The position numbers and the translations under genes were made by a program. A stretch of 54,114 bases of DNA from a virus (Duplodnaviria > Caudoviricetes): IMG/VR virus record IMGVR_UViG_3300025012_000112, positions 1-54,114 of that record; one strand, written 5' to 3'. The notes below the pieces were generated by a model. The model searched no databases, had not been told where the DNA came from, and worked only from the letters and a program-made list of their open reading frames with translations. Positions 1 through 54,114 of the stretch are shown here, piece by piece. Within the stretch, counting starts at the first letter, position 1; every line of letters begins with the position of its first letter.

Positions 1-1305
1 CATCGGCCGTAGATCAATAAGGCGGTTCCCGCTTTTGAAGACAAGATCGTCTATTACGGAATCGCCCCAGCGCTTCATAAACTGGCCCGGAGCGGCCTTA
101 CCAAACTCTTCCCGACGAGCTTCCCACTGAGCCAGCTTCTCTTCATAGAGAGACGGCTTCTCCAGTTTTAATCGCGCACTTGGGTGCCCAGGAATGTAGT
201 TGGGGCCGAACATGTCCGACGCCTCGGGTATCCCATAACGCTTCAGGGTATCCGCACTAAGGCCTTCCATTCTGCCCAGGTCGGCTGCCGTGGCATGACC
301 CCAACCAGTCAACCGCTGGATACCTTTGCCCAGCCAGTGCTGCGGTCGGAAGTTCTCGGCGCGCATGGACTCCACGATCGCACCCGTGAGCTTGTTGGCG
401 ACGTCCGCCCCGCCCGCGCCGGCACCGAGCAGGTTCTTGGATTGGACGCCGACCTGTGTCATCATATCCGCCCACAGTTCGCCGGTTTGCCGGACTTGCT
501 GAGCGCCCATTTGCGGGACGAAGCCCTGCTTCATCATATCGTTGACGAGCAGTTCCGCCTTGGCGCCATAGGACGTGAAGAACGACTTCCATTGGGATTC
601 GAAGAAGGGGCGGCCGAACTCCCCGTGACTGCGCGCAGCCTGACTTGTGGTCACGACCTCACGCATCTTGTCCAAGGCCTGCAGCACGGGACTGTCCGCG
701 GTAAGGCCCGGGACCTGCATGCCCAGCCGTTCCATCATACCGGCCGCGTCGGATGACGTCCGGGCCAACAGGGACTGCATGACAGACAAGAGTTCCGGGG
801 GCATCTCGTCCACGCGCATTTCCCCCGCGGCCGACCTCTCGAGTGCCGACAGGATGCCGCCGGCACTGCGCAGTTGGTTGCCGAGAAGGCTCTTGCTTAC
901 CATCTCGGGTCCCAGAGACGGACGCGCCGTTTTCCAGGACTCGGAGAATATGCGGCGCGCATCATCCACATACTTCGAGACGGCAAACCCAAATGGGCTA
1001 TCAGAAGAGGGTTCGAGGAAAGCCCTCAGGCGCGGAACCTGCCCCAGCACGGTTGACTGGAGCAGGTTCTCGCCATGGAGGAATTCGGAGTAATCACGGT
1101 ATGCGATTGAAGCAAAGTTCTGTGCGCGTGAAAGCGTTGGCGCAAATTCGGCGGCACCTTCGATGAGACGTCCCGCAAGCTGACGAACGTATGGTGTGCG
1201 CAGCGCTGAGCGCAACAGCATTCCAGCGCCGACGTATACGCCGGCGCGCACTATCAGGGCTGACCGTTTGTTATCATCCTGGTAGAGTCCGCCGTCATTT
1301 GCCAT
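1..1305 (-). CDS. Probable tape measure protein, N-terminal part (runs off the window)
   Basis: Not in the ORF track. Manual translation from ATG 1305 (MANDGGLYQDDNKRSALIVRAG...) stays open for 435 codons to position 1. It is Ala/Gly/Met-rich and helical-looking, and lies directly after the tail chaperone pair. Confidence 0.65.
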   Translation of the reverse strand, partial: MANDGGLYQDDNKRSALIVRAGVYVGAGMLLRSALRTPYVRQLAGRLIEGAAEFAPTLSRAQNFASIAYRDYSEFLHGENLLQSTVLGQVPRLRAFLEPSSDSPFGFAVSKYVDDARRIFSESWKTARPSLGPEMVSKSLLGNQLRSAGGILSALERSAAGEMRVDEMPPELLSVMQSLLARTSSDAAGMMERLGMQVPGLTADSPVLQALDKMREVVTTSQAARSHGEFGRPFFESQWKSFFTSYGAKAELLVNDMMKQGFVPQMGAQQVRQTGELWADMMTQVGVQSKNLLGAGAGGADVANKLTGAIVESMRAENFRPQHWLGKGIQRLTGWGHATAADLGRMEGLSADTLKRYGIPEASDMFGPNYIPGHPSARLKLEKPSLYEEKLAQWEARREEFGKAAPGQFMKRWGDSVIDDLVFKSGNRLIDLRPM

Positions 1306-1795
1306 CCTTCTGCTGATCCCCTTTACTGAGTGCCGCGTTCAGGAAGTCTTCAGTGAAGGAGAAGTCGACATCCGGCATCATTTCTTGGGGAATGCCCAGC
1401 ATGTCGCCGGCCATGGCTTCCATCTGACTGCGGCCGACTTCTTCCCGGAATAATGCCGCCTGCTCCGGATCGACAGGACCCTTCTCGCCCTTCTTGCGAT
1501 GGCGTTCGCCGAATTGCTTCATGCGAACGACCTTCCGGAGCTCCTGCTCCACGACCTGGCGTTCCGCGATGAGAATCTCTTCTGGTACACCGAGCAAAAG
1601 GTCTATGCTTACGTTGGGGATGCCCCGAAGGTGTGTCAGCACGTACTCAGCCTGTATCGCCAACGTATACCATTCGTCCCAGCTGGCCCGGTCCAATTCA
1701 TCGAGGCGTAGTTCAGGGAAGGCTTCGACGATCAGAAGGTCCACCACGCCGTGGCCGCAAAGCGCGACTTGCCTGCAGGCGTCTAGACTTTTTTT
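1295..1795 (-). CDS. Tail assembly chaperone GT extension (reached by -1 frameshift)
   Basis: The frame of ORF 1295..1747 is open back to the A7 run at 1789-1795 and is -1 relative to the upstream chaperone. It sits just before the tape measure gene. Confidence 0.75.
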   Translation of the reverse strand, partial: KKSLDACRQVALCGHGVVDLLIVEAFPELRLDELDRASWDEWYTLAIQAEYVLTHLRGIPNVSIDLLLGVPEEILIAERQVVEQELRKVVRMKQFGERHRKKGEKGPVDPEQAALFREEVGRSQMEAMAGDMLGIPQEMMPDVDFSFTEDFLNAALSKGDQQKDGK

Positions 1796-2247
1796 ACTAC
1801 GATTGCCGGGTAGAACCCCGACTGGTCCATAATGTACTCGACAAGCATGGATGGGACCCCGTTAAGGTTCCCTTTGAAGTCCGCTTCGTAGTCGAGACCT
1901 ACCGGCCACAACACACAACACCGGCACATCTCGTTCTCACGCTGTTCCACGCCGAATGGTCCGTAAATCAGTGCCTTGTACTCGGTCCGGGTAAGCAGTC
2001 GAAAGTAGAATTGTACGCCTGTGGGGAACTGCGTGTACCGGACGTTCTCTTCTCCATGCTCTTTGTGCCACGCGTCGAGTTGTTCCGCGGAAGGTTCCGA
2101 TACCCAGTCGATGAATCGTCCTGCCGCCGAGGTTCCTCCCTCGGATGGCGTGGCGGCCGCTTCCTCCAGCGCGGGGCCGGCCGTTCCTCCCCGCTGCACG
2201 GGCTGCATGCCTGGCGGAGGCGCTCCTGGTTCGTGTTGCTGTTCCAT
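1783..2247 (-). CDS. Tail assembly chaperone (gpG-like)
   Basis: 154 aa with SD AAGGAG. FYFRLLTRTEY and CCVLWP motifs resemble myovirus tail chaperones. Ends GTA AAA AAA GTC TAG. Confidence 0.75.
   Translation of the reverse strand: MEQQHEPGAPPPGMQPVQRGGTAGPALEEAAATPSEGGTSAAGRFIDWVSEPSAEQLDAWHKEHGEENVRYTQFPTGVQFYFRLLTRTEYKALIYGPFGVEQRENEMCRCCVLWPVGLDYEADFKGNLNGVPSMLVEYIMDQSGFYPAIVVKKV
1789..1795 (-). other. Programmed -1 frameshift slippery heptamer A AAA AAA
   Basis: Seven As one codon before the stop. A -1 slip reads KKSLDACRQVALCGHGVVDLLIVE into the next ORF. Confidence 0.8.
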
Positions 2248-2276
2248 CTAAAGTCTCTCCTTTCAGTCTCGTGGGA

Positions 2277-3122
2277 CTACGAATAGTCCCAGGCTATGAA
2301 GCTGTACTGTTCGAGCACGGGTGCACCTTTGGGCCGTATAACCTGAGTATTGTGGCTGATGTGCACTTTGTGCAAAGCCAGTACTTTCTCGTCTCTCTTG
2401 AACTTATTCTTGGCAAGATAGGCGAAGCTTTCCTGGGCTGTCGGGTCCGCTCCACCATAGTAGATTACGATTTCAAGTCCGTCGTCACTGATGCCCCAGC
2501 GATCCGTCCTCATGTGGTCATCCGGAAGATCGCTGAGTGCTTTGCCCAGGTCTTCCGCGGAAGTGATGCCGGCCGTCATGGCCTCTATCATCGCCGTGTT
2601 GCGCAGGTCTCCTCGCTCGATGGCTTTAATCTTGTCTTCGACGCTGAGGCTTTCCCACACATTGATGGAGCTTTGCTTGGCCGTGTTGGTGTTGGCTGGG
2701 AAGGACGAACCCAGGCCGGACAGCTGGTCCTGCTTAGCCAACATCATCGCTTCGAACATGCGGAACTTCTTGGTGAACGGAATAGCGAATTGCCCTTCGA
2801 TAAGTATCTGCCCCTTGGCTACCCGGTCAAACCGGAAGGATGCATAGCTGTAGATGGGCCGTTTGGGCTGGCCGGCAGTGAACTGGAAGTCGAGGATATC
2901 GTCTTCCAGGTACGGGTAGATATCCACCACACCTTCCGCATCCGCGGGGTCACGGCGCCCAAAAACGAACTGTACGTCACACCCCGTGAAGTACCGGGGC
3001 GGGAACCAATTCCGGTCCAGGGATGGGATAACCCTGGGGTCGAAGAAATCCAGGACGCCGCCCTCTGTGTTTGTGGGCACGGCTCCCGGAGACCGGAGAT
3101 TGCCAGACCGGTAGTTGGCCAT
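2277..3122 (-). CDS. Tail tube-like protein, paralogue 3 (tube initiator/hub-like)
   Basis: YFTGCDV...KRPIYSYASFRFDRVAKGQILIEGQFAI aligns with the tube motif SFGGPDI...KAPIYTFGSADPRSYARGKRGIAGSVVF. Confidence 0.6.
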   Translation of the reverse strand: MANYRSGNLRSPGAVPTNTEGGVLDFFDPRVIPSLDRNWFPPRYFTGCDVQFVFGRRDPADAEGVVDIYPYLEDDILDFQFTAGQPKRPIYSYASFRFDRVAKGQILIEGQFAIPFTKKFRMFEAMMLAKQDQLSGLGSSFPANTNTAKQSSINVWESLSVEDKIKAIERGDLRNTAMIEAMTAGITSAEDLGKALSDLPDDHMRTDRWGISDDGLEIVIYYGGADPTAQESFAYLAKNKFKRDEKVLALHKVHISHNTQVIRPKGAPVLEQYSFIAWDYS

Positions 3123-4717
3123 TATGCCGGGTCCTCCATAATACGCCTCACGACACTGACCGGCATGCTATACACCATGGACGTTGACTGCTCCTCAATC
3201 TTGGCCCGGCACATAACCGAGACCCTGAAGGTTTTGTCTCCCTGTATCCGGCCCGAACTCGGGACGATGGCTTGTGCCATAACCGCACTCATCGGGATGG
3301 ACAGGTAGGATTCTCCTGGATATGTTGATGGCAGATATTGTCCTTTTGCATCTTCGACCAGCGGGTCGGCCACGATCGCCATGGTGATAATCCCAACGGT
3401 CTCTCCGGCAACGTTGGTGCCGGCGGATACCACTCCTGTCCCGGGAAATCCTTCCGGCATGAGTTCCCCGCCACTAATCATGATCCGATAGTCATCCATG
3501 GCCCCGCCCATCCGTTGATCTATGGGGGGAACATTATATTGTGTTTGCGAGTCGAACTCGATATAGAGAGTGGGATCTCCGAGTTCGTCGTCCATAATGA
3601 TAACATTGAAGTATCCTTTGAACTGAAGCCACATCCGCTTGTTCTTCCAGTCTTCAGCCCGCGGGATGATCGTGTTCTTCATGAAGTTGATGTAGGCGAG
3701 CCGGCTGGTCAACTCGGATTGCAGGGTCTCCACCCGGTCTCGTATGAACTCCACCCCCACCCGCATCTGGCTGGGTTGCGGCGCCTCGATGGCATCGAGC
3801 GGATCCACGGCTGTGGCCATGTACTGGCACACCCCTTCTGTAACGAGGTCCTCGACGGACATCGTGGCCCCGTCCGTCTGAATGTGGATGTTATAAATAC
3901 CCGCGCGCACGGCAATTCCGGCTTCGCTCATCCCAAACAACAGGACGTGGAACGGAGGGAGGGCGTCCGGCACCATCATGTGCTTGAACTTTTTCCAGGA
4001 CTCGTTGTCGCCGATGCTTGAGTCTGCTCGCATCGCGGCCAATTGCTGCTTATATGTTGCCTCCAGGTTATCGATAAGCTTGTCTATCTTCACGATTTCC
4101 TTGGCTGGATCTTCGAAGGTTTGTGCCAGGGCCTGCACGTCACCCATCCCCGCGGTCAGGGCCACATCCATCTTGGACAGCTCCTGGTATGCACGAATTG
4201 CCTCGTCTTCAGAAGTGGCGCCGACGCGAGACACCAACCCCGTCCTCTTGTCATACACCCCCGCGATGTCCATGTTGTTGTCCAACTGATTCAGGGCCTG
4301 TTCCACCGCATTGCCTTTTTGGATAAGCTGGATCCATTCACGGTCCTGCAGCAACTGCTGATATCGCGCGACCGTGGCATCCGCGTTATTGCTCATGTTG
4401 TAATCAAGGATATCCAGAAGGGCGTGGCGGTCAAAGTAGATGAATACCATGGATCCGGCAACCCACCGTGGCCCACGCGCGATCCCGCGCACGTTTACGT
4501 GCCCGCATGTGGGGACGGGGGCCAGTTCCCGGTAGGTCTGGTAACTGATGGTGGCAAGCTCCCCGAAAATACGAAGGCCCAGACCTGGCATATACATCGC
4601 CGCCACAAGGTCTGGGCCGGATATTGATCTGTAAAGGTCTTTCTCAACCGCGTTATTCAGGAATTGTGCCCGGCTCCCGGCGCTCTGCGTGCTACCGATA
4701 TTGTCTGAGATACCCAT
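3122..4717 (-). CDS. Tail tube-like protein, paralogue 2, with coiled-coil insertion and extra C-terminal domain
   Basis: SISGPDL...IARGPRWVAGSMVFIYFDRHAL and DALPPFHV...MSVEDLVTE match the two halves of the 4773..5480 protein. Confidence 0.65.
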   Translation of the reverse strand: MGISDNIGSTQSAGSRAQFLNNAVEKDLYRSISGPDLVAAMYMPGLGLRIFGELATISYQTYRELAPVPTCGHVNVRGIARGPRWVAGSMVFIYFDRHALLDILDYNMSNNADATVARYQQLLQDREWIQLIQKGNAVEQALNQLDNNMDIAGVYDKRTGLVSRVGATSEDEAIRAYQELSKMDVALTAGMGDVQALAQTFEDPAKEIVKIDKLIDNLEATYKQQLAAMRADSSIGDNESWKKFKHMMVPDALPPFHVLLFGMSEAGIAVRAGIYNIHIQTDGATMSVEDLVTEGVCQYMATAVDPLDAIEAPQPSQMRVGVEFIRDRVETLQSELTSRLAYINFMKNTIIPRAEDWKNKRMWLQFKGYFNVIIMDDELGDPTLYIEFDSQTQYNVPPIDQRMGGAMDDYRIMISGGELMPEGFPGTGVVSAGTNVAGETVGIITMAIVADPLVEDAKGQYLPSTYPGESYLSIPMSAVMAQAIVPSSGRIQGDKTFRVSVMCRAKIEEQSTSMVYSMPVSVVRRIMEDPA

Positions 4718-4733
4718 TGAGCGCTCCGAGAGC

Positions 4734-4765
4734 AGAGAAGGGACGGGGTGCTGTGACCCCGTCCC
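4734..4765 (-). terminator. Hairpin (terminator/attenuator) after the tail tube gene
   Basis: Minus strand reads GGGACGGGGT-CACAGC-ACCCCGTCCC followed by TTCTCT. Confidence 0.6.
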
Positions 4766-4772
4766 ACTGCTC

Positions 4773-5480
4773 TTAACTTGTCTGCGGTTGGAATTCGGAT
4801 GATGCCGCGCGAATCGGGATGATCTTGCGGGCCACGAACGTCATGGCCTGCTCGACAACCGTATCGTCGACGGACATTCCGACGCCTTCGTTGAGAATCT
4901 CCGCATACAGAATCCTCATCGACGCCGCCTGGCCTTGTTCGTTGGCCATAGTGAGCGTGATGTGGAATGCAGGCAATTGGTCCGCGTACCACGGCTTGGT
5001 GCGGTGGAACGTCTGGTTGAGCAGTTGCTCGAAGTCCAGATATGATCCGCCGGTGCCAATCATGGACGACATGTTGTGTCCCCATGTGTCGACTCCGAGG
5101 ATCGAGTTCTCCGCATTGGCGCCGGGCAGGATAATGCCCTGATCGCTGTACGCTGAATTCTCCGTCTCCTGGTCGGTCTCGAACAGTTTGCGCTTGGTCG
5201 TGCCGCTGGCCGCGCCCTTCCGAATGGCCTGGAGCTCTTCGAGAAGAGCGTGGCGGTCGAACTGGGCGAAGACCACTGAACCGGCGATGCCGCGCTTGCC
5301 GCGGGCATACGACCGTGGATCCGCCGACCCGAAGGTATAAATGGGAGCCTTCTCACGCCGTATGGAGTACGTGATGGCCTGGCACTCCCCGATCACCTTG
5401 TTATTGAAGATCGGGACGATATCCGGGCCGCCGAACGACGTGAACGTGCGCTCGTACATTTGCTGCTGTGTCTGAGCCAT
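4773..5480 (-). CDS. Major tail tube protein
   Basis: 235 aa immediately after the sheath gene, strong SD GGAGGTG, followed by a hairpin as expected for a high-copy protein. Confidence 0.75.
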   Translation of the reverse strand: MAQTQQQMYERTFTSFGGPDIVPIFNNKVIGECQAITYSIRREKAPIYTFGSADPRSYARGKRGIAGSVVFAQFDRHALLEELQAIRKGAASGTTKRKLFETDQETENSAYSDQGIILPGANAENSILGVDTWGHNMSSMIGTGGSYLDFEQLLNQTFHRTKPWYADQLPAFHITLTMANEQGQAASMRILYAEILNEGVGMSVDDTVVEQAMTFVARKIIPIRAASSEFQPQTS

Positions 5481-5493
5481 GGTTCACACCTCC

Positions 5494-8400
5494 CTAAGCG
5501 TTTGGCAGCGCCAGTGATACCACTGTGCGGATTTTGCGGAGTTCCAGCCAGACGTTGAGCGTGAGCTCTATGCGAAGTTCGCCGATAATCGCCATTTGCC
5601 TGGTTGAGATGATGGTAAACGCGTAATCGCTGAGCGCGCCGACATTTACCATCGTCCGTAGTACTTCGTCAACTGCCGTGTTCAGCGCAAGGCGCTGAGG
5701 GATGGAGTTCGGCTGACCTAGGAACGGGCCGGCCACCCTGCGGATTGCCGCCATTGCGGAATGCACGACACGGACTGTTGACAGGCGTGTGTAGTCGGAC
5801 TTGACTCCGGGACGGCTGGGAAGATCGCCGGCCGCGGTGATGCCGTCCGTCACATAGACAACGCCTCCATAACTGTACAGCGTCACGTAGCGCATGCCGG
5901 TGAGGGCGTCGAGCTGCGCATTGCTGTAGTTGTAGCCCACCGCGCCCAGGTTAAGCATCGGCTTGTGAGTCGGTGCCGCTTCCGGGCTGAGGGTGGATAT
6001 CCGTCCCGCGTACATGGCTTCGGTGGTGACCGCGCGGCCGGTTGACTGGGACACAACTTCGGGTCCGCAACAAACCGACAGGTATCGGCCCACATCTTCC
6101 ATCCGCCCGTCGAGCGGGTTGGATGTCTTGAAGCCTGCGTACATTGGGGTCACGCCATCACCGATGGTCTTGGTGAGATTGAGCACGCGAGACTGGATGC
6201 CGCGGAGGGAAATATCCGTGGCGGGAGCAACTGAGACGATACCCAGCCGCTCATTGCCATTCAGCGAACACTGGTAACAGTGCTCGGCAAGCACCTGGCC
6301 AAAGTTGGTGATCGTGTTGTTGCCGTTCACGTCATTGGCGTCCGCTGTTTTTGGAGTTCCGTCCGGGTTAACGATAACGATGCCGCGTTCCTTGTTGTAC
6401 CAGAGTTTGCCGTAGCGATCCCCGAAGTACTTTGTGCGGGACTTGGCATCGAGGTACATGTCAAGCAAGGCAATGATATCCACCGGGGTATTCTCGATGA
6501 GCTGCAGAAGCCCTGTGTCGTACTGGGTTCCCAGCAACCTGGTGAGGTAGTACCCGGGGTCTTTGCCCACGCCGTCGTCTCCTCCGCGGAGGTAGGCCGG
6601 CGCATGCGTGCCGGTGGGATCCAGAAGCCTGTGCTCCCTCTCGTACTGTGCGACACCGATGGCTACAGGGTGCTCGAAGTCGGCCACGAACTGCGCCTGC
6701 ATCACGTTGTTCTCGCGATTGGTATTCAGGCCGACAACGACGGACTTGTACGTGATCGATGTTTGGGACGAGGGGTTGGTCAGGATGGTGCCTGTCGGAA
6801 CGTCGAACTTGTCGGGGGACCCTTTGCCCAAAGGCTTTTGGACCCTGATTGTCTTTTGTTCCGGGACCAGGATGCCACTGTTGTCAACGACGAGGGACAC
6901 GCCAACGATCTGGTTTGTTGGCAGCGAAGCGACCCAGGTGTCATTGCCGTAGCGGGCTCCGGGATACACCGCGCGGATGTACACGGCGACGTCGGTGTAG
7001 TACCAGTATTCGCCGGCAGCCAGTACGCTTCCCGTGGCCACGGTGAACACCGCGTCTTCGTGTTCCGGCAGGAAGACGGATCCCACGACGGGTTTGCCAC
7101 CCGGTGAATTCCGTTTGATGAGGATGGCCTCCGTGCCACTGTCCACGGCCTTGATGTACGGCACGCGGATGGCTTCGCCCGCGGCCAGGTCCGTGTCGAT
7201 GATGATGGAGCGGCCGAAGGAACCGATGCCCTTGCCGGATGCGAAGGGGTACGTGTAAATGCCGGCGGGAATATCGGCATCGACTTCCGTCTCCTCGATG
7301 CGAACCTTGGCGAGGGCTGTGTTCCCGTCGACGACACTGACGTTGACGGTGCCACCCCCGATGCGAGAGATCGTGATTGCCGAGGAACTGATGTACGGCA
7401 TGTACCATTCCCCCGCCGGTCTGGCAAAGAGTTCCGCGAGCGCAATGGCATCAGCGTATGTGCTGCCGCCAATACTGCCGTCCTCGTAGAGAGTGGCACT
7501 TACCTTCGTCTCGGTCTGGTTCAGGAAGGGAGTAATGCCTGCGGCAATGTAGATATCCCCGCCGTGCGTGACCAGGCCTGTGATGGGGTCGGGAATCGCT
7601 TCGTACACGAATCCGCCATCTTCCGGGGCAACGACAACATCCACGTCAGCCAGCATGCCAGTGACGTCGTCGTACATGGTGGCGCCGACCTCGACATCGA
7701 AGTTGCCCGATGTCGCGACGCCATCAAAGAAGTCGGACAGGTAGAACTTGTTGTCCGCGGCACTGTAGCTGAATGTGTGGACTTCTCCGGTCGTCGGCGG
7801 GGTCACAACGCGGGTGAACTGTACGAATGCTCCGCCCAGGTTGTAATCATCCGACTTGATCCGAAGCGCCACGTTGCCGAATTCCGACCCCGGGGTAATA
7901 CCCCCGATGTCCTTGTTGCCGGTATTCGTGTTGCTCCACGGAACCCGGTCCAGTCCATCGCTGTACATCATGTTGGTGGCAGTGAGACCAACGTAGTGGC
8001 CGGAACCGCCCGCCGAATACGGGTGTACCCACAGCGGCGCTCCCATGTCTGTGGGGGCGTACCCCAAAATGGCGTTGGGAGAAGAGCCCCCTGCAAAGTT
8101 GGTGACACAGTCCAACGTATTACCGGCGGCCCCTTCCATGCCACCAGCCACGCGTGGAGAGACGGTCATGTACCCGGCTCCCGGCCCTGAATCAGCGTCC
8201 CAGACTGAGGTCGCGGAATTGAGAAACACGCTTAGCGAATCCAGAACTTCGGCCACGGTCGCGCCGGGTGCCCACGCCCAGTGAGCGTAAGATTCTTGTG
8301 ATCCGCTGTGTCCTCCGACGATTGGGAGTGACTGGGGGCCAAACCCGTCGGTCCACGAAACGGTCAAAATTGGCCGGTTGGTCTCAAACGTCAGGGGGTT

Positions 8401-10353
8401 GAAGCCTGCAAGCGTGCAGTTATACGGCATGAGACCATTTCCTGCGCCAGTGTCCGATATCTCGAAGGTGGCTGCTGACGCACCGGGGCTGTCGGCAGTG
8501 AGCCGAATGACTGTTCCCACAGGGCCGGGTTCAATCGACGCAGTGAACGGAGCCACGCTTAGATTGATTGCCGTCAGGATCGAGTTGGCCGTATCTATGG
8601 TTGTCGCCCCGATTATCCACTCCACCCCTTCTGTGAACGTGTACACAGGCCCACTGTCGGTTAGCGTAAGTACGCATCCGCCCAAAGAACCTCCTATTAC
8701 ACGGAACAGAAGGAACCCGTTCGTGTTGTTCCCCGCGGTAAGAACATCCGCTTCGGTCGCTATCCCATCGGGATTGAATCCGCCTACGGCTTCCGCCGCT
8801 GCTGATGGGAATTCGAAGTGGCTTGGATTGGACGAGTAGCTGTCTCCGGCGGGGGTGATACGATCCTTGGCAATGGCGCTACCACAGTAACCGGCCCACG
8901 CTTCTTCGAAGCGGCCATAGGCTCCGCCCGTGACGGCGTTCCCCATGCCCTGGGCATTGGTCAGCCCCGTGACCAGGGTGATGCTCACTCCCGCCACCAC
9001 GCTGTCGATGACCGCGGTTTCCTCGTTGGCTCCGCCGGCGTCAAAGGTTACTGTTTGTCCTGCCACGAACTTTGTGGTGCTGGCCACTCCGATAATCGTG
9101 TCGCCGATGTTGGCCGCCACGTCCACGGTCGTCTCATGGTGCAAGTTGTTCCAGTCGTTGTGAGCGTTCGGGAACATAACCTGCGGGTTTGCTCCGACCG
9201 CGGGCATCTGCTTGATGGCCATGAAAGTCGGCGTCGGCGTCATGAGATCAACGCCGATCGCAACATGTGCGCCGCCCGGAACGGGGTTGGCACCCGTTCC
9301 TGATGGGGTAATGCGGATTTCGTCGGCCAAAGCTGCGTTATCGAAGTTCGCAACAGCGCCGGTGCCGGCCAGCCAGAACCGGACATCGTAGTCGAATTCG
9401 AGTTCCGCCTTGGTGGCCTTGCGCCCTGCTGCGGCGTTCATGGTGTACGTGGTCACGGGACCCGCGGGGTCATACTTGAAGTCCGGACCCACCATCTTGA
9501 GGGTCATGTTGCCGAAATTCGCGCCGCAGTCAATCTTGCCTACGGGAACGCTGTAGGCTGTATTTGCGTATGCGCCTGTCTTGGATCCTCCCGGAGGAGC
9601 GTATGCGACAATACCGCTGTAGTTGGTGACCGGAGCCTTCTCCCCGAGGTTGTACCGGACGAATTGCCCGGATACATCATCGGGCACGCCCAGGAGGTCC
9701 ACATAACCCACCTGAGCCCGTGGAAGGGGATTGCCATCAATGTCCAGGTCAACCGACAAGTCGATGACCAGGTCTTCCGCGATATTGCCGTTCAGGTCCA
9801 GAACCGACGACACTGCTTTCTCAACGGATGTGTAGGTAACCCCACCGTCGAGCGTGTACTTCATGTAGACCATCCCGCCGGCCATGTTCGAGCTGAAGCC
9901 CGCCCTGGCAAACCGAATCTCGTCGGCGTTGACAGGGTCCGACATCGTGATGTCCCCCACAAGGAACTGCGGGTCCGGGATGTCGAATTCAGCAAGCGGG
10001 TCGATCTCGGCGTAGGCGATACGCGGGTTGCCCGTTCCGGGCGCCGGATCCTCTTTGAGAATCAGTGCCGCGTAGTCGCCGCCGATGCGCATCGCGTTAA
10101 CTCCGCGCGCGCCGGCATCGTATGCGTCGCCAAGGCCGCGCACAAGATTGGCCTGGGCATTCGCAACAGCGTCACCGAAGAACTCGACGGAGCCCTGTGG
10201 GATCGTAACCACCACCGGGCGGTCCGTGGGTCCATCGGCCGCCGTGCCTACCACGAGTACAACGTCAGTAGTTGCCGGGGGAGGAGGAGCTGCCAGTCCG
10301 CCGTCTTTATAGTCCGTGACGAACCCGGCAAGATTTGGGTATACGGTTGCCAT
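5494..10353 (-). CDS. Contractile tail sheath protein with very large internal insertion
   Basis: Sheath-like N-terminus (YPNLAG...VLVVGTAADGP) and C-terminus (YTRLSTVRVV...FLGQPN...GELRIELTL...ELRKIRTVVSL). 1619 aa, SD AAGGAGG. Confidence 0.85.
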   Translation of the reverse strand: MATVYPNLAGFVTDYKDGGLAAPPPPATTDVVLVVGTAADGPTDRPVVVTIPQGSVEFFGDAVANAQANLVRGLGDAYDAGARGVNAMRIGGDYAALILKEDPAPGTGNPRIAYAEIDPLAEFDIPDPQFLVGDITMSDPVNADEIRFARAGFSSNMAGGMVYMKYTLDGGVTYTSVEKAVSSVLDLNGNIAEDLVIDLSVDLDIDGNPLPRAQVGYVDLLGVPDDVSGQFVRYNLGEKAPVTNYSGIVAYAPPGGSKTGAYANTAYSVPVGKIDCGANFGNMTLKMVGPDFKYDPAGPVTTYTMNAAAGRKATKAELEFDYDVRFWLAGTGAVANFDNAALADEIRITPSGTGANPVPGGAHVAIGVDLMTPTPTFMAIKQMPAVGANPQVMFPNAHNDWNNLHHETTVDVAANIGDTIIGVASTTKFVAGQTVTFDAGGANEETAVIDSVVAGVSITLVTGLTNAQGMGNAVTGGAYGRFEEAWAGYCGSAIAKDRITPAGDSYSSNPSHFEFPSAAAEAVGGFNPDGIATEADVLTAGNNTNGFLLFRVIGGSLGGCVLTLTDSGPVYTFTEGVEWIIGATTIDTANSILTAINLSVAPFTASIEPGPVGTVIRLTADSPGASAATFEISDTGAGNGLMPYNCTLAGFNPLTFETNRPILTVSWTDGFGPQSLPIVGGHSGSQESYAHWAWAPGATVAEVLDSLSVFLNSATSVWDADSGPGAGYMTVSPRVAGGMEGAAGNTLDCVTNFAGGSSPNAILGYAPTDMGAPLWVHPYSAGGSGHYVGLTATNMMYSDGLDRVPWSNTNTGNKDIGGITPGSEFGNVALRIKSDDYNLGGAFVQFTRVVTPPTTGEVHTFSYSAADNKFYLSDFFDGVATSGNFDVEVGATMYDDVTGMLADVDVVVAPEDGGFVYEAIPDPITGLVTHGGDIYIAAGITPFLNQTETKVSATLYEDGSIGGSTYADAIALAELFARPAGEWYMPYISSSAITISRIGGGTVNVSVVDGNTALAKVRIEETEVDADIPAGIYTYPFASGKGIGSFGRSIIIDTDLAAGEAIRVPYIKAVDSGTEAILIKRNSPGGKPVVGSVFLPEHEDAVFTVATGSVLAAGEYWYYTDVAVYIRAVYPGARYGNDTWVASLPTNQIVGVSLVVDNSGILVPEQKTIRVQKPLGKGSPDKFDVPTGTILTNPSSQTSITYKSVVVGLNTNRENNVMQAQFVADFEHPVAIGVAQYEREHRLLDPTGTHAPAYLRGGDDGVGKDPGYYLTRLLGTQYDTGLLQLIENTPVDIIALLDMYLDAKSRTKYFGDRYGKLWYNKERGIVIVNPDGTPKTADANDVNGNNTITNFGQVLAEHCYQCSLNGNERLGIVSVAPATDISLRGIQSRVLNLTKTIGDGVTPMYAGFKTSNPLDGRMEDVGRYLSVCCGPEVVSQSTGRAVTTEAMYAGRISTLSPEAAPTHKPMLNLGAVGYNYSNAQLDALTGMRYVTLYSYGGVVYVTDGITAAGDLPSRPGVKSDYTRLSTVRVVHSAMAAIRRVAGPFLGQPNSIPQRLALNTAVDEVLRTMVNVGALSDYAFTIISTRQMAIIGELRIELTLNVWLELRKIRTVVSLALPNA

Positions 10354-10365
10354 TGGCTTCCTCCT

Positions 10366-11139
10366 TCATAGGATTGATGTTCGACAGTTGAAGAGCACTG
10401 AGTTCTCCACTACTTGCCGCATTCTCTCGCTGAGCCCAACGGCTATATCTCTGATGACGGCGTATTCTTGAATGTACAGCTCTTCAAACGTCATGAGATA
10501 TCGCAACGACCTCGAAGTGATGTCATTGCGCCACTGGGTAACAGTTCGATCACGCAGGCGTTCCTGGTATAGAATCTCAGCCACGCCCTGCAACTTGAAG
10601 ACGCCGGTGTACGTGAACATGAATCGCTTGAATCTGGTGGCCAATGCGCTTGCTTCAGGACCCGTATCGCCCCAGCAATTAAACTGGACCTGTGTATCGA
10701 AGCGCTGTCCCCAGACAACTACTGACTCGCCCACTGGCCGAAACATGCTCGCGTCCGGAGGGTACACACATTGCGCGCATGTCTCTTCCCAGTATGGGTA
10801 ATTGGAACACTTGACCTGATTGCACACCAGGAATGCTTCGTCCTGGTTCTCGCAATGCAGGTCCGGGAATATATCCCGTATCCTCGCCTTGATCTCACCA
10901 TGCCAGGGTGTCTCGTGAACGATCTCGACCGTTATTACCGGCGTGTTCGTATTCGGGTCGGGATCCTTCTCCGTTATGAGAACTCCCGGGAGGGCCTGCT
11001 TCCCCAGCTGGACCAGCACCTCCAGGAATCCATCATAAGACAAATTCCCCTGTGCGCGAACCCTCTGCTTCTTGCCAGTGGGTCCTCCATCGTACCTCGT
11101 TACTATCATCTCCCCCTGAGGGGTGAAATGCGTCGTCAT
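10366..11139 (-). CDS. Tail completion/terminator-like protein with Cys-rich insert
   Basis: Directly upstream of the sheath. WGQRFDTQVQFNCW...FMFTYTGVFK...SRSLRY pattern resembles tail terminator proteins. Confidence 0.55.
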   Translation of the reverse strand: MTTHFTPQGEMIVTRYDGGPTGKKQRVRAQGNLSYDGFLEVLVQLGKQALPGVLITEKDPDPNTNTPVITVEIVHETPWHGEIKARIRDIFPDLHCENQDEAFLVCNQVKCSNYPYWEETCAQCVYPPDASMFRPVGESVVVWGQRFDTQVQFNCWGDTGPEASALATRFKRFMFTYTGVFKLQGVAEILYQERLRDRTVTQWRNDITSRSLRYLMTFEELYIQEYAVIRDIAVGLSERMRQVVENSVLFNCRTSIL

Positions 11140-12980
11140 ATTCCGACACCAATCGTGGTTTGCAGCCGTTCCAGTGTGTCGATTACAGTTATCGTCAGGT
11201 CTATATCCGCCTCATACATGCCGGTTCGTGTCGCAAACAGGGAGTAGTCGAAGATCGTCCAGCCCACGAACTTGTTGCAGGCTCGCTTGGCTTCCACTTC
11301 GACCTGTTGCATGGACACGCGGGATCGCCCGATGTACTTGGCTTCGACGACCCGTTTGATTGCCTGGGCCACCTGACCTACCACGCGGACGTTCTTGATG
11401 CTGCCCCATCCCGGCGTCGTGTCCCCGGAACCATCCCGCGGAGCAACCGTGACGTTGGCTCCAAAGGTAATCCCTCGAGAGATTGTGTTCCGGGTGGCGC
11501 AAACACCTCCTTGCGCCAGCACGGCAATCAGGGACTCATATAGAACGGGTAGACCGCGTACGATCCCGTCGATTGGTTTGTTGAGTGGGTCAGACCCCTC
11601 CCCTATAACTGAAATTGTGGCTGCAGCTGCCGGGGCCACGCTTGCAAATTCAGACGTGAGGTTCCCCGTTATGGTGTCATTATACTCGAGAAGGTGGTAC
11701 CCGTAAATAGCGCAGACGAATTTAGCGCCCGGGTGGACCGAGTAGTGATCCACGATCACATCCACGGAAGCGTCATTGTACGGGAGCGAGTCCACCCGAA
11801 TGGTTAGAGTCCCTCCGCCGGCCGCCGTAACGCTGACCGTTTGACCGGCAACGACAGTGGTTTCGGTGCCAGGAACTTCTCCCGGGGCCGCCCACCGCAC
11901 CCCCGTTGTCCATATCGTTCCATTATTATACCGGCGGTAGGAAAGGTGCCCCACTCCTCCCGGTGTGCCGTTGCTGACGGCCAGGAGGGATATCCCCGGG
12001 ATGGTTTCCTGAGCCCACATGGGTACGCTACCGGCCCGCATTTGTGGAACCTGAACCGGGCATCTCGTATCCGCGGGCAGTTCACGCTTGTTGTATTCTC
12101 GATCAATCGCCATGGCGCGCGTGGGCGTGGTCGCCGCGATAACACCGAAGACGGGCTGCACATACCTGCTCTGTTCGTAGCAGTAGTCCGCTAATTGCGA
12201 CCCGAACATACTGTCGGCGCCCAGTCCCATGTCGCCCATGTCGACGACCGCATCCACGGGACACACAACCCCATGCCTGACGTGTGTGAGGGACAAATAA
12301 GCGGACTCAAGGCCGTCGTGTATATATTTGAAGGACCTTGGCGTGTGCCTGGATACGGAAGGATTGGCGACTCCTGGCACCAACAAGTTTAACCAATCGT
12401 AGTAGTCGCCAGCCCGTACCACGTAGATCGATGTGGCCCCTGCCGCGTGCGCCTGTCTCCACGCTTTGTTTATGGATGTGTACGGCGGAAAAAGCCGGTC
12501 CAGTTGTTCGACATCGTCGATCCCCATCAGGTAATTGTCCGGGGCCAATCTTTTGTCTCCAAGGCCCACGAGAACCACCGACGAGGACATAGTGCTGCCA
12601 CGGGTGACCGGTTCCGGGAACATGGCTTTAATGAATCGATCGGGCCACGGGGTGATTGTAAAGAGGTCGGTCTCGTCGGCAAAAGCCGGGACTTCGCCAG
12701 TGATCGGATCCGGCTGGTCATACTTCTCAAGCCGTATCTTGGCTGTGGTTGTTGTTATATCCGGAGGAGCCTTGAACGAGTACACGCTGTCGGGGATCCG
12801 GAACCTGGCCTGTCCGTTGCTTAGGGTAGGAGCCAAGTTGTTCCAGGTGTCGCCGCTGTCGGAGCTTATCATGACCTGAGCCCATTCCGCGGTCCCGCCG
12901 TAGACCCATTCGAGGTTGATGGTGTCCACCCCGGGCCGGAACTCCGCCAGAGACCGTCCTGTGCGCCATATTCTAAGCAA
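11136..12980 (-). CDS. Second sheath-like protein with N-terminal beta-sandwich
   Basis: VVLVG, AHAAGATSIYVVRAG, FGSQLADYCYEQS and KNVRVV...YIGR mirror the main sheath motifs AYDAGARGVNAMRIG, FGQVLAEHCYQCS and STVRVV...FLGQ. Confidence 0.65.
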   Translation of the reverse strand: MLRIWRTGRSLAEFRPGVDTINLEWVYGGTAEWAQVMISSDSGDTWNNLAPTLSNGQARFRIPDSVYSFKAPPDITTTTAKIRLEKYDQPDPITGEVPAFADETDLFTITPWPDRFIKAMFPEPVTRGSTMSSSVVLVGLGDKRLAPDNYLMGIDDVEQLDRLFPPYTSINKAWRQAHAAGATSIYVVRAGDYYDWLNLLVPGVANPSVSRHTPRSFKYIHDGLESAYLSLTHVRHGVVCPVDAVVDMGDMGLGADSMFGSQLADYCYEQSRYVQPVFGVIAATTPTRAMAIDREYNKRELPADTRCPVQVPQMRAGSVPMWAQETIPGISLLAVSNGTPGGVGHLSYRRYNNGTIWTTGVRWAAPGEVPGTETTVVAGQTVSVTAAGGGTLTIRVDSLPYNDASVDVIVDHYSVHPGAKFVCAIYGYHLLEYNDTITGNLTSEFASVAPAAAATISVIGEGSDPLNKPIDGIVRGLPVLYESLIAVLAQGGVCATRNTISRGITFGANVTVAPRDGSGDTTPGWGSIKNVRVVGQVAQAIKRVVEAKYIGRSRVSMQQVEVEAKRACNKFVGWTIFDYSLFATRTGMYEADIDLTITVIDTLERLQTTIGVGI

Positions 12981-13749
12981 GGATGTCCGCCCCCTCCACG
13001 GTGAACTTGTACTCGTACACTTGTCCTACAACGTTGGCCATGACGGGCGCCAGCTTGATGTACCAAACACCATTGTACAGTGCGTACCGGCGGAAGTCCA
13101 CATTATGTTCGTGGGTCCGGTACGGCAACGCATAATTGTGCCGGTCCAATGTCAGGTTCCACAGAAAATAGTCGGCCGGTCCACATGCCCATTCAAGAAA
13201 GGGCGTGCTGCTGTGACACCGGCCACTCTCGGGTACGAATACGTCTTTGTCTTTTGACTCCCAGAGTACAACGTCGGTTACCGCGCCACCCCACGCATCC
13301 AGGACCGGCGTGAATGGGAATTCGTACCAGGGGGTCCACCACCTGTCCGTCCCCGGGGTCTGCTCTGCTTGAGGATCCACGGTGGCCCGAACCCTGATGG
13401 TGGTACGCTTCCCGGGAGCGAACGCCACCGGAGGCTTGATCCAGATACTCGCGCCCGCGTCCGCGGAGACGGTGCTCGTATATGGGGTGCTGAATATGGA
13501 TTGGAAGTACTGGTCGTAATAGGGAAAGGTCTGAGTATATGTGTGAAGGATACCGTCGCTATCTGTAAGTTGAACCTCAAAATAGACGAACTCGTAGATG
13601 TCGTGGACGTGGTCGGCGGCCAGTTCGATGGAAGGCTCCACCGCGGAGATTCTGTCCAGGTTCCTGACAAAGACCGGATAGGGAGCTCCCACTGGCGCGG
13701 AGGCTCCAATCTGCATCTCGCCGAAGCTTCCCTGTCCGAAGCTACCCAT
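12973..13749 (-). CDS. Hypothetical virion protein (beta-sandwich-like)
   Basis: Start moved to ATG 13749, just after the upstream stop. Aromatic, beta-rich sequence. Confidence 0.55.
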   Translation of the reverse strand: MGSFGQGSFGEMQIGASAPVGAPYPVFVRNLDRISAVEPSIELAADHVHDIYEFVYFEVQLTDSDGILHTYTQTFPYYDQYFQSIFSTPYTSTVSADAGASIWIKPPVAFAPGKRTTIRVRATVDPQAEQTPGTDRWWTPWYEFPFTPVLDAWGGAVTDVVLWESKDKDVFVPESGRCHSSTPFLEWACGPADYFLWNLTLDRHNYALPYRTHEHNVDFRRYALYNGVWYIKLAPVMANVVGQVYEYKFTVEGADILA

Positions 13750-13751
13750 CT

Positions 13752-14567
13752 TTAGAACTCCAATTTGACCCCGATGGAGTAGAAGAGACCGCACAACTTG
13801 CCGCCAAAGCTGCATCCATAACCCGCGCCGATACGTGGTAGGTCGAGGATGTCAGCCTGCAGCGCGCCTCCGAGGAGATCGTCTCCCACGATGATCCCAG
13901 GTCCAATAGAGATAATTTGACCGATTCCAAAAGCTTTGACTGAGTAGCCCGCCACTGGCTTGATTTTGTTGTCATGATAGGCCGCGCCAATTGTGAATCT
14001 CATGTCCCGCGCCTTCCTGGCGACGGGAGCGATATCGGTCTTAGTGGTAACCGTGGTTGTCGCGGACATGGTCTCGGTTGCCCGTTCCTTCTCCGTGACG
14101 GCCGTGGCTACAGTTGCCGTTGCGGTAGTTTCGACAACAGTGGTTGCCGTGGCCACCGAGTGCGTCTCGTTCTTGGAGTCCGTGCTGGATATCTCCCGTT
14201 CCGTTACCCTTGTCTCAATACGTTCCGTGACCTTGTCCGTCCCCGGCATATATATTGTCCGGATTGTGCTTTCTTCTCTGTCCTTATTTGTATTCATGGA
14301 GCTGGTAATCAAAGAATCCATGCGCGCCTGCTGTGTTTGCATGGCCCGGCTTTGTTCGACCATCTGTTTGTTGATGGTCTCAGTGCGCTCCTTCTCGATC
14401 ATGAGCTGGCTCTGGTATTGCTCTTGCAGGGTCTTCTCTTTCTTAATGGATCTCTGTGTCAGGCCGTAGAATATCGACCCGAGCGCAACCAAAATGAGCA
14501 GGACGCATCCCGCGATGATCCACTTACTTTTCGGGCTCAGACGTGACAGGTTGCTTGGGATTTCCAT
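13752..14567 (-). CDS. Spanin-like lysis protein (N-terminal TM, coiled coil, Thr-rich stalk, C-terminal amphipathic beta strands)
   Basis: SD GGAGGAG before ATG 14567. TM WIIAGCVLLILVALGSIFYGL. Ends FYSIGVKLEF. Adjacent to holin-like genes. Confidence 0.55.
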   Translation of the reverse strand: MEIPSNLSRLSPKSKWIIAGCVLLILVALGSIFYGLTQRSIKKEKTLQEQYQSQLMIEKERTETINKQMVEQSRAMQTQQARMDSLITSSMNTNKDREESTIRTIYMPGTDKVTERIETRVTEREISSTDSKNETHSVATATTVVETTATATVATAVTEKERATETMSATTTVTTKTDIAPVARKARDMRFTIGAAYHDNKIKPVAGYSVKAFGIGQIISIGPGIIVGDDLLGGALQADILDLPRIGAGYGCSFGGKLCGLFYSIGVKLEF

Positions 14568-14877
14568 CGATGTCTCCTCCACTTCCTCCCCCATCCAATG
14601 CGGGGAATGAGAACTTTCCTTTCAGGAGCAGAAGCTTGTGGCTAAAGGCAAAGGATAAAACAAATAGTGTCAAGACTTCCAGGAAGTTGAAGATGATGTC
14701 CGCATGGGGGACTACTTTGTTGTGTCTGACAATATAAATCACAATGGAAGCGTCTAAAAAGAAGGTCAACCACCCCATGCACCGCCCCATTGAGGCAATC
14801 CTATTATGCGTGATCTGATCGGCCTCGGTAAATAGCGGTCCCAGCCAAGCCCATCCCCGGCGGATACTATTCTTCAT
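14524..14877 (-). CDS. Holin-like protein (two TM segments)
   Basis: Start MKNSIRR at 14877. ASMGRCMGWLTFF TM, a second TM, and a charged C-terminal tail. Confidence 0.55.
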   Translation of the reverse strand: MKNSIRRGWAWLGPLFTEADQITHNRIASMGRCMGWLTFFLDASIVIYIVRHNKVVPHADIIFNFLEVLTLFVLSFAFSHKLLLLKGKFSFPALDGGGSGGDIDGNPKQPVTSEPEK

Positions 14878-15055
14878 TCTTCGTCTCCGCTCCCATGATG
14901 TGCGAGAGGCCACCATCTTCTTCCATCTTGCGGGTGATCGCGTCCAGCTTTCTTATGGCTGCGTCACATTCGTCCAGCGCAACACAGACGAGTGCGTTGG
15001 ACAGTTGGTAACCAGGGGTGATGGTCGCCAACTTTTCCTTTTGTGCTTCGGTCAT
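14867..15055 (-). CDS. Small hypothetical protein
   Basis: 62 aa, translationally coupled (TAATG) with SD GGGGG. Confidence 0.55.
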   Translation of the reverse strand: MTEAQKEKLATITPGYQLSNALVCVALDECDAAIRKLDAITRKMEEDGGLSHIMGAETKNEE

Positions 15056-15426
15056 TACTTGCCCCCGTTCAGCTTGTCGAGCATACCAGAGAACTTGCTA
15101 ACCACCGCCGTCAGGTTGTTGACGGCATCCGCAACCCTATTGTTCATCCGTTCCATTGTTTCACACATCTGCCGGTTCCCGTTATGCATGGATTCATACA
15201 GGTCCGCTAGGTTCTTCTGGTGCTCAGCTCTGAGTTCTGCCATGGCACTTGCGTTGAATGCCAGGAGCTCCGCCGCGGTCTTGTTTGACTTCTCCACACA
15301 CTCTTTGCACTTATCCGCCTGTCTGGATAAGGCCGTTGTATATTGTTTGTACATGAATATTATAACGCCGGCCAATGCCAGCGTGATAACTCCGAAGACC
15401 CCCTGTTCCATCAGGACTTCTCTCAT
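15055..15426 (-). CDS. BhlA/UviB-like holin or hemolysin-like membrane protein
   Basis: SD GGAGG, start MREVLMEQGVFGVITLALAGVIIFMYK, one N-terminal TM followed by a coiled coil. Confidence 0.55.
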   Translation of the reverse strand: MREVLMEQGVFGVITLALAGVIIFMYKQYTTALSRQADKCKECVEKSNKTAAELLAFNASAMAELRAEHQKNLADLYESMHNGNRQMCETMERMNNRVADAVNNLTAVVSKFSGMLDKLNGGK

Positions 15427-16088
15427 TGCTTCCCCTCCAGTGTGAACTTGTTGTTCGAATAAGTCGCGTATGTGAAGCAATCAATGGCACTGCCGGGATT
15501 CACGTAGGTGACTTCGAATTGTCCAGTACAGTCCCGGTAAATCTCGGGTTTGTGGCTATGCCCTATAATCGCCACGGTCCCGCCTTTCAGTTTGCATCTG
15601 TCGATGGCGTCAAATTTGAACGCCGGATCCGCGGAACGACTACTGCCCGCGCGTGCCAGGAAGTCGTGCTTGGTGACCCACCGTGCAATCTTCCGGAACT
15701 TGGTCTTCTCATCGTACCGATCCAGGAACTTGAACAGCCAACCCCATCGGCCTATCAGGTGTCCGTGTTCGATATACCACACCCGTCCATCAATCAGTAA
15801 TTGGGTGTGTGGATATCGCTGCCCTTCAAAGATCGGGGGTTGAACGAGCGGAGCGTCGTGATTGCCGGGAACCGTAGCAATGAGTCGTTCCCGCATCCAC
15901 CGGAGGATGTCCCTGGTTTCCACGTCGACGCTCCCCCGGGAGGCAAACCTGAGATCGACAATGTCCCCGGCCGCGACAATTTTGCCCCCATCTTTCTCAA
16001 TCCGCGTTTGAGCGCGCCGTATCCCTGCGACATCACAGCACGGATGTTTAAGGTGTAGATCGGACCATATGTGAATAGGACAGTCCAT
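15423..16088 (-). CDS. Calcineurin-like metallophosphoesterase (LpxH-like architecture)
   Basis: All five motifs are present: SDLHL, GDIVD, PGNHD, EHGH, GHSH, plus YVNPGS. Confidence 0.85.
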   Translation of the reverse strand: MDCPIHIWSDLHLKHPCCDVAGIRRAQTRIEKDGGKIVAAGDIVDLRFASRGSVDVETRDILRWMRERLIATVPGNHDAPLVQPPIFEGQRYPHTQLLIDGRVWYIEHGHLIGRWGWLFKFLDRYDEKTKFRKIARWVTKHDFLARAGSSRSADPAFKFDAIDRCKLKGGTVAIIGHSHKPEIYRDCTGQFEVTYVNPGSAIDCFTYATYSNNKFTLEGKQ

Positions 16089-16187
16089 GCGAACCCCCTA
16101 TGTGTCATTATTGCCGTCCCCTCCCCCGATCCCTGTCGTTACCAATATGTGAAGTGTGAACATCTGCATGCGCCCTCATAATCCAAA

Positions 16188-16400
16188 TCAAATTGGCGTC
16201 AACACAAAATGGTTCGTCTCAAGAATCTGTTTGCATGAAACGCAAACCCCACGTTCCATGCTATTCACGCCATCATCGACGGTATACGTCGTCAAAGGCT
16301 TTTCCAACATACAGTAACCGCAGACATCCTTGTCTCCACCAGATGAAGCAGCCGCCGGATTGGCCGGCACCATGATGTTTTGTTTGCGAACAATTCCCAT
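16188..16400 (-). CDS. Small zinc-finger protein
   Basis: CGYC...CVSC; coupled to the upstream gene by TAATG; SD GAGGTG. Confidence 0.6.
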   Translation of the reverse strand: MGIVRKQNIMVPANPAAASSGGDKDVCGYCMLEKPLTTYTVDDGVNSMERGVCVSCKQILETNHFVLTPI

Positions 16401-18112
16401 TATACCACCTCGACAGGATCATAAAATCCTATGGCATATATGTCGGCGGTATACGCCGTGGCGGCCCCAATCGTCAGGACTCTGAATCTAACCGGGTCTC
16501 CAACTTCACCGGGGACCACCAGCACCTTGTCTTCCAGAGGATATATCTTATATGTGTTAGGTGACCCAACGGTCAAAACAGGATCGCCAATCCATCTGGC
16601 CTCGTCGCTTGTTGTACCAATCCTGATTGTTGGCTGAACCGTAACCGCGACCGCGGTCTTAACTCTCAGAATAAACTTAGTTGGGAAGAACCTCTTTGTG
16701 GGATTGAGGATTACTGTATACCCATCAACGGTCAGGTCAACGTCCTCGGCTATTCCAAGAATCACTTCGGTGTGCGTTTGATAAAACCCTTGATTGACCG
16801 GCCGCTGCGGATCATCGTCCGGAACGGATGCCACCTTCATGGGCTTCCCCGTGAAATCAAATAAAGCATAATCCGTCTGGAACGAGCCATCGCTCTTCTG
16901 TCCAAAATGAGTCTTCGGAGTTCCCCCCGTCGTCCTATGCTTGAAGATATAATCCGTGGCAACGAGATTGGATGGGTCAGTAGCATTTACATTGTCGAAC
17001 AACGTCGTTGTAGTCGGAAATGTCACGGCCTGAACAACCGCATCATCAAGATAGGCATTTGCCACCTCAAATTTCCCGGCGACCATGCACATCAGTTTAC
17101 CAGTAGAGGGAACCGTAAACACCCCTGAAGTGAATTGCTGATAACTTGCCGTCAAACCCATGGTATAAACCTGATCAGCGGTGGGATTCGCACCTTCTGT
17201 CACTGTATCCCATTCCTGATTCGTAAAATTCCACCATTGAGTTTGAAAGGGGAACGTTTCATTTGCCGCACCAATCATCAAATCCGTTTCCGTATCATAT
17301 CTTGCCCAAGCCGTGACTCTATAATACTGCCCAGTCGTTAAACCGGTTCTCAATTGCGCGACGCATCCGTTATTCTCAACACTTCCAATAAACTTCGCGG
17401 CATAAGAACCGCTACGGACTATTGTATCTTCCCTGATGATATTATTGCCTGATGGATTAAACCAATAATACAGATCAGACGTACTTGTTGTCCACAGCTC
17501 AAAGTCCGAGTTCGTAAAGACATTCGGCCCGGTTCCGTCTTTCTTAAGAGCGGCATCGTCGACCAATACCCCATCACCGCGCGAAACAAAATCGACCTCC
17601 ACTGAACCGGCGGACGGGACGGTGACGGCCGGAAAGACAACCTGGGTATAAGCCCCAGTCAGTGCCGATGATTCGTATATGTGGTCCCCAGAAGGAAGGC
17701 CGCCAGAATCCAAATCCCACTCCTGCGTATTAAAATTCCACAGGTAATAGTCGGGCAGATCTTCGTACCCATAAATCACCATAAGGGTTTCTCCGTCTCC
17801 CTTCCCGTAAATAGACGGAGTATAAGAATCTGCTGGCGTCAATCCCTCAACTATCTCCCCAATAGCTGAGGCATTCGTGATGCCGGAACCACCCGCGCCA
17901 TGAAGTTCAACGGCATAAGTGCCACCGCGCGAATCCGTGCTCTTAGTCGGCTTTAATCCCGCACCAACCCCGTCAATCCACCACCCGTCGGGGGTCTCGG
18001 CCCATATCTCAAAGCCGCCATCAGTAAGGATGTTAGAGCCAAACGCGACCGCGCTCTGGACCTTACCAAGTAGCAAGCTATCGTTCTCGAAACCCACCTT
18101 ATTACTTGACAT
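16400..18112 (-). CDS. Fibre/adhesin with two tandem carbohydrate-binding (CBM4/9-like) modules
   Basis: Duplicated unit: NILTDGGFEIW...WNFNTQEWD...VDDAAL and NVFTNSDFELW...WNFTNQEWD...LDDAVV. Confidence 0.65.
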   Translation of the reverse strand: MSSNKVGFENDSLLLGKVQSAVAFGSNILTDGGFEIWAETPDGWWIDGVGAGLKPTKSTDSRGGTYAVELHGAGGSGITNASAIGEIVEGLTPADSYTPSIYGKGDGETLMVIYGYEDLPDYYLWNFNTQEWDLDSGGLPSGDHIYESSALTGAYTQVVFPAVTVPSAGSVEVDFVSRGDGVLVDDAALKKDGTGPNVFTNSDFELWTTSTSDLYYWFNPSGNNIIREDTIVRSGSYAAKFIGSVENNGCVAQLRTGLTTGQYYRVTAWARYDTETDLMIGAANETFPFQTQWWNFTNQEWDTVTEGANPTADQVYTMGLTASYQQFTSGVFTVPSTGKLMCMVAGKFEVANAYLDDAVVQAVTFPTTTTLFDNVNATDPSNLVATDYIFKHRTTGGTPKTHFGQKSDGSFQTDYALFDFTGKPMKVASVPDDDPQRPVNQGFYQTHTEVILGIAEDVDLTVDGYTVILNPTKRFFPTKFILRVKTAVAVTVQPTIRIGTTSDEARWIGDPVLTVGSPNTYKIYPLEDKVLVVPGEVGDPVRFRVLTIGAATAYTADIYAIGFYDPVEVV

Positions 18113-18143
18113 CTTCTGCTCTCCTGTCTCCTATTCCGTAAGG

Positions 18144-18755
18144 CTACATTTCAACACAGGACCACTTACACTTCCAGTTAATGGTTTTGCCAGCCTGCCC
18201 TGTCACGAGAACCGATAGGTCCCCTCCGTCTACTGAAAAGGCCACTTCCCACGCAGGATTCGTTTCCTGAGTATGAAGAACGGTAATATTCCCCTGTATC
18301 ATGGCCCCTTCCCCGGTACGCCTGCCCGCGGTAAGGCAGAAACGGTACGATCCGTATTCCGTCTCGTCCGCGCTTCTGGCCACGACAACTATATCGGCAT
18401 GAATGACGACCCCTTCTCCGAGAGATTCTGACAGTATAAGGGACGGTGTCGCGTCTGTTGTCTGAATCTCCCCTTGCTCAGTAACGATCCCTTCCTTCGT
18501 AGAGACATCAGCCCACGAGGCGGCCTCCTCCGTATCTGTAATCGGGATTCCTCCCACAACGAGAATAATGTCTCCACTTGCCACAAGCGCCGCAAGCTCC
18601 TGGCTATATATACCAAGGAACTCGATCTCACTGACGACGTCGGGGACGACATCCGTGTACACCCCGCCATTCGCGGGGACAATAATCCCGCCCAGCGACT
18701 GAAGAGGAATCGCTGGGCCGGGATTCTTGCTTTTGAGAGTTATGGGGGTGGCCAT
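18144..18755 (-). CDS. Virion fibre/decoration protein
   Basis: SD GGAGG. C-terminal QTTDATP...VLVTGQAGKTINWK beta domain of a kind seen at fibre ends. Confidence 0.55.
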   Translation of the reverse strand: MATPITLKSKNPGPAIPLQSLGGIIVPANGGVYTDVVPDVVSEIEFLGIYSQELAALVASGDIILVVGGIPITDTEEAASWADVSTKEGIVTEQGEIQTTDATPSLILSESLGEGVVIHADIVVVARSADETEYGSYRFCLTAGRRTGEGAMIQGNITVLHTQETNPAWEVAFSVDGGDLSVLVTGQAGKTINWKCKWSCVEM

Positions 18756-18768
18756 CTACGGCCCTCCA

Positions 18769-20178
18769 TTACGATGTTAGTTCGATTTCGACGATAACCA
18801 CAGCGTCTTTCGGAGTGCCGGCCACGTTAAGTGCATACACAGACAACACGTCTCCGGCGGCAAACGTGTTGTTGGCAAAGGACCCCGTCACATCCGTCTC
18901 AATTGCTCCGGCCGCGGCACCCAAGGAGATGTCCACGCTGGCGTCCATCAGCACGCCGTTTTTGTGTACCTCGAAATCAATGGTGGTGCCGGCGGTCCCC
19001 AACTGCGCGGTGATCCCCGTGACCTTCCCGGCCCGAAGCATCCTGTACGAAGAGACGTTAGAAAAGATGCCATCCGCGGATCGCAGATATGCCGCGTTTG
19101 GCACATTGCTCCCGCGGCCAAAGGCGTACTCTTTCTTCTGGCCCTTGGTGGGGACCTTGTCCACGGCAAGGACCTCGGAGCCGTCCTTAACAATGGTGAC
19201 GTTGTCAATCTTGGTGCCGATCCCATTGGCTGTGACTGAGGCTCCCGCGACCGCGGCTCCCGTGGTCGTATCGGAGACTGCGCTTACTGTTCCGGTGGTG
19301 ATGTCGATTCCGTCACCGGCCACAAGAGACGTCGCCCAGTCATGCATCGACCACTTGGACACAGTGTCGAAAATCGCAAACTGATTGGAGTATAGCCCGG
19401 TGCTCACCGCCGCAAACATCCCATCAATGGCGGCAACAACCAGGTCGTACAGCACGGGATCGTCAGCGCTGGGATCGCCGGTCAGCTCGATGATGCTGTA
19501 CTGAGTGCCGCCGGAAAAATCACCGCCCAACGCTTCCAAAATCAGACGATCTCCGGCAGCCCCGGCCTTCAACTGTGTCCAGCCCGTATCCGCGGAATTA
19601 CGCTCGATGATGTCTCCACGGGCAACAGCCAATCCGTCCCACGGGGTTCCCGTCGCGTCTCCGACCACATAGGCCTTCCCTGCCCCGACGGCGCCCGGAT
19701 TGGTGTCAGCTGTCCCCATGAGTCTGGCGGATACGACATTGCCCTGGAACGCCTTTCCCTGGGCTATATCAATCACCCATGCGGCATTGGGTACTTCCGT
19801 GCCAGAGAACGAAGTTGCGGATGTTTTGGGTTTCCCCGACCCGAGGTTCAAGTCACCGCCCCCGTCCAGCACGGGGACTTTATTGGCGCCACCGGACGTG
19901 GAGAATAACCCATGCTGCATCAGGTAATCGGAATACATCCCGAAATACGCGCTGTCCACCAGGTCCACCGTCCCACCCGCGGGAAGGTCCACGCGCAATG
20001 CGTGTGTCGCGGAAAGCACCAGGTCACCGCGTTGTAACAGGCCCCCGATCCCCTCATCGGTAAAAGAGTCTTTGATGTCGAGGGTGCCTGTGGTCGCTGG
20101 AATTGGCGTGTCGAAACCCAATGCCGTGATAGGCCATGTCCCCCCATCGGTGTTAACAAGAGTTCTTACGCGAGCCAT
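18769..20178 (-). CDS. Virion fibre protein
   Basis: Gly/Ala/Thr-rich with AGDGIDIT and IDNVTIVK fibre-type repeats. C-terminal domain is paralogous to 20185..20700. Confidence 0.6.
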   Translation of the reverse strand: MARVRTLVNTDGGTWPITALGFDTPIPATTGTLDIKDSFTDEGIGGLLQRGDLVLSATHALRVDLPAGGTVDLVDSAYFGMYSDYLMQHGLFSTSGGANKVPVLDGGGDLNLGSGKPKTSATSFSGTEVPNAAWVIDIAQGKAFQGNVVSARLMGTADTNPGAVGAGKAYVVGDATGTPWDGLAVARGDIIERNSADTGWTQLKAGAAGDRLILEALGGDFSGGTQYSIIELTGDPSADDPVLYDLVVAAIDGMFAAVSTGLYSNQFAIFDTVSKWSMHDWATSLVAGDGIDITTGTVSAVSDTTTGAAVAGASVTANGIGTKIDNVTIVKDGSEVLAVDKVPTKGQKKEYAFGRGSNVPNAAYLRSADGIFSNVSSYRMLRAGKVTGITAQLGTAGTTIDFEVHKNGVLMDASVDISLGAAAGAIETDVTGSFANNTFAAGDVLSVYALNVAGTPKDAVVIVEIELTS

Positions 20179-20184
20179 TTAAGC

Positions 20185-20700
20185 TCACCTCCATCTGAAT
20201 TCAACAAGGACCGTGGGTTTGTCTATACGTCCTTGTATGATCTTGCATCTTAGTTCTTGTTCCGCGTCGAATTCCGCTGTCAAATTCCTGACGAACCACT
20301 TGCGGTTTCCTATCGGGACGATCATGTCCGCCAGAATAACCAGGTCGGCATACACCCTGACCCTGAGATTGGCGGCCGCAACAGGCGTCGCCATAAGAAT
20401 GGAGATCGATATAAGTTTGCCATCGTTCGCCATCGGTATTCCACGGACGTTGGACGGGACACCATTCGTCTCCATATATTGTCCCGCAATAACGATCCCA
20501 TTCTGTCCGAACTCCACCATTTGTGGCGAGTTCAGGTGGAAGTGCTGTGCATCGGCATTCGCTCCCGTTGTGAGTGCCGTCTTTTGTGCTGGGGTCAGGA
20601 ACTGATGCTGCTTGCCCACCTCGGTGATCTTGTCCGAGCTTATACCAAGGTATGCCCCGGCTGGAGCCGCAACGTCTTTGTCTCGCACACGTGTGTTCAT
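20185..20700 (-). CDS. Short fibre/decoration protein
   Basis: NADAQHFH motif; C-terminal beta domain resembles that of 18769..20178; SD AAGGAG. Confidence 0.55.
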   Translation of the reverse strand: MNTRVRDKDVAAPAGAYLGISSDKITEVGKQHQFLTPAQKTALTTGANADAQHFHLNSPQMVEFGQNGIVIAGQYMETNGVPSNVRGIPMANDGKLISISILMATPVAAANLRVRVYADLVILADMIVPIGNRKWFVRNLTAEFDAEQELRCKIIQGRIDKPTVLVEFRWR

Positions 20701-20723
20701 CGGGTCCTGACGCTCCTTGGCTA

Positions 20724-20752
20724 ATTGTACATCACATTGACGATTGCCACAA
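20724..20752 (-). promoter_or_regulatory. Possible internal promoter
   Basis: TTGTGG-17 nt-TACAAT in one of the few intergenic gaps of the operon. Confidence 0.3.
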
Positions 20753-20761
20753 CAGGTTGTG

Positions 20762-21409
20762 CTATATCATGATCCGGCGAATACGTATTCGTGCACTGTA
20801 CGACGCGTCGCCATTGCTGCAATTCAGGTATATGTTATCGACATCCGCCGTCACGCTCAGTGTGATACTACTTGCGTCCCCAATCGACGCGGTTGGTGTC
20901 TGAAGCTCCTGAACACCGGAGGTGTCGTCCCAGCAGGCTAATATCTGCACGGTCTTGAACCCATTCACAGTGACTTTTTCGATGGTACATATCCATTCCG
21001 CGCCATGAACGTTTGCCTCTCGCGGAACGGTGTCCACCACCGCGGAAGCGCTGGGCATGACAATCTGTTCTTTACTGGGCACACCGGACTGGTAAGCGGA
21101 TATGTCGGCGACCATTATCCATCGGCCGGTTTGTGGTGCGCCACCACCATCGTCAGGTTCTACGATGCGCAGGTCGGCATCCTCGTCTTGTCCGGAGCCG
21201 GGATCGTATATGTACAGTCGGCCAAGTTCCGTCACCTGGCGTATCTGATAATCCGTTACTTCGACGGGTTCCCCGAGGACCCCTCCTGTCTTGATGTTGC
21301 GGAGCACGGTGAGGTCGACCGCTGGTTTGGACCAGTTATTGAGCCTACTCAGCTGTTCCTCGCGGACGGACTCATCCACGAGGTCCAGATATCCTTTTAG
21401 TTTGCTCAT
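20762..21409 (-). CDS. Virion fibre/decoration protein
   Basis: IVEPDDGG...GRW motif plus a C-terminal beta domain; coupled start (ATGA). Confidence 0.55.
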   Translation of the reverse strand: MSKLKGYLDLVDESVREEQLSRLNNWSKPAVDLTVLRNIKTGGVLGEPVEVTDYQIRQVTELGRLYIYDPGSGQDEDADLRIVEPDDGGGAPQTGRWIMVADISAYQSGVPSKEQIVMPSASAVVDTVPREANVHGAEWICTIEKVTVNGFKTVQILACWDDTSGVQELQTPTASIGDASSITLSVTADVDNIYLNCSNGDASYSARIRIRRIMI

Positions 21410-21960
21410 GATCCCTCTCCTTGGCCTGGCAGATGCGCCCTTATATCATAATGAATAACGAAGACGTCTCCGTTCTCGATCAGACCCGCGGGCACGATCT
21501 CTATGCCCGCCACATCTACCGGGTCCGACGCAGGTACCACGACTTCGTTCCATTCTGATGTTCGTACGAGTTCCCGGCCCCGGAATACCACCCGGAGACT
21601 TCCATATATACGGCGCCCCACATAGTCCGGGACTTCCGGAAAGAGTATCTGTTCGAAGGCCAGGTTTTGTCCGCTGGGATCCGCCGTGGTGTATCCCGCG
21701 GAATATTCGACGCGGATGTGCAGCACTCCGCCGGATTGAAGAGCCAGCAACGTGTACTCGATCGCAATTATGGAACAAAAGATGTCGTGGGAATATTTGG
21801 AGAACGCTTTGAGATTATATCCATCGTCGAAGACGGGCCACTTGTCGAGAGCCCCCGGAAACGCCGTTTCGCCCGCGCGCGCAAGGTTCTCGGGCTTGGT
21901 CGGCTGCAGTTCCGCAAAAGCCTGGATTGTGTCCTGTGTCTTCGGTATCAGCTCGGCCAT
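21406..21960 (-). CDS. Hypothetical virion protein
   Basis: SD AGGAG; embedded in the operon. Confidence 0.55.
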   Translation of the reverse strand: MAELIPKTQDTIQAFAELQPTKPENLARAGETAFPGALDKWPVFDDGYNLKAFSKYSHDIFCSIIAIEYTLLALQSGGVLHIRVEYSAGYTTADPSGQNLAFEQILFPEVPDYVGRRIYGSLRVVFRGRELVRTSEWNEVVVPASDPVDVAGIEIVPAGLIENGDVFVIHYDIRAHLPGQGEGS

Positions 21961-21969
21961 GGCAATCTC

Positions 21970-22545
21970 CTAATCGATGACGCGGATTCGTCGTTCCTTC
22001 CTGAGCAGGCTTTCAAATGCGGCAACGTTGATGCTCTCTACCTGGCAGAAACACTGATAGAAAACCAGGATGCCTTGCTCTTCTCGTTCATCGGTGACAG
22101 CTTCGATACTCAATATCTCTATGATGCTGACCGGGACCATCGTCACCTTATTCCATTCCACTCGAACTATCAGGTCCCCTGGTTTTGGATGCGCCACTGG
22201 TTTCAGGAACACGTTCGTGCTTGGCGTGGACAACATCCCTGGATCGACCCTCTCGTAGGACCTTGTGAGCTTGCCGGGAGAGGCCTGCGACCAGTGCCGG
22301 CCCAAGTGTCTCTCAATAATAATCGGATTGCCGGTGCCGTAACACGTTGGGCAAAAACCCAGTCCTCGGGATTGCTGGCGGATAGCCTGCAAACACCGGT
22401 GCGCCTGCGCCCGATCCCGGCGGATATACAGCACGTGGTCCGCGATTTCGTCCATGGTCTGCTCGAACTCCGCCACTAGCTCGGGCGTGGAGACCTTGCG
22501 GATGTCTACCCGCAATCGTGTTTTGCTGTCCAGCCGGGTCACCAT
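21970..22545 (-). CDS. Neck/head-closure protein
   Basis: CPTCYGTG zinc knuckle and PKPGDLIVRVEW; follows the adaptor gene. Confidence 0.6.
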   Translation of the reverse strand: MVTRLDSKTRLRVDIRKVSTPELVAEFEQTMDEIADHVLYIRRDRAQAHRCLQAIRQQSRGLGFCPTCYGTGNPIIIERHLGRHWSQASPGKLTRSYERVDPGMLSTPSTNVFLKPVAHPKPGDLIVRVEWNKVTMVPVSIIEILSIEAVTDEREEQGILVFYQCFCQVESINVAAFESLLRKERRIRVID

Positions 22546-23183
22546 CTGTCCCAGTTCCTCCTGTTGCGTACTCCTGGAGGCATGTTTGCCAGAGCGCGCT
22601 GGTGTGCCATTTCAGCAAGAGGACTGGCCCCTCGAATCACAATCCGCGCCGATGCTTTTGTCTTCTGTACGCCAGTGAGCGCATAGTAGCACGCATTCAT
22701 CTCGGGAATGATGTGCGCTTGTAAGGCCGTTTGTAAATCGGCCACGCTACCGCGATGAACAATCTTGAAGTCTCCGAGGACCTTCTCTCCGGAGCCGGAA
22801 GACCCCAGGTTGGGGAATTGTCCCACAATCATGAGGTACTGTGAGCGCCAGCGCACGTAGCATTCGATCGCGGCAATCATGTTCGGGTCAGCTCCGGACG
22901 CCAGTAATTCGTCCAGGGATTGCGTCACGTCGGGCTGTGTCCACAAATTCCCACGACCGATGCCGCGCCAGGCATCCAAGGACGCCTGGTACATGTAAAT
23001 GGGAACGGTCTCGGAAGGCAAAGTAGTCACCAGCGTCCGCATGTCCAGCCCCACTATTTCGGGGTTTCCCCAAAGCGGCATCAACGGCGCAAAATAATAC
23101 ACGACTTCCGTCGGCATGATTTCGCCATCAACGCTTTGGATACGCCGAATAGTCAGTGTGTACTTACACGATTGGCTGAACAC
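22539..23183 (-). CDS. Head-tail adaptor-like protein beginning with an orphan Ig-domain fragment
   Basis: SD GGAGG, 9 nt, then GTG at 23183 (MFSQSCKYTLTI...). Helical body with SGEKVLGDFKI motif typical of adaptors. Confidence 0.6.
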   Translation of the reverse strand: MFSQSCKYTLTIRRIQSVDGEIMPTEVVYYFAPLMPLWGNPEIVGLDMRTLVTTLPSETVPIYMYQASLDAWRGIGRGNLWTQPDVTQSLDELLASGADPNMIAAIECYVRWRSQYLMIVGQFPNLGSSGSGEKVLGDFKIVHRGSVADLQTALQAHIIPEMNACYYALTGVQKTKASARIVIRGASPLAEMAHQRALANMPPGVRNRRNWDRW

Positions 23184-23559
23184 TCGTGAATTCCTCCACT
23201 GATGGGATTTGCCCGTCATTGGTGAACGCGAATTTGTGCAGGATGTGCTTGTCCAGGTACACAGTGCCGAAGACCGTCCCGGTCCAGTGCGAACCCTTGG
23301 GGTCGGCGTCCAGGAAAATGCGTCCTGTGTTGTAGCAGAACAAACGAGCGCGACCCCATTCTGTCCGGGCGCGAACAGTGGTCCTCGTCTTTTCAAACAG
23401 GACCACCAGGTTGGCTACGTCGTCCGACAGCATCCTGTACGTTTTGCCATCAATTAGCCACTGTTCGCCCGTGTAGAACAAGCGCCACTGTTCTTCGGTC
23501 ATCTCTGACCTTTTGAACTGCTGGCCCCCGTGGGTCGTAATGATGAAGTCTGGTCTCAT
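23164..23559 (-). CDS. Hypothetical protein
   Basis: 131 aa; fills the gap between operon genes with tight spacing. Confidence 0.55.
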   Translation of the reverse strand: MRPDFIITTHGGQQFKRSEMTEEQWRLFYTGEQWLIDGKTYRMLSDDVANLVVLFEKTRTTVRARTEWGRARLFCYNTGRIFLDADPKGSHWTGTVFGTVYLDKHILHKFAFTNDGQIPSVEEFTSVQPIV

Positions 23560-23562
23560 TGT

Positions 23563-24465
23563 TTATTCCACCGCGTAAGTGTATTCGAGAGCGAGCGCCC
23601 AGATGTGGGTGCGCGCTGTCGCATCAAACGGGACGGCAATCTGCAATTGAATCTCCGCGGCGCCGCCACTGCAGGACGTGGCCGGGTTCGCGGCCACATC
23701 ATCGCAACCGATGCGACTGTAGGTCCGGGATCCGATTGGGAACGCGCCAACACCTTGTGGCGGCGGCACGCTAATCAAGCGCCACACGTTGTCCGCGTCG
23801 GGCAGTGGCGGGTTGGCCGGCGGGTCCAGGGGGTCGTTGGGGACTAACCCTCCCGGTACGCGCCCGGGCGCCTCGCCAAGGCAATAAGGGCCGGGCAGCA
23901 CCTTGTTGAGCTGCGGGTCCCATGTGCCGCCGCCGGAATCGTACACGTGGTAGGCGATTTGCGCGGCCGACAACCAGAACCTGTGTTGCGTCCCCACCAC
24001 GTTCGTGATGGGCTCGGAAGCCTGCGTTGGCGGAGACCCGTAGGGTTCGTCGTACGTCTTGAGTTCGCAGTTCTCCGCGGAAGCAACCGACGGTGGGACC
24101 GCGCCCGCGGGGACCACTTCCAGATTGTTGAATATCCCGATGTTGACCAGGGACGACAGATTCTTCTGGATGATCTCGCGTTTAGTGGGCGAGGTGTCCG
24201 AGTAGAACCCGACCCCGGAATCGACCGGCCCTAGTGGTGCCGCCAGAAACGGCGGAATGGCCCAGTGGTCTTCTTCACCAGGGACTCCGCCGGCGCCCGC
24301 ATCAACCTGGCCGACCCAGTTGCCGCTTTGAGGGCCGCCGGGCGGGTAGGAGATGTTCCACGCCGGTGTCCCGAGTAACGTGGTGTAATCCGTCGCGGCG
24401 CTCACTCCCGCGGCCAGGCCGACCGCGAGTTTGAAGAATTTGATGGTTGGTTCAAGTACGGCCAT
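23563..24465 (-). CDS. Hypothetical virion protein (Pro/Gly-rich beta protein)
   Basis: SD GAGGC; 300 aa. Confidence 0.55.
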   Translation of the reverse strand: MAVLEPTIKFFKLAVGLAAGVSAATDYTTLLGTPAWNISYPPGGPQSGNWVGQVDAGAGGVPGEEDHWAIPPFLAAPLGPVDSGVGFYSDTSPTKREIIQKNLSSLVNIGIFNNLEVVPAGAVPPSVASAENCELKTYDEPYGSPPTQASEPITNVVGTQHRFWLSAAQIAYHVYDSGGGTWDPQLNKVLPGPYCLGEAPGRVPGGLVPNDPLDPPANPPLPDADNVWRLISVPPPQGVGAFPIGSRTYSRIGCDDVAANPATSCSGGAAEIQLQIAVPFDATARTHIWALALEYTYAVE

Positions 24466-24479
24466 GATGATGCCTCCTC

Positions 24480-26012
24480 TTAACTGTTAGAATCTCCATG
24501 CAACTGCTGCTGCCATTGAACGTTAACAAGCAACCTGATTGCATTCTCGCGCTTCTTGATTATGAAGTCGTCCGATTCTTCTGTCATTACCCACAGGAAT
24601 ATACCGCGCCGCGCCGCGATCGCGGGCCTGCCCCAGAGCCACCCTTGCCCCGCGGCCGCGACTCTTACCGTGACCCACACAAACAAACTCCGGATTCCTA
24701 CTACCGTGGCCCACAGCCATGGCATGTGAACTCCGGATGCGGCGGCGCGCGCCCAGACAAAAAGGTCACGGGTGCGTCCGGCGGAGACGCGGCCCCATAC
24801 CCAGCCGGCCCACCCACCGTCCCCGACAACCTTGGTCCAGACCCATGTGCTTTGCACCGCACTTAAAGCGGCCCTTACCCACAACCACGTTTGATGGTCG
24901 CCCTGTTTGGATATGCGACCCCATAACCAGGAACCCCATCGCACGAATGCCACGACTTTGGACCAGACCCAGGCCCCTGCTGGTTTGGGAATGAGGAACT
25001 CAATCTCGTTGCTCTGTGAGAAAGTCCCGTTGGTGTCGTCCACCACCAGCACTTTAATAAAGCAACTGCGTCCAATTGGAATCCCGGGGACGGTAAAAGA
25101 GAGCGGCCCCGGCGGTGTGGAATACGGAGGAACGGGAACGGTTCCTACCAGGGTCCCCGGCACTGGTATGAAATCTTCCGTTGTCCCCATGTGGATCTCA
25201 TAACGATTATACGGAGGCTCTCCCAAAATCCCTTTCGTTGGGCTCAGGGACAGCGCCGGGTCGGCCGGTTTGTAGACTTTCACGTGGTCAACTCGAACCG
25301 TGGAGTCCGCCCCGGTGTTCGACAGCCGAAGGTGGCATTCGCCCGCGGTGCGGGGCGGGGCATCGCACGACGGCGTGGGGTTGGTGCCTCCAGCGAAGGT
25401 TATCGTATTCATAAGGAAGGGTATCCACTCCGCCCCTATCTCGTCGTAAATGGTGACGTAACCGAAGCAGGTAAACCCTGGCTCTATAGTGAAACGGAAC
25501 TTGCATATCCTGTTCTGAATGTCCGGGTATTGCGGCCACTGATTCTGGTCATATACGAGAACCCACTTCTTTGCATTCTCGGACCAGATGTAGAGGTTGT
25601 CCTGCATAAACTTCACACGGAACTCATTGTTCCCGGAAGACACCATGACATCGAATTGTCCGGCAGCGCTCATGTCCCGAAGGTCAACCGTGAACTCGAC
25701 GGCATAACGCCCGTTGCTGACCCCCGGCGCAAAGTATGCGGGGGTGCCAATGTCGACGCTCTGATAGCCAACACAGTCCAATTCCAGAACCTTGTCATTC
25801 TGGGTCCATGGCTCCGCCAGCGCGACGACTTGAGCTGTTCCCGTACTCCCGCCGGAAAGCGACCATCCCGCGGGAAGACCCAGCACATCGAACAACTCGA
25901 AGGCGTAGTCCCCGGTGGTAAGATACGGTATCCAGTGCACATCCGCTTGCGCCAGCACGGGGTTAACCGCGAAAGGACCAGAGGCGACTGTGTACTCGTG
26001 CTTGAATGCCAT
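24480..26012 (-). CDS. Virion protein: lectin-like and FN3-like domains plus Trp-ladder repeat
   Basis: Beta-rich N-terminus, YEIHMGTTEDF...FSQSNEI FN3-like segment, and ten [WF][VL]W repeats. Confidence 0.6.
   Translation of the reverse strand: MAFKHEYTVASGPFAVNPVLAQADVHWIPYLTTGDYAFELFDVLGLPAGWSLSGGSTGTAQVVALAEPWTQNDKVLELDCVGYQSVDIGTPAYFAPGVSNGRYAVEFTVDLRDMSAAGQFDVMVSSGNNEFRVKFMQDNLYIWSENAKKWVLVYDQNQWPQYPDIQNRICKFRFTIEPGFTCFGYVTIYDEIGAEWIPFLMNTITFAGGTNPTPSCDAPPRTAGECHLRLSNTGADSTVRVDHVKVYKPADPALSLSPTKGILGEPPYNRYEIHMGTTEDFIPVPGTLVGTVPVPPYSTPPGPLSFTVPGIPIGRSCFIKVLVVDDTNGTFSQSNEIEFLIPKPAGAWVWSKVVAFVRWGSWLWGRISKQGDHQTWLWVRAALSAVQSTWVWTKVVGDGGWAGWVWGRVSAGRTRDLFVWARAAASGVHMPWLWATVVGIRSLFVWVTVRVAAAGQGWLWGRPAIAARRGIFLWVMTEESDDFIIKKRENAIRLLVNVQWQQQLHGDSNS
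24591..24971 (-). repeat. Ten-copy 14-residue [WF]-[VL]-W protein repeat
   Basis: WVWSK, WLWGR, WLWVR, WVWTK, WVWGR, FVWAR, WLWAT, FVWVT, WLWGR, FLWVM at 14-aa spacing (one interval is 12). Confidence 0.85.
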
Positions 26013-26470
26013 TAGAGTACCTGCTGCCCCACGGAATAGTCATAGTATCCAAAGAGCTCAACACGGCAAATACCGACGCGCGGCCCCGGTCCTCCCATGC
26101 CCCCGGCCCCGTTGTCAAACATGAACCGGACCTGCGTATCCTTGAAGCAGGGGATACAGATTGCCTTGGGAAGCGAGACGGGAATTCCCGCCAGAGCCGC
26201 GCCGTAGATTGTCTGAGCGTGCCAGTTCGCCGGTGCTCCCGATACGTTCAGATTGGTCTCCAATTTCCAGAAGTAGTCGAATGAGGAGACTACCAGTATC
26301 TGCACGAGATTAAACTGCTCCGGCAGGAAGTTGCCCGGACCTGGAAACAGGACGCCATTTGCCAGCTCCAGATTCCCCACCGGAGGATCGGTGGCAAATA
26401 TGATGGAATCGTTGCCATCTCTGATGACACTTCGTAATTGTGTCCGGCGATTAACGTTGTTGCCGCTCAT
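26012..26470 (-). CDS. Hypothetical virion protein
   Basis: SD AAGGAGGT; 152 aa; beta-rich. Confidence 0.55.
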   Translation of the reverse strand: MSGNNVNRRTQLRSVIRDGNDSIIFATDPPVGNLELANGVLFPGPGNFLPEQFNLVQILVVSSFDYFWKLETNLNVSGAPANWHAQTIYGAALAGIPVSLPKAICIPCFKDTQVRFMFDNGAGGMGGPGPRVGICRVELFGYYDYSVGQQVL

Positions 26471-26481
26471 GGCGGACCTCC

Positions 26482-26976
26482 TTAGTACTTCTCGTCGTAT
26501 ACGACCTGGATGACGCTCTCGTCACTGAGCACCTCGTCCCAGTCGTTGATGGTGATCGTCGTCTGGACACCGAGCTGGTGGCCCACTGTGTAATCATGGG
26601 AAGCCCCTTCGGCTCTGAGGATACCGTCAATGTACAGCAGTTCATTCCTCGTAAACGTTGGGGTGGGCAGATATACCTTTCCCATCTGTCCACGAATCAG
26701 CGCGCCGTCAAAAAGGAGACGCGACGTGGTTGCGTATGCGTTGTGAAGTGTTACGTTATCCGTGTGCTCTTGTACCGTGTCGCTGAACGGATCCGCGGTA
26801 CCCGGATTCAACTTGGTTCGCAGGATGTCTTGAGCCCGGACGTCGTGGATGTTCTGTCCAAGGCCCACCGCCGTCATATGCACAAGCATCGCGTTGTAAT
26901 CGAGCCACCAGCGCTCTTCCACGCCGTCCCACATCTTCAAGAATTGGTGCCTGGGCGTCAGTTCGGATATCCTCAT
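26482..26976 (-). CDS. Hypothetical virion protein
   Basis: SD GGAGG; LLYIDGILRAEG..DYTV small beta domain seen in fibre proteins. Confidence 0.55.
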   Translation of the reverse strand: MRISELTPRHQFLKMWDGVEERWWLDYNAMLVHMTAVGLGQNIHDVRAQDILRTKLNPGTADPFSDTVQEHTDNVTLHNAYATTSRLLFDGALIRGQMGKVYLPTPTFTRNELLYIDGILRAEGASHDYTVGHQLGVQTTITINDWDEVLSDESVIQVVYDEKY

Positions 26977-28715
26977 GATAGCCTCCCGAGCAGGACGCCG
27001 TATGAATACACGGCCGTGTTATTTGATACTTCAATCAGCAATTGGATACTTTGTCCCGTGAAGTCCAGCAGGAAGTCGTTGTCGAATTGCGTGTCGTTGA
27101 TGGCAGGATTATTCATACCGTCAGCAATAACGGTCACCGTGACCGCGGAAGGGTCCTCCGCCTCCACGTGGACGTTGACGTATTCCACGGTGTACATCGT
27201 GGCCGTGTACACATATTCCTTGGATAGGCACGTTCCCGCGCCCCGTAAGGCATGGTCCGCAATCGTGGCGCCCCCGCCCAGCAAGTCGGTTCCGCTTGCG
27301 TCTTCGAAAACGTCAACGATCATTCCTCGGGTCCACATGGACCCGACGAACCAGTTCCTGTACCACTCCAGCTCTTCAAAGGTCCGGAGGGTCTCCCCGG
27401 CGAATGATGATGTCGGAGATAACGCCGGCGGATTTGCGCCGTTAAGGTTCCAGGGCTCTCCTGACACAGTGGCCATGACCGCCCGGATATTGTTCAGGCT
27501 CTCGTTCAGGTCCGTGGGCGCGGCATTCCACGTCGACCCCACGACCAGAGGACCAACCCATGCCGGGTCTATCGACGCGGCGGGGAAAGCCAGTCCACCG
27601 CTGACGGTAAGCATGGTTGTGACATCCAGGCTCTCGATAGCAGCGGATGCGGCCGCCAGACTGGTAGCCTCCAGAATCCCGGCCATCAAAGTATCAAACG
27701 TCCCCGCTTCCAGCGCGGTGACTCCTCCAAGGACGGCTCCGCCGCCGCCCCATGCCAGTAACGTCGGGATCAGATCGGCGATGTTTAACTTGGTTGGGAG
27801 AACGAGGTCTATCCCGGTTTGCCAGGCCAACAAATCGGCAACGTCGCTCCCTATCCCGGCCACCGTGCCCTGCAAGCTAAACATATCCGTCTGCAGAGTC
27901 CCGATGTCGAGGGTATGTTGGGCGACGTCGGCGTGGCCCACAGGGTCTCCCATGTGTCCGGAAAGCACCGAAGCCTCGGCCGCTCCGAGGGCCGCTAGTT
28001 CGAGCAGGCTCAGCCCATGGGCCGCCGTGGCCGAGGCTTCCGCATGCGTCGTGGTCATGCCCAGCATTTCCGTGATCGCGTCGTGCAGGCTCGTTGCAAC
28101 CAGCCCTGCTTGTGCCACCGCCACACTGGCATCGTCGAGTGTCCCCGTATGTGAATCTAAATCGTGTTCTTTCGGATGGTGGTCGTCCTCTCCTATATCC
28201 ACAATATTTGGATGACTGATTTGTTTGCCGGCCGTGCCGTCGTGCGCATGCCCGCCTGTGATGTCCCACGTTACTTGCGCTTCCGCCAACGGCCCGGTAT
28301 GGTCTGACCCTCCCAGGCCGTGCACTTGCGTATGGTGGTCGTCCGCGGTCATGTCCAGAAGACTTGGGTGTGATACCTGTTGTCCGCTTGCGCCGCCCGC
28401 ATGGGCATGGCCACCATCCCCGAACGCAACCTGTATCTCTCCGAAGGCAAACATGTCTGGCAAATATATTTGTGTGAACTGAATTGTCCCGTTCAGGATG
28501 CCGGTGATCTGGTCCTGCAGATCCTCGTCAATCAAAGACATCGCATTGAAGCGGCCGTCGAGAGCCGTTGGGTCGGCAATGTCGGACACGGCCGCGGTCA
28601 GCAGGGCGAGGATTTGCTGCCACTGCGTCTCTCGCAAAGCATCCGCGAAACCGACTTGGCGCTCATATAGAGACGACCCGGTGGACTTCTGGATGTTGGT
28701 TGTCTGTTCCGGCAT
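26973..28715 (-). CDS. His-rich trimeric fibre/whisker-like protein
   Basis: Repeated GHAH/DDHH/SHTG motifs, coiled-coil stretches and a C-terminal beta domain. Confidence 0.6.
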   Translation of the reverse strand: MPEQTTNIQKSTGSSLYERQVGFADALRETQWQQILALLTAAVSDIADPTALDGRFNAMSLIDEDLQDQITGILNGTIQFTQIYLPDMFAFGEIQVAFGDGGHAHAGGASGQQVSHPSLLDMTADDHHTQVHGLGGSDHTGPLAEAQVTWDITGGHAHDGTAGKQISHPNIVDIGEDDHHPKEHDLDSHTGTLDDASVAVAQAGLVATSLHDAITEMLGMTTTHAEASATAAHGLSLLELAALGAAEASVLSGHMGDPVGHADVAQHTLDIGTLQTDMFSLQGTVAGIGSDVADLLAWQTGIDLVLPTKLNIADLIPTLLAWGGGGAVLGGVTALEAGTFDTLMAGILEATSLAAASAAIESLDVTTMLTVSGGLAFPAASIDPAWVGPLVVGSTWNAAPTDLNESLNNIRAVMATVSGEPWNLNGANPPALSPTSSFAGETLRTFEELEWYRNWFVGSMWTRGMIVDVFEDASGTDLLGGGATIADHALRGAGTCLSKEYVYTATMYTVEYVNVHVEAEDPSAVTVTVIADGMNNPAINDTQFDNDFLLDFTGQSIQLLIEVSNNTAVYSYGVLLGRLS

Positions 28716-28724
28716 CGTATGCTC

Positions 28725-29207
28725 CTATACGATCGGTTGATTCGATTGCAGTGCGGAATATCCAAGGCCAATGGCGGCTCCAACGGCCGCACCCACGCCA
28801 AGGCCACGCCATGCGCTGCTCCCCATGGACCGAATCGAGGCCCCTGCTTCGTGGGAGAATGCTCGTCCCATATATTTTGCCGTACGCCCAAGACCGGCAC
28901 TAAAAGCTCCGATTTCTTCGATGGGCATGTTGTTCAACCACAAATTGCGGGCCGCTGGACGTATCGCGGCATCATAGAATTGACCGCCGAGGCCAAGCGC
29001 TGCCTTACTCCCGGCGCCGATGGCCCGGCGCCCTGGACCCGAAAGGGCCGCGCCCGCGAGCCCACCCATCAGGACGTCATGGCGCGTGTCGGGCTCGGCC
29101 CGTGCAAACATGAACGCCCCGGCGCCAATGCCAAGCCACGGCAATACCCCGGCCGCTCGTGCGGTGGTGGAAGCCATGCCTGCTGCTGCTTCTCCTGGGA
29201 TCGGCAT
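28725..29207 (-). CDS. Glycine-zipper protein (possible internal/ejection protein)
   Basis: GGLAGAALSG and WRGLGVGAAVGAAIGLG; SD AAGGAG. Confidence 0.55.
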   Translation of the reverse strand: MPIPGEAAAGMASTTARAAGVLPWLGIGAGAFMFARAEPDTRHDVLMGGLAGAALSGPGRRAIGAGSKAALGLGGQFYDAAIRPAARNLWLNNMPIEEIGAFSAGLGRTAKYMGRAFSHEAGASIRSMGSSAWRGLGVGAAVGAAIGLGYSALQSNQPIV

Positions 29208-29220
29208 TTATCTCATCTCC

Positions 29221-29997
29221 TTAATACATCGCGGTATTCGAATACATTCGGTCCGCGGGCTGGGTGACTGCCCCGTGCAGGCCAACGACAAGCCCAATGG
29301 CGCCCATGACGCCGGCGCCGATGGCCCCGCGGTGCAGGGCCACCCGCCCCCACTTGCCCAGGTTTTCTGATTTGGCCATCCATTTCCATGACTCTTTGCG
29401 AAGCATCGAGCTTTCCAGAGCGGGCACTTCGTGCGGGACTTTCAGTCTCGCGTGTTCCGCACTCTGCCACGACCGCGGTCCTTCAAAAGCCTGTCCCGTC
29501 CTGGCGTCAACGTGTTCGAGTTGGCCGTTGGCATTTAGACGTGGTTTCAGGCGCTCGCCAGCGACCTTGATAGGATTCTGATTGAGCCGGTCAAGTTCCT
29601 GGACACGAGCCGCCTCAATGTTCCCATGGGCTCCCCGCATCCTCGGCATTTCATTCCTGGCCAGGGACGCCATGGTAATTGGCGTTCCCGCCGCACCCAG
29701 TAGCGCACCGCCCCAGGCTCCTCGCCACGTGGCGCCGCCCAGTCGTTCCAATGGAGACCGGTTTGGGTCGTATGCCTTACTCGCAATTCCTCCCATGACA
29801 AGGCCGGCCCCCAGGGCGGTCCCGACAGCTGCCGCTCCAACTCCGGCGTACATCCGATTGCCGGCGAGCATCGGTGGGAGGCCGCGGCTTGCTCCTGACA
29901 CGGCGGAATACATTGAAGCCGCACCAAAGCCACCGCCGCCCAGCATGGCGAGGGTAGCTTTGCCGCGAACTCGCTCCTGTGGTGTCGATCCGTCCAT
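29221..29997 (-). CDS. Glycine-zipper protein (possible internal/ejection protein)
   Basis: GVGAAAVGTALGAG, WRGAWGGALLGAAG and HRGAIGAGVMGAIGL. Confidence 0.55.
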   Translation of the reverse strand: MDGSTPQERVRGKATLAMLGGGGFGAASMYSAVSGASRGLPPMLAGNRMYAGVGAAAVGTALGAGLVMGGIASKAYDPNRSPLERLGGATWRGAWGGALLGAAGTPITMASLARNEMPRMRGAHGNIEAARVQELDRLNQNPIKVAGERLKPRLNANGQLEHVDARTGQAFEGPRSWQSAEHARLKVPHEVPALESSMLRKESWKWMAKSENLGKWGRVALHRGAIGAGVMGAIGLVVGLHGAVTQPADRMYSNTAMY

Positions 29998-29998
29998 G

Positions 29999-31561
29999 TT
30001 ACAACAGCGCCTCGTTGAATAAGACTATGAACCATTCCATGGCCGGGGTAAGGGCTTCGTCCATGACGCGCATTTCCACTTTGACCTTCATCTTGTTTCC
30101 CTGTACGACATCCGCTATCCCCGTTTGTATCTCTTTGGCCGGGTCGTACGAGAACAATATTTCGGAGTAGGTCATGCCATCGTCGGCGGATACGTACAGG
30201 CGTAAATTGGTCTCGTCAGGCATTGTGAACCGTGCCCGGACTTCGACAGAGGCCGTTTCCCCAGCCAGTTCCAGCTCAAAGATTGTGTGCTTCCACGTGC
30301 TGGCCGGCGCATACGGAGCGCGGCGAGTGAACCGGAGTTCCCCGTGCAGCGTGTCTGTATAAAGTTCGTCTTCTCCCTCAACGCGTTCCGTCACGTCCAT
30401 GAAGTGCTTGCCAAACGCCCACCGGCGGCCACTGACATGCAGGATGTCCCGGAACAGGTTCTCGTATTGCTGGATGTCCATACCGCCGCTCCCTGTCCCC
30501 GGTGACGGGGATGGGCCTGGTGGCGTCCCGCCTTCCGGCACGATGATCAGAACGTTTGGTTCGTCCTCGTCCACGTACACGCTTTCTATTCCTATTGTAC
30601 CCGGTTCGCGCACGTTCGGATCGGACTGCAGTATCTTATTGCCGAACAAGGTCACGCAACTCAGATCAACGGTATCGGGGTTTATATTGCGATTGAACGT
30701 AACACGGAAATATTCAGGGTCAACATTCATGGAAAAGTCAGGCGGATCGATCCCGATAATCATGAAGGGTTCGTTGCCGGAAAGTACCTGGCCTACATTC
30801 TCCCAGGTTGGCCCGGTCGTCTGAGGTACGTATGGGGCTTCCTGCCCTGGCTCCAACACGTAGAACGAGTGGAGCAGTGACCACGCACTCCATTGTCCGG
30901 CCACCAATGTTCGTATGTGCCAAAAGTACTGGACCCCAGCCGGGAGTTCCTCGTCCGGGCGCCACTCAGTGTTTGGAAGTTGCGTCTCCGAATCGATGGC
31001 GGGAATAATCACCGCGGGCTGGCCAGCCGGTGGCACCAGCAATGGGTCCATGAGTTCGGAGTACCCGATCTCAATCTGGTAGGACTCGGCCGCGGTGACG
31101 GGCGCCCATCGGAAGAGCGGCCGCGTGTCGTAAATGGATGAATATTCAAACGGGAGTTCCGCGGACGGCGGCTGGATGGACACGTCTCCGGTGGAGAAGT
31201 TCCACACGAAGTTTTTGCCCATGCTGTTGCCGACAATATTCTTGACGACAGCATTGGTCCCGCCCGTGAATGGATTGGCCAGACCCACGATGGTCGCCTG
31301 GTAAGTTGTCTGTGGATCCAACGGCTGCTGTGGACGGAACCGGCCAATGAATTCGCCGGCCTGCGTGGCTTCGTAACTCACATAACCCGGAATGGGCCGC
31401 ATGCTGTTACTGGCAACGATGAAAGTCCCCGCTGTCAGTGTGTCGCGGTCGACCGCCTGGGAAAAGTATACCAGAATCTCCGAGTCGAGGGATACGTTGG
31501 ACTGGATCTCTCTTGGTGATACTCTGGTTACTCTGAGATCGTCTACAAAGCCAAAAACCAT
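29999..31561 (-). CDS. Ig-like (Big_5-type) multi-domain virion protein
   Basis: VTRVSP...ILVYFSQAVDRDTL...LDPQTTYQATI...WNFSTG is a complete Big_5-type domain. It is followed by an FN3-like unit, a truncated second Big_5, a PG linker and a C-terminal beta domain. Confidence 0.75.
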   Translation of the reverse strand: MVFGFVDDLRVTRVSPREIQSNVSLDSEILVYFSQAVDRDTLTAGTFIVASNSMRPIPGYVSYEATQAGEFIGRFRPQQPLDPQTTYQATIVGLANPFTGGTNAVVKNIVGNSMGKNFVWNFSTGDVSIQPPSAELPFEYSSIYDTRPLFRWAPVTAAESYQIEIGYSELMDPLLVPPAGQPAVIIPAIDSETQLPNTEWRPDEELPAGVQYFWHIRTLVAGQWSAWSLLHSFYVLEPGQEAPYVPQTTGPTWENVGQVLSGNEPFMIIGIDPPDFSMNVDPEYFRVTFNRNINPDTVDLSCVTLFGNKILQSDPNVREPGTIGIESVYVDEDEPNVLIIVPEGGTPPGPSPSPGTGSGGMDIQQYENLFRDILHVSGRRWAFGKHFMDVTERVEGEDELYTDTLHGELRFTRRAPYAPASTWKHTIFELELAGETASVEVRARFTMPDETNLRLYVSADDGMTYSEILFSYDPAKEIQTGIADVVQGNKMKVKVEMRVMDEALTPAMEWFIVLFNEALL

Positions 31562-31569
31562 GGCGGTTA

Positions 31570-31965
31570 TTATCCCTCGGCGAGTTTGGTATCAACGATG
31601 GTCAGTTCTTCCGGAGTGATGTGTTTGGAACAATGCTTTGAGTGCAGAAGCGCCTTGTTCTTGCAGCGTGACCCACTTTTTGTCTTTGCTTCGCAGCGTT
31701 GTTCGCTGGTGGGCCGGCCGCCCTTGGCGATGGCCTCTTCGGGGTTGTCGTTGAAGCCGTCGTTTGGTTCCTGCTCCGACGTATCCTCGGCGTCCGGCGC
31801 CGACAGGTCCATGATGTGTATCAGTCCCTGTTCGATCCCCGCCTGCAGCGTGGGCGTTATCTCTTCGACTTCCGCCTCGGGCATGTATCGGTTTAGCGTA
31901 ATCGGTGGGATACAGTCGTTTGCATGAAAGTTCAGGTTCCCGATGTCGAGCATGACTTTATACAT
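31570..31965 (-). CDS. Small protein with C-terminal CCCH zinc finger
   Basis: RCEAKTKSGSRCKNKALLHSKHCSKH; SD GGAGG; follows the MCP gene. Confidence 0.65.
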   Translation of the reverse strand: MYKVMLDIGNLNFHANDCIPPITLNRYMPEAEVEEITPTLQAGIEQGLIHIMDLSAPDAEDTSEQEPNDGFNDNPEEAIAKGGRPTSEQRCEAKTKSGSRCKNKALLHSKHCSKHITPEELTIVDTKLAEG

Positions 31966-31980
31966 GGATTCCTCCGAGAA

Positions 31981-32021
31981 GCAAGGGGCCGGGGGAGCCG
32001 AAGCTCCCCCGTGCCTTTTGC
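31981..32021 (-). terminator. Hairpin after the major capsid gene
   Basis: Minus strand CGGGGGAGC-TTCG-GCTCCCCCG (UUCG tetraloop) with extended flanking pairing. Confidence 0.7.
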
Positions 32022-32037
32022 TTGTTCTTTACAGACC

Positions 32038-33213
32038 TTACACCTGGTGCGTGAAGGTGACGGTCGGGTCGTAGCTCGGCTGAGCCGCTATGTTGCGGGC
32101 GCAGATGACGGCGCGTCCCTTGTTCAGGATGCCCCATCCCTTGCGGGCTTTGACCTTGATGTTGCGGATGTCGGCTTCGGGTTCTTTCCACTCGTCCGAG
32201 GACATTTCCTCTTTGACGAGCTCGACGCCGACTTCGTTGCGGTCCACGACATACAGGTCTCCAACTTTCTTCTGTTTGTCGAAGAACACGCGCGGTGTGA
32301 GAATGGGATCGATTGCGAACGGCAGGGCCGCTCCGATCGCACCCTCGCCCAGCGGAACGCCTTTCGGGTCCCACCGTTTCGAGACGTTGCCCAGGCCACC
32401 GAAGTAGATGGTCTTCGCGTACGAAGGCCAGTACAGCGGGTGCATGAGCACGTTTGTGGGCGTGAACTCATGGGCCATAAGTGTGGCGATCATCTCGATC
32501 CAGTCGAGAGTCGAAAGAGTGTCGTTGAGGGCAAGCGAGGTGGCGCCGGGAGCGGAGCCGGGGGCCAGGGTGGGATTGAACCCGTAGCCTGTCGGGTGCT
32601 CCATGGAACCCTCCACGGACTCGCCGTCGAAACGCACGTGCGCGTGCATGTGGAAGTTGTTCGCCCTTTTGGTCTCTTCCCAGCGGGCCATGGCTCGGCC
32701 GGCGCCGCGGGTCAGAAGCCCGATGACGTCCCACAGTGAGTCGCTGATGGCTTCGTCGGTGGCGCCGAACGCCATGCCGAACTTGCCGACTTTGATCTCC
32801 AGGCTCTTGTGGAGCCCGAAGTCCACGACCGCTTTGGGGTACGGCTGACCTTCGGCGATGTCGCCGGCGGTCATGGCGCTGACGGACGGGAACTCTATTG
32901 AGTTTCCGGCGTTCAGGCGCACAATGCTGAAGAACTGTTTGAAGATGAGCAGTGGCTCGGCGGCTTCGCGAAGTGTTCCGTAGATCACCCGCGGAAGCAG
33001 GACCGACGCATCGTCGCTCGTGAGGAACTCGCTGAGGGAGATGCGTTCGGATTCCTTGGTGCCGAGATTGAATTCGGACAGGGCATCGAGCAGCCGGTTG
33101 TCGTAGTTGACCTCAATGTTCTTCGCCTCGAGGCCGAGAACGAGCTGACCTACTTGCGAGATGCTTTTGCATTCCTTGAGCGACTCGGTCGCGCTGAAAA
33201 TCTTGGTAAGCAT
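32038..33213 (-). CDS. Major capsid protein (HK97 fold)
   Basis: 391 aa, SD GAGGAGG. LLPRVI...REAAEP, IAEGQPYP, KVGKFG...TDEAISDS and LMHPL motifs. Strong codon bias and a downstream hairpin. Confidence 0.85.
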   Translation of the reverse strand: MLTKIFSATESLKECKSISQVGQLVLGLEAKNIEVNYDNRLLDALSEFNLGTKESERISLSEFLTSDDASVLLPRVIYGTLREAAEPLLIFKQFFSIVRLNAGNSIEFPSVSAMTAGDIAEGQPYPKAVVDFGLHKSLEIKVGKFGMAFGATDEAISDSLWDVIGLLTRGAGRAMARWEETKRANNFHMHAHVRFDGESVEGSMEHPTGYGFNPTLAPGSAPGATSLALNDTLSTLDWIEMIATLMAHEFTPTNVLMHPLYWPSYAKTIYFGGLGNVSKRWDPKGVPLGEGAIGAALPFAIDPILTPRVFFDKQKKVGDLYVVDRNEVGVELVKEEMSSDEWKEPEADIRNIKVKARKGWGILNKGRAVICARNIAAQPSYDPTVTFTHQV

Positions 33214-33225
33214 GTTCCCTCCTCT

Positions 33226-34623
33226 TTATCTCACCATCATGGCGAACCGGGCGACCCCGATGCACCTGCTGATGTCGATGTTGACTGGGACTCCGGCGAC
33301 CTGGCCCTGTGCGCGGAAGAAGCAATCCACGGAAGTGCCCGGAGTACTGGGTGTTAAGCCAGTGACGGTAATGGTAATGGTACCGACCCCATCGTCCACG
33401 CATGACGCGATTGCCGAGCCGATATTCCAGCAGGCTTCCGCTTGGATCCATGTGGTGAACGAGTCCGCCGTGGAAGGAACCAGGGGGTCCCCCACGGGCT
33501 CGACGAGTAAATCGCCCTCGTCGACAAACGCGCCGGTGCCCGCCAGGTTCAGTGCCTGTCCGATACCGGCAAAGCGGTAGTAGTAGAGCTTGAACACGAG
33601 TGTCGTTGCCGTGCCAGTCGTACTGCTGATCTTGTCATGCTGCCAGCTCTGCCAGTTGGCCCCGTCCGTGAGGTTGGGGATGCCCATGGCGTCGCGGAAC
33701 AGCGGGTCCTGCAGGCGCGGGTCGTACGGGTACATGCCTTCGCCGGCCGCATTCGGTCCGTACGAGAAGCCGGTTGGGGAGCTTGGGTCTCTCCAGTAGC
33801 GGCGTTTGTTGCCCTCGTAATCGGCGTAGCCGTCGTCGGCGGGATCGCCCGTCCACATGCCCTTGCCAAACTCGAACTCGAAGGGGTTGTCGAACTGAAC
33901 CCAGTTCAACAGGCCTTCGAATGTCGGGCCGTCATCGAATTCGTACACCTGGCAAAATGCGCGGTCGGCCGCCTGTGTGGCCGCGGTGATCTTGGCTCCC
34001 GCGGTGTTCTGCTTGTTGGTCAGCCAGCCCACGGACAGCACGCCTTCCTTGGTGCTGCCGCACACGCGCATCAGGTCTCCCGGCTTGATCTCGCCGTTGT
34101 AGGCGATGATCGCGCCCCAGCGGTGGTTGGCCGCTACGGCATCCGCATAGGATGCGAACACGGGGAGCTCGAAGTAACCGCGGGTGGCGATGCCAGGTCG
34201 ATTGGCTGCCAGCCGGTCGGCTACCGGACGGAACAGGTTGAGGTAGGACATTCCGTTGAGGTACTGCGTCTGCGCGTAGTTACCACCGCGGACGTCCCAG
34301 TCCGCGTAGTCGAGCAGGCCGTTGTTGTTGAAAGACACGATGTGCCCTTTGGGGAGCACAACGAGTCCCTGGGACGCCGTGTTCTGGTCATGCGTCCATT
34401 TGTAACTCAGTGCCTTACTGACCGACAAACTGGTGTGGATGTCGGCCGAAGGCGCCGGGTCTACCTCCAGCCCATACATTGGCACCACGTCAACCTTCGG
34501 GCCGCGGATAAGCCGGTTGTTGGTTCGTCCGCGTCCGGTCGCGCTCCGGTCAATGTACGGCTGTGGCATAAGTCCGCCGCTTCCGTAAACGTTAGGGCGG
34601 GCTTGTGTTCTTGCTGTTGCCAT
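33226..34623 (-). CDS. Capsid decoration/cement protein with C-terminal extension
   Basis: Between scaffold and MCP; VVLPKGHIVS, GYFELP and IKPGDL motifs; SD AAGGAGG. Confidence 0.6.
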   Translation of the reverse strand: MATARTQARPNVYGSGGLMPQPYIDRSATGRGRTNNRLIRGPKVDVVPMYGLEVDPAPSADIHTSLSVSKALSYKWTHDQNTASQGLVVLPKGHIVSFNNNGLLDYADWDVRGGNYAQTQYLNGMSYLNLFRPVADRLAANRPGIATRGYFELPVFASYADAVAANHRWGAIIAYNGEIKPGDLMRVCGSTKEGVLSVGWLTNKQNTAGAKITAATQAADRAFCQVYEFDDGPTFEGLLNWVQFDNPFEFEFGKGMWTGDPADDGYADYEGNKRRYWRDPSSPTGFSYGPNAAGEGMYPYDPRLQDPLFRDAMGIPNLTDGANWQSWQHDKISSTTGTATTLVFKLYYYRFAGIGQALNLAGTGAFVDEGDLLVEPVGDPLVPSTADSFTTWIQAEACWNIGSAIASCVDDGVGTITITVTGLTPSTPGTSVDCFFRAQGQVAGVPVNIDISRCIGVARFAMMVR

Positions 34624-34651
34624 GATTCAGCCCTCCTTAAAGGCTTGATAT

Positions 34652-35986
34652 TTACCTCTTCTGAGCCTTTGCCTCTTTGGTCGCGCCGGTGGCTTGAACC
34701 GCTTGTTCAAAGCGGGAAACCTTTGGCGTGTCTTTGGGAGGTGCGTCCTGGGTTGTGCTTTCGACCGAAGCACCCACCGGGGCGGTTCCAGACTCAGTAG
34801 CGGGGCGCGCGGCCGGCAACGTGGTTGCCGTGGCGCTGGTTTCCTGGGTTACATCATCGAGCATGTCGCGGAGCGTCTCGACGGACATCTTCGCATAATG
34901 CTCGCGCAGTTGCTCCTCGGTCCTCTTGGTGCCCGTGGCAATCTTCGCCATTACCAGACGGTCCAAAAGTTCCTTGTGGGTGTTGGCGCCAAGCTCGGCG
35001 TTTTGCTCCTGCAGGTGTGCGATCTCCTGCTTCTGCGACTCGGAAGTCGCTTTGAGCGCATCCAGTTCGGCGTGCAACTGCTTGTTCTGCTCGCGCAAAA
35101 CGCTGGCCTGGTCTTCGAGCCGTGCGATTTGTTCCTTCGCATCCTCGGTGAGGGCCTCGGCATGAGTCTTGCAATTTGGGCACGGTGTCGTTGTGTCCGT
35201 TTCGGTCGACTCTCCTGTTTTGAACCCCTCGACCGCGGACGGAACCGCAGTCTCGATCATGTTGGCCAGGGTGACTGGATCATCCCACTCCAGCCATTCT
35301 GGTTTCGTGATGGCCGATTCCGTGGCAAACTCACCGGATTCGTCCAGCTGTTGCTCCAGTTCGTCGATCTTATTCGCTATCTGGGCTCGCTGAGCTTCCG
35401 ACATCTTCTCCCGCACGTTGGGCCATGAGAGCTCGGCTCTCGCAACCTGGACGGCGAAATAGTTGATGACGGGGAATGAGCGGTTGGGACCGCAGAATAC
35501 GTTCTCGGGAAGACTCTTGAGGAACTCTTCCTGTTTCTGCATCTCCTCGCGCTCCGCCTCGCGCACTCCTTCAGAGTCCGCTTCGGCCCACGCGGTGGCG
35601 AGCATCGCGTCGATTTCCGCCTCTGTTTTTGGGGCGAGAATGTCGTACGCATCCTTGAGACTGTTGGATGCACAGTACTGCTCGATCCATGCATTCGCCT
35701 CGTCACCGGTAAGAAGAACCATCTCTTTCTTATCGGCTCCTCCGGCTTTGATGCCGAACTTTGAGGCTCGGCTCCGGAGGCATCCAAGGACTTTTGCTCG
35801 TGTGGCGGCCGGCATTCTTGCCCCGAATTGCGACAGTCTTGCCAGGCCATTCCGCACGTGAGCGGCGTCGTGGGCCGGATAGGAACGTCCCGGTCCACAG
35901 AAGGCGCTGTCAGGAAGCTTGTTGCGAGCTGCGGATGATAACTTGGCTTCAATAAGTTCGCCGGCTGGAATGACGAGCTTAACCAT
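34652..35986 (-). CDS. Nested in-frame scaffold protein
   Basis: AAGGAGGGAGCTGCA-ATG at 35986, in frame, just after a Thr-rich linker. Same arrangement as lambda C/Nu3. Confidence 0.6.
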   Translation of the reverse strand: MVKLVIPAGELIEAKLSSAARNKLPDSAFCGPGRSYPAHDAAHVRNGLARLSQFGARMPAATRAKVLGCLRSRASKFGIKAGGADKKEMVLLTGDEANAWIEQYCASNSLKDAYDILAPKTEAEIDAMLATAWAEADSEGVREAEREEMQKQEEFLKSLPENVFCGPNRSFPVINYFAVQVARAELSWPNVREKMSEAQRAQIANKIDELEQQLDESGEFATESAITKPEWLEWDDPVTLANMIETAVPSAVEGFKTGESTETDTTTPCPNCKTHAEALTEDAKEQIARLEDQASVLREQNKQLHAELDALKATSESQKQEIAHLQEQNAELGANTHKELLDRLVMAKIATGTKRTEEQLREHYAKMSVETLRDMLDDVTQETSATATTLPAARPATESGTAPVGASVESTTQDAPPKDTPKVSRFEQAVQATGATKEAKAQKR

Positions 35987-36949
35987 TGCAGCTCCCTCCT
36001 TCGTTGTTGTGGTTGCTGACGCGGATCCCGCGGTCGTCTGGTACTCCTTGGGCATCCAGTAATGGATGCGCGGGGTGTCCAGTTTGACGATGTAAAAGGC
36101 TTCCTGCGGCTCGGTAAGGCATTTCCCCTTACCGTCGCAGACGTGCCCGTCGCCCTGACAGTTATAGCATGTGCGTTTCCCCACGCTTTCGCTGCTCATG
36201 ACGATGTCGCCGTGTGACTGAAGATAGGCCTCGAATGCTTCCTTCGTATTCACGCGCGTCACACCGGACGTTGATTTGGCCGGCTGGTTCACGAACGAAT
36301 ACTCCTGGAACCATAAGTTGCCCAGAATCCATTCAGCCATTTCGCCTTTGGGATCCTGCGATCCGTTCTTGTACCTGCGCCCCTTCCAGTGGTCGCATGG
36401 TTCCTGCGCGGCCACAATATCATGGCCGCAGATGGAACACACCGCGGAGTCACTCTGGGTGCCGATACTGCCCGTCATGTATTCCCGGCGGAACACCTTT
36501 CCGATACCTTCCGGTTGGGTGATTTCAGGGTAGATATAAATCCCACCCTTGCCGTTGCGACGAACATACTTGGCATCCTCGGGGGTCATTACTCTGCCCA
36601 GCGGGTCGACATCCAAATCATGGTTGACGAGGATCGGCTTGGGGAATGGGTAGAACCAGGACTGGACACCGCTTGGGTTGCCTTCGGGGTCTGGGGAACC
36701 GCCGATGAGCTTCCTTCCCTGGTACCGGTTATGGTTCTTCGTGGAGCCTTCCTCAATCGCCCATATCTCCGGACGAATGGATCCGTCCTGCAGGGCCTGG
36801 CTTAACTCGGAGGACTCGGTCGCCAGCATGTCGGCAATACCTTCTCCGAAGTTGACCCGGGAGTACTGTCCTCGTACTGGGGATACGAAGGACAGCTGGC
36901 TGGGGACCTGCTCCCAGGACTCAAGAATACCGATCATGAATTTTGACAT
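34652..36949 (-). CDS. Prohead protease-scaffold fusion
   Basis: SD AAGGAGG before ATG 36949. KPILVNHD...PLGRV, TGSIG, CSICG and EYSFVNQPA motifs; long acidic coiled-coil C-terminus. Confidence 0.8.
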   Translation of the reverse strand: MSKFMIGILESWEQVPSQLSFVSPVRGQYSRVNFGEGIADMLATESSELSQALQDGSIRPEIWAIEEGSTKNHNRYQGRKLIGGSPDPEGNPSGVQSWFYPFPKPILVNHDLDVDPLGRVMTPEDAKYVRRNGKGGIYIYPEITQPEGIGKVFRREYMTGSIGTQSDSAVCSICGHDIVAAQEPCDHWKGRRYKNGSQDPKGEMAEWILGNLWFQEYSFVNQPAKSTSGVTRVNTKEAFEAYLQSHGDIVMSSESVGKRTCYNCQGDGHVCDGKGKCLTEPQEAFYIVKLDTPRIHYWMPKEYQTTAGSASATTTTKEGAAMVKLVIPAGELIEAKLSSAARNKLPDSAFCGPGRSYPAHDAAHVRNGLARLSQFGARMPAATRAKVLGCLRSRASKFGIKAGGADKKEMVLLTGDEANAWIEQYCASNSLKDAYDILAPKTEAEIDAMLATAWAEADSEGVREAEREEMQKQEEFLKSLPENVFCGPNRSFPVINYFAVQVARAELSWPNVREKMSEAQRAQIANKIDELEQQLDESGEFATESAITKPEWLEWDDPVTLANMIETAVPSAVEGFKTGESTETDTTTPCPNCKTHAEALTEDAKEQIARLEDQASVLREQNKQLHAELDALKATSESQKQEIAHLQEQNAELGANTHKELLDRLVMAKIATGTKRTEEQLREHYAKMSVETLRDMLDDVTQETSATATTLPAARPATESGTAPVGASVESTTQDAPPKDTPKVSRFEQAVQATGATKEAKAQKR

Positions 36950-36963
36950 AGAGCCTCCTTGTC

Positions 36964-39354
36964 TTACCTTTCCACCTTGACCTCGCACTCGCAATTATAG
37001 TGGAACGGGGGTAATGTGTATAGAGAGAACCCATCTAATGCGATGCGGTCCTTGTGGCCACACTTCACGCACCGGGAGAAGTGCTGGATGACAAGAGCCT
37101 GTTCTCCCACGGCATACGCGGCGTATCCGTAACCGAAGTTCCTTGCGTGATAATATTCGGTTTTGGCCTTGGCTTCAACCAGGTACGTGAGGGATTCGAA
37201 AACGCCCTGTGTAAGCTCAACGGCCTCTTCCCGATGCGTCGCTTTCGATACTGACGCGACAATCCTCTGGTAAATCAGTTTCGTATATTGCTGCCAGTCG
37301 GTTGCATAGTGATCCAGGAGTTCCGACACTCGGGATTCCGCGTTGTCTGGATCGATACCGTTGAGTTTCGTGTCGTCTATGCACTGCCTCATTCCGGTTT
37401 CGAACTGGCCGCGGAGGTGGCCCTCCATGACCCCTCTGATTGCATCTTCAAAAGCGCCGAAGATTATGGAGGCCTCCCCAAGATTAAAGTGGTCGGCGTC
37501 CTTGGAATAGCGCGACTGTACCATTCCAACGATACCGGTCCGCATGTGGTTGAACTCGCGCTGAATGGCCACGTTGAATTCTTCGTAGCCATTCTTCGAT
37601 ATTCGTTCGTTGTATGCCACGTCCAGCATGGCCGCCATCAGAGACTGGACCTCATCATAAGACCCGCCCATCCCCCGGATATGCTGTACCAGGATTTTGA
37701 AGAAGGACCTTATATCGGTCATGCCGCCCAGTTCCACCGAGCCCTCAGACCCTTTGGTTTTTTTGGTTGTAGTGCCGTGCTGATTGCTTGGTTTGTTGGG
37801 ATTGGCCGGCGCCTTGGCCTTGCCGCCGCCCGCTGGTTTTGCAGCCCCGGCGGGCTTGTTCGGGTCCGGTGGATTCGCTTGTGCCGTTGATGGCGCCCCG
37901 GCATTCTTGAGCGCATTTTTGGCATCCTGGGTGTAGGGCTCATCAATTGCTTGAATGATAGCCAGCGGTACCTTAATCAGGTTCAAATAACTGTCATCAT
38001 TATCCTCTTCCGTCCACTCGTCGTACCCCATGCGCTCACGAGCTTCCGCCCGCGTCGTGAGGAAGTTGGTGAATTTCTGTATCTCCTGGTTGTAAATAAC
38101 GGTCTTGGTGTCCACGTCCGGGTCGGTAAACTCGATCCATGCGGTCGCTTCCTCGTCATAGACATCGAACCCTGCTTCGAGAAGAAGCTCGTTGATAATC
38201 AGCTCGTTGAAGAACGCCGCAAAGTCCTTGTGGTACCCCCGGACGCGATCCATGAACTCGCTGACCATGGACGTGGCGGTTGACCTGTTCGCAGTATCAC
38301 CTCGCCCCATCTGGGTCTGCGAAGTACCCAATCCAGTAAACACCCGGTTCTCGAAGTACTGCAGATACTCAATGGCATCGACGCCCGAGGCCGCGCCATG
38401 CACTGTGATCTTCTGGTCTCCCGGGATGACGTAGATGCCGGATACCGGCCCGGCCTCCACCTGCTGCACCGTCTCCTCGATGTCCGGCCCCTGGCCTGGG
38501 TTTGCTTCCGTGCCGACTTGCCACGTGACCACGGGGTCCGCAAACAAGTGGACCATCTCGACAACGTACCCCTCGATCTCTCGGAGGGTCTTGACGTCGG
38601 GGATGGTTGGCAACACGAATGGGGTTCCGAAGACTTCGCCCTCTTCACGGTCTTTGTAAAAGTGTACCATGTTGCGGGGCTGGATCAGGACCTTATTGGG
38701 CTCTCCACCTTTTGAGGTTTGCAGATTACCGGGACCGACTGTCTGCAACTGTGGCATGAATTCGTTTACTGTTTGCAACCACATCAATATTTCATTGCCC
38801 ACGCGCTTGCGCGCCACACTGACCGTGGGCGCGGCAATCTTGAAGTATGCGGAGATTGGCTGCTTATCCGTGATTCCACGGAGAGTCATCCCCGGGAGGG
38901 ACTCCCCGTCGTCCAGCCGGCCCTTAATAAGGAATACGTTATGGTATTTGATAAAGTCCGCGGCGCATTCGCCAAAGAAGATACTCAGCGGCTTCCCGGT
39001 CATCGTGGCCATGTATGCCAGCCGGCGCCGCAAGTACTTCACGGCTTTTGGGTTGCCCTTAATAACGTATCCTTCCTTCGTGAATACGTCGCAATGCCTG
39101 TTAATGCTGCGACGGACAAAGGAGTCCACTTCACATGCTATTCGTACTTCGTTGAGGTCAAATAGGGGAGCTTCATATATCCGGCCGCCATTAAACGATC
39201 CTCCCTGGCCGGGTGAATAGGAAAGGCCCGACTTCTTTATGCGCCGGGGCTTGCCCTTTACATTGTTGCTCATCAGGTCCGGGGCGCGTGGGGCTTCCGT
39301 TCTCGACGGATTGATAAAAGCCCGCATTCTCCGGCTGAGCGTCGTCTTTTCCAT
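36964..39354 (-). CDS. Portal protein fused to a MuF-like head morphogenesis domain
   Basis: Portal-like N-terminal ~480 aa (MVHF...FGTPFVLP), a P/A/K linker, then C-terminal KTEYYHARNFG...CVKC...LPPFHYNCEC. Confidence 0.8.
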   Translation of the reverse strand: MEKTTLSRRMRAFINPSRTEAPRAPDLMSNNVKGKPRRIKKSGLSYSPGQGGSFNGGRIYEAPLFDLNEVRIACEVDSFVRRSINRHCDVFTKEGYVIKGNPKAVKYLRRRLAYMATMTGKPLSIFFGECAADFIKYHNVFLIKGRLDDGESLPGMTLRGITDKQPISAYFKIAAPTVSVARKRVGNEILMWLQTVNEFMPQLQTVGPGNLQTSKGGEPNKVLIQPRNMVHFYKDREEGEVFGTPFVLPTIPDVKTLREIEGYVVEMVHLFADPVVTWQVGTEANPGQGPDIEETVQQVEAGPVSGIYVIPGDQKITVHGAASGVDAIEYLQYFENRVFTGLGTSQTQMGRGDTANRSTATSMVSEFMDRVRGYHKDFAAFFNELIINELLLEAGFDVYDEEATAWIEFTDPDVDTKTVIYNQEIQKFTNFLTTRAEARERMGYDEWTEEDNDDSYLNLIKVPLAIIQAIDEPYTQDAKNALKNAGAPSTAQANPPDPNKPAGAAKPAGGGKAKAPANPNKPSNQHGTTTKKTKGSEGSVELGGMTDIRSFFKILVQHIRGMGGSYDEVQSLMAAMLDVAYNERISKNGYEEFNVAIQREFNHMRTGIVGMVQSRYSKDADHFNLGEASIIFGAFEDAIRGVMEGHLRGQFETGMRQCIDDTKLNGIDPDNAESRVSELLDHYATDWQQYTKLIYQRIVASVSKATHREEAVELTQGVFESLTYLVEAKAKTEYYHARNFGYGYAAYAVGEQALVIQHFSRCVKCGHKDRIALDGFSLYTLPPFHYNCECEVKVER

Positions 39355-40857
39355 CTATATCCTTCCGCCGTTGTCTGATGCGCGCTGTGCCGCGGACTGA
39401 AGCACATTCATCAATTGAGACCCGATCCGGTCGAACAACTCCCTCCGGGTGGTGGGATCCAGCAGGGATTCTATATCCACGATCCCTGACGTGAGGGACC
39501 CTTCCGCTTTGTCGGTCAGACTCTCCAGGTGTTTCGCTGCTATGAATTCGTGGATTTTGATCCGCAGCTTTTGTGCGTCGCCGCCCCATTTCTTGAAGAC
39601 CTGTGTGTGTAGGTCTCGCATGAACTGTTTCGTGAGATCGAACTGCATCTGCTTCCTTGCAAAGGCCAGACCCACCCTGGACAGGTTGATGTCGTATGCC
39701 GATAGATGGTAGTAGTCCCGCACCCGCTGGTTCAAATCCGGAGAGGATGCGGACATTCCCTCGAGCAACACTTGAAACATCGGATTGCGGCGGACCATGA
39801 AGTCATCCATTTTCTTGACGATGTCATCTCCATCGTAATCGTACTTGGTCAGCAAATGCTGTATCTTTTGCACCAGCCTGTTGGAATAGCGGGCCGCGAT
39901 TTTGTCCCCGAACATTTTCTCCGCGGCCTGGGGCACGATGCTTCTGGAAAGTGCTGTCACCAAACCTTCCTGAATAACGGCCTCCCTCCGGGAGCTCTCC
40001 GTAAACGCGGCATCGACACTTGCGAAAGCGTCGTCGCGCGCGCTCGGCGGCAGCGTTACAAAACTGGCGGAGAAGTCGAAGGCCTCTTCCTGCGTGGTAA
40101 ACGAAAACACGCTACTTGACTGGGCAATGTCACTGGTCGTTTGAAGGTTTTCCGTTTCGTCCTTGACGATGTCCTTCAAAACGTATTCAGCGGAACCCTC
40201 TATTTTGTCTCGGAACTCCCGCTCGAACTGAAGCTGGGAGACATAATAGTCGGCCTGCTGAATCAGCGACATGTCCGCGCCAGAGTCCATTAACTCCACA
40301 ACGCGACGCTGCATCTTATCCTGTTGTGCTTCCAGGCTGGGGACTTGACTCTGTGTCTTGGAACGGAGCTTCCCGGTTGCAAGAACTTCCAGATCGTGTT
40401 GCAACCGATTCCGTTCTGCAAGGGCTTCCAAACCGCCCGTGGCTCGATACTCGTTCTCTGCTGCCGTGATTCTCTGGGAGAGCACCAGCAGCTTGTTCTC
40501 TAGGTTCTCGTATGCCGGGACCGCAATGTTCGTGAATTGGGCTTCGTCTGGCGGGATTACCGGGATAGTACCCCCCGCTATCCCCACAAACACGGGCGCC
40601 CAGTTTCGTGCGGTCGTGGTTCCAAAGTAGGCGAGATACCGGTCTAACAGGCCCCGGGACCTCTTCTCAACATGATTGTACACCGTGATTTGCGCATTTG
40701 CAAGCCCTATTACACTAATATCTATATCGCGCTGGATTTCCGCATTGGTCCGCGTGGTACTGGACGCGGGAAAGGAGCGGTTGCGCAACCCCACGGGGCG
40801 CATGCCGGTGTCTATCGTGAACATCAACGGCTCCTGGTATTTCGATATCCGCCCCAT
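39355..40857 (-). CDS. Hypothetical helical protein between terminase and portal
   Basis: 500 aa open frame, coiled-coil rich, abuts the portal start. Confidence 0.65.
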   Translation of the reverse strand: MGRISKYQEPLMFTIDTGMRPVGLRNRSFPASSTTRTNAEIQRDIDISVIGLANAQITVYNHVEKRSRGLLDRYLAYFGTTTARNWAPVFVGIAGGTIPVIPPDEAQFTNIAVPAYENLENKLLVLSQRITAAENEYRATGGLEALAERNRLQHDLEVLATGKLRSKTQSQVPSLEAQQDKMQRRVVELMDSGADMSLIQQADYYVSQLQFEREFRDKIEGSAEYVLKDIVKDETENLQTTSDIAQSSSVFSFTTQEEAFDFSASFVTLPPSARDDAFASVDAAFTESSRREAVIQEGLVTALSRSIVPQAAEKMFGDKIAARYSNRLVQKIQHLLTKYDYDGDDIVKKMDDFMVRRNPMFQVLLEGMSASSPDLNQRVRDYYHLSAYDINLSRVGLAFARKQMQFDLTKQFMRDLHTQVFKKWGGDAQKLRIKIHEFIAAKHLESLTDKAEGSLTSGIVDIESLLDPTTRRELFDRIGSQLMNVLQSAAQRASDNGGRI

Positions 40858-42722
40858 GCAGTCCGCGGAGGAGCCGTGCTATAGGAGCGGCGGTTGCGGG
40901 ATGCCGTGCGGGCCAAAGACCTGCGGGCGCCATCCGGCAGATCGTGTATCTGCATAACATCCGGCCGCATCCGCGGGTCCATCTTGGGCATGCGGGCATC
41001 CGTCCACGGATCGATATATGAAGGCCGGGACGGGCTGGCGTTGTATCGGCGCACTACGGAGCCAATGGCACCACGAGGAAAGATAAGCTCATCCATGAAG
41101 TTGGCCACGAGTCCGAACATCGCAAACATCACGGCATCCAGCGCGTGTTCGTTCTTGGATGTGTAGCGCGGCTGGCCACTGATGGCGCTCCGGGCAACCA
41201 CGTGGTAGTTCTCCATTTGTACTTTCAGTTTGATGTCGTACATCGAAGCGAACACGGCCATGCGTTCCGTGAACCGCGACATCATGTTCACGATATATGG
41301 TTTGATCGGCATCTTGGTGAACACGCCCCGTTTGACGGGATCCGGCACCTCGATGGAGTCTCCATAGAACACTGGCTTAACTTTGTCCACGAATGCGCGG
41401 TCGCCAGCATCGTGGCCGCGTTTGTGCAGGGTCTCGATCACCATCTCGCCATACCCGCGGTCCACATAGATGAACCCGCACTTGAATTGCTGGTCCAATT
41501 CCCAGATCGTGTCGGCCAGCTTGGTGAGCGTCAATTCTCCCTTGCGGCCGCGCTGCAACGTCTGCCTGTGCAAGATGAACGCGGCATTCAATTGATCGTT
41601 CCATTCGATGATGGCTATTTCGGGACCCGCGGCGTACTTGTCCACGTCCACTCCCATGACGCGCTTGTTGGTCCGGTAGTTTGGACGAGCGGGGTATTTG
41701 TACGCACTGTAGTTCTTTGATATATTAGCGGAAGCCAGCGCTTCCGGCACACCAAACATGATGTCGAGGTAATACTTTTGGAATACGCCCATGAGCTCCT
41801 CGGGGAACTCAGCGAGTACTTCCGTAATGATTCCGTATTCATCGAAGCCGGCCAGTATTTCTTGCCCAAACGTGATGGGATTACCGTACTGGTCGTAGTC
41901 CATAATATTATCCCAGTGAGGGACCACTGCCGAAGCATAGTGATGGACATTCCACCTGCTGTTATGGTTCCAGTCGTACCACAGCCCGCGTTTGCCACAA
42001 GGGGTGGATGACGCCACCATGCGGATATTGGGGTTACCGATACGGATACCCATAATGGTCCGGAGGTCGTTATCGTCAAGATAGTCCGCTTCGTCCAGGA
42101 TAATAAAGTCGGCGTCCTTGCCACGGGAAGCGCCACCGCTTGCGCCGGACTTGGTCCCGGACGTCATTCCCGTGATGGTGCTGCCGTTGTTGAATCGTAC
42201 TCTGTATGGCGGAGACTTCGTGAGCCGGCCGACACGGGCTGCCATTAGCGTGGAACTTTCTTCTATCATGAAGTTGATTCCGGGCCGGTCCCAAAATATC
42301 TTCTTAACCTGCTCGTCGTATGGGGTTAATATAAGGGTTTTGGAATTCTCATGAGTGAAGGCATGATGCAGGGCCTTGATCATGAGCATCGTGGTTTTAC
42401 CCACCTGCCTGCCGAGCCGCCAAACCTGATAACGGGCGTTGTCCTGTAACAGTTCCTGTTGATACCAGCGCGCCGCGAAAGGGACGATCTTCTTCGACTC
42501 CGGGTCGATCACTTTGATTTCGTGGGCCGCCCACTTGCATGGGTCCACGAGCATTGATAATTCAGTCCGTGTCTTCTCGTCAGGGAACGCCGCGGCAAGC
42601 TCCGGAATGCCATCCCAGTCCGGCTCATAATAGGACATGTCACGGGTAAAGAATTCCGGCGGGGGCGGGATGTGGTGGATCTGTTCCGGGACCATCTCGG
42701 GAGAATATACTTGTTCGTTCAT
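40824..42722 (-). CDS. terL: Terminase large subunit
   Basis: Walker A GRQVGKT, Walker B IILDEAD, ASSTP coupling motif, nuclease MGVDVD and EHALDA. Confidence 0.92.
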   Translation of the reverse strand: MNEQVYSPEMVPEQIHHIPPPPEFFTRDMSYYEPDWDGIPELAAAFPDEKTRTELSMLVDPCKWAAHEIKVIDPESKKIVPFAARWYQQELLQDNARYQVWRLGRQVGKTTMLMIKALHHAFTHENSKTLILTPYDEQVKKIFWDRPGINFMIEESSTLMAARVGRLTKSPPYRVRFNNGSTITGMTSGTKSGASGGASRGKDADFIILDEADYLDDNDLRTIMGIRIGNPNIRMVASSTPCGKRGLWYDWNHNSRWNVHHYASAVVPHWDNIMDYDQYGNPITFGQEILAGFDEYGIITEVLAEFPEELMGVFQKYYLDIMFGVPEALASANISKNYSAYKYPARPNYRTNKRVMGVDVDKYAAGPEIAIIEWNDQLNAAFILHRQTLQRGRKGELTLTKLADTIWELDQQFKCGFIYVDRGYGEMVIETLHKRGHDAGDRAFVDKVKPVFYGDSIEVPDPVKRGVFTKMPIKPYIVNMMSRFTERMAVFASMYDIKLKVQMENYHVVARSAISGQPRYTSKNEHALDAVMFAMFGLVANFMDELIFPRGAIGSVVRRYNASPSRPSYIDPWTDARMPKMDPRMRPDVMQIHDLPDGARRSLARTASRNRRSYSTAPPRTAWGGYRNTRSR

Positions 42723-43249
42723 AAGTAATCGTCCACGCTCCTGCGCATCATCGCCGCTTCGCGCCCAACGGAACTCCGGGCATTCAATATCGACGACTGG
42801 ATAGCGCGTAAAGATTCCTGCCGTCCCGTCAGCAGGCGCTTCTCATTGGTATGGAATACGTCGGAAGTATGGAACCCGATGCGCATGGCCTGCCGTGTCC
42901 GTATGTTGTCGTCGCGAATCTCGTCTTCCATCTTGCCGAAGGCCCACCGGACTCCGGAATACACAAGGAAGTCGACCACCAGCCCCGTGCCTATACCGAC
43001 AACACCCTTGGCGAGCCCGGCGGCGTACCTGGCGAATATCCGCTCCGTGGCCATCTGGGCTCCACGGCCTGCAAACACACCAGTGGCTCCCCCGATTTTG
43101 TGACCGGTGGTTTCTCCGGTTACGAGTTCAACACCAGCCCACGGAAGTAGAGCCGCGCCACCAAGACCATGTACGGCCTGCGCCACGCCTCCGCCGGCGC
43201 CTGAAGCCGCGATCGGCCACTTCGCTGGTGCTGAAAATTGTCCTGGCAT
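42719..43249 (-). CDS. Gly/Ala-rich hypothetical protein with hydrophobic segment
   Basis: SD GAGGT; coupled to terL (ATGA). Confidence 0.6.
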   Translation of the reverse strand: MPGQFSAPAKWPIAASGAGGGVAQAVHGLGGAALLPWAGVELVTGETTGHKIGGATGVFAGRGAQMATERIFARYAAGLAKGVVGIGTGLVVDFLVYSGVRWAFGKMEDEIRDDNIRTRQAMRIGFHTSDVFHTNEKRLLTGRQESLRAIQSSILNARSSVGREAAMMRRSVDDYL

Positions 43250-43260
43250 TCCTTACCTCT

Positions 43261-44226
43261 TTATAAATAGGATCCGCCACGGCCGGAACCGTGCAGGTTG
43301 TGCGCCGCAAAGACCAGATCGCCATCCACGGCGCCGTGTGGCGTGTTCGCCGTGCCTGGATAATTCACATACATCGCCTTGGCCTGTTCGCTTTCGCCGC
43401 CCACTTCAAGGATTCGCTTTTTGCGTCCCGAGGGCGCCGCGAGGGTTAATGCCACGGCCGCGAAGCCTACAGCACCAAGGCCTCCTACAGTAATTCCTCT
43501 TGCAACAGTCCGGCCGAATGTGCCTTTCATAGCCTGCATACGACCCGCCGGATTAACCAGATTGAGGCCACCAGCGCCCCTGAGCTTGCTCAGTTCATGG
43601 ACAACCCCGACCCTCTCTCTTTCCAGGGCACGCCCTCGGCCCATCAATGCCTCTAACTCTGATATTTCTTCAGGAGCCAAATATTGCCCCTTGCGCGCCC
43701 GCCGGTGCAGCGGGTGGTATTCCTTCTGTGTACGTCTAATATCCTCGATGAGACCCTCGTGTTTTTCAGCAAGGCGAGCCACCGCGGGAGCGTCCTCGGC
43801 GATTCCGGCTGCCTGTCCCATTCTGCGCGCCGCCGCAAGTTCCGGATTGAATACTTCAATCGCGGCATTCATATCGCCGCGCATTTGATGAAGGCCCGCC
43901 TCGATCCCTTTTCCAAGTATCTTGAATGGTGCCGCCACAATTGCCGCTGGAGCATCCACTATTATGGCACGCAACGCGCCGCCTATCGGCGTCCTGCCCG
44001 CGGAATGAGTAAGCAACCGGACACCGCCGAATGCGGCGGCCCCGGCTTGGAAAGGCAAAGCGGCGCCGCGGGCCATCAGCGGCAGTCCGATACCACGGGC
44101 CGCCCCGGTAGTCCCCCGGATCAATCTTTTCAGTGGAGCATTGTCCAGCATTTCACGTGAGTGCTGGATGACTTCAACCGCGTCGGTATTGCGGGGGTAT
44201 TTGAACTTGTATGAGTATTCAGGCAA
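43261..44226 (-). CDS. Gly/Ala/Arg-rich hypothetical protein (possible internal virion protein)
   Basis: TTG start immediately after the upstream TAA; hydrophobic GITVGGLGAVGFAAVAL segment. Confidence 0.6.
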   Translation of the reverse strand: MPEYSYKFKYPRNTDAVEVIQHSREMLDNAPLKRLIRGTTGAARGIGLPLMARGAALPFQAGAAAFGGVRLLTHSAGRTPIGGALRAIIVDAPAAIVAAPFKILGKGIEAGLHQMRGDMNAAIEVFNPELAAARRMGQAAGIAEDAPAVARLAEKHEGLIEDIRRTQKEYHPLHRRARKGQYLAPEEISELEALMGRGRALERERVGVVHELSKLRGAGGLNLVNPAGRMQAMKGTFGRTVARGITVGGLGAVGFAAVALTLAAPSGRKKRILEVGGESEQAKAMYVNYPGTANTPHGAVDGDLVFAAHNLHGSGRGGSYL

Positions 44227-44790
44227 TTACAGCCACCTTGCCGTTCCCATTAAGTGATGGTTCTGTTTATCAGCAGTCTGGAGCGCCTCGACAGTAGCCC
44301 GTGAGGCCTTCATCATCTGGCGCTTCCTCTCTTTCGACATCCTCTGGTTGATTTCCCCAATAACATCGGCCCGGTTCTGGGCCGCCGACTGTTCCAGTGA
44401 CCGGAGGTTCACATGCGGCAATTCCGCTATTTGTCTCCTCAGGTCCTGGGGCGTCGAGATTCCGCTCCGGGTCAGGCCGCCCGCCATCGCGCGCTGCCGG
44501 ATCCCCGGAACTTGGGCCGCCGAGAACTCCGCCGTGTTGATCAGTTGCCGGGCCTGCAGGTCGATTGTCGTGTTCAGATGGGACTCTCCCTGCAACAGAA
44601 ACATCGAGGCAATTGCCCTGGACCTCCCCGGGACTGCGCCATGGGGAGGGCTGAACCCGCTTTGCATCGATGATATCATCGGATGCATTAATCCTTGGGG
44701 CTCCAATCTCAATCGTGCGGGGACGGCCCGGGCTATCGGCGATATCATTCGCGCCATCTCCAAAGGAGCCAAAAACCTTCTGCGAAGCAT
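44227..44790 (-). CDS. Hypothetical protein overlapping the TerS 3' end
   Basis: SD GGGGAGGA before ATG 44790; its stop abuts the next gene's start. Confidence 0.55.
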   Translation of the reverse strand: MLRRRFLAPLEMARMISPIARAVPARLRLEPQGLMHPMISSMQSGFSPPHGAVPGRSRAIASMFLLQGESHLNTTIDLQARQLINTAEFSAAQVPGIRQRAMAGGLTRSGISTPQDLRRQIAELPHVNLRSLEQSAAQNRADVIGEINQRMSKERKRQMMKASRATVEALQTADKQNHHLMGTARWL

Positions 44791-45415
44791 GGCGATCCTC
44801 CCCAAGTTGGCGCTTACGCGCGGACATGATGTCGGCGAACACACGGACCAGTTCCGCGGCGTACGAACTCGGGTCTTTTTGGACTGTGGACCCAATCGCG
44901 GCGCGGGCTTTCGGGGTGAGGCCCAACTGCTCCATGAGCCGCACCTTTTTGTCCACCAGCGTCCGCCACTCCACGAGCTTTGCAGTGGCTTCAGGCTTTG
45001 AGATGATCGTACCCGACCCCTTGTCGAAGCCTATGGACACGAGTTCGATGACGGCGCCGTCAATGGACAATATCCGTTCGCACCGCATCTTTTCCAGTTC
45101 GAGCCCGACCAGGTCCCGCAACAAACACATCATGGACCAATTCGCCCCGTCCGGACAGACCTCGCCTTTATACCCGTCGAACATGCGTCTCAAGAACACT
45201 ACTTCGACCGGGCAGTTGTCGCCGACGGGCGGGGACGCTACCGCCCCCGTCTCACAGAACGGGCACGTGTCCTCGTACAGGCAGCTATTTTTGCCAGTGC
45301 ACCGCATGATCGCGGTGCCGCCCAACAAGAAGTCGGCATCCTCGTTACCGAGGGTGCGTTCCATCTCCTGTATTTGGACGCTCAGGTAGCTTGGCGGCTT
45401 TGTTAATGTCGACAA
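44270..45415 (-). CDS. Probable terminase small subunit (Cys-rich N-terminus, long disordered tail)
   Basis: SD GGAGG, 9 nt, TTG 45415. CTGKNSCLYEDTCPFC...CPVE, a helical core and QLGLTPKARA (TerS-like LGLTP motif). First large gene of the late operon. Confidence 0.6.
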   Translation of the reverse strand: MSTLTKPPSYLSVQIQEMERTLGNEDADFLLGGTAIMRCTGKNSCLYEDTCPFCETGAVASPPVGDNCPVEVVFLRRMFDGYKGEVCPDGANWSMMCLLRDLVGLELEKMRCERILSIDGAVIELVSIGFDKGSGTIISKPEATAKLVEWRTLVDKKVRLMEQLGLTPKARAAIGSTVQKDPSSYAAELVRVFADIMSARKRQLGEDRHASQKVFGSFGDGANDIADSPGRPRTIEIGAPRINASDDIIDAKRVQPSPWRSPGEVQGNCLDVSVAGRVPSEHDNRPAGPATDQHGGVLGGPSSGDPAARDGGRPDPERNLDAPGPEETNSGIAACEPPVTGTVGGPEPGRCYWGNQPEDVEREEAPDDEGLTGYCRGAPDC

Positions 45416-45545
45416 TGCCGAAAACCTCCGGGAACAATATCTGGGCGAGACACCTTCTGCAGGCGGGTGGACAATCAGGCATCCAGACACGGTCCGGATA
45501 GGCCACCGCCGCAACAGGTAACAATAATGTCACATTTGCTTCCAT
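45345..45545 (-). CDS. Possible leaderless 66-aa ORF at the head of the late transcript
   Basis: ATG lies 6 nt after the TATAAT box; CxxxCxxC motif. Confidence 0.4.
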   Translation of the reverse strand: MEANVTLLLPVAAVAYPDRVWMPDCPPACRRCLAQILFPEVFGIVDINKAAKLPERPNTGDGTHPR

Positions 45546-45551
45546 ACCTGC

Positions 45552-45581
45552 ATTATAGATGCGCCTCAGCCAAATAGTCAA
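45552..45581 (-). promoter_or_regulatory. Leftward sigma70-type promoter for the morphogenesis operon
   Basis: TTGACT-18 nt-TATAAT. Confidence 0.75.
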
Positions 45582-45595
45582 CCAATCATACAATA

Positions 45596-45625
45596 TTGAC
45601 TATGTTCACCTATTTGTGCTATCCT
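45596..45625 (+). promoter_or_regulatory. Rightward promoter for the endolysin
   Basis: TTGACT-18 nt-TATCCT with an extended TGn. Confidence 0.65.
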
Positions 45626-45657
45626 TTCCGTACAATCCAAAACAGAGGAGGAACTCG

Positions 45658-46551
45658 ATGTCAACGACAAACCGAACGTATGTGGTGGCGGCGGGGGACA
45701 CACTAACCGCCATCATAAAGAAGTTCTATGGCGGCTTCAGCGAAGATATCCTGAAGTCCGTGAGTGCCGCCAGTAAAATCAGCGACCCGAGCAAATTGAA
45801 GGTGGGGCAGCTCGTCACGATGCCCGGCCGGTGGACGGACCCGCCCGCGGTCGTCGAAGTCGCTCACACAAACGCTGAAATCACGCAGCTCGTCACCAAG
45901 ACGGAGCCGGGGACCGGCCCGCGGAGCGGCGAGCCCGCGCACATTGATGTGAATCTGCCCAAGGGCGACTACTGGCAGGAAGTGGTCAAGAAGACCCTGG
46001 TGGTGCTTCACTTCACAGCCGGCTACACCGCCGACAGCGCCATCGCCACGTTCAAGCAGCCAGGCCGCGTGGCCACGGCATACGTGGTGGGCCGGGATGG
46101 CAAAATCTACCAGTTGTTCGACCCGAAATACTGGTCGTACCACCTGGGCCAAAAAGACTACAACAACAACTGGAATAACGACAGACGGAGCATCGGGATC
46201 GAGATCGTCAACATCGGTCCCGTGTGGCTGAAGAACGGCAAGTGGTACGACTACGTCCACAAAGAATGGCCGGCGGACCAAATCGATATCAAGCCGAACA
46301 AGGACGCCGGCGGCACGGTGAAGTTCACGCCACAGCAGGTAGCCGCTACCTTCAATCTGGTGGACTGGCTGATGACAGCCAACACGGGGATTTCGCGCAA
46401 GGTGTGGCCGGGCGACAAAACACAGTACGCGCTCCCGGCCGTGAACTCGTTCAACGGCATCACGACGCACCAGCAGTTCCGCCGGGACAAGTACGACCTC
46501 GGCCCGGGTTGGCCGTGGGCGCGGATGGTCACGGATCTGCGTTTGCAGTGA
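45658..46551 (+). CDS. Endolysin: LysM plus N-acetylmuramoyl-L-alanine amidase (Amidase_2)
   Basis: SD GAGGAGG. LysM YVVAAGDTL...KLKVGQLVTMP. Amidase motifs VLHFTAG, SIGIEIV, TTHQQF and KYDLGP. Confidence 0.88.
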   Translation: MSTTNRTYVVAAGDTLTAIIKKFYGGFSEDILKSVSAASKISDPSKLKVGQLVTMPGRWTDPPAVVEVAHTNAEITQLVTKTEPGTGPRSGEPAHIDVNLPKGDYWQEVVKKTLVVLHFTAGYTADSAIATFKQPGRVATAYVVGRDGKIYQLFDPKYWSYHLGQKDYNNNWNNDRRSIGIEIVNIGPVWLKNGKWYDYVHKEWPADQIDIKPNKDAGGTVKFTPQQVAATFNLVDWLMTANTGISRKVWPGDKTQYALPAVNSFNGITTHQQFRRDKYDLGPGWPWARMVTDLRLQ

Positions 46552-46586
46552 TTCTCCGCGGAAGTGGTGTTTCCGTGGGGAAGCGG

Positions 46587-46616
46587 TTGACAACCGCGCC
46601 TACGGTCGCCTATACT
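46587..46616 (+). promoter_or_regulatory. Promoter with palindromic operator over the -35
   Basis: TTGACA-18 nt-TATACT; GCGGTTG-A-CAACCGC at 46583-46597. Confidence 0.75.
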
Positions 46617-46619
46617 AAG

Positions 46620-46728
46620 GTTTCAATCACCGCGGCGTCCACCAGGACACTTGGTGATGTTTGATCTTCCCATTTGATCGGAGGGTTGCGCCATGGCCCA
46701 GCCGCCCGAAACCGGGCGGTTTTTGTTT
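46620..46728 (+). ncRNA. Putative ~100-nt small RNA
   Basis: Bracketed by a consensus promoter and an intrinsic terminator. Two predicted stems, and no complete ORF inside. Confidence 0.55.
46700..46728 (+). terminator. Intrinsic terminator
   Basis: GCCGCCCG-AAAC-CGGGCGGT then TTTTGTTT. Confidence 0.85.
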
Positions 46729-46743
46729 AACGGCAGTCGCCAT

Positions 46744-46775
46744 AACAAAAACAACCGCTCTGCGAAAGCGGCTGT
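46744..46775 (-). terminator. Intrinsic terminator (convergent)
   Basis: Minus strand ACAGCCGCT-TTCGCAG-AGCGGTTGT then TTTTGTT. Confidence 0.75.
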
Positions 46776-46933
46776 CTGTGAGGTAAAAACATGCAATACG
46801 TTCATAAGTATTATACATTCCACACGATCATTTGAGAAGATGTGGGCAAACAAAAAAGCTGCCCTGGGGCAGCCGCGTGCGCCGCGGTATCCGGGCGCCA
46901 TGATGTATGTGAGGGTTACGAATTAGAGGCTCG

Positions 46934-47293
46934 TCACCATTTTACTCGAGTGGCGTGACCGGCCGTAAGCAAGTCCTCGTTCAAGCAGTCCCCGACAAAC
47001 GTCTCATCCATCTTATCAGGCAACGTCGTCACGAACCCCATGTACTGCCCCGGCTCCCCGTTGTAGTCCCGGACGGTGCTGACGCAGAACGGTTTCCCCT
47101 TCCGTTGGGAGAACCACCGCTGGGTGAAAGCCCGTGCCGCGGGGCCGGCGCCGTCGCACAGCTCCGGGCAATGGACGCCCGCCAGCCGGATCGTCCGGTG
47201 CACCTGGATTGAGAACCCAAGGTCCACCAATGCCGACAACGTCCCGCCGTCCACCACTACCACATCCCGTATCCGGTAATTGTAAAGCATCAT
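46934..47293 (-). CDS. Thermonuclease (SNase)-family homologue with degenerate active site, leaderless
   Basis: VVDGGT...VDLGF...IRLAGVHCPE...LNEDLLTAGHA fold motifs; ATG 6 nt after the -10 box. Confidence 0.75.
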   Translation of the reverse strand: MMLYNYRIRDVVVVDGGTLSALVDLGFSIQVHRTIRLAGVHCPELCDGAGPAARAFTQRWFSQRKGKPFCVSTVRDYNGEPGQYMGFVTTLPDKMDETFVGDCLNEDLLTAGHATRVKW

Positions 47294-47299
47294 GCCATT

Positions 47300-47329
47300 A
47301 TCATACACCCGGGCCGCGGAGGGTGTCAA
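47300..47329 (-). promoter_or_regulatory. Promoter of the SNase-like gene
   Basis: TTGACA-18 nt-TATGAT. Confidence 0.75.
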
Positions 47330-47643
47330 GCTTTTCAAATCGGGCCGGGCAAGGTGGGCTTCCTTTCAAAATGCAAAGAGCCGGTCCCGGAGGATGGGAG
47401 GACCGGCGCTTTGGTTTAGGCGCCCGCCGGCGTGGCGTGCCGGCGCGGCAAACATTCTGGCTCACCCGATGCATCCCAAGCATAACACAGCGGCGCCTTA
47501 AAGGGAATAAGTCCCTCATATTATTTTGGCGGGAAGGCTGTTTCCGCGGACAACCTCCGTAGGGAACGCACCCACAAGGTATCTGGAGGGGCATACATGC
47601 TAAGCGGACGTAAGGCGAACTTCGGGGCCGAGGAAGGGTATTG

Positions 47644-47660
47644 CCTATTTGTGCTATGGT
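47644..47660 (+). promoter_or_regulatory. Possible extended -10 promoter for the rightward small genes
   Basis: TGcTATGGT inside an exact 14-bp copy (CCTATTTGTGCTAT) of the endolysin promoter core. Confidence 0.45.
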
Positions 47661-47794
47661 ACCGTGAAAGAACGTTCGGAGCCCACCGGGTGTTCTGTAG
47701 GACCTGACCATGCTCCGTTATGTGATCTTGGTGATGCTACGCATCGTATCCCTTTTGAAGTACGAGGGCACCCCACTTGAAAGGAGGTGAGCAC

Positions 47795-47896
47795 ATGAAC
47801 TTCGAAGAATTGTTCGTTAAGCACGCAAACAAGATTGCAGCAGCAGCGTTCGTCCTGTTCGTACTGGGTTGCGTCCTGTACAAGGTGTGGTTCTGA
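47795..47896 (+). CDS. 33-aa single-TM peptide
   Basis: Perfect SD AAAGGAGGTGA; MNFEELFVKHANKIAAAAFVLFVLGCVLYKVWF. Below the ORF-track cut-off. Confidence 0.75.
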   Translation: MNFEELFVKHANKIAAAAFVLFVLGCVLYKVWF

Positions 47897-48029
47897 GCAA
47901 GGCTTTGCCATTGTCCCTCAGCTATCATCGAGGGACTTTGGTAAGTCCTTATTCAATATAGATATGCTTGTCCACGCATGCTTAGCATGCACGGCATACT
48001 GTGGATAGGGCACAGGAGGCTTCAAAGCC

Positions 48030-48242
48030 ATGTACACCACCAACAGCAGTAGCAATTGGGTTATGCTCGCAGTAGCAGCGGTGCTGGGTATCGCACTCAT
48101 GTTCGCAGTATGCGTATGCTTCCCCTTGCTGCCCTCACGCACGAAGGACTGGGCCTTAGACCGTATGGCTTCCGGCAAGGTAGGCAGGACGGCTCGCAAG
48201 GCTGAGTACGCAACACTGCGTGCACGCAGAGCACAGAAGTAA
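48030..48242 (+). CDS. Small membrane protein, paralogue A
   Basis: SD AGGAGG; TM segment, CxC motif and basic tail. Confidence 0.75.
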   Translation: MYTTNSSSNWVMLAVAAVLGIALMFAVCVCFPLLPSRTKDWALDRMASGKVGRTARKAEYATLRARRAQK

Positions 48243-48322
48243 GCAGTAAGGCTTCATCACGTACCCACATAGAGAACACCCTGTGTGGGTACACATGAAC
48301 CCTTATCAATCGACACATGCAT

Positions 48323-48363
48323 GTATGTATATATATAGTACGTAAGTACTATATATAACATAC
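48323..48363. repeat. AT-rich inverted repeat
   Basis: GTATGT-A-TATATATAGTAC-GTAA-GTACTATATATA-ACATAC. Confidence 0.85.
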
Positions 48364-48471
48364 CACTACCCTCAGTAACATGCCCTGCTAAGGCAGGGTG
48401 TTGCACGTATACACAGCACCAGCATGGGTGCTCTACAAGTACATGCACACAAACAGGAGGTGTACATCACC

Positions 48472-48675
48472 ATGTACACAACAACAAACAGCAGTTGGAT
48501 TTATGCAGTAGCGGCACTCGTAGTAGGGCTCGCCCTCATGTTCGTGCTCTGCGTGTGCTACCCTGTCCTGCCCGCACGTACCAAGCAGGGCATCGTGGAC
48601 AGGCTTGCGGCACGCAAGGTAGGGCGCTCCGCATACAAGGACGCGCTCAGCAGCATCCGCACCGCAAGAAAGTAA
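48472..48675 (+). CDS. Small membrane protein, paralogue B
   Basis: SD AGGAGGT; clearly homologous to 48030..48242. Confidence 0.75.
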   Translation: MYTTTNSSWIYAVAALVVGLALMFVLCVCYPVLPARTKQGIVDRLAARKVGRSAYKDALSSIRTARK

Positions 48676-48754
48676 GGCTTTGCACACAGCGCCTGCTCAC
48701 AGCAGTGGGCGCTGTAGCAAGTCCTTACACAGACACAAGGGAGGAATAAGCACC

Positions 48755-48928
48755 ATGGTAGCAGACAACAAGAGGAAGTACAATCCGCGGGATGACGAGC
48801 CTGAACGTCATCGTAGGAAAGAACGCTTGGATCGTGAGACACTGGAAGGCCTGGGTAAAGCCTGGCGCAACATCCCGAAAAAGACGCTCGAGCAGATCGA
48901 ACGACTGCTCAATGAAGACCAAAAGTAG
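48755..48928 (+). CDS. Small charged hypothetical protein
   Basis: SD GGAGG before ATG 48755. Confidence 0.6.
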   Translation: MVADNKRKYNPRDDEPERHRRKERLDRETLEGLGKAWRNIPKKTLEQIERLLNEDQK

Positions 48929-48939
48929 GAGGGGACGAC

Positions 48940-49299
48940 ATGCTAACGATAGTCGAAGCTTTTGACATCCTGTTCGAATCGATAACCCACGTTGCTCCGG
49001 ATCGTGTTATGGACAACATGGAAGCGCAACAAGCCCTTGTGGAACTCTGGGCGGGCTGGTCGTCCAAACGCTGCACCGAAGGGATTTGGGAAGGTCTCCT
49101 GGATATCCAACGGTTCCAGCCTGGATTCAACATCCAATCATGCAGTTATGATATCCGGTTCGATTGCGACGCTGAGAACTGTTCAATGTCGGAATGCCCG
49201 GAATGTATCGTCAATCCCTGTGAGGGGTGTGTAAACGATGGGTCTTTCTCATTCGAAGCAACGGTTGAATGCGACGGTTGCTCAAAAAGAGGGGATTAA
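48940..49299 (+). CDS. Cys-rich acidic hypothetical protein
   Basis: SD AGGAGG; CPEC, CEGC and CDGC motifs. Confidence 0.65.
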   Translation: MLTIVEAFDILFESITHVAPDRVMDNMEAQQALVELWAGWSSKRCTEGIWEGLLDIQRFQPGFNIQSCSYDIRFDCDAENCSMSECPECIVNPCEGCVNDGSFSFEATVECDGCSKRGD

Positions 49300-49313
49300 A
49301 GGAGGTCGCGAAT

Positions 49314-49967
49314 ATGCTTTGCCAAAGATGCGCCCACTTTCTCAGTGGACGCCCGCTGTTTGATCAAGGCGCGGATCAGTGCGCAGTGGGCAGGCCCATT
49401 GATGCGGATATGAACGCGGAACACACCATGAATATGGTGGTGGGCTCCTACTTCCATCCGGACTTCGAGTACGTGGAACCTGTCTATCCGCGGAATGAGC
49501 GGGTGGACGAGGACAAGGTGCTGCAGAACCTGATTGCGTTCCTGAACGGGGACGAAGTCGAAGAACTGGATCTGCTCACCAAAATAGGCGATGTGGAAAT
49601 CGACCCGCAATTCGTGGATGCCGCCGAAGCAATACTGGAGATGGCCCGTACCACGATGCAGGACTGGCTGGACCAGCGTCGACTGGTTATTCACCAGCCG
49701 CCGTACATCGACCAGTGCATTAACCACTGGCTTCGCTACAAGAACCAGGGTGCGTACTGGGACATCGTGATCTGGCTCAAGGAACGGAAGTTCGCTTTGC
49801 CGGAGTTCGACGACACGTGGTTTAAGGGTTGGCAACACATCGATCAAGTGAAACGGGCTCGGCTGGAAGCCATGGGCCTGGTTGGGCAAGACCCGCACTG
49901 CCCGTATTTCGTGCAGGCTGCGGACGAAGACATCGAGGACCCTGAGTGGTCCATGCTTGTCTACTAA
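49314..49967 (+). CDS. Hypothetical protein (possible split Cys metal site)
   Basis: SD AAGGAGGT; N-terminal CQRC..C and C-terminal CPYF. Confidence 0.65.
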   Translation: MLCQRCAHFLSGRPLFDQGADQCAVGRPIDADMNAEHTMNMVVGSYFHPDFEYVEPVYPRNERVDEDKVLQNLIAFLNGDEVEELDLLTKIGDVEIDPQFVDAAEAILEMARTTMQDWLDQRRLVIHQPPYIDQCINHWLRYKNQGAYWDIVIWLKERKFALPEFDDTWFKGWQHIDQVKRARLEAMGLVGQDPHCPYFVQAADEDIEDPEWSMLVY

Positions 49968-49982
49968 AACAGGAGGTGTGCC

Positions 49983-50642
49983 ATGCACATCATAGACGAA
50001 GAATATAGGTTGCAGGTTGCGATGGAAATCGAGCGCACTCGTGGTAAGGAAGACGCGGACGCGTTCCTGGAAGCGCAAGCAGAGATGGACGCGGCTGTAG
50101 TGGTAGCGGAGCCGCAGTCTGAAGAGGCTAAGGAGGAAGCGACCATGCAAGTGACAACGTACACGCAGGAAGAAGCGTTGACGCATGCCATAGGCCTGCA
50201 TGCCAGCTCTTTCAAGTTCAGGGCGGTGTATTTGCACCGCAGGGCTGATGGGGCCGGCTTCTACATCGTGACGTTCGTGGATCGCCACTGGACGCACGAA
50301 CTTCTGATGAGCCAGGCCAAAGGAGTCACGCTCGGCGGTGTGTTCAAACTGCTGGACCCCAGCATTGGCAAGGCTGATGGGAATGTTATCCGCCCGGGTG
50401 TCACACCCGCGGGGAAGCGCGATCCCAACACTTACATGAGCGACGCCGTGTATGCCATGGTAACAGCGTGGCAAAAGTCTCCGGACATCGCACTGATGGT
50501 GGCCGCCGAACTGGCGAAGCTGAGCAACTCATTCAAACAAAAGGAGGCGGCGCCGCCAGTGAGCGCAGCGAACGCCATGAGCAAGCTCTTAAACCTCCCC
50601 GGTGAAACGGGCGAGGCAGGAGGGGATCAAACAACAATCTAA
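49983..50642 (+). CDS. Hypothetical protein with probable second in-frame start at 50145
   Basis: SD AGGAGGT at the first start and AAGGAGG before MQVTTY. Confidence 0.65.
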   Translation: MHIIDEEYRLQVAMEIERTRGKEDADAFLEAQAEMDAAVVVAEPQSEEAKEEATMQVTTYTQEEALTHAIGLHASSFKFRAVYLHRRADGAGFYIVTFVDRHWTHELLMSQAKGVTLGGVFKLLDPSIGKADGNVIRPGVTPAGKRDPNTYMSDAVYAMVTAWQKSPDIALMVAAELAKLSNSFKQKEAAPPVSAANAMSKLLNLPGETGEAGGDQTTI

Positions 50643-50862
50643 CCGCGGCTTGGCCCAGCGTGGTGATCATCATGTATACGTCGGCCCTGGCTACCCACCC
50701 GCCCATCCCAAATGGTCGTACCCGGCCGGAGGGGTGTGGCGGCGGTAGTCGGCCGCCGGACGTGTACGGGGTCGTAGGGATGTGGTAGTAGAATCCCATA
50801 GCATTCTTTGATATCAATCCGCGGGACACAGTTCTCGCGGCAACTTACAAGGAGGTGTTCTC

Positions 50863-51459
50863 ATGAACGCCAACGAACTCAGCGCCATTCTCAAGCAGCA
50901 CAAGGTCACCGTGTACAAACCCCAGCAGGCGGAGGGGGCATGGGACGTGAAGGTCACGCTCCCGACACCATTGGCGACCAAGAAGCACGTGCCCACGCGC
51001 GACGCCAAGGGCGCCGTGGTGATGGAGCAGTACACCACAACGTCCGGGAACATCCGCACCCGGCCGGTAATGCAGGACGTGGACATCACGGCCACCGTCC
51101 AAAGGTTCCGGATCCGGCCGTCCCACGATCACGGCGGCTGCATCCGCGGCCGCTCCGTGGAGATCATCGATCGCTACGGCATTCCGCGCACCCGCAACGA
51201 CGCGATGTCGACCGGGGACCTGGTGGGCATTGCCGAAACGATCTCGTCGGCCCTGACGTTCTTCGAAGAGGGTCACGACAACAGCCTCCCCGCGGAAGTG
51301 GTCATGTCCGCCCTGGAACTGATGTACGTACCGCGGCCCGTCCACGGCACACGCAACGCCAACGCGGCGGAAGCCATGAACACACTGCTGGGCCAGCCCG
51401 CACCGGTCGAAGACCAGTCCGCGGGAGAAGATGGCACCGGCGACCAACGGGAGTGGTAG
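50863..51459 (+). CDS. Hypothetical protein
   Basis: SD AAGGAGGT; strong GC3 bias. Confidence 0.7.
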   Translation: MNANELSAILKQHKVTVYKPQQAEGAWDVKVTLPTPLATKKHVPTRDAKGAVVMEQYTTTSGNIRTRPVMQDVDITATVQRFRIRPSHDHGGCIRGRSVEIIDRYGIPRTRNDAMSTGDLVGIAETISSALTFFEEGHDNSLPAEVVMSALELMYVPRPVHGTRNANAAEAMNTLLGQPAPVEDQSAGEDGTGDQREW

Positions 51460-51491
51460 TCCCGCGGCAAAACTCCGCGCTCGCCTGAATG

Positions 51492-51509
51492 GTTAAGGTA
51501 TACCTTAAC
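51492..51509. repeat. Perfect 18-bp palindrome
   Basis: GTTAAGGTATACCTTAAC. Confidence 0.9.
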
Positions 51510-51889
51510 ATAGTCTATACGCACGCGCGCTCGCGTACGCGCACACGTAAGGCGCCTCGGCTGCACCCGTGAGAGAAACCCGGAGGGTGGGGGTGGGTAT
51601 TCTCCCACCCATGCGTGGGGCCTGCCTCCTACGACATGTAAACTGATGGCTACGATCCGTGAACTGTATATGTCTATGTTACATAGATACGGTTATCGTC
51701 CGCGGTAAGTGCCAGCGACTCCCATGCGTGGGGACAGTCCCCTCTGTCTGGTGGTAACATCCCATCCTCACCTTTCTTGGGTTCTTATCCATACATGGAA
51801 GGAGGTGTCCGTAGTACTGTGAGCATAGTACGGTTCTGTCTGACCGCGGTAAGTGCCGTGCCATTCTGATTACTGGAGGGAATACGACC

Positions 51890-52417
51890 ATGGCCTGTGA
51901 AATCTGCTCCGAAGCGAACTGCAAGGCCTGCAGCGACATCGATTGCCCCGACACGTTATACGTGGAACGGGAAGACCCGCTCGACCAGATACGACCCGGC
52001 CAAACTACACGCTTGTCCGACAGCCCCACCGATTGGGCCGATCTCATGAAACGGGTCGACGCCTATTCCGATATGCTGGATGCATTGGTGCCCCTGGACA
52101 CCCCTGGGAGCCCGCACGGCCATCCTAACACTATCATTAAGGGCCTGACTGGATGTTCCATGATGTCGGAATTCAACGAGGAGGACCACGAAAAACTCAA
52201 GAAGATACTGGGTCTGGCCGAGCAAGGCCATCAAGCGATCAGGCATGGCCAGCAAATCCTGGCCCAAGCAACGGCAATCGCCGCGAGCCTGCTATCCGTG
52301 ACGTACCACGTCTCGCTCAATGAGGCCATGGACCTGATCACCAGCAACTTCACGCGTTTACGGGGGCACAAAGTCGTCCCCGCGGATCTGCAACAAGCAT
52401 CCGATCCAACACCATAG
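51890..52417 (+). CDS. Hypothetical protein with N-terminal Cys cluster
   Basis: SD GGAGG; CEIC...CKAC...C. Confidence 0.6.
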   Translation: MACEICSEANCKACSDIDCPDTLYVEREDPLDQIRPGQTTRLSDSPTDWADLMKRVDAYSDMLDALVPLDTPGSPHGHPNTIIKGLTGCSMMSEFNEEDHEKLKKILGLAEQGHQAIRHGQQILAQATAIAASLLSVTYHVSLNEAMDLITSNFTRLRGHKVVPADLQQASDPTP

Positions 52418-52427
52418 GAGGTATGCC

Positions 52428-52793
52428 ATGCATATCATCGTAGCTGGCTCTCGTGACTTTAATGACTGGGAGCGCCTGTGCCGAATCCTCGACAAGGAGG
52501 TCAAACCCGGCGATACCATCGTGTCCGGCGCCGCCCGTGGCGCGGACCAGATGGGCGAGCAGTATGCGAATGCCCACAATATCCCGGTCTTGCGCATGCC
52601 GGCACAGTGGACCTTGTACGGCAAATCGGCGGGATACCGCCGCAACGAGGCCATGGCCGATCGCGCACAAAAAGCCATTGTGTTCTGGGATGGCCAGTCC
52701 CGCGGATCGAAACACATGATCGATATTGCACACGCACGAGGACTGGAAGTCCTTATCGTGCGCACCGATAGAAAGGAGGGCAACCTGTCATGA
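52428..52793 (+). CDS. SLOG superfamily protein (YspA/DUF2493-like)
   Basis: IIVAGSRDF, IVSGAARGAD, SAGYRRNEAM and FWDGQSRGSKHMI. Confidence 0.88.
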   Translation: MHIIVAGSRDFNDWERLCRILDKEVKPGDTIVSGAARGADQMGEQYANAHNIPVLRMPAQWTLYGKSAGYRRNEAMADRAQKAIVFWDGQSRGSKHMIDIAHARGLEVLIVRTDRKEGNLS

Positions 52794-53203
52794 CCTTACG
52801 CAAGTCGCTCCTGCGAACCACGCTCGCAGCTTTGGATATCCCCATGAACTGCCGTCCTTGCCGGGAATTCTTTATCGAGCTGGTGGTGCACATGGCCACC
52901 TACTCTCAGACGGAAACGGAAAACATCCACGCGTTGGAACACACGTTTCTGTATCTCGAGTCCATCCAGGAGGTTAAACCAAGGTTCCTTGTAATGGCTC
53001 TGGTCACAGGGAACCCAGACGACCGGAATCTGTACACGCATGCGTCCGCGACACTGTTAACCCGCCATTTCCAGGAGCCAACGGAAGGAGAGACCATACA
53101 CGGCATTCTCGAGTGGCACCCGGACGTTTCCTTGTACATGCCGATCCCGATCGATATCGACAAGTTCAAATTACTCGCTGAGGAGGAATCAGCCGATGCT
53201 TGA
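52790..53203 (+). CDS. Hypothetical protein
   Basis: SD AAGGAGG; coupled (ATGA). Confidence 0.6.
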   Translation: MTLRKSLLRTTLAALDIPMNCRPCREFFIELVVHMATYSQTETENIHALEHTFLYLESIQEVKPRFLVMALVTGNPDDRNLYTHASATLLTRHFQEPTEGETIHGILEWHPDVSLYMPIPIDIDKFKLLAEEESADA

Positions 53204-53552
53204 ACTCTACACGGCATCGTTCTTCAACAAGAAGGACCATGTGGGCACACCGTGTTCAATCGCCCGTTCGGAACCGAATGGGTTCAAAGGTACACGGTTT
53301 GCCCTGGTGAACCCGTCCGGCGAACTGTTGAACGACTACAAAACCGGCAAGATTAAATGGCCGGGGTACGAAGTGGCCTACAACAAGTTCCTCGATCGCA
53401 ACAAAGCCGTCATCCTGTTGAACATCGGGGCGTTCACGCGACCAGTCACGTTCCTGTGCTGGGAAAAGACACCCGAACAGTGCCACCGCCGTTTACTTGC
53501 GGTCTGGTTAAATAAACATGGGATAATCATCCCTGATTCACACATCAAATGA
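53196..53552 (+). CDS. DUF488-family protein
   Basis: LYTASF...SIARSEP...PSGELL...FLCWEKTPEQCHRRLLA. Confidence 0.8.
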   Translation: MLELYTASFFNKKDHVGTPCSIARSEPNGFKGTRFALVNPSGELLNDYKTGKIKWPGYEVAYNKFLDRNKAVILLNIGAFTRPVTFLCWEKTPEQCHRRLLAVWLNKHGIIIPDSHIK

Positions 53553-53561
53553 GGAGGTCCC

Positions 53562-54114
53562 ATGGACATACTCGAATTCACTGGTGAACACAGGTTCCTG
53601 TCCAACTTCTGGCCAGCGGAAGTGGAGCTGGATGACCACGCATACCCGACTGTGGAACATGCATTCCAAGCGGCCAAATGCGTCCGCACGGACGATGCTG
53701 CCCGAGTCATGGTAGGCGAAGTGGCTATGGCGTACCGGAAAGCTATTCTGACCTGCCCAACACCTGCCGCGGCCAAGGCCATGGGACGCCAGGCTATCTT
53801 GCGCCCGGACTGGCAAGACGTCAAGATACCAATCATGACACACCTGGTCCGGCAAAAGTTCCACCGGCACCCGCAACTGGCCGCACTGCTCATCGCCACG
53901 GCCCCCGGAAAGATCGTGGAAGGGAACAACTGGAACGACTACTTCTGGGGCCAATGTGGCGGCAAAGGCCAAAACCATCTCGGCCGCATCTTGAAACAGG
54001 TCCGGTCGGACCTCATGGCAACCGAGCAACCGGTTGGCGAGGATGCTCTCTGGATCATCAAACAGCAATCAGTCCTGCTTATGGAAGCGTTCGGTCTGCC
54101 CGCGGTACTAATGA
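53562..54114 (+). CDS. NADAR (YbiA-like) family protein, runs off the window
   Basis: Not in the ORF track. SD GAGGAGGT. FLSNFW...YPTVEHAFQAAK...KF..HPQL...IVEGN...DYFWG...GQNHLGRIL. Confidence 0.9.
   Translation, partial: MDILEFTGEHRFLSNFWPAEVELDDHAYPTVEHAFQAAKCVRTDDAARVMVGEVAMAYRKAILTCPTPAAAKAMGRQAILRPDWQDVKIPIMTHLVRQKFHRHPQLAALLIATAPGKIVEGNNWNDYFWGQCGGKGQNHLGRILKQVRSDLMATEQPVGEDALWIIKQQSVLLMEAFGLPAVLM

What the first reader, a model, noticed from the sequence alone, without database searches (positions are those of the whole stretch)
22539..31561. An Ig-like domain split across two genes 7.3 kb apart (possible trans strand complementation)
Seen in sequence: protein 29999..31561 has one complete Big_5-type domain ending LDPQTTYQATI...VKNIVGNSMGKNFVWNFST. 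Its second such domain stops after NVLIIVPEGG (~30527) and runs into a PGPSPSPG linker. The adaptor-like gene at 23183 has its own GGAGG-GTG start and begins with the missing piece, FSQSCKYTLTI-RRIQSVDGEIMPTEVVYYFAP. Joined, the halves read LIIVPEGG-VFSQSCKYTLTI as one continuous domain. Inference: an ancestral Ig-adaptor gene was interrupted by a block of eight genes plus a new C-terminal domain, and both halves were kept. The two proteins may re-form the fold in trans, which would clip a decoration/fibre complex onto the neck.
Basis: partly seen in the sequence, partly recalled or inferred. Interest (0 to 1): 0.8.

Follow-up and report, generated by a model that had tools for sequence, protein, structure and literature searches.

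The report
Ig-like domain split between two phage genes
In this uncultured groundwater phage, one immunoglobulin-like domain is encoded in two pieces on genes 7.3 kb apart, a related phage still has it as one gene, and the pieces may snap together to mount an arm on the neck of the virus particle.

Summary
The 520-aa protein (29999-31561, minus strand) has a complete Big_5 domain. Its second Big_5-like domain stops after strand E (residue 345, nt 30527) and runs into a Gly/Pro/Ser linker.

The 214-aa protein (22539-23183; GTG start, GGAGG 9 nt upstream) opens with a 33-residue piece. This piece matches the missing F-G end of an independent Big_5 profile: hhalign P 6.8e-6, score 28.1, against a maximum of 14.7 in 251 control windows.

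Two relatives (45-55% identical) keep both pieces. Three assemblies from one study cover the region without a joint.

An unsplit homologue exists. P0155 (504 aa) lies directly after the capsid gene of a 211-kb phage record. It reads Big_5, FN3-like, complete Big_5, then the 214-like helical domain.

Gene fission at the E-F loop is therefore well supported. Completion of the fold in trans is inferred. One complex prediction gave "weak support" (ipSAE 0.53, best control 0.02).

The adaptor identity of the 214-aa protein rests on leads only. The history looks stepwise, not a single insertion. I rate it a new variant of known kinds (genes in pieces; donor-strand complementation).

The parts
29999..31561 (-). 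Gene for the 520-aa protein: Big_5, FN3-like, truncated Big_5, linker, extra beta-sandwich domain
   Evidence: ORF. Pfam Big_5 E 5.8e-17. Four full-length relatives of 510-518 aa at 37-48% identity (P0005, P0006, P0007, P0009). AF2 mean pLDDT 74.
31190..31537 (-). Complete Big_5 domain 1 (residues 9-124)
   Evidence: Pfam profile positions 5-105 of 105. Own HMM positions 1-100, 74 bits. AF2 10-residue-block mean pLDDT 67-94 across residues 11-130, highest (86-94) in its first eight blocks.
30857..31174 (-). FN3-like middle domain (about residues 130-235)
   Evidence: Aligns to P0155 residues 99-214, E 8e-13. Weak fn3 / Ig_Rha78A_N hits in the relatives P0155, P0051 and P0097.
30527..30772 (-). 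Truncated Big_5 domain 2 (residues 264-345): strands A to E only, ending ..LIIVPEGG
   Evidence: Family members match the own HMM only as far as position 64 in the longest match. hhalign stops at strand E. The AF2 model has no F/G strands, and block pLDDT is 38-77.
30482..30526 (-). Variable Gly/Pro/Ser linker (residues 346-360)
   Evidence: Length and sequence vary among relatives. pLDDT is below 50 for residues 350-360. L011 has an in-frame TAA followed by ATG here.
30002..30481 (-). Extra C-terminal domain (residues 361-520): one helix plus a beta-sandwich
   Evidence: AF2 block-mean pLDDT 60-92, 80 or more from residue 421. It exists as stand-alone proteins of 160 and 167 aa, P0024 and P0034. 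No tblastn match to it in the unsplit-form phage G002.
23164..29997 (-). Eight intervening genes (258, 160, 580, 164, 152, 510, 300 and 131 aa), function unknown
   Evidence: ORFs. Pfam gave no family for seven of the eight and one chance-level row (NDUF_B12, E 0.51) for the 160-aa protein; PHROGs gave none. Syntenic in L002 and L011. No tblastn match in G002 or G001.
23193..23197 (-). GGAGG ribosome-binding site, 9 nt upstream of the GTG start at 23183
   Evidence: Read directly from the sequence.
22539..23183 (-). Gene for the 214-aa adaptor-like protein
   Evidence: ORF. Homologues P0002 (55% identity), P0003 and P0154. Homologous to P0155 residues 311-493.
23085..23183 (-). N-terminal F-G hairpin piece of Big_5 (residues 1-33)
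   Evidence: hhalign P 6.8e-6 to Big_5 positions 65-97, against a control maximum of 14.7. Aligns to strands F-G of P0155's complete domain. AF2 predicts strands 6-12 and 26-32 at low pLDDT.
22542..23078 (-). Helical core (residues 36-214), probable head-to-tail adaptor domain
   Evidence: AF2 predicts helices with block-mean pLDDT 61-77 across residues 51-120 and again at 151-170, lower elsewhere. Atlas leads to Phage_connect_1, SU10, PhiTE and T4 gp13 adaptors are all below the bar.

Best explanation
An ancestral virion protein had the layout Big_5, FN3-like, Big_5, helical adaptor-like domain. The related phage record G002 still encodes it as one 504-aa gene directly after the capsid gene.

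In the lineage of this window the gene was broken in the loop between strands E and F of the second Big_5 domain:
- The upstream piece keeps strands A-E. In this clade it also gained a flexible linker and an extra beta-sandwich domain.
- The downstream piece acquired its own ribosome-binding site and start codon. It keeps the F-G hairpin as the first 33 residues of the 214-aa protein.

Shown: both pieces exist, they are complementary to within about one residue, they are conserved in three phages, and an unsplit homologue exists.

Inferred:
- The hairpin inserts into the open sandwich of the 520-aa protein. This would be a two-strand version of donor-strand complementation.
- The Ig-like arm and its extra domain would then stay non-covalently mounted on the ring formed by the 214-aa protein, probably the head-to-tail adaptor at the neck.
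For: 1. The two pieces match complementary parts of the profile. Domain 2 matches Big_5 HMM positions up to about 64, and the 214-aa N-terminus matches 65-97. The hhalign score is 28.1, against a maximum of 14.7 in 251 controls.

2. In-script joining test. Joined pieces give one continuous HMM match with a gain over domain 2 alone:
- window: positions 18-97, 17.7 bits against 9.6 bits alone;
- L002: positions 17-92, 13.0 bits against 7.9 bits alone.
None of 31 control N-termini and none of 943 sliding control pieces reached the real score.

3. An unsplit homologue, P0155, exists:
- BLASTP E 4e-5 and 8e-13;
- profile E 2.7e-8;
- hhalign 98.8% for the 520-aa family and 90.5% for the 214-aa family, collinear;
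- Pfam finds a complete second Big_5 domain at residues 237-340.

4. Conservation:
- The hairpin is kept in P0002 and P0154.
- Hand count on the alignment: 17 of 33 hairpin residues are identical between P0001 and P0002, against 55% for the whole protein.
- The truncated end is kept in all 8 family members that cover it.

5. This is not a misassembly:
- The same arrangement occurs in the window, in L002/L003 and in L011.
- Three Logan contigs cover 21500-32500 in one piece with no joints. They come from one study and may be the source sample.

6. Complex prediction of domain 2 (residues 252-352) with the hairpin (residues 1-50):
- Verdict: weak support. ipSAE was 0.53/0.53/0.51; the best of 3 controls was 0.02.
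- In the tool's calibration the mark was reached by 58 of 80 solved complexes and by 2 of 110 mismatched pairs. At 0.60 or under it was reached by only 7 of those 80 solved complexes and by both mismatches that passed.
- The runs agree in at least 87% of contacts, and the partner's pLDDT is at least 56.

7. In G003 (78% complete) the only Pfam-level Big_5 match lies in the 518-aa homologue. No other Big_5 protein competes as a partner there.
Against: - The unsplit form is a single record (n = 1). Further searches found no others.
- Single-sequence HMM scores for the hairpin are near chance: 1.6-5.0 bits, and E 5.2 in the six-frame scan.
- In L011 the joined pieces did not extend the HMM match (13.0 bits against 13.1 alone), although the score still exceeded all controls (max 12.6).
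- Domain 2 alone against P0155 aligns to the right place (residues 228-328) but only weakly (P 0.006, probability 6%).
- The complex prediction is rated 'weak'. By the tool's own calibration this is more often wrong than right unless the guess was likely beforehand. No contacts were returned.
- P0003 (186 aa) is called from a start after the hairpin. I could not check its DNA.
- In the more distant G001-type phages the 328-aa protein ends at the same place, but no hairpin-bearing partner or 214-like gene was found in the 85 kb available.
- No coordinates of the AF2 model were available, so packing of the extra C-terminal domain against domain 2 in cis is not excluded.
- The adaptor identity is not established.
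Confidence: 0.6

Rival explanations
1. The fission is real but the halves no longer meet. Domain 2 is a vestigial or re-stabilised five-strand module, or is completed by another protein or by the extra C-terminal domain. The hairpin now does another job, such as beta-augmentation with the portal, a ring neighbour or another neck protein.
For: - Distant relatives of 327-347 aa end at strand E, and no hairpin partner was found in the available DNA.
- The complex prediction is only 'weak support'.
- P0003 is called without the hairpin.
- AF2 still places six strands in domain 2 on its own.
Against: - Both boundaries and both pieces are conserved at about the same level as the rest of the proteins, across 45-55% identity.
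- The two pieces are exactly complementary.
- Domain 2 has lower AF2 confidence than its neighbours.
- The control partners scored 0.00-0.02.
Confidence: 0.27
2. The resemblance is chance or convergence. The N-terminus of the 214-aa protein is an unrelated beta-hairpin, and domain 2 is a different, complete small fold.
For: Single-sequence HMM scores are near noise. Pairwise Smith-Waterman scores do not exceed shuffles.
Against: - The profile-profile score lies far outside 251 controls.
- The hairpin aligns residue for residue with strands F-G of the complete domain in the homologue P0155. In P0155 this domain is followed by the same helical domain.
Confidence: 0.05
3. The two halves are physically rejoined, or the split is an artefact. 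Candidate routes are a split intein, RNA splicing, programmed DNA excision of the 7.3-kb block, or misassembly.
For: A 10-mer, TGCAGGATGT, occurs as a direct repeat only at 23237 and 30438, near both junctions. Chance expectation is 0.10 copies per window.
Against: - The 10-mer encodes ILH in two unrelated frames. Recombination there would not rebuild the domain, and the motif is absent from the L002 proteins.
- Pfam (E up to 1) and PHROGs (E up to 0.1) report no family of any kind, intein or endonuclease included, for seven of the eight block proteins or for the 214-aa protein; the 160-aa protein has one chance-level row (NDUF_B12, E 0.51), and the 520-aa protein matches Big_5 only.
- The residue after the break is Thr, and no His-Asn precedes the C-piece.
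- L011 has TAA-ATG directly before the hairpin.
- The downstream piece has its own GGAGG and GTG.
- Three assemblies and two relatives share the layout, and there are no joints.
Confidence: 0.03

Closest known systems
P0155: unsplit 504-aa homologue in IMG/VR record G002 (L009:9707-11221)
   Same: It has the same collinear layout: Big_5, FN3-like, Big_5, helical domain. It lies after the capsid gene, and both window proteins align to it.
   Different: It is one polypeptide with a complete second Big_5 domain, no 160-aa extra domain and no intervening genes. Capsid protein identity to the window is only 31%.
Donor-strand complementation in chaperone-usher pili (recalled knowledge, not tested here)
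   Same: An Ig-like fold lacks its C-terminal strand(s) and is completed by an N-terminal extension of another polypeptide.
   Different: Here two strands (an F-G hairpin) are missing, not one. The system is a phage virion with no chaperone or usher, and an unsplit ancestor-like form is at hand. Binding is only predicted.
Genes in pieces in phages: fragmented nrdA of Aeromonas phage Aeh1 (PMC3045599; search listing and start of the abstract only)
   Same: A phage gene is split into two separately translated parts, and their products assemble into a working protein.
   Different: That case is an enzyme split by a homing-endonuclease gene. Here a structural Ig-like domain is split by 7.3 kb of seven or eight genes with no recognisable endonuclease.
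Ig-like collar proteins on myophage and podophage connectors: Bas63, Sf14, GP4 (PMC12609058, passages read)
   Same: Twelve Ig-like collar proteins are mounted on the adaptor ring. In Bas63 the collar contacts the adaptor N-terminus (Cys2). The 'rope' part is fused in Bas63 and a separate protein in GP4, so fusion/fission variants occur.
   Different: Attachment there is by putative disulfide bonds and interlocking, not by a split domain. No sequence relation to the window proteins was found.
SpyTag/SpyCatcher, an engineered split CnaB2 Ig-like domain (recalled)
   Same: An Ig-like domain divided into a large part and a short strand-bearing tag that reassemble.
   Different: That system is engineered and forms an isopeptide bond. 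This split is natural, involves two strands and is presumably non-covalent.

Membership tests
Big_5 (PF13205) Ig-like domain | Match to the Pfam model above the gathering score over its full length | tested here: met
   Domain 1 of the 520-aa protein scores 62.8 bits against a cut-off of 23.6, covering profile positions 5-105 of 105.
Big_5 (PF13205) Ig-like domain, second copy | A full-length domain including strands F and G | tested here: not met
   Domain 2 matches the profile only up to about position 64 in family members. The AF2 model has no F/G strands before the linker. The missing part matches the 214-aa N-terminus.
Gene fission of a fused ancestor ('genes in pieces') | A collinear unsplit homologue exists, and the two pieces are complementary without overlap or loss | tested here: met
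   P0155. By hand count on the A6 alignment, the junction is complementary to within one residue. Only one unsplit record was found.
Donor-strand (beta-strand) complementation | The incomplete Ig fold is completed by strands of a second polypeptide | tested here: inconclusive
   The complex prediction gave 'weak support': ipSAE 0.53 against a best control of 0.02. In the calibration, 58 of 80 solved complexes and 2 of 110 mismatches reached the mark; at 0.60 or under, only 7 of those 80 and both mismatches that passed did. No contacts were given. A structure or a binding assay is needed.
Head-to-tail adaptor (Phage_connect_1 / SU10 / PhiTE / T4 gp13-like) | Sequence or fold match to a known adaptor family, and a position in the head-neck module | tested here: inconclusive
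   - No Pfam, PHROG or PDB sequence match.
- Foldseek on the poor model (pLDDT 53) found nothing.
- Atlas structure and feature leads to adaptor families are all below the bar.
- Position fits: the unsplit form directly follows the capsid gene, and the window gene precedes a 'virion structural protein' (phrog_38102, E 2.5e-18).
Split intein / protein trans-splicing | Hint-domain halves flank the break: Cys or Ser at the first intein residue, and His-Asn followed by Cys, Ser or Thr at the C-junction | tested here: not met
   Pfam reports Big_5 alone for the 520-aa protein and no family for the 131-aa or 214-aa proteins, so no intein or Hint hit. The residue after the break is Thr in a Gly/Pro linker. 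L011 has a TAA stop immediately before the hairpin's ATG. The motif criteria themselves are recalled.
Split by a mobile homing endonuclease (Aeh1 nrdA type) | An endonuclease gene lies between the halves | tested here: not met
   None of the 8 intervening proteins has an endonuclease hit: PHROGs (E up to 0.1) gave no family for any, and Pfam (E up to 1) gave none for seven and only a chance-level NDUF_B12 row (E 0.51) for the 160-aa protein.

The most novel reading that the evidence does not exclude
This is a naturally occurring two-piece Ig-like domain. The N-terminal F-G hairpin of the phage adaptor completes, in trans, the five-strand Big_5 remnant of a separately encoded arm protein. This would be a natural, non-covalent 'tag and catcher' that mounts a decoration or fibre arm on the neck. 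It arose by fission of a single gene that still exists unsplit in a relative. The pair would offer a direct experimental system for how a domain survives being cut in two.
Probability: 0.5. Interest if true: 0.75.

Novelty: new variant of a known kind. Interest (0 to 1): 0.66.

Why it matters
Gene fission inside a single small domain, not between domains, is rare. It is rarer still with both pieces kept and an unsplit relative available for comparison.

If the pieces reassemble, three things would follow:
- Phage structural modules could be re-wired by cutting a domain and using its halves as a built-in docking device.
- A new way of attaching accessory arms or collars to the neck would be documented.
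- A natural hairpin/receiver pair from a well-behaved Ig-like fold would become available, of possible use as a protein-assembly tag.

The claim is directly testable with two small recombinant fragments.

Tried and rejected
Searches that found nothing useful:
- Pairwise Smith-Waterman of the pieces against domain 1 gave scores no better than shuffles: 69, 46 and 431 of 500 shuffles reached the observed score.
- tblastn of the 214-aa protein and of P0155 against 50,697 phage records found no match.
- A search for longer (fused) forms of the 214-aa protein scored none of 1608 candidates.
- A third homologue search with residues 240-520 returned only the query itself.
- PDB sequence searches with P0155 and with profile A6 gave nothing below E 0.2.
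- Foldseek with the 214-aa model (pLDDT 53) gave no match at E <= 0.001.
- Foldseek with the 520-aa model returned only generic tandem Ig/FN3 proteins.
- Locus scans with P0155, A6 and P0051 in viral contigs, and with A6 in genome contigs, gave nothing new.

Searches limited by divergence or missing DNA:
- tblastn of window proteins against G002 and against half of G001 matched only head-module genes and the Big_5 protein. The origin of the 8-gene block stays open.
- A scan of candidate N-termini of G001 for an F-G piece found none. The partner of the distant 328-aa form is unknown.

Sequencing runs:
- No RNA holder was listed for the region, so nothing can be said on expression.

Rejected ideas:
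- Split intein, excision and misassembly are rejected; see the rival explanations.
- The direct 10-mer repeat near both junctions is judged coincidental.

- Alignment A3 was too diverse for a locus scan, so I used A4 instead.

Full report
**Setting**

The window is a whole IMG/VR virus record of 54,114 bp. CheckV rates it 24% complete, so it is a fragment of a large phage genome. Sequencing runs that hold it are groundwater metagenomes.

The structural genes run on the minus strand in this order:
- a capsid protein at 32038-33213 (Pfam Phage_capsid_4 E 4.7e-13; PHROG major head protein E 4.3e-15);
- a 131-aa gene;
- the 520-aa gene (29999-31561);
- eight genes of 258, 160, 580, 164, 152, 510, 300 and 131 aa;
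- the 214-aa gene (22539-23183);
- a 191-aa 'virion structural protein' (phrog_38102, E 2.5e-18), followed by further genes.

**Checking the observation**

The 520-aa protein:
- It has one complete Big_5 domain. Pfam gives E 5.8e-17, residues 9-124 matching profile positions 5-105 of 105, and reports two stretches.
- To locate the second stretch without circularity, I built a Big_5 HMM from 924 domains. These came from the multi-domain proteins found in the representative search, with the phage family left out.
- In the 520-aa family the second domain matches only the first part of this model, as far as position 64 in the longest match. For example, P0051 residues 281-345 of 347 match positions 5-64 (iE 8.4e-4).
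- hhalign of the domain-2 family alignment ends at strand E (probability 80%, P 1.3e-5).
- In the window protein this point is ..NVLIIVPEGG, residue 345, nt 30527.

The 214-aa gene:
- It starts at GTG 23183, with GGAGG 9 nt upstream. The start overlaps the upstream gene's end by 20 nt.
- Its first 31 residues align to HMM positions 68-97. The two relatives align in the same register, at positions 67-99 and 70-92.

Statistical weight:
- The single-sequence scores are weak (1.6-5.0 bits). In a six-frame scan of 1404 ORF pieces from the window and L002 the match has E 5.2. It is nevertheless the best match to the C-terminal third of the model.
- The profile-profile score is strong. The 3-sequence N-terminal alignment against Big_5 gives score 28.1, P 6.8e-6, with query 2-32 on template 65-97 of 97.
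- As a control I cut 251 forty-column windows from other orthologue pairs of the same two phages. They scored mean 8.1, sd 1.9, max 14.7. The real two-sequence alignment scores 24.7.

**Conservation and assembly**

- L002/L003 come from a 170-kb IMG/VR record whose capsid protein is 73% identical to the window's. It has the same gene order, with seven intervening ORFs of 100 aa or more.
- In that record a 518-aa homologue (50% identity) ends domain 2 at ..LVIIPNGG before a different linker. A 215-aa homologue (55% identity) starts with the same motif, behind its own ATG and GAGG.
- L011 is a 10-kb metagenome contig with 64% capsid identity. Its hairpin-bearing homologue P0154 sits directly behind a TAATG junction.
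- In L011 the arm protein is two genes, of 347 and 167 aa, separated by an in-frame TAA followed by ATG in the linker.
- The representative search also returned stand-alone C-terminal domains (P0024 of 160 aa, P0034 of 167 aa). It also returned arm proteins that end right after strand E (P0008 and P0051 of 347 aa, P0097 of 327 aa).
- Three Logan contigs from three samples of one study cover 21500-32500 in one piece, with 0-2 differences and no joints. They may include the source sample. Misassembly is excluded for practical purposes.

**The unsplit homologue**

A profile of the 214-aa family hit the 211-kb record G002 (98% complete) inside a 527-codon open frame, at E 2.7e-8. The gene there is L009:9707-11221, kept as P0155 (504 aa). 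It lies directly after the capsid gene.

- Pfam finds two Big_5 domains. The second, residues 237-340, covers profile positions 7-104 of 105.
- P0155 residues 99-214 align to residues 106-234 of the 520-aa protein (E 8e-13).
- P0155 residues 313-451 align to residues 5-150 of the 214-aa protein (E 4e-5). In this alignment NTRYDIYITGIKNTDGDTMAGVTKSYF lies opposite SCKYTLTIRRIQSVDGEIMPTEVVYYF.
- hhalign gives 98.8% (P 4e-17) for the 520-aa family and 90.5% (P 1.3e-6, query 3-196 on P0155 311-493) for the 214-aa family. Both alignments are collinear.
- By hand count on the A6 alignment, the break falls in the E-F loop, with nothing lost or duplicated beyond about one residue.
- When the pieces are joined inside a script, the HMM match becomes continuous. 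For the window it covers positions 18-97 at 17.7 bits, against 9.6 bits for domain 2 alone. For L002 it covers 17-92 at 13.0 bits, against 7.9.
- None of 31 control N-termini and none of 943 sliding control pieces did as well. In L011 the match did not extend, although its score of 13.0 still exceeded all controls (max 12.6).

A half-domain cannot plausibly arise on its own, so fission of a fused ancestor is the direction of change. I put this at about 0.85-0.9.

**History**

- Capsid identity to the window is 45% for the G001-type phages and 31% for G002. The G001-type 328-aa arm protein also ends at strand E.
- The simplest reading is that G002 keeps the old state. The break would predate the split between the G001-type and the window clade. 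The 160-aa domain and the present block of genes would have come later.
- This rests on similarity values, not on a rooted tree.
- None of the eight block genes is detectable in G002 or in the available half of G001. The tail genes are not detectable there either, so this says little about where the block came from.
- No endonuclease or intein family is detectable at the junctions or in the block: PHROGs gave no family for any of these proteins, and Pfam gave only Big_5 for the 520-aa protein and a chance-level NDUF_B12 row (E 0.51) for the 160-aa protein.

**Do the halves reassemble?**

This step is inferred.

For:
- The two pieces are exactly complementary.
- The hairpin is conserved at the level of the whole protein. 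Hand count on the alignment: 17 of 33 residues identical between P0001 and P0002, against 55% overall.
- The truncated end is conserved in all 8 members that cover it.
- AF2 shows domain 2 without F/G strands. Its confidence is lower (block pLDDT 38-77) than in most of domain 1 (67-94) and in the later part of the C-terminal domain (80-92 from residue 421).
- AF2 of the 214-aa protein shows an N-terminal hairpin (strands 6-12 and 26-32) at pLDDT below 50, next to a helical core.
- The complex prediction of residues 252-352 with residues 1-50 was rated 'weak support'. ipSAE was 0.53, 0.53 and 0.51; the best of 3 controls was 0.02.
- In that tool's calibration, 58 of 80 solved complexes and 2 of 110 mismatched pairs reached the mark. 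At 0.60 or under, only 7 of those 80 solved complexes did, as did both mismatches that passed.
- The three runs agree in at least 87% of contacts, and the partner's pLDDT is at least 56.
- In G003 no other Pfam-level Big_5 protein exists to compete as a partner.

Against:
- The prediction is weak and no contacts were returned.
- Completion in cis by the extra C-terminal domain is not excluded.
- P0003 is called without the hairpin.
- No partner was found for the distant forms.

I put trans completion at about 0.55-0.6.

**What the 214-aa protein is**

- Pfam, PHROGs, PDB sequence search and Foldseek on a poor model all gave nothing.
- The Atlas places both P0155 residues 340-504 and P0001 residues 36-214 next to the same cluster of viral proteins about 158 aa long. 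Sub-threshold structural leads point to the SU10, PhiTE, T4 gp13 and Phage_connect_1 adaptors.
- The gene position, directly after the capsid gene in G002, and the helical fold also fit. A head-to-tail adaptor is therefore the best guess, at about 0.65, but it is not established.

**Literature context**

- The Bas63 paper (PMC12609058, passages read) describes twelve Ig-like collar proteins mounted on the adaptor ring. They contact the adaptor N-terminus through a putative disulfide bond. The 'rope' part is fused in Bas63 and separate in GP4.
- Ig-like rings on adaptors, and fusion/fission variants of them, are therefore known.
- A full-text search for 'donor strand complementation' with 'bacteriophage' and 'Ig-like' listed 4 papers. 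By title and abstract start, none describes a phage case.
- A search on gene fission or split domains in phage structural proteins listed nothing comparable among the 10 shown of 42.
- The fragmented nrdA of phage Aeh1 (PMC3045599) and 'fractured genes' with split inteins (PMC2677866) are the nearest gene-in-pieces precedents. I saw only their listing and abstract starts.
- Paper supplements were closed and could hold further cases.

**Verdict**

- The fission inference is well supported.
- Trans completion is plausible but unproven.
- The adaptor or neck location is probable but unproven.
- I rate it a new variant of known kinds, with interest 0.66.

Noticed in passing
window 24480-26012 (-), 510-aa protein, about residues 345-475: The C-terminal part holds about eight tryptophan-rich repeats of the type W-x-W-x-x-V/R (for example WVWSKVV, WLWGRIS, WLWVRAA, WVWTKVV). 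No Pfam or PHROG family matches. It has a 38%-identical homologue in L003.
   Followed up: no
window 26973-28715 (-), 580-aa protein, about residues 95-200: Two repeats contain GGHAH followed by ..SHP...D...DDHH. From memory, these recall the His-x-His metal-binding motifs of phage fibre tips. No family hit. The block between the split halves may encode fibre-like proteins.
   Followed up: no
L011 3060-3080: The arm protein is cut in its linker by an in-frame TAA immediately followed by ATG. This gives separate 347-aa and 167-aa genes. It is a second, between-domain fission within the same gene family.
   Followed up: partly
window 23237-23246 and 30438-30447: The 10-mer TGCAGGATGT occurs only at these two places, as a direct repeat near both junctions of the split. 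Chance expectation is 0.10 copies per window. It encodes ILH in two unrelated proteins and is not conserved in L002, so it is probably coincidence.
   Followed up: partly
L004 / G001 (170,948-bp IMG/VR record), centre near position 85,474: The record is a perfect palindrome. The genes at L004 5466-6850 are mirrored at 6735-8119, and the Big_5 match appears twice in mirror image. IMG/VR labels this as inverted terminal repeats. It is likely an assembly fold-back, so the true length would be about 85 kb.
   Followed up: partly
L009 11606-14598 (G002): Two genes after the unsplit Ig-adaptor gene come proteins with G8 domains (E 1.3e-4 and 2e-8) and a weak beta-helix hit. Such fibre- or depolymerase-like genes are unusual this close to the capsid gene.
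   Followed up: no
window 28725-29997 (-), 258-aa and 160-aa proteins: Both are very rich in Gly and Ala, with glycine-zipper-like hydrophobic stretches. No Pfam or PHROG family apart from a chance-level Pfam row (NDUF_B12, E 0.51) for the 160-aa protein. No ORF of 100 aa or more is listed in L002 at the place of the 160-aa gene, between the 224-aa and 579-aa ORFs; no homology check was made.
   Followed up: no
window 31570-31965 (-), 131-aa protein between the capsid and arm genes: A weak zf-C3Hc3H hit (E 0.0015, below the cut-off) falls on a Cys/His-rich C-terminus. A possible zinc-binding small protein sits inside the head module.
   Followed up: no
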